38,710 nt of DNA, taken from Macrostomum lignano (lineage: Eukaryota). Under the pieces are notes generated by a model that was not told the DNA's origin, did not search any database, and saw only the letters and a program-made list of their open reading frames with translations. A program made the translations under genes and the position numbers. Of the stretch, positions 1 through 38,710 are shown one piece after another. The stretch is taken from assembly GCA_002269645.1 (NCBI GenBank), contig NIVC01001529.1:1-38710 (forward strand). Reading direction: 5' to 3'. The number at the start of each line of letters is the position of its first letter. Position 1 is the first letter of the stretch.

Positions 1-1552
1 ACAGCACCTTGCGCAATACTGCGAGTCCCAGAATGCTGAGCTGTGCTTGGAGGGCGACTCAACGTGCACCACAAGCACTGGGCAGCAAAGACACCAATAC
101 TAGAGGGAGGAGCTTCTGGCCCTTATCTCTAACACAAACCTCATGCTCTGCAACTGCAGTAGCACTCCTACCTTTAACAATGGCAGATGGACTGAGGTCC
201 TTGACGCCACACTCGTTACCCCAAGACTCTTTGACAGAGTTGAGGAGTGGAGAGTCTGGTCTGAGGAGCCCTCCCTGTCTGACCACTGCTTTATCGCCTT
301 TAACATCGCAGACACTAAACCCCAGTCCTCGATTACTTGGAGGTGTAACATCCGCAACACTGATTGGGCGGCCTAAAAGGCTACCCTTGATCTGCACCTG
401 CAGGAACTCATGGACTTACATCCAATTGAGACCTGCAAGGATATGGACCAAGTGGCTGAGAAGCTGACAGGTTGCATTATTGCAGCTTATGAGGTGGCCT
501 GCCCTGTCCATGCCTACAAAGGCAAGACCTCGGTGCCGTGGTGGAACCCGGAGCTGGGGAAACTCAGGTGGAAGGCCAAAAGCCTTCACCGCCGTGCCAT
601 GAAGACCAGAAACCTGGAGGACATGGAGCTTTTCCAACAAGCCTCCCGCAACTTCAAATCTGAAGTGCGCAAGGCCAAGGAATGTAAATGGCGCCAATTC
701 TGCAATGAATTGGATCAAGACAGACCTACTTCTAGGCTTGTCAAGGCCCTTACAATGGACAAAATGTCCAAATTAGCCATGATCAGAAAAGATGATGGCC
801 CTCTTACTAAAGACCCTGAAGAAGTGCTTCAGCATATGCTTAGCACATTCTTCCAAGGGTACCCACTGCTAGATCGGAACCCAACCACTCAATGGATGGA
901 GCCACCCTAGCAGTGGGCATAATCACTAAAGACTTAATTGCTTGTGCGGTCAGAACCTTCAAGCCCTTCAAATCTCCTGGACCTGATGGTATCTACCCTG
1001 TTCTTCTTTGTGAAGCAGCCAAGATACCCTCATTCTTGAGACTTACCCGCAATCTCATGTGGGCTTCTATCTAGCTGGGATATGTTCCCAAGTGCTGGAC
1101 CAAAGCTCGGGTAGTCTTCATTCCCAAACCTGGGAAGGGTGACTACCAGAGCGTCAAGGCCTTTAGACCAATTAGCTTAACGTCAGCAATGCTTAAACTC
1201 ACTGAGAGGCTTATTCTCTGGTGGCTGCTTTCTTGCAAGCTGACAGCAATGCCTCTCAGCAATCATCAGTACGCCTTCCATACTGGGAGTTCGACTGACA
1301 GCACCTTGCATGCGATAGTCAAGAAGATTAAATGGGCGGTACTAGGTGATGGTTATGCCTTGGCTCTTTTTCTTGACATTGTTGGCGCCTTTGACAACGT
1401 TATCTTTAAAGTGTTTCAGAGAGCCATTCAAAATCGCAAAGCTCATGCTATCCTCATATGGTGGATCATGTACATGATCTCCAACCATACAGTCACTGCC
1501 CAACTTCTTGGGCAAACTGCCTCTGCCAGAGTCTATAAGGGTGGACCCCAAA
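1..1552 (+). pseudogene. Degenerate non-LTR retrotransposon ORF (APE endonuclease C-terminus plus N-terminal half of reverse transcriptase), R1/LOA-like
   Basis: Endonuclease motifs GDxN-HH..WGS.DTN.RG (frameshifted) and LSDH (about 275-286). Then VPWWNPEL, KPFKSPGPDGIYP, W..A.VVFIPKPGK.DY..VKAFRPISLTS, QYAFHTGSST, LALFLDIVGAFDNV and GPQ. In-frame stops at 374-376 and 1072-1074, frameshift near 900. Truncated before the YADD motif; the 5' part lies outside the window. Clade assignment is from motif resemblance only. Confidence 0.9.
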
Positions 1553-1639
1553 TAGGGTGTTACAAGCTTTCACATAAGAGCTAATTGAGATGGCACAGTG
1601 CAATTAAGTAGACAAAAGAACAAAAATCGCAATATAATC

Positions 1640-4600
1640 AAGTAAATACAAACCTGGGTGAGTGACATCAAGGCACAGATTGGCTCTACAAGGTCAATCA
1701 GGCACAGTAGATCAAAAACAAGTCGCTTCCGAAAAGCTTATACTGAAGTGGCGTGTTGTCTGAGCAGTTAAACCCTTCAGAAACAAAAGCATTGTAGAGC
1801 TCGGCATACACTTCCTCGATAGCTTTCCACTATGAAGTTGCAGAGAAAAGAAAGCGCTGCATCGCAAAACTGGACACAGCGCGCACTGTGCCCTCTGGCA
1901 TGGCCTTAAATGAGTGTGGATAATTGTGCAGAAGGCCCTTCTGTACAAAAGTTTAAGTGGACATTAAAAAGGTCCAGGTCTCTGGGCCATGCTGATGGAA
2001 TAATTGGCACAAAAGCCTTTCCAAATTTAAAAATATTTAAATTTACAGCTTAAACAATCCCTCAAATTTAAGTTGAAAGAATAAAAACCTTACCTGCAGC
2101 ATCAAAAATCCTCGACCCGGGCCAAAATGGTGAGCAAACAAGTTAGCACAACACATAAATTGCTTCAGCGTCGTCGCCTCTTCTCTGCTCCTGTTCCGCA
2201 TGTCATTGATAGCCAGATTGAGGAAATGGGCAATGTCCCAAATCACAAGGATTTAGCCATTGCCTCCTGAGTCAGAAAGTGTGTCGGCCACAATGGATCC
2301 AACTGGTATTGTCCATTGGCCACTACTGCCACAAGCCAGTCCAGTGGGGTGGCAAAAAAGGTCAGCAAGTCAAAGAGCCGCAAGAATGGGGCTTGTTAAG
2401 TAAAGATTTGTTTGCAGGCTGGGTTTTACTACTCTATTTGGTATAAATTGATATGAATTACTTTAACTGGCCATTTGGCTTCTTTATAACAGTACACACA
2501 TTACAAAAAGAAGAATTTGTAATTGCTACATAGAGCAAAAATAGTACCTGATCCATCCATGTCAGCATTATATACCTCAGACGCCCCAGCTGGGATAGAG
2601 ATGGCCACTCCAGAACTTGATCGGCACAACAGTATGATGGCCTGGTTAGTTATGCACCCTATTTTCAATTAGGCATCAATATTACCAAGGTTGACAAATA
2701 CAAGGTCTTTTGTTTAAATCATCCTGTCCCAACACAGTTTTGCTACGAGCGTACAAGAAAATCTGCTAACTTTTACCTGGTGTGCTTTTGTCACACATCA
2801 CGCAAAAGTTGGGCGGCCAACCAGTCGACAGAAGCGGCTTTTGGAGAAATGCAATGGTCATCACATCTAGGCATACCTTGAAAAGCTTTCACATCTCATA
2901 GCCAAAGTCCCTTAATAGTGAGGATAGGCAACATATGCAGTGTATTAAGTAATTAGGGAAACTTAGTTTGCATTTGTTTTATTAGTATTATAAAAATATG
3001 AATTTTAGAATATCTTGATCCCTCCTCAATAAAAATTGAGTAGATATTAGGCACACATGTAAAACTAACTAAAAAAGATTAAAGGTTCACCAGAATGCAA
3101 ACTTACGACCCATGGCAGATTTGCCCAATGTCAAACTTGCATGTAGACAAGAGGCAGACGAGCGTCTCAAAATGGCAGCTACCAGAAGTGGTTTCTATCG
3201 TTGCGATAGTGCAGCGCATAAGGCTGCGCACAATGTCAATTCCATGCCACTCATACATGCGCAACAGTCGGCCGAGTCGGCCGATCCGGCCGACCGATTT
3301 GGCGGCCAACCAAGGAAGTCGCAAAAATGCCAACCCGAAAAAACACCGAGTAGTAGTACTAAGTAGCTGACGAGGCATTTTGGCTTTATAAGACAGTCAT
3401 AGTTACTCCTGCCGTTTACCCAAAGTTGCGTTTATTTTGCTTTCGGGTTTTTTTACATGTAAGTCGCATTTTTGGCCAAAAACTACGTCGCATTTTTGTT
3501 AAAACTAAGTCGCATGGCCGACCGAAATTTGGAGGTTGCGCATGTATGATGCCACTTCTGCTCATTCCAAAGCCGGCACTTGACCACTGCTTGATGGTGC
3601 TGCGGCTGGCCATCTAAGTGCTGGCTGACATTGTATTTAAACTGGCAAAATTTGGGCCCACCAGCCAGCAAAGCGGCCATCCGATCCTTGCAGATAAGCA
3701 GGCCTGTACTCAAAGTGCCATCACAGGCCAGATTCCTGGATGGGAATAGTGATAGTGGTAACATGTTAACTCTAGCAAAATTGCCCCAGGATTTACATAA
3801 ATTGCTCTCAAACTGCACAGTACATCTATAGTCCAAAGATTACACAAGAACTTTGTAAAAAAATGTCCATCTTAGTCATGGCATTCTGAGTCATATCCGG
3901 GACAAGTTTTCTTTTTGCACACATTTTTGTAGCTCGTGACAATGAACTTCACTTACAGCGCACAGTATGTCTCAGCAACATTATGCCAAGTTGGAAGGAG
4001 GCCTCGTCTTTTCTGTTCCTCTACCCAAAGGTGCATACATGGCTTGCAATACACAATTGTGTCATTGCATGAAGGAGCCGAGTCCAGATGTTTGTGGCCC
4101 AGCAGCTTGCCCATAGTTTTCGCTTGTACCATGGCTGTCGATGATGACAAAATTGACTGATTGGCCCTTGCTTTAGCACTGGCTGCTGACCCTGCCTGGC
4201 CCTGCTCCGTGAGACATGCCAGGAGTCTCGCCTGCTTTGCTTGCTGTTCTGACATCTGCTCCACCAGAGCTACCAGTCTGTCTATACTATTAAGAGTGGA
4301 CGCAGACACATTTGGCGACAGTGGGGCCAACACTGCTGGCAAGGCCAGAGATGAATTCGCTGGCAATAGCATGGCCCGCGAGGTTGCCGACACAGGGCAA
4401 GGATGCCTGAAGGACGGGTAAAGGGGGCATGGCAGGCAAAGATGCTAAGGCACCAAACGAGCTCACACCGGCAGATTCAGCTGCAGGGGTCTCTGCCGCG
4501 CTAGAACTGCAGTTGGCCTGACTGCTGGACTCATTCCTGCTACGGAGATAGGGCAGGACCTCCCTATGGTCTTCCGGAAAAAACTTGGCCAAGGAATCGT

Positions 4601-5764
4601 CCTTATGATGCCTGTTAAATGCAATTAGGCAGTAGTAAGTTTCCTGTCAAAAAGCAAGTACAAGCATAATACAAGAAGTTTTACTTCAATGGTCTCCCTA
4701 CATCAGAGTAATTGGTACATGCTTGACTTACCATATATTCTGTGTATTTCATTTAAAAATTAAATCTGGGGAGCAATGCATTGAATAATAACGGTTTTAA
4801 CTAAAAATAGGTTAGATTCCCCAGGAGAAGCATGTGGCAATACTTTCGTAACAATTTAACACCCCAGGTGTTTCTACATGTAAATGTGCCAGATTTTTCA
4901 TGCACAAGCACTATTGAGTTCAGTTACCTTTACCTGGAAGTGTGCCTGGTCCATGAGCTAGCATCATTTCAAAAAATGCTACACTTGTTAGGCTCTAAGC
5001 TTCTTTGTAGGCAGCTAAGGCAGAAGTGATGGTATGGTTTAGTTGTCCTGCTTGGGCCAGCAGGGAGCACTGAGGGCTTGAAAAACTGGGCAGGAGGTTG
5101 CCCATTAGGCTGGCTAGCAGCAGGTTGCTTTGCTGCCATTCGTGCTGTAATGTAAGCCCATGCAGCCACTGCATTGTCTCCTGCTCCAGATGGTCTAGAA
5201 GAACCTATATGTATTGTTCAAGTGTTAGTTTAGTTTAGTTTAAATGTATTTGCATTTGCATACAATGCATTTGTATGAGTATATTTGCAAATATGCCAAT
5301 GCCAATAATGGCCCAATCAGTCCTGGGGGTCTGGCTGCATGGGCCACAGCACTGGATCCAGCTGGGAGCATATCTTTTCAATGAAGTGTTCGTGTTCACA
5401 ACTATAAGCCTAATCAATACATACATGTAACATGTGATGTGATATGTAGCACTATACAAGGTAATAGTATAGTATATGTAACTAAAAATAAGTAACCTAA
5501 TTACCAGCAGTTGGAGTCGTTGTTGTAGCAGGTGCAGTCTTAGACTTAGTCGTCTGCTGTAGCTGTCATTGAACCAGTAACACTAGTAGCACTAGCAGCA
5601 GATGTATATGTACATGTAGCAGCAGCTGTTTCAACAAGATCAATGACATCATCACAATCACTCACATGAGATTGTGAGCATGCTGTGTCACCTGTGTGAC
5701 TCTTATCCTCAATCTCAACCTCAAGCTCAGAGCTCATCTCTGGCTCAAACTCTTGTTCACTCAT
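1640..5764 (-). pseudogene. Decayed intron-containing hAT-superfamily transposase gene (TTF zinc finger, ZMYM1/ZNF862-like)
   Basis: Hand translation of the minus strand gives: acidic N-terminus MSEQEFEPE (5764); TTF-type Zn finger YCKPC...GTLSTG...QHLDGQPQHHQA (about 4050-3590); CTIATIETTSGSCHFETLVCLL; putative first catalytic Asp in PLLSTGWPPNFCVMCDKSTP (about 2780-2840); TNQAIILL..G..IPAGASEVY; VAVVANGQY (about 2310); WDIAHFLNLAIND (2202-2243, CxxH-equivalent); SSFAMQRF; DLVEPICALMSLTQ. GT-AG introns, several stops and frameshifts, C-terminal part missing. Confidence 0.75.
3252..3548. mobile_element. 297-bp hAT-type MITE inserted in the transposase coding sequence
   Basis: Perfect 14-bp TIRs CATACATGCGCAAC (3252-3265) and GTTGCGCATGTATG (3535-3548). 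Perfect 8-bp TSD ATGCCACT (3244-3251 and 3549-3556). Removing it restores the reading frame WNEQKWH-GIDIVRSL. Internal GTCGCA and GGCCGACCGA repeats. Confidence 0.95.
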
Positions 5765-6195
5765 ATTGCAGGGTTGCAGTCAACAAATTTCAAAATTCAC
5801 AATAGACAAGCAATAGCAATAATGAGAGATACACAGGGCTGCCTATTGAATTGAAAGGCAAGCCAATAATAAAACCAATTGAATCTCGACATAGTCCTAG
5901 CTAACCAAAGCCTCTCTGTTTACATTGTACATTGATGTGTACACTCAGCTCAAGCCCAACCCCCATTCCAGGGGAATCATTAAATTTAATTGCAACCCCA
6001 ACACAGAGAGGGGGTTATTTGCCTTGAATGTGAACCCACCCGTGCACCAACCCCCCCCCCCCAAAAAAAACAGTGCGCAGGTTGGAGGTTGAAGTGGCTA
6101 TTTTTACAAACAGACTGCAACCTCTCCACTGGAGAGGCAGAGTGGCCATAGAAGGGCCAAACTTGGTTCTACCCACCTGCTGTCTTGGCGATCTT

Positions 6196-6285
6196 TGTAT
6201 GCCAAGCTGTATGCCAAGCTGTACAACAAGCTGTACGCCAAGGGGCATGCCAGGCTCCTATGTATGCCAATTGTATGCCAATGGT
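6196..6285. repeat. TGTATGCCAA short direct repeats (probable hAT subterminal transposase-binding sites)
   Basis: Four exact TGTATGCCAA plus variants (TGTACAACAA, TGTACGCCAA), partly at a 12-bp period, about 90-180 bp inside the candidate TIR at 6369-6381. Confidence 0.6.
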
Positions 6286-8787
6286 GTAAGCCAGATCCCT
6301 CTGTACACCGGAAAATTCTGGCATACATGTATACCATCTGGAGTCTGGGATATATCTAAATTTCAAAATTGTATGACCCTATATCTTTAATAATAAAGGA
6401 CCTTTTTTGCATTGCAACATTTGATAGTTAACATGTATATTATTATAACAAATTATTATAACAAATTAATAAGTACCATTATTCAATAAGAACTTTGTCT
6501 TTTTTGTACCTCTTAACCATTCTTTTTTTTACAAAATAGATTACCTTTGTTACAAAAATGGGAACATACTTACACTAATTTAAAATAGCTTTGTATACCA
6601 TTTTTGTATCTCAAAATACAATTGTGTTTGGATTCAAGCCACACTCCAGATCATGTACCTTAATTTTGGGTATGTACTGGCCTTGCATATCAAAAGTAGG
6701 TGTACATAGTTGGCATGCATCACTCCAAGATTCTAAGAAAATAGGGCCTAGTCACTAGTGTGTGTGCATACCTAGTATGCACATTATCGAATCATGTAGA
6801 AGGGTTAGTGTTAAGTGAAAAAAGATGCAAAAGTTCAGTTTTAGGAGTAAATATCAAGCTTTCTAGGTTTTTAAACTTGTAGTAAGGCATTTAAACAAAT
6901 CTTTGCATGTATCAATTTTTCACAATAAATAATATTGGCAAAAAAGCAAAATATCAACCAAAATTTTAGCTAAAAAGTGGCCCTTGTGCAACCTAAAAAG
7001 GTAATTTATTGTTGCAGCACTAGTGTAGATTTGAGAGTGAGTGTGCATTTAATGTAGGCATGTATTTGTAATTCAATTTTTGTTCAGGTATGCACCTAGC
7101 ATGATCTAGACTATAGGATTTAAGCACAAAATATGCATGCCAATAAACTATAAAAGGCTGGTCTTTTATAGTAGAAAGGCTTATAGTAAAGTAAAGTAGT
7201 ATAGTAAAGGTTTATAGTAAAAGGCTGGCCTTTTATAGACATATTTCTATAGTGCAGAAGGATTTCCATTTATGATAGAAGGTAAATTTTTGTCTTTTCT
7301 TATATGACAATACAACAAGGGTCAAATAATTTTACTTTGGCTATATAACAATGCACAATATATATACCACAGACATTCTAGGAAAAAGCATGGAAATCAG
7401 TATACAAATAAAAGCGCCCATTGTACATGCATAGTAGCTGTTGGAACTTGCATTGCACAAGTTTGATAACTTGCAATACAAGCTTGGAACTTGCAGTTGG
7501 ACAATGGAGTTCTAATAGCTAGGATAATGGATAGGGCTTTACTTTTTATTCTAGCTACAAATTTGAATATTGATTGAATTTAAGAAATCATTACATAAAG
7601 TAAAGACTAAAACAAAAGGTGCACCAATGCATATTTGCTTGGCCTAAAAATAAAAAATGTTTTATGTTTTACTGCAGAAAGGTTTTAAAAATGGTTGTAT
7701 TATGCAGTTTTTATACTTTAACTATAGAAAAAATGTTAAAGATATATTGCAAATTTTGTTATTAATGAGCATTCTGACATAATTAAGTACTATATAGTGT
7801 ACCATGCAAAAATACTATAAAAACTTAATAAGTAATGTAAATGGTAGTAATATAACCATTCAAATTCACAAAGTCTTGTTGTGAACTTGTGAATACATGT
7901 AAAATATGATAGCATGACCAACATATACGATGATATGACATGCATGATGTACAATGTGTACAATAGCTAGCCTTAGTGTAAAATAGAAATTTCTATTGTA
8001 TGCCCATCCTTCTACACTTTGGATACCTTCCTCATTATAGCATTAGTTTAAATAAGGGCTCTTCATAGGAGCTTGGCTATTAGCTATATAGCTAATAAGT
8101 TGATAGGCTAACTTGTCTATGATAGAGGCTCCAATAAGATTTTTAAAGTTTTTTAGTATTTTTGTTTTCATTTGATAGATCTCATTTGCCTAATAAAAAT
8201 TTAGATAGCTTACTTTTGAAAGTTAGTAAAGCAATAAAAATTTGTAAAACTATCTTAAATTTCCAATGTTTTTGTATTTCATTTTGCCTATTATAATCAA
8301 GCACTATGATCATGTTTGCTTCAAAACTTGGATTTTTACTCATATTTTTTATTCAACTTTTTTACTCAGTTGTATTATTTGCTCAATGTCATTTTTTAGC
8401 TTTTTTATCCCTTACTTATTGAAAATGTGAAATCTAATATAGCCAGAATAAATATAAGTATACATTTGAATTGTTGCAAATTAATTGAAAGTTTTGAATT
8501 CCTATGCATTAAGTCTTTGTATTATACATTGATTCTATAAGATGTAATTCAATCTCTGATTGGATTTTAACATGTTCCAAAATTATGCTTCTGTCTAACT
8601 ATTACTTAACTTAAAGCATATTAAGATTGTCTTATGCTTGTAATTGGTATTGATCATAATTTTTGCTTCTAATCTGCTACCATAAATTAAAAGATTTCAA
8701 TAATTTCAAATAGTTTTGCAGGCGCACGGACTTGACTCCAGCATTCCCAAAAGCCTAAATATATATAGTGTCTAATTAATTAAAAAT

Positions 8788-8982
8788 ATGAATGGAGGCA
8801 GCTCAAACAATTCAAGTGGCAAGAGCACAAATCTGCCACTCATAGAGTTCAGCCATGCATCTTCTGACTCTGCAGCAGCCAATGGCGACAATGGAGGCAT
8901 TGTTGAGCAGAGCAATGCTCGAAGTCCCAATGGAATATTTGCTAATAATTTCCTTGGACCTGAGGAGGCTGCCAATATGAAG
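8788..8982 (+). CDS. Candidate upstream coding exon (MNGGSS...AANMK), possibly exon 1 of the FAM234-like gene
   Basis: ATG at 8788 after an acceptor-like TTTTGCAG (AG 8720-8721). Ends in AAG|GTTTGA, phase 0, compatible with the phase-0 acceptor at 9615. No recognisable homology, the donor is weak, and it lies in the CpG-depleted block unlike the other exons. Confidence 0.35.
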
Positions 8983-9615
8983 GTTTGATAATTAAATATT
9001 TGCAGATTATTTAACTTAATTAGGCACTTGCTGTTAATAATAGTCTTTTGAAGGCTTAAGTTTATGAGAGTTGTTAAGGGACTCAGGGAGGTTGTTGTGC
9101 TATCATTGTATGTAAAGCTAAAGACCAATGCACAGAGTTAAGACTGTTACACTGAGAAGATGCAAATGTTAGGACCATTCTACAACCTGTGTTAAGTGCT
9201 GTGCGCTTACCTACAGAGCACAGAGCACTGTACATCGTCCTCTTTGAGACCGTTTGAAACTAGTGACTCTAGCGACTCTTGTGACTTACAACTGTTGAGT
9301 CGCGACTGCATCACGTGAGTTGTAGAATCGTTAAAAGAGGTTCGCGAAAGATTCGTTCAAGAATCGTTTTGTTGGCGCTTAACTTTTGCTTGAGATGCGA
9401 CTTAAATTTATCAAGCATCGCAAATGCAAGCCTCAGAACGCCTTAAATACGACTCAACGGCCCTCAGAGTCGTTTTGGGGGTCGTAGACAACAAAAAACA
9501 CTTCAAAGGAACGATTAAAGGCGACTCTCTAACAACTTTTTGGCGACTTTTACCTTGACATCTTGTTGTTTAAGAGTGGTCTAAAGTCGTTGTTCACTGC
9601 AACGACTCCCCGCAG

Positions 9616-21625: not shown

Positions 21626-22239
21626 GATAATTATGACCCAGGTCATTGATGGGTTACACGATAATTATGACCCAGGTCATCGATGAGTTACAGGATAATT
21701 ATGACCCAGGTCATTGATGGGTTACACGATAATTATGACCCAGGTCATCGATGGGTTACAGGATACTTATGACCCAGATCATTGATGGGTTACAGGATAA
21801 TTATGACCCAGGTCATTGGTAGGTTACAGGATAATTATGACCCAGGTCATGGTCATTGATAGGTTACACGATAATTATGACCCAGGTCATTGATAGGTTA
21901 CAGGATAATTATGACCCAGGTCATTGATGGGTTACACGATAATTATGACCCAGGTCATTGGCTGGGTACACGATAATTATGACCCAGATCATTGATGGGT
22001 TACAGGATAATTATGACCCAGGTCATTGATGGGTTACACGATAATTATGACCCAGATCATTGATGGGTTACAGGATAATTATGACCCAGGTCATTGATGG
22101 GTTACACGATAATTATGACCCAGATCATTGATAGGTTACAGGATAATTATGACCCTGGTCATTGATGGGTTACACGATAATTATGACCCAGGTCATTGGC
22201 AGGTTACAGGATAATTATGACCCAGGTCATTGATGGGTT
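21626..22239. repeat. 34-bp minisatellite with internal palindrome (GATAATTATGACCCAGGTCATTGATGGGTTACAC/G)
   Basis: About 18 head-to-tail copies with ATGACC-CA-GGTCAT dyad and no spacers. Confidence 0.95.
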
Positions 22240-22843
22240 TCACAAAATTTTATTGTTATGGTGAATACTAGATCGTAAATAAAATGTACTTTTGAAAAAA
22301 TTCCAAAAAAAGTGAATGTTGTTGTCAAAACAAAACTTCCTATATTAGCCCTTCCACGTATTGTCTATGGCTTGTGCGACTCAAGTTTCTATACTGTTGT
22401 CATATCTCAGCAATGACAAAGTGATCTTTGAAGATTTTTTTATTGAATTCCATTTCACCATGTCATAAATTTCTTTTTTTTTCTCTTCATTGTTGTTCGT
22501 ACATAGCTTACGTGTATTTACAAGATTGTTTTCTGTCGCGTTTTAAATAAACAATATATTCCCCACTGTTATATTTTGTTGTTCTGTTTGCATTTACATT
22601 CCTGTTTAACTGATATTATTGTTATACTCATTCGTGTTTTATCGGTATGGTAATTTTTTGCTTTTCAATTTTTTTTGTTTTCCTTTTTAGTGTTTCCACA
22701 GCTAATGACAGTAGCTTAAGAGCATGATGGATTATTGTGTTTGTTCCTTCGTATTTTTATTTATTGTCTTTGTTCTAGACTTGTGCATTCTTATCCAACT
22801 CAGCTATGGGACATTCATTACCTGACATTAACGAGAACCTAAA

Positions 22844-23165
22844 CTCAGTGTCTGGGCCAGCCTCCCAGATCCTCAGTTGCAGGGCCAGCCTCCCAGATCC
22901 TCAGTTGCTGGGCCAGCCTCCCAGATCCTCAGTTGCTGGGCCAGCCTCCCAGATCCTCAGTTGCAGGGCCAGCCTCCCAGATCCTCAGTTGCTGGGCCTG
23001 CCTCCCAGATCGTCAGTTGCTGGGCCAGCCTCCCAGATCGTCAGTTGCTGGGCCAGCCTCCCAGATCCTCAGTTGCTGGGCCAGCCTCCCAGATCGTCAG
23101 TTGCTGGGCCAGCCTCCTATTCCCTCAGTTGCTGGGCCAGCCTCCCAGATCCTCAGTTACTGGGC
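22844..23165. repeat. 28-bp GC-rich minisatellite (CTGGGCCAGCCTCCCAGATCCTCAGTTG)
   Basis: About 11 copies, direct. Confidence 0.95.
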
Positions 23166-23659
23166 AGTTGATTCTCCTATCAGCATAAGCTCTTTTAACC
23201 ACTCCTGTTATTCAATGCTTTTAGCAACAAAATTTATCAGTTTGTTTTCATTGCCACTTAAGTCGGTGTTTGTTCACTGCTTGATTAGCGCTGTGTGATG
23301 AATAATCGGTCATCTCTGTTGTCTTATTGCCCATTTTTTGTTAAATCGTCTTTCAGCGTCCTGTCAGTCTAGTTTTATGTTTGCTGTTTGTCCGGCTGAA
23401 CCGAATAGTGAAAGATGATAATTTTGTGAATTCGTGTTATCTTGATATGGTTTCGGCTTGACAGTTTGTGTTGTTAATGAATAGTCTTTGAACACCTAAT
23501 ACATGTTGGCTGTTCTAGAAATGACTAAGTTTTTGTAGCTGGTGATTTAAGTATGCTTATAATACCGGATATCCCCTCTTATTTTTATGTCTGTTCCCGT
23601 TTTTTGTCAAGATGTTTATGATAATAATTGATTTACACCTGCCACTAATTTATTATACT

Positions 23660-23866
23660 GGGGGTTCTAGCCTAGTGGTGAGAACGTCGGACTTACAACT
23701 TAAAGGTCGGGGTTCGATTCCCGATTCCACTGGGAACAATTTGTGTCTGGTGTAATTGAGGGTGTGTGTGGCGAACCCCCCCCCCCAGTCCTTGGACTGA
23801 ACAAGCTGCGGCTGAGCTGTCGGTTGCACATCTGGCCCAATTGGGGCAGGTGTAATCAATTATTAA
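23660..23866 (+). mobile_element. tRNA-derived SINE, about 207 bp
   Basis: tRNA-like head GGGGGTTCTAGCCTAGTGG (A box) ... GGTTCGATTCC (B box), about 130-bp unrelated body, short AT-rich tail. Perfect 9-bp TSD TATTATACT at 23651-23659 and 23867-23875. Confidence 0.88.
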
Positions 23867-24512
23867 TATTATACTACTGTTAGTAACTAGATATGTATAC
23901 AAATGTGGATCGTAATTGTTTATTTTATTTTAAAGTTGTCGCCAGTAATTTCGAATTGTGAATGATAATGATATTTATTAAATATTACTGTGCATTAACG
24001 ACCGCACGTTATTTCTTGCGCCTGTCTGCTTGTGTGTTTTTTCTTTCCTCCAATCTTTTATCTTTAAATTTTTATCTTTTATCTTTTATCTTTATCTCTG
24101 ATGTGAAATAATTTTCTAATAAAAAAGCGCACAAAAATAATGTCACAGAACGGCAATTAATGTTTATATTGACTGTTGTTTTGTGCTTTTACTGTTGTTT
24201 GTGGAGTCCTTGATTTTGGAGTTAGCAGCTGAATTATCTATCAAAGATATTTTATTTATTATTGATCTATATTTTATTGTTTTCGTGTTCGATCTATTCA
24301 AAATACAACTGAAATAATATTGATCATTTTTGTGTCCGATTCTGTGTTTATTTTGTTGTCTTCTTTTGCTGCCTCAATTTCTGTCTTTAGGGTTAAGTTT
24401 ATTCACAAATCGCAATCCAGAGAGTATTCAGTGTTCTAGTAGTATTAAATCTGAAAGTAGTATTAAATGCTTGAACGATTTCATGCATGCTATAAACTCT
24501 AAACAGCTCAAA

Positions 24513-27500
24513 ATGCTGCAATCCAAGGTGCTGATGCGCCACCCGATGTTGAAGTGGTTCTTAATGTCCCACGAGAAGCAGTCCTACGTGCTGCAGCTGG
24601 CTATTCTGTCTCTGGCTATGATTCTGTGTAAGTATTTGTTTATATTGACTTGGTTGAAATAGAACTGAATAAATCGGTTGATTTTACTGAGAATTGTTTT
24701 AATTTCATTGGCTGTTAGTCTAGCTTCAATTTCATTGGCTGTTAGTCTAGCTTCAATTTCATTGGCTGTTAGTCTAGCTTCAATTTCATTTGCTGTTCGG
24801 CTAGCTTCAATTTCATTGGCTGTTAGGCTAGCCTCAATTTCATTGGCTGTTAGTCTAGCTTCAATTTCATTGGCTGTTAGTCTAGCTTCAATTTCATTTG
24901 CTGTTCGGCTAGCTTCAATTTCATTGGCTGTTAGGCTAGCTTAAATTTCATTGGCTGTTAAGCTAGCTTCATTTTGATTGGTTGTCGGGCAGCTCATGTA
25001 TCGAATTCAGCCTATCTAAACTTACATTCCACCGCAACCCTGCAGCCTTCTGCACCCGCCTGTTCTCCGTGATCCGATTCGGCTCCATGATCCACGAGTT
25101 CGATCCCTACTTCAACTATCGCACTACAAAGTACCTGGCCGATAAAGGTTTCTACGAATTTCATAACTGGTTCGACGACCGAGCCTGGTACCCGCTCGGC
25201 GCATCATTGGCGGCACGATCTATCCCGGCCTCATGGTTACCAGCACCGCTCTGTACCATCTGTTGAACACTTTCAACTTCACCGTTGACATTCGTGAGGT
25301 TTGCGTATTCTTGGCGCCGCTGTTTAGCTCGCTAACAACTCTGGTCACCTTCCTGATGACGCGGGAGTTGCACAGCACCGGTGCTGGCCTGTTCGCCGCC
25401 TGCTGCATCAGCATCGTGCCAGGCTACATCTCCCGCTCCGTTGCCGGCTCCTACGATAACGAAGGCATCGCCATATTCTGCATGCTGCTCACCTATTATT
25501 TCTGGATTAAATCGGTGAAGACTGGCTCGCTATGCTGGTCGGCCTGCTGCGCCCTGTCCTATTTCTACATGGTGTCCGCCTGGGGCGGCTACGTTTTCCT
25601 AGTCAACCTCATCCCTATTCACGTGCTCTGCCTCATGCTCACTGGCCGATTTCATCACAAAATCTACGTTGCCTATTCCACATTCTATTGTTTAGGCACC
25701 GTATTGTCCATGCAAATTAGCTTTGTCGGTTTCCAGCCGGTCCAGACATCCGAGCATATGGGCGCTCTGGGCGTGTTCGGCCTGTGCCAGATCTATAGCT
25801 TTGTTGAGTACGTTCGATCCAAGCTGACTAAGGAGAACTTCACGGCTCTATTCAGGACTATACTCATGTTCTCTCTGGGCTGCTTCGCCCTGTTCTTAGC
25901 TGTGCTCACTCTCAGCGGAAAAGTGGCACCTTGGACTGGCCGGTTCTATTCTCTGTTGGACCCGAGCTACGCTAAGAACAACATCCCGATCATTGCGTCC
26001 GTGTCCGAGCATCAGCCTACGGCCTGGTCCAGCTTCTATTTCGATTTGCACGTGCTGACTATCATGTTCCCTGTTGGATTGTACTATTGCTTCAAGAACC
26101 TGACGGATCATAACATCTTTGTGATCCTGTACGGTGTCACCTCGATCTACTTTGCCGTGAGTGACGTTTATTTTCTATGTAGTTTCAACAGATTTTAGTG
26201 AGTTAATAGAAACAGCTGTTTACCTATGAGATTGTGATACGGTTATCTCACTGTGAGATTTTGATACTGTTATCTCACTATGAAATTTTGATACTGTTAT
26301 CTCACTATGAAATTTTGATACGGTTATCTCACTGTGAGATTGTGATACGGTTATCTCACTGTGAGATTTTGATACTGTTATCTCACTATGAGATTGTGAT
26401 ACGGTTATCTCACTGTGAGATTTTGATACTGTTATCTCACTATGAGATTTTGATACTGTTATCTCACTATGAGATTTTGATACTGTTATCTCACTATGAA
26501 ATTTTGATACGGTTATCTCACTGTGAGATTGTGATACGGTTATCTCACTATGAAATTTTGATACGGTTATCTCACTGTGAGATTGTGATACGGTTATCTC
26601 ACTGTGAGATTTTGATACTGTTATCTCACTATGAAATTTTGATACGGTTATCTCACTGTGAGTTTGTGATACGGTTATCTCACTGTGAGATTTTGATATG
26701 GTTATCTCACTATGAAATTTTGATACGGTTATCTCACTATGATATTTTGATACTGTTATCTCACTATGAGATTTTGATACTGTTATCTCACTGTGAGATT
26801 CTGATACGGTTATCTCACTGTGAGATTTTGATACTGTTATCTCACTATGAGATTTTGATACGGTTATCTCACTATGAGATTTTGATACAGTTATCTCACT
26901 GTGAGATTTTTAATCTTTTATAGCACTATAATATTTTGATACGGTTATCTCACTATAAGATTTCAATACGGTTATCTCACTATGAGATTTCAATACGGTT
27001 ATCTCACTATGAGATTTTGATAAGGTCATCTCACTATGAGATTTTGATACTGTTATCTCACCATGAGATTTTGATACCGTTATCTCACTATGAGATTTCA
27101 ATACGGTCATCTCACTATGAGATTTTGATAAGGTCATCTCACTATGAGATTTTGATAAGGTCATCTCACTATGAGATTTCAATACGATTATCTCACTATG
27201 AGATTTTGATACTGTTATCTCACTATGAGATTTTGAGATTTTGAACGAGCCATCTCATTTTAAGATTTTTAATCCAGCCATTTCACTATGAGATTTGAAT
27301 TTTTGATACGATCAGTTTACTTGATATTATGAGATTTTCAGACTTGGTATATTTGCATCAAATTTCTATTAAACTTCCCCTGCATACTACTGTTAGTATT
27401 AGCAAGATCTGCACTCTGCTATTCACAATTTTCAGGGCGTGATGGTCCGTCTGATGCTGGTGCTGGCCCCCATCATGTGCATCCTTGGCGGCATCGGGCT

Positions 27501-29061
27501 CAGCAGCGTCGCCTCCACCTACGTTCGCAACATCGACCTGACCCGTAAAGAGGATAAAAAGTCAAAGAAGTCAGCCGACAATTATCCAATTAAAAGCGAA
27601 GTGGCCCTTGTTGTTGTCTGCATAGTTGGCGCCTTCATGATGTTCTACGCTCAGCACTGCGTCTGGGTTACTAGCGAAGCCTACTCCAGCCCCAGCATTG
27701 TGCTGTCAGCCGAGACCGCCCACGGTCGCATCATTTTCGACGACTATCGCGAGGCCTACTGGTGGCTGAGGCGGAACACTCCCCCCGATGCTAAAGTGAT
27801 GAGCTGGTGGGACTACGGCTATCAGATTAGCGCTATAGCTAATCGAACTGTACTAGTGGATAATAACACCTGGAATAATACTCATATTAGCCGCGTTGGC
27901 CAGGCTATGTCCTCTCCGGAGGAGCGAGCCTATCCTATTATGCGAGAGTTGGATGTTGACTATGTTTTGGTCATCTTTGGCGGCCTGTCGGGCTATTCGT
28001 CTGACGATATTAACAAATTCCTCTGGATGGTCCGTATTGGCGGCAGCACGCCTAGCGGAGAGCATATTAAAGAGCACGATTATTATACTCCCCAGGTGAG
28101 TCTGTTTTATTGAGTAGCTCTCTAACTGTAGGTCTTTGTGTCTGCTTTAGTTGTAGGTCTTTGTGTCTGTCTCAACTGTAGGTCTTTGTGTCTGTCTCAA
28201 CTGTAGGTCTTTGTGTCTGTCTCAACTGTAGGTCTTTGTGTCTGCTTTAGTTGTAGGTCTTTGTGTCTGTCTCAATTGTAGGTCTTTGTGTCTGCTTTAG
28301 TTGTAGGTCTTTGTGTCTGTCTCAACTGTAGGTCTTTGTGTCTGTCTCAACTGTAGGTCTTTGTGTCTGTCTCAACTGTAGGTCTTTGTGTCTGTCTCAA
28401 CTGTAGGTCTTTGTGTCTGCTTTAGTTGTAGGTCTTTGTGTCTGTCTCAACTGTAGGTCTTTGTGTCTGCTTTAGTTGTAGGTCTTTGTGTCTGTCTCAA
28501 CTGTAGGTCTTTGTGTCTGTCTCAACTGTAGGTCTTTGTGTCTGTCTCAACTGTAGGTCTTTGTGTCTGCTTTAGTTGTAGGTCTTTGTGTCTGTCTCAA
28601 CTGTAGGTCTTTGTGTCTGCTTTAGTTGTAGGTCTTTGTGTCTGCTTTAGTTGTAGGTCTTTGTGTCTATTTTAACTGTAGATATTTGTGTCTGCTTTAA
28701 CTGTACAGGCCTTTGAGTCTGTCCCAACTGCAGGTCTTTGTGATTTTCCAATGGGCTGCCTTGAGCACAATCACGAGCCACTTTCCCCCTAAAACACACC
28801 GCACACCAGGGCGAGTTCCGCGTAGACAAGCTGGGCAGCAAGACTCTGCTGAACTGCCTGATGTACAAGCTGAGCTACTACAGGTTCGGCAGCATGTACA
28901 CCCAGACTGGTCAGCCCTCCGGCTACGATCGGGTTCGCAACGCCGAGATTGGCAACAAAGACTTCGAGCTGACCTATTTGGAGGAGGCCTACACCACGGA
29001 GCACTGGATAGTGCGAATCTATAAAGTTAAGAAGCCGGACAACAGGGGCAATCTGGTTTGA
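24513..29061 (+). CDS. STT3A: Oligosaccharyltransferase catalytic subunit STT3A (one -1 frameshift at about 25200)
   Basis: Exons 24513-24627, 25046-26156, 27436-28095, 28810-29061 (TGA). Motifs [25 protein letters not shown](R)[59 protein letters not shown]. Residues [15 protein letters not shown] and [12 protein letters not shown] match the STT3A rather than the STT3B type. Confidence 0.97.
24701..24972. repeat. 27-bp minisatellite (AATTTCATTGGCTGTTAGTCTAGCTTC), STT3A intron 1
   Basis: About 10 copies, direct. Confidence 0.95.
26225..27245. repeat. 27-bp minisatellite with dyad ATCTCAC-T-GTGAGAT, STT3A intron 2
   Basis: About 37 copies of GATAC(G/T)GTTATCTCACT(G/A)TGAGATTTT. Confidence 0.96.
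28123..28742. repeat. 25-bp minisatellite (CTGTAGGTCTTTGTGTCTGTCTCAA / TTGTAGGTCTTTGTGTCTGCTTTAG), STT3A intron 3
   Basis: About 24 copies of two interspersed variants. Confidence 0.96.
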
Positions 29062-29226
29062 GTAGTCTGTTAGCGAGTTGCCAATTGACTCTGAATTCAC
29101 TCCGAAACTGCTATGCTAACTTAGTAGTGTTTTTTTATGCTGGTCACATGCAATGCCTTGACCAGACATAGCCCGCTTAGATTGTCTTTTAATTCTAATT
29201 TTTTGCTAATTTTGAAGTTTCTCCGC

Positions 29227-29392
29227 AAAAATGACACCTCCCACAAAAAATGGCGCTCTCCCCCATAATAATGGCGCCTCCCACAAAAAATGGCGCCCCT
29301 TAATAAAATGGCGCACCCCCTCAAAAAATGACGCCCCCTCAAAAGCAGGGTGCCCTCATCTAAAAAAGGCACCCTCTCAAAATGACACTAGG
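29227..29392. repeat. About 20-bp degenerate repeat with AAAATG(G/A)C(G/A)C core
   Basis: Four ATGGCGC, one ATGACGC and two ATGACAC cores, each after an A-run. Confidence 0.8.
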
Positions 29393-29515
29393 CAATTTTA
29401 TATTATTTCACAACAATGACTTTACCGTTAAATTGTTTCCTAAGTAGCGAGGTCTTTGTTTAGTAGTCATTATGATTCTTTTCTATATAACTCGTACTTT
29501 TATCTGTTATTGCCT

Positions 29516-29521
29516 AATAAA
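29516..29521 (+). promoter_or_regulatory. Candidate polyadenylation signal of STT3A
   Basis: AATAAA about 455 nt after the stop, followed by T/GT-rich sequence. An earlier AATAAA at about 29302 lies inside the repeat. Confidence 0.4.
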
Positions 29522-29627
29522 ATTGTTAATGGTTTCTGTTTATTGACATTAAAACTGTTTTTAAAGATCGACACACTCACAGGCGTTTAAGTAATCGTCT
29601 TATACGAGAAATCATGCCGATTTGACC

Positions 29628-29630
<3 letters not shown>

Positions 29631-29674
<44 letters not shown>
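29631..29674. repeat. (GA)n microsatellite
   Basis: Direct. Confidence 0.97.
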
Positions 29675-29678
<4 letters not shown>

Positions 29679-30365
29679 GAGACACAGAAAAGAAGAGGGG
29701 AGAGAGTAGAGTAGAGAAGAAGGGAGCTGAGAACAATCAAACTATTGTGCAGTTTCAACTCACTATCGATACATATCGTCTGTAGAAGGCTTTAAAAGTC
29801 GATCCTTGATTTTATAAAAACCAACGCCAGTTTTATATGTCTGTTGCTTTCCTAACTAAATAAATGTACGTCGATTTACCTTTCTACTGTTATAAATATA
29901 ATTAAGTAGCCACATTCGGTGACTTGAATTTAGATATTGAACTAGTTTTCCTCTTGTCTCCCTCACTTTCTCGGTGTGCGTTTTTCTGTGTCGAAGTCTA
30001 TATCCTATTAATCTGCAATCTTGTCAAAAACAGCCACACTAAATGCTGATTGTCTAATCTATTAAATCAATACAAAACTGTGTTTGCCACTCTCAATAAA
30101 ATTTGCGACCTCTGCGCTGCCAATAATAGACAATTACTAATGCTCGATATTTATAATTACTAAACGATTCATTTAGTCCAATGCTTTAGTAAAATATGTT
30201 ATATCATCTGCATAAATAAACTGACCGGGTGAACGCGGTTGTTAGTGTTAATTCTTTGTTATTATTGCTTACTCGGAGGAGTCGGAGTGACATACGGAGC
30301 TTTAAAATTTCGTTCTTTGCAATCCTACTAGCGTCATTCTGAATTAATATCCCAACTACACTACT

Positions 30366-31682
30366 GTCACCCTACTATCGTCACTGATGTCACCCTACTA
30401 TCGTCACTGATGTCACCCTACTATCGTCACTGATGTCACCCTACTATCGTCACTGATGTCACCCTACTATCGTCACTGATGTCACCCTACTATCGTCACT
30501 GATGTCACCCTACTATCGTCACTGCTGCACCCTACTATTGTCACTGATGTCACCCTACTATCGTCACTGATGTCACTACTATCCTCACTGATGTCACTAC
30601 TATCGTCACTGATGTCGCCCTACTATCGTCACTGATGTCGCCCTACTATCGTCACTGATGTCGCCCTACTATCGTCACTGATGTCACCCTACTATCCTCA
30701 CTGATTTCACCCTACTATCCTCACTGATGTCGCCCTACTATCGTCACTGCTGCACCCTACTATTGTCACTGATGTCACCCTACTATCGTCACTGATGTCA
30801 CTACTATCCTCACTGATGTCACTACTATCGTCACTGATTTCACCCTACTATCCTCACTGATGTCACCCTACTATCCTCACTGATGTCACCCTACTATCCT
30901 CACTGATGTCACCCTACTATCGTCACTGATGTCACCCTACTATCCTCACTGATTTCACCCTACTATCGTCACTGATGTCGCCCTACTATCGTCACTGATG
31001 TCACCCTACTATCCTCACTGATTTCACCCTACTATCCTCACTGATGTCGCCCTACTATCGTCACTGATGTCGCCCTACTATCGTCACTGATGTCGCCCTA
31101 CTATCGTCACTGATGTCGCCCTACTATCCTCACTGATGTCACCCTACTATCCTCACTGATGTCACTACTATCGTCACTGATGTCACCCTACTATCGTCAC
31201 TGATGTCGCCCTACTATCCTCACTGATGTCACCCTACTATCCTCACTGATTTCACCCTACTATCCTCACTGATGTCGCCCTACTATCGTCACTGATGTCG
31301 CCCTACTATCGTCACTGATGTCACCCTACTATCCTCACTGATGTCACTACTATCGTCACTGATGTCACCCTACTATCCTCACTGATGTCACTACTATCGT
31401 CACTGATGTCACCCTACTATCCTCACTGATTTCACCCTACTATCCTCACTGATGTCGCCCTACTATCGTCACTGATGTCGCCCTACTATCGTCACTGATG
31501 TCGCCCTACTATCGTCACTGATGTCGCCCTACTATCCTCACTGATGTCACCCTACTATCCTCACTGATGTCGCCCTACTATCGTCACTGATGTCGCCCTA
31601 CTATCGTCACTGATGTCGCCCTACTATCCTCACTGATGTCACCCTACTATCCTCACTGATTTCACCCTACTAGCGTCACTGA
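30366..31682. repeat. 23-bp minisatellite (GTCACTGATGTCACCCTACTATC)
   Basis: About 57 copies with recurring variants (GTCGCC, TTTCACC, 20-bp deletion units). Confidence 0.97.
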
Positions 31683-32250
31683 TCACATGAAATCATTGAA
31701 TTTGGACCAAAATCATCCAGCTGTCATATCGACCATTTCAACAAAATAGCAGCTTACGCATGAGTCAAATTTTATTATATAATTAATGGCTGTCGAATAT
31801 GTAACTCGCTGCTGTATACATGTTGCAGTCTATGCCTACATGTTACTATTTGTATTCCAGTATGTGGAGTGTCAATTCAAGGACCACTGTAGTAAAACAT
31901 TACGTGAAACTCAAAGATCGTGTAGTTTTTAGGGGGCCAGTTTCCTGGGGAAAATACACTGCAGAGATAGGAAAAACATTTTTCTTCACAAAATCTATGA
32001 TGGATTGGATTTGATCTGGGGCAGCTATAGTGAAGATTACCAGTATTTTAATTTAGCATGTACAGCATGTTAACTCTGTATTTTATATAATGTTTTATTT
32101 TTACTTCACAAGTCCACTAGCTAAATACTCACGTGAAATATTTGTTCATTTTTTGAATCAAGTTAGCTTCTTGCATGCAGCAAGGCCTCTTAGCCTAAGT
32201 GTAGAGTGTTCTACCTCCATCAAAAAGTGATAAAATTGTTAACGTACTAC

Positions 32251-32255
32251 TAGAT

Positions 32256-32291
<36 letters not shown>

Positions 32292-32359
32292 CTAGATAGA
32301 TAGATAGATAGATAGATACTTAGATAAATACATAGATAGATAGCTAGATAGATAGATAC

Positions 32360-32415
<56 letters not shown>

Positions 32416-32427
32416 CTAGATAGATAC

Positions 32428-32466
<39 letters not shown>

Positions 32467-32512
32467 CTTAGATAAATACATAGATACTTAGATAAATACA
32501 TAGATAGATAGC

Positions 32513-32543
<31 letters not shown>

Positions 32544-32585
32544 CTAGATAGATAGATAGATAGATAGATAGATACTTAGATAAAT
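32251..32585. repeat. (GATA)n microsatellite
   Basis: Direct. Runs straight into the 273-bp array. Confidence 0.98.
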
Positions 32586-35500
32586 AGAAGATAGCGAGAA
32601 AGAGCGAGCGAAGCGAGCTCTTTCGAGCTTGCTTGCCGCAGCCAATCAAGCTGAAAGCACGCACACAAGATCACCGGAAACGATTAAGGCAGCTGGAAAG
32701 CCAATGGGCGCGGTAAGCGCTTTTATCCAGAGGAACTACCTGCTGGAACCAGCCATGCCGAACGAAAATCAGACTACTCAAGTAGTGCAAAAGAGTACGT
32801 GCAACTACCGAGAAATCTAATTTTCGTAACCGCTCCGGTGCAGGTCCTGGCTATAGATAGAAGATAGCGAGAAAGAGCGAGCGAAGCGAGCTCTTTCGAG
32901 CTTGCTTGCCGCAGCCAATCAAGCTGAAAGCACGCACACAAGATCACCGGAAACGATTAAGGCAGCTGGAAAGCCAATGGGCGCGGTAAGCGCTTTTATC
33001 CAGAGGAACTACCTGCTGGAACCAGCCATGCCGAACGAAAATCAGACTACTCAAGTAGTGCAAAAGAGTACGTGCAACTACCGAGAAATCTAATTTTCGT
33101 AACCGCTCCGGTGCAGGTCCTGGCTATAGATAGAAGATAGCGAGAAAGAGCGAGCGAAGCGAGCTCTTTCGAGCTTGCTTGCCGCAGCCAATCAAGCTGA
33201 AAGCACGCACACAAGATCACCGGAAACGATTAAGGCAGCTGGAAAGCCAATGGGCGCGGTAAGCGCTTTTATCCAGAGGAACTACCTGCTGGAACCAGCC
33301 ATGCCGAACGAAAATCAGACTACTCAAGTAGTGCAAAAGAGTACGTGCAACTACCGAGAAATCTAATTTTCGTAACCGCTCCGGTGCAGGTCCTGGCTAT
33401 AGATAGAAGATAGCGAGAAAGAGCGAGCGAAGCGAGCTCTTTCGAGCTTGCTTGCCGCAGCCAATCAAGCTGAAAGCACGCACACAAGATCACCGGAAAC
33501 GATTAAGGCAGCTGGAAAGCCAATGGGCGCGGTAAGCGCTTTTATCCAGAGGAACTACCTGCTGGAACCAGCCATGCCGAACGAAAATCAGACTACTCAA
33601 GTAGTGCAAAAGAGTACGTGCAACTACCGAGAAATCTAATTTTCGTAACCGCTCCGGTGCAGGTCCTGGCTATAGATAGAAGATAGCGAGAAAGAGCGAG
33701 CGAAGCGAGCTCTTTCGAGCTTGCTTGCCGCAGCCAATCAAGCTGAAAGCACGCACACAAGATCACCGGAAACGATTAAGGCAGCTGGAAAGCCAATGGG
33801 CGCGGTAAGCGCTTTTATCCAGAGGAACTACCTGCTGGAACCAGCCATGCCGAACGAAAATCAGACTACTCAAGTAGTGCAAAAGAGTACGTGCAACTAC
33901 CGAGAAATCTAATTTTCGTAACCGCTCCGGTGCAGGTCCTGGCTATAGATAGAAGATAGCGAGAAAGAGCGAGCGAAGCGAGCTCTTTCGAGCTTGCTTG
34001 CCGCAGCCAATCAAGCTGAAAGCACGCACACAAGATCACCGGAAACGATTAAGGCAGCTGGAAAGCCAATGGGCGCGGTAAGCGCTTTTATCCAGAGGAA
34101 CTACCTGCTGGAACCAGCCATGCCGAACGAAAATCAGACTACTCAAGTAGTGCAAAAGAGTACGTGCAACTACCGAGAAATCTAATTTTCGTAACCGCTC
34201 CGGTGCAGGTCCTGGCTATAGATAGAAGATAGCGAGAAAGAGCGAGCGAAGCGAGCTCTTTCGAGCTTGCTTGCCGCAGCCAATCAAGCTGAAAGCACGC
34301 ACACAAGATCACCGGAAACGATTAAGGCAGCTGGAAAGCCAATGGGCGCGGTAAGCGCTTTTATCCAGAGGAACTACCTGCTGGAACCAGCCATGCCGAA
34401 CGAAAATCAGACTACTCAAGTAGTGCAAAAGAGTACGTGCAACTACCGAGAAATCTAATTTTCGTAACCGCTCCGGTGCAGGTCCTGGCTATAGATAGAA
34501 GATAGCGAGAAAGAGCGAGCGAAGCGAGCTCTTTCGAGCTTGCTTGCCGCAGCCAATCAAGCTGAAAGCACGCACACAAGATCACCGGAAACGATTAAGG
34601 CAGCTGGAAAGCCAATGGGCGCGGTAAGCGCTTTTATCCAGAGGAACTACCTGCTGGAACCAGCCATGCCGAACGAAAATCAGACTACTCAAGTAGTGCA
34701 AAAGAGTACGTGCAACTACCGAGAAATCTAATTTTCGTAACCGCTCCGGTGCAGGTCCTGGCTATAGATAGAAGATAGCGAGAAAGAGCGAGCGAAGCGA
34801 GCTCTTTCGAGCTTGCTTGCCGCAGCCAATCAAGCTGAAAGCACGCACACAAGATCACCGGAAACGATTAAGGCAGCTGGAAAGCCAATGGGCGCGGTAA
34901 GCGCTTTTATCCAGAGGAACTACCTGCTGGAACCAGCCATGCCGAACGAAAATCAGACTACTCAAGTAGTGCAAAAGAGTACGTGCAACTACCGAGAAAT
35001 CTAATTTTCGTAACCGCTCCGGTGCAGGTCCTGGCTATAGATAGAAGATAGCGAGAAAGAGCGAGCGAAGCGAGCTCTTTCGAGCTTGCTTGCCGCAGCC
35101 AATCAAGCTGAAAGCACGCACACAAGATCACCGGAAACGATTAAGGCAGCTGGAAAGCCAATGGGCGCGGTAAGCGCTTTTATCCAGAGGAACTACCTGC
35201 TGGAACCAGCCATGCCGAACGAAAATCAGACTACTCAAGTAGTGCAAAAGAGTACGTGCAACTACCGAGAAATCTAATTTTCGTAACCGCTCCGGTGCAG
35301 GTCCTGGCTATAGATAGAAGATAGCGAGAAAGAGCGAGCGAAGCGAGCTCTTTCGAGCTTGCTTGCCGCAGCCAATCAAGCTGAAAGCACGCACACAAGA
35401 TCACCGGAAACGATTAAGGCAGCTGGAAAGCCAATGGGCGCGGTAAGCGCTTTTATCCAGAGGAACTACCTGCTGGAACCAGCCATGCCGAACGAAAATC

Positions 35501-38500
35501 AGACTACTCAAGTAGTGCAAAAGAGTACGTGCAACTACCGAGAAATCTAATTTTCGTAACCGCTCCGGTGCAGGTCCTGGCTATAGATAGAAGATAGCGA
35601 GAAAGAGCGAGCGAAGCGAGCTCTTTCGAGCTTGCTTGCCGCAGCCAATCAAGCTGAAAGCACGCACACAAGATCACCGGAAACGATTAAGGCAGCTGGA
35701 AAGCCAATGGGCGCGGTAAGCGCTTTTATCCAGAGGAACTACCTGCTGGAACCAGCCATGCCGAACGAAAATCAGACTACTCAAGTAGTGCAAAAGAGTA
35801 CGTGCAACTACCGAGAAATCTAATTTTCGTAACCGCTCCGGTGCAGGTCCTGGCTATAGATAGAAGATAGCGAGAAAGAGCGAGCGAAGCGAGCTCTTTC
35901 GAGCTTGCTTGCCGCAGCCAATCAAGCTGAAAGCACGCACACAAGATCACCGGAAACGATTAAGGCAGCTGGAAAGCCAATGGGCGCGGTAAGCGCTTTT
36001 ATCCAGAGGAACTACCTGCTGGAACCAGCCATGCCGAACGAAAATCAGACTACTCAAGTAGTGCAAAAGAGTACGTGCAACTACCGAGAAATCTAATTTT
36101 CGTAACCGCTCCGGTGCAGGTCCTGGCTATAGATAGAAGATAGCGAGAAAGAGCGAGCGAAGCGAGCTCTTTCGAGCTTGCTTGCCGCAGCCAATCAAGC
36201 TGAAAGCACGCACACAAGATCACCGGAAACGATTAAGGCAGCTGGAAAGCCAATGGGCGCGGTAAGCGCTTTTATCCAGAGGAACTACCTGCTGGAACCA
36301 GCCATGCCGAACGAAAATCAGACTACTCAAGTAGTGCAAAAGAGTACGTGCAACTACCGAGAAATCTAATTTTCGTAACCGCTCCGGTGCAGGTCCTGGC
36401 TATAGATAGAAGATAGCGAGAAAGAGCGAGCGAAGCGAGCTCTTTCGAGCTTGCTTGCCGCAGCCAATCAAGCTGAAAGCACGCACACAAGATCACCGGA
36501 AACGATTAAGGCAGCTGGAAAGCCAATGGGCGCGGTAAGCGCTTTTATCCAGAGGAACTACCTGCTGGAACCAGCCATGCCGAACGAAAATCAGACTACT
36601 CAAGTAGTGCAAAAGAGTACGTGCAACTACCGAGAAATCTAATTTTCGTAACCGCTCCGGTGCAGGTCCTGGCTATAGATAGAAGATAGCGAGAAAGAGC
36701 GAGCGAAGCGAGCTCTTTCGAGCTTGCTTGCCGCAGCCAATCAAGCTGAAAGCACGCACACAAGATCACCGGAAACGATTAAGGCAGCTGGAAAGCCAAT
36801 GGGCGCGGTAAGCGCTTTTATCCAGAGGAACTACCTGCTGGAACCAGCCATGCCGAACGAAAATCAGACTACTCAAGTAGTGCAAAAGAGTACGTGCAAC
36901 TACCGAGAAATCTAATTTTCGTAACCGCTCCGGTGCAGGTCCTGGCTATAGATAGAAGATAGCGAGAAAGAGCGAGCGAAGCGAGCTCTTTCGAGCTTGC
37001 TTGCCGCAGCCAATCAAGCTGAAAGCACGCACACAAGATCACCGGAAACGATTAAGGCAGCTGGAAAGCCAATGGGCGCGGTAAGCGCTTTTATCCAGAG
37101 GAACTACCTGCTGGAACCAGCCATGCCGAACGAAAATCAGACTACTCAAGTAGTGCAAAAGAGTACGTGCAACTACCGAGAAATCTAATTTTCGTAACCG
37201 CTCCGGTGCAGGTCCTGGCTATAGATAGAAGATAGCGAGAAAGAGCGAGCGAAGCGAGCTCTTTCGAGCTTGCTTGCCGCAGCCAATCAAGCTGAAAGCA
37301 CGCACACAAGATCACCGGAAACGATTAAGGCAGCTGGAAAGCCAATGGGCGCGGTAAGCGCTTTTATCCAGAGGAACTACCTGCTGGAACCAGCCATGCC
37401 GAACGAAAATCAGACTACTCAAGTAGTGCAAAAGAGTACGTGCAACTACCGAGAAATCTAATTTTCGTAACCGCTCCGGTGCAGGTCCTGGCTATAGATA
37501 GAAGATAGCGAGAAAGAGCGAGCGAAGCGAGCTCTTTCGAGCTTGCTTGCCGCAGCCAATCAAGCTGAAAGCACGCACACAAGATCACCGGAAACGATTA
37601 AGGCAGCTGGAAAGCCAATGGGCGCGGTAAGCGCTTTTATCCAGAGGAACTACCTGCTGGAACCAGCCATGCCGAACGAAAATCAGACTACTCAAGTAGT
37701 GCAAAAGAGTACGTGCAACTACCGAGAAATCTAATTTTCGTAACCGCTCCGGTGCAGGTCCTGGCTATAGATAGAAGATAGCGAGAAAGAGCGAGCGAAG
37801 CGAGCTCTTTCGAGCTTGCTTGCCGCAGCCAATCAAGCTGAAAGCACGCACACAAGATCACCGGAAACGATTAAGGCAGCTGGAAAGCCAATGGGCGCGG
37901 TAAGCGCTTTTATCCAGAGGAACTACCTGCTGGAACCAGCCATGCCGAACGAAAATCAGACTACTCAGAGTAGTGCAAAAGAGTACGTGCAACTACCGAG
38001 AAATCTAATTTTCGTAACCGCTCCGGTGCACGGTCCTGGCTATAGATAGAAGATAGCGAGAAAGAGCGAGCGAAGCGAGCTCTTTCGAGCTTGCTTGCCG
38101 CAGCCAATCAAGCTGAAAGCACGCACACAAGATCACCGGAAACGATTAAGCAGCTGGAAAGCCAATGGGCGCGGTAAGCGCTTTTATCCAGAGGAACTAC
38201 CTGCTGGAACCAGCCATGCCGAAACGAAAATCAGACTACTCAAGTAGTGCAAAAGAGTACGTGCAACTACCGAGAAATCTAATTTTCGTAACCGCTCTCG
38301 GTGCAGCGTCCTGGCTATAGATAGAAGATAGCGAGAAAGAGCGAGCGCGAAGCGAGCTCTTTCGAGCTTGCTTGCCGCAGCCAATCAAGCTGAAAGCACG
38401 CACAAAGATCACCCGAAACGATTAAGGCAGCTGGAAAGCCAATGGGCGCGCGTAAGCGCTTTTATCCAGAGAACTACCTGCTGGAACCAGCCATGCCGAA

Positions 38501-38710
38501 CGAAAATCAGACTACTCAAGTAGTGCAAAAGAGTACGTGCAACTACCGAGAAATCTAATTTTCGTAACCGCTCCGGTTGCAGGTCCTGGCTATAGATAGA
38601 AGATAGCGAGAAAGAGCGAGCGAAGCGAGCTCTTTCGAGCTTGCTTGCCGCAGCCAATCAAGCTGAAAGCACGCACACAAGATCACCGGAAACGATTAAG
38701 GCAGCTGGAA
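32584..38710. repeat. Tandem array of an unidentified 273-bp unit, about 22.4 copies, running off the window end
   Basis: The ORF track shows the same 63-aa translation at exact 273-bp spacing from 32629 to 37543 (19 copies). Copies after about 37960 differ mainly by single-base indels. Confidence 0.99.

What the first reader, a model, noticed from the sequence alone, without database searches (positions are those of the whole stretch)
32584..38710. Homogeneous 273-bp array whose unit looks like a structured RNA or mini-transcription unit rather than a plain satellite
At least 19 copies appear identical, so amplification or homogenisation is very recent. The unit holds about 19 CpG and is packed with dyads (first copy): AAGCGAGCTC-TTTC-GAGCTTGCTT (32611-32634; a C-GAAA-G GNRA tetraloop on the minus strand), mutually exclusive with GAAAGAGC/GCTCTTTC (32598-32605/32617-32624); GCGC-GGTAA-GCGC presenting a G|GTAAG donor-like site (32708-32720); CCAG-AGG/CCT-G-CTGG; ACTAC-TCAA-GTAGT; GTAGTGCA/TGCAACTAC; and a long-range CACCGGA/TCCGGTG pair (32672/32834). 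There are two GCCAAT boxes (CCAAT at 32642, 32701) and an Sm-like AATTTTCG (32819) followed by a small hairpin. I could not match it to 5S, tRNA, U snRNAs, a flatworm SL or known ribozyme cores. Candidates: an unknown small-RNA gene array, a retrozyme-like rolling-circle element with a novel catalytic fold, or a centromeric or subtelomeric satellite.
Basis: partly seen in the sequence, partly recalled or inferred. Interest (0 to 1): 0.7.

Follow-up and report, generated by a model that had tools for sequence, protein, structure and literature searches.

The report
Orphan 273-bp satellite, dyad-rich
The end of this animal genome window is a real, very uniform 273-bp tandem repeat with many inverted repeats, but it looks like an ordinary species-specific satellite DNA at an unfinished contig end, not a known RNA gene or ribozyme.

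Summary
A 273-bp head-to-tail array runs from 32584 to the last base, about 22.4 copies. Exactly 19 copies are identical, and every dyad, CCAAT, GGTAAG and AATTTTCG coordinate is correct. The unit folds better than shuffles (z about -4 to -5).

The structured-RNA reading gains no support:
- The excess is about equal on both strands and with DNA parameters. 55 base pairs are shared between the two strands' folds, so these are DNA-level inverted repeats.
- 4 of 112 control segments from the same window fold as well.
- Rfam gives nothing real, even at E<=10. There is no tRNA, no hammerhead core, no canonical Sm site, no open frame and no Pfam hit.
- CpG o/e of 1.09 is matched by 12% of other windows.

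The last 940 bp carry 14 single-base indels and one substitution. That is the signature of an unpolished long-read contig end, so the perfect identity may partly come from consensus building.

No relative was found in plasmids, phages, metagenome, prokaryote-genome or viral contigs, 5.8 billion proteins, or papers. Covariation therefore cannot be tested.

Best reading: an undescribed satellite in an unidentified animal, 3 kb downstream of STT3A and abutting an (ATAG)n microsatellite. A transcribed small-RNA array is not excluded; the unit has a 27-bp pre-miRNA-like hairpin on the minus strand.

The parts
32256..32594 (.). (ATAG)n microsatellite, about 85 copies, directly abutting the array. 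The unit's own boundary motif CTATAG|ATAGAAGATAG is ATAG-like, so the junction lies in microhomology.
32584..37770 (.). 19 head-to-tail copies of the 273-bp unit, 100% identical
37771..38710 (.). 3.4 further copies carrying 14 small indels and 1 substitution. Likely an unpolished long-read contig end. The array runs off the window.
32611..32634 (.). First copy: 10-bp dyad AAGCGAGCTC/GAGCTTGCTT with a 4-nt spacer. It has one G.U on the plus strand and an A.C mismatch on the minus. It overlaps, and so excludes, the 8-bp dyad 32598-32605/32617-32624.
32672..32840 (.). First copy: large closed domain. The long-range helix CACCGGA (32672-32678)/TCCGGTG (32834-32840) encloses a branched arm (32688-32759) and the long hairpin. 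It is predicted on both strands and with DNA parameters.
32762..32827 (.). First copy: longest inverted repeat, ACGAAAATCAGACTACTCAAGTAGTGCA / TGCAACTACCGAGAAATCTAATTTTCGT. As minus-strand RNA (72-nt construct, 32759-32830) it folds at -27.9 kcal/mol, z -6.5, MFEI 1.0. As plus-strand RNA it folds at -18.8. It contains the Sm-like AATTTTCG within its stem.
32708..32720 (+). First copy: GCGC-GGTAA-GCGC mini-hairpin holding the only GTAAG in the unit

Best explanation
This is a species-specific, non-coding satellite DNA. A 273-bp monomer was amplified head to tail, with unequal exchange, replication slippage or rolling-circle amplification as the usual routes (inferred). It is kept uniform by gene conversion and unequal crossing-over (inferred).

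The array lies in intergenic DNA about 3 kb downstream of the STT3A gene of an unidentified animal and starts in microhomology with an (ATAG)n microsatellite. The assembly breaks inside it, so the true array is probably much longer.

The many dyads are inverted repeats of the DNA itself. If they matter, the most likely role is at the DNA or chromatin level: hairpin or cruciform-prone non-B DNA, as described for many centromeric satellites. A dedicated RNA gene is less likely. Any transcripts would be by-products that could feed small-RNA or heterochromatin pathways (inferred, not shown).
For: - Period 273, 22.4 copies, 19 of them identical.
- Stop codons in every frame of the unit. No Pfam family for its peptides. 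No similar protein among 5.8 billion.
- No Rfam family at gathering level in the whole window. Only a 14-bit chance hit at E<=10 over three units.
- No tRNA. No CUGANGA hammerhead core on either strand. No canonical Sm site.
- Fold excess is similar on both strands (z -4.0/-5.4; -4.5/-4.7) and with DNA parameters (z -4.3).
- 55 base pairs are common to the two strands' MFE structures.
- Dyad enrichment is a described property of centromeric satellites (PMC5889037).
- The array ends the window with indel-noisy copies, as at a contig break in a long repeat.
- No copy or fragment of the unit occurs elsewhere in the window.
Against: - The unit's fold z-score lies in the top ~4% of the window's background. 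The 27-bp hairpin is strikingly good as minus-strand RNA.
- G.U pairs number 9 on the minus strand against 2 on the plus (two-sided binomial about 0.07). The U-rich minus strand explains part of this. It is a weak hint of an RNA-level constraint.
- Genome-wide abundance, chromosomal position and chromatin state are unknown.
- Dfam, Repbase and eukaryotic nucleotide databases could not be searched.
Confidence: 0.7

Rival explanations
1. An array of genes for an unknown small RNA. Candidates are an SL-RNA or snRNA-like transcript on the plus strand (GGTAAG donor, AAUUUUCG), or a tandem cluster of miRNA-like hairpins on the minus strand, comparable in layout to the mir-430-type arrays recalled from my own knowledge.
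For: - Short homogeneous tandem units are typical of SL RNA and some small-RNA gene arrays (own knowledge).
- There is one GTAAG per unit, and T4 runs at unit positions 138 and 238 on the plus strand.
- The minus-strand 72-nt hairpin folds at -27.9 kcal/mol, z -6.5, MFEI 1.0.
- G.U pairs number 9 (minus) against 2 (plus).
- The whole-unit z is -4 to -5.
Against: - No Rfam family matches, including SL, snRNA and miRNA families, even at E<=10.
- No canonical Sm site RAU3-6GR on either strand.
- AAUUUUCG is paired inside the long hairpin in all predicted folds.
- The donor-to-Sm distance of about 108 nt is longer than in SL RNAs I know of (own knowledge).
- The fold excess is not strand-specific.
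- No comparative support is obtainable.
Confidence: 0.1
2. A retrozyme-like rolling-circle or circRNA element whose monomer carries a new kind of self-cleaving fold.
For: - The tandem monomer size falls within the 150-450 bp described for metazoan non-LTR retrozymes, which give highly self-paired circRNAs (PMC7229834).
- The circular fold is significantly stable.
- A degraded reverse-transcriptase fragment is present in the window, but 31 kb away.
Against: - The defining type I hammerhead is absent. No CUGANGA on either strand, and only one 1-mismatch site, which has no HHR skeleton.
- No hammerhead, twister, HDV-like, hairpin, pistol or hatchet hit in Rfam at E<=10.
- GC of 50.5% is above the <45-50% given for these elements.
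- A novel ribozyme has a very low prior.
Confidence: 0.03
3. The repeats are the expanded internal tandem-repeat module of a mobile element, for example a Helentron/Helitron-type or MITE-like non-autonomous element in which satellite-like repeats sit next to a microsatellite. On this reading it is not a free-standing satellite.
For: - The array directly abuts a 340-bp (ATAG)n microsatellite.
- That layout recalls tandem-repeat-plus-microsatellite modules described in bivalve and Drosophila elements (own knowledge, not tested).
- The unit has GC-rich hairpins.
Against: - No element termini or transposase/Rep coding sequence were seen in the 3 kb upstream.
- The far side of the array lies outside the window.
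- No dispersed short copies occur in the window.
- 22 or more copies is more than I recall for arrays carried inside such elements (own knowledge, not tested).
Confidence: 0.1
4. Largely an assembly artefact. A real repeat exists, but its placement next to (ATAG)n, its copy number and its perfect identity come from collapse, mis-joining at the microsatellite and consensus polishing.
For: - The last 940 bp are indel-noisy (14 indels, 1 substitution).
- The array sits at the window end.
- The junction lies in low-complexity ATAG microhomology.
- Other arrays in the same window retain 7-29% variation between copies, whereas this one has none.
Against: - 19 clean copies imply consistent read support.
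- An artefact would not change what the monomer is.
Confidence: 0.07

Closest known systems
Dyad-rich (centromeric) satellite DNAs, as surveyed by Kasinathan and Henikoff 2018 (PMC5889037)
   Same: A long head-to-tail array of a non-coding monomer of a few hundred bp. Short dyad symmetries are enriched over composition-matched shuffles and predicted to form hairpins or cruciforms. No CENP-B box is present, as in the dyad-rich class.
   Different: Centromeric location and CENP-A binding are unknown. Besides the <10-bp dyads, the unit has a long 27-bp imperfect palindrome and a long-range helix. No sequence relative is known.
Metazoan non-LTR retrozymes and hammerhead-bearing satellites (newt satellite 2 type; PMC7229834)
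   Same: A tandem monomer in the 150-450 bp range and a highly self-paired predicted monomer RNA.
   Different: No hammerhead core and no other Rfam ribozyme. GC is 50.5% rather than <45-50%. Expression and circularity are untested.
Spliced-leader RNA gene arrays (own knowledge: short tandem units, for example about 264 bp in Ciona)
   Same: A short, homogeneous tandem unit with one GGTAAG per unit and a U-run motif downstream.
   Different: No canonical Sm site, and the Sm-like motif is predicted to be paired. The donor-to-Sm spacing is about 108 nt. No Rfam SL family matches.
Tandem miRNA gene arrays (mir-430/mir-427 type; own knowledge)
   Same: One roughly 70-nt hairpin with pre-miRNA-like stability per repeat on the minus strand.
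   Different: No match to any Rfam miRNA family. The hairpin sits in a three-way junction rather than between single-stranded flanks. There is no evidence of processing.

Membership tests
Satellite DNA | Long head-to-tail array of a monomer of about 100 bp or more | tested here: met
   Period 273, 22.4 copies, running off the window
Satellite DNA | Non-coding monomer | tested here: met
   At least 2 stops per unit in each frame. No Pfam hit. No protein relative at E<=10.
Satellite DNA | High genomic abundance and heterochromatic, centromeric or subtelomeric location | not testable with these tools
   Only one 38.7-kb window is available. No reads, no chromosome map.
Dyad-rich centromeric satellite (Kasinathan and Henikoff) | Dyad symmetry enriched over composition-matched permutations | tested here: met
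   DNA fold z -4.3. Inverted repeats listed. However, 4 of 112 local controls fold as well.
Dyad-rich centromeric satellite (Kasinathan and Henikoff) | Association with CENP-A / the functional centromere | not testable with these tools
   Needs ChIP, CUT&Tag or FISH
Metazoan non-LTR retrozyme | Tandem repeat monomer of about 150-450 bp | tested here: met
   273 bp; range taken from PMC7229834
Metazoan non-LTR retrozyme | Type I hammerhead ribozyme (CUGANGA ... GAAA core with helices I-III) | tested here: not met
   No CUGANGA on either strand. No hammerhead family in Rfam at E<=10 over three units.
Metazoan non-LTR retrozyme | Expressed as linear and circular RNA of monomer size | not testable with these tools
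   No transcript data
Spliced-leader RNA gene | Single-stranded Sm site (RAU3-6GR) between stem-loops downstream of the donor | tested here: not met
   No match on either strand. AAUUUUCG is paired in the long hairpin.
Spliced-leader RNA gene | 5' leader followed by a GU donor | tested here: inconclusive
   One GGTAAG per unit at 32712-32717. A single such hexamer is not informative on its own.
Spliced-leader RNA gene | Leader sequence found at the 5' ends of many mRNAs | not testable with these tools
   No transcriptome of this organism is within reach. The best STT3A relative in the protein collection is only 75% identical.
5S rRNA / tRNA / U snRNA genes | Match to the family covariance model or tRNA cloverleaf | tested here: not met
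   Rfam: 0 at gathering level and nothing relevant at E<=10. ARAGORN: 0.
Tandem miRNA cluster | Stable hairpin of about 60-70 nt per unit | tested here: met
   Minus strand -27.9 kcal/mol, z -6.5, MFEI 1.0
Tandem miRNA cluster | Mature ~22-nt products with defined ends, or homology to a known miRNA family | tested here: inconclusive
   No Rfam miRNA family matches. Small-RNA reads are not available.

The most novel reading that the evidence does not exclude
Each 273-bp unit is a gene for a branched structured RNA of about 190 nt. The structure would be a long-range closing helix, a three-hairpin arm and a 27-bp hairpin, better formed on the minus strand. It would be made in bulk from the array, either as a new small-RNA or miRNA-like family or as a circular rolling-circle RNA with an undescribed self-cleaving fold.
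Probability: 0.08. Interest if true: 0.6.

Novelty: new member of a known kind. Interest (0 to 1): 0.18.

Why it matters
If it is an ordinary satellite, it matters mainly for assembly. It marks a contig break and probably a heterochromatic block near STT3A in this genome. It also adds one more example of a dyad-rich satellite to the debate on non-B DNA at centromeres.

It would become interesting only if discrete transcripts, self-cleavage or covariation were found. It would then be a new tandemly encoded RNA family in an animal lineage that has no close relative in the searched databases.

Tried and rejected
RNA families and motifs
- Rfam at gathering level on the whole window gave 0. Rfam at E<=10 over three units gave only RAGATH-8 at 14 bits against a cut-off of 86.7, which I reject as chance.
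- ARAGORN gave 0.
- Regex scans for the hammerhead core, CENP-B box and Sm consensus found none.

Coding potential
- Six-frame translation shows stops in all frames.
- Pfam on the five longest peptides gave nothing.
- The concatenated unit peptides against 5.8 billion proteins gave nothing at E<=10. The aim was to catch gene calls made on the same or a related satellite in other assemblies.
- Exact-product look-ups for two unit ORFs and two STT3A ORFs were not on record.

Contaminant and relative searches
- blastn against plasmids and phages gave no match.
- Exact 23-24-mers gave 0 in every collection. The same two were scanned in metagenome and genome contigs. Viral contigs were scanned with the first of these and a third 23-mer.
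- Full-text search for six unit sub-strings gave 0.
- Full-text search for a 273-bp satellite found nothing relevant.

Organism
- An STT3A exon against the protein collection gave a best identity of only 75%. Named hits are spread over molluscs, vertebrates, insects, sponges and flatworms. The species and its near relatives are therefore absent, and the phylum cannot be named.

Ideas rejected
- CpG richness as a sign of a CpG island or foreign DNA: 12% of other windows match it.
- Strand-specific RNA structure: z-scores are similar on both strands, and the G.U asymmetry is marginal and partly compositional.

Full report
**1. What is there**

Tandem Repeats Finder reports a single array from 32580 to the last base of the window (38710), with period 273, 22.4 copies and 99% matches.

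The remaining 940 bp still follow the unit but differ by 14 one- or two-base indels and only one substitution. Real divergence between satellite copies is dominated by substitutions. An indel-only pattern confined to the last kilobase is what an unpolished long-read contig end looks like. So the window almost certainly ends where the assembly broke inside a longer array. The perfect identity of the 19 copies may partly be a product of consensus polishing. This weakens the inference that amplification was very recent, though it does not remove it.

These are the 10-bp and 8-bp overlapping dyads, GCGC-GGTAA-GCGC, the CACCGGA/TCCGGTG long-range pair, two CCAAT, AATTTTCG and 19 CpG.

**2. Context**

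The window is animal nuclear DNA.
- It carries STT3A exons (25233-26198, 27439-28113 and a last exon ending with TGA at 29060-29062).
- It carries pieces of an FG-GAP-repeat gene.
- It carries a degraded reverse-transcriptase fragment at 1-1600.
- It holds about 30 mini- and microsatellite arrays.

The best STT3A relatives in 5.8 billion proteins are only 75% identical and spread over many phyla. The species and its close relatives are therefore not in the collections I can reach.

The 273-bp array starts about 3 kb downstream of STT3A and directly abuts a 340-bp (ATAG)n microsatellite (32256-32594). The unit's own boundary reads CTATAG|ATAGAAGATAG, so the junction lies in ATAG microhomology. 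No copy or fragment of the unit occurs elsewhere in the window.

**3. Is the dyad content more than chance?**

Yes, but it is not exceptional locally.
- As RNA, the unit folds at -92.6 kcal/mol on the plus strand (z -4.0) and -104.6 on the minus strand (z -5.4) against dinucleotide shuffles.
- As circles, z is -3.9 and -4.5.
- With DNA parameters, z is -4.3.
- With the same procedure, 112 control strand-segments of 273 nt from the non-tandem part of the window have mean z -0.59 and sd 1.39. Four of them reach -4 or lower, all within the old retroelement fragment.

The unit is therefore in roughly the top 4% of the local background.

**4. DNA dyads or RNA structure?**

The plus and minus minimum-energy structures share 55 base pairs. 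The shared elements are:
- the long-range helix (unit 89-95/251-257);
- a branched arm with three small hairpins (105-176);
- a long imperfect palindrome (179-206/217-244).

A fold that is about equally significant on both strands, and also with DNA parameters, is what inverted repeats in the DNA give. It is not evidence for an RNA made from one strand.

There is a weak asymmetry. The minus-strand fold uses 9 G.U pairs and the plus-strand fold 2 (two-sided binomial about 0.07). The long hairpin is much better as minus-strand RNA (-27.9 kcal/mol, z -6.5, MFEI 1.0) than as plus-strand RNA (-18.8). However, the minus strand is U-rich (87 U against 48), which favours G.U pairs. The other strong hairpin (32611-32634) shows the opposite preference, with a G.U on the plus strand and an A.C mismatch on the minus. 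I treat the asymmetry as a lead, not a result.

**5. Tests of the specific RNA and element readings**

- Rfam finds nothing at gathering level in the whole window. At E<=10 over three consecutive units, which covers every circular permutation, it gives only RAGATH-8 at 14 bits against a cut-off of 86.7, i.e. chance. This argues against 5S, snRNAs, known SL RNAs, known miRNA families and all described small ribozymes.
- ARAGORN finds no tRNA-like gene.
- The invariant hammerhead core CUGANGA is absent from both strands. The unit therefore fails the defining feature of metazoan non-LTR retrozymes. These are 150-450-bp tandem repeats with a type I hammerhead and GC below 45-50% (PMC7229834). The unit's GC is 50.5%.
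- No canonical Sm site (RAU3-6GR) exists on either strand. The Sm-like AAUUUUCG forms one arm of the long hairpin in every predicted fold. It lies about 108 nt from the GGTAAG, further than in SL RNAs I know of (own knowledge).
- The unit has stops in all six frames. Its peptides match no Pfam family and no protein at E<=10.
- CpG o/e of 1.09 is matched or exceeded by 12% of 273-bp windows elsewhere in the window, so it does not mark the unit as special or foreign.
- There is no CENP-B box, even with two mismatches allowed.

**6. Relatives**

None was found.
- No match in plasmids or phages.
- Exact 23-24-mers from three parts of the unit gave zero matches in metagenome, prokaryote-genome and viral contigs.
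- Unit sub-strings occur in no paper of the library.
- A search for a 273-bp satellite found nothing relevant.

With 19 identical copies and 3.4 error-laden ones, the window itself offers no variation. Covariation, the one computational test that could separate RNA structure from DNA palindromes, could not be run.

**7. Best explanation and rivals**

The most likely reading (about 0.7) is an undescribed, species-specific satellite DNA. It is a non-coding 273-bp monomer amplified head to tail and homogenised by unequal exchange and conversion, with an assembly break inside it. Its dyads are DNA-level features of the kind reported to be enriched in centromeric satellites and predicted to form non-B DNA (PMC5889037). 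The tandem structure, the non-coding nature and the dyad excess are shown. The amplification mechanism, any chromatin role and the chromosomal location are inferred.

Rivals:
- An unknown small-RNA gene array: about 0.1. Its best support is the pre-miRNA-like minus-strand hairpin.
- The expanded internal repeat module of a mobile element next to a microsatellite: about 0.1.
- Mostly an assembly artefact as regards placement, copy number and identity: about 0.07.
- A retrozyme-like element with a new ribozyme: about 0.03.

**8. Verdict**

Nothing tested favours the claim of a structured RNA rather than a plain satellite.

I classify it as a new member of a known kind (an orphan satellite family) and rate its interest as low. 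The RNA readings stay open only because transcripts, self-cleavage and sister-species copies are out of reach with these tools.

Noticed in passing
window 26199-27438 and 28114-28790: The two STT3A introns between the exons at 25233-26198, 27439-28113 and about 28800-29062 consist almost entirely of minisatellite arrays: a 27-bp unit x37.5 at 26224-27236, and a 25-bp unit x24.8 at 28119-28742.
   Followed up: partly
window 10329-16769: Between two ORFs at 9775-10239 and 17375-17827, the latter with an FG-GAP Pfam match and possibly pieces of one gene, lie four large arrays: a 23-bp unit x46, a 12-bp CCTCTCCCTTCC unit x80, a 23-bp unit x115 (13359-15982) and (TAG)172. The window as a whole holds about 30 distinct tandem arrays, an unusually high density.
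   Followed up: no
window 1-1600: A degraded non-LTR-type reverse-transcriptase fragment gives a weak RVT_1 match at 1189-1581. Its 273-nt segments at 547-1365 fold unusually well on both strands (z down to -6.3), better than the satellite unit.
   Followed up: partly
window 37771-38710: The last 940 bp carry 14 small indels and 1 substitution relative to the otherwise invariant unit. This suggests an unpolished long-read contig end and a collapsed or truncated array.
   Followed up: yes
window 29227-29344: The STT3A 3' region holds a short array of about 20/38-bp units, AAAAATGGCGCC(T/C)CCC. It is followed by a likely AATAAA signal near 29518 and a (GA)44 tract at 29631-29717.
   Followed up: no
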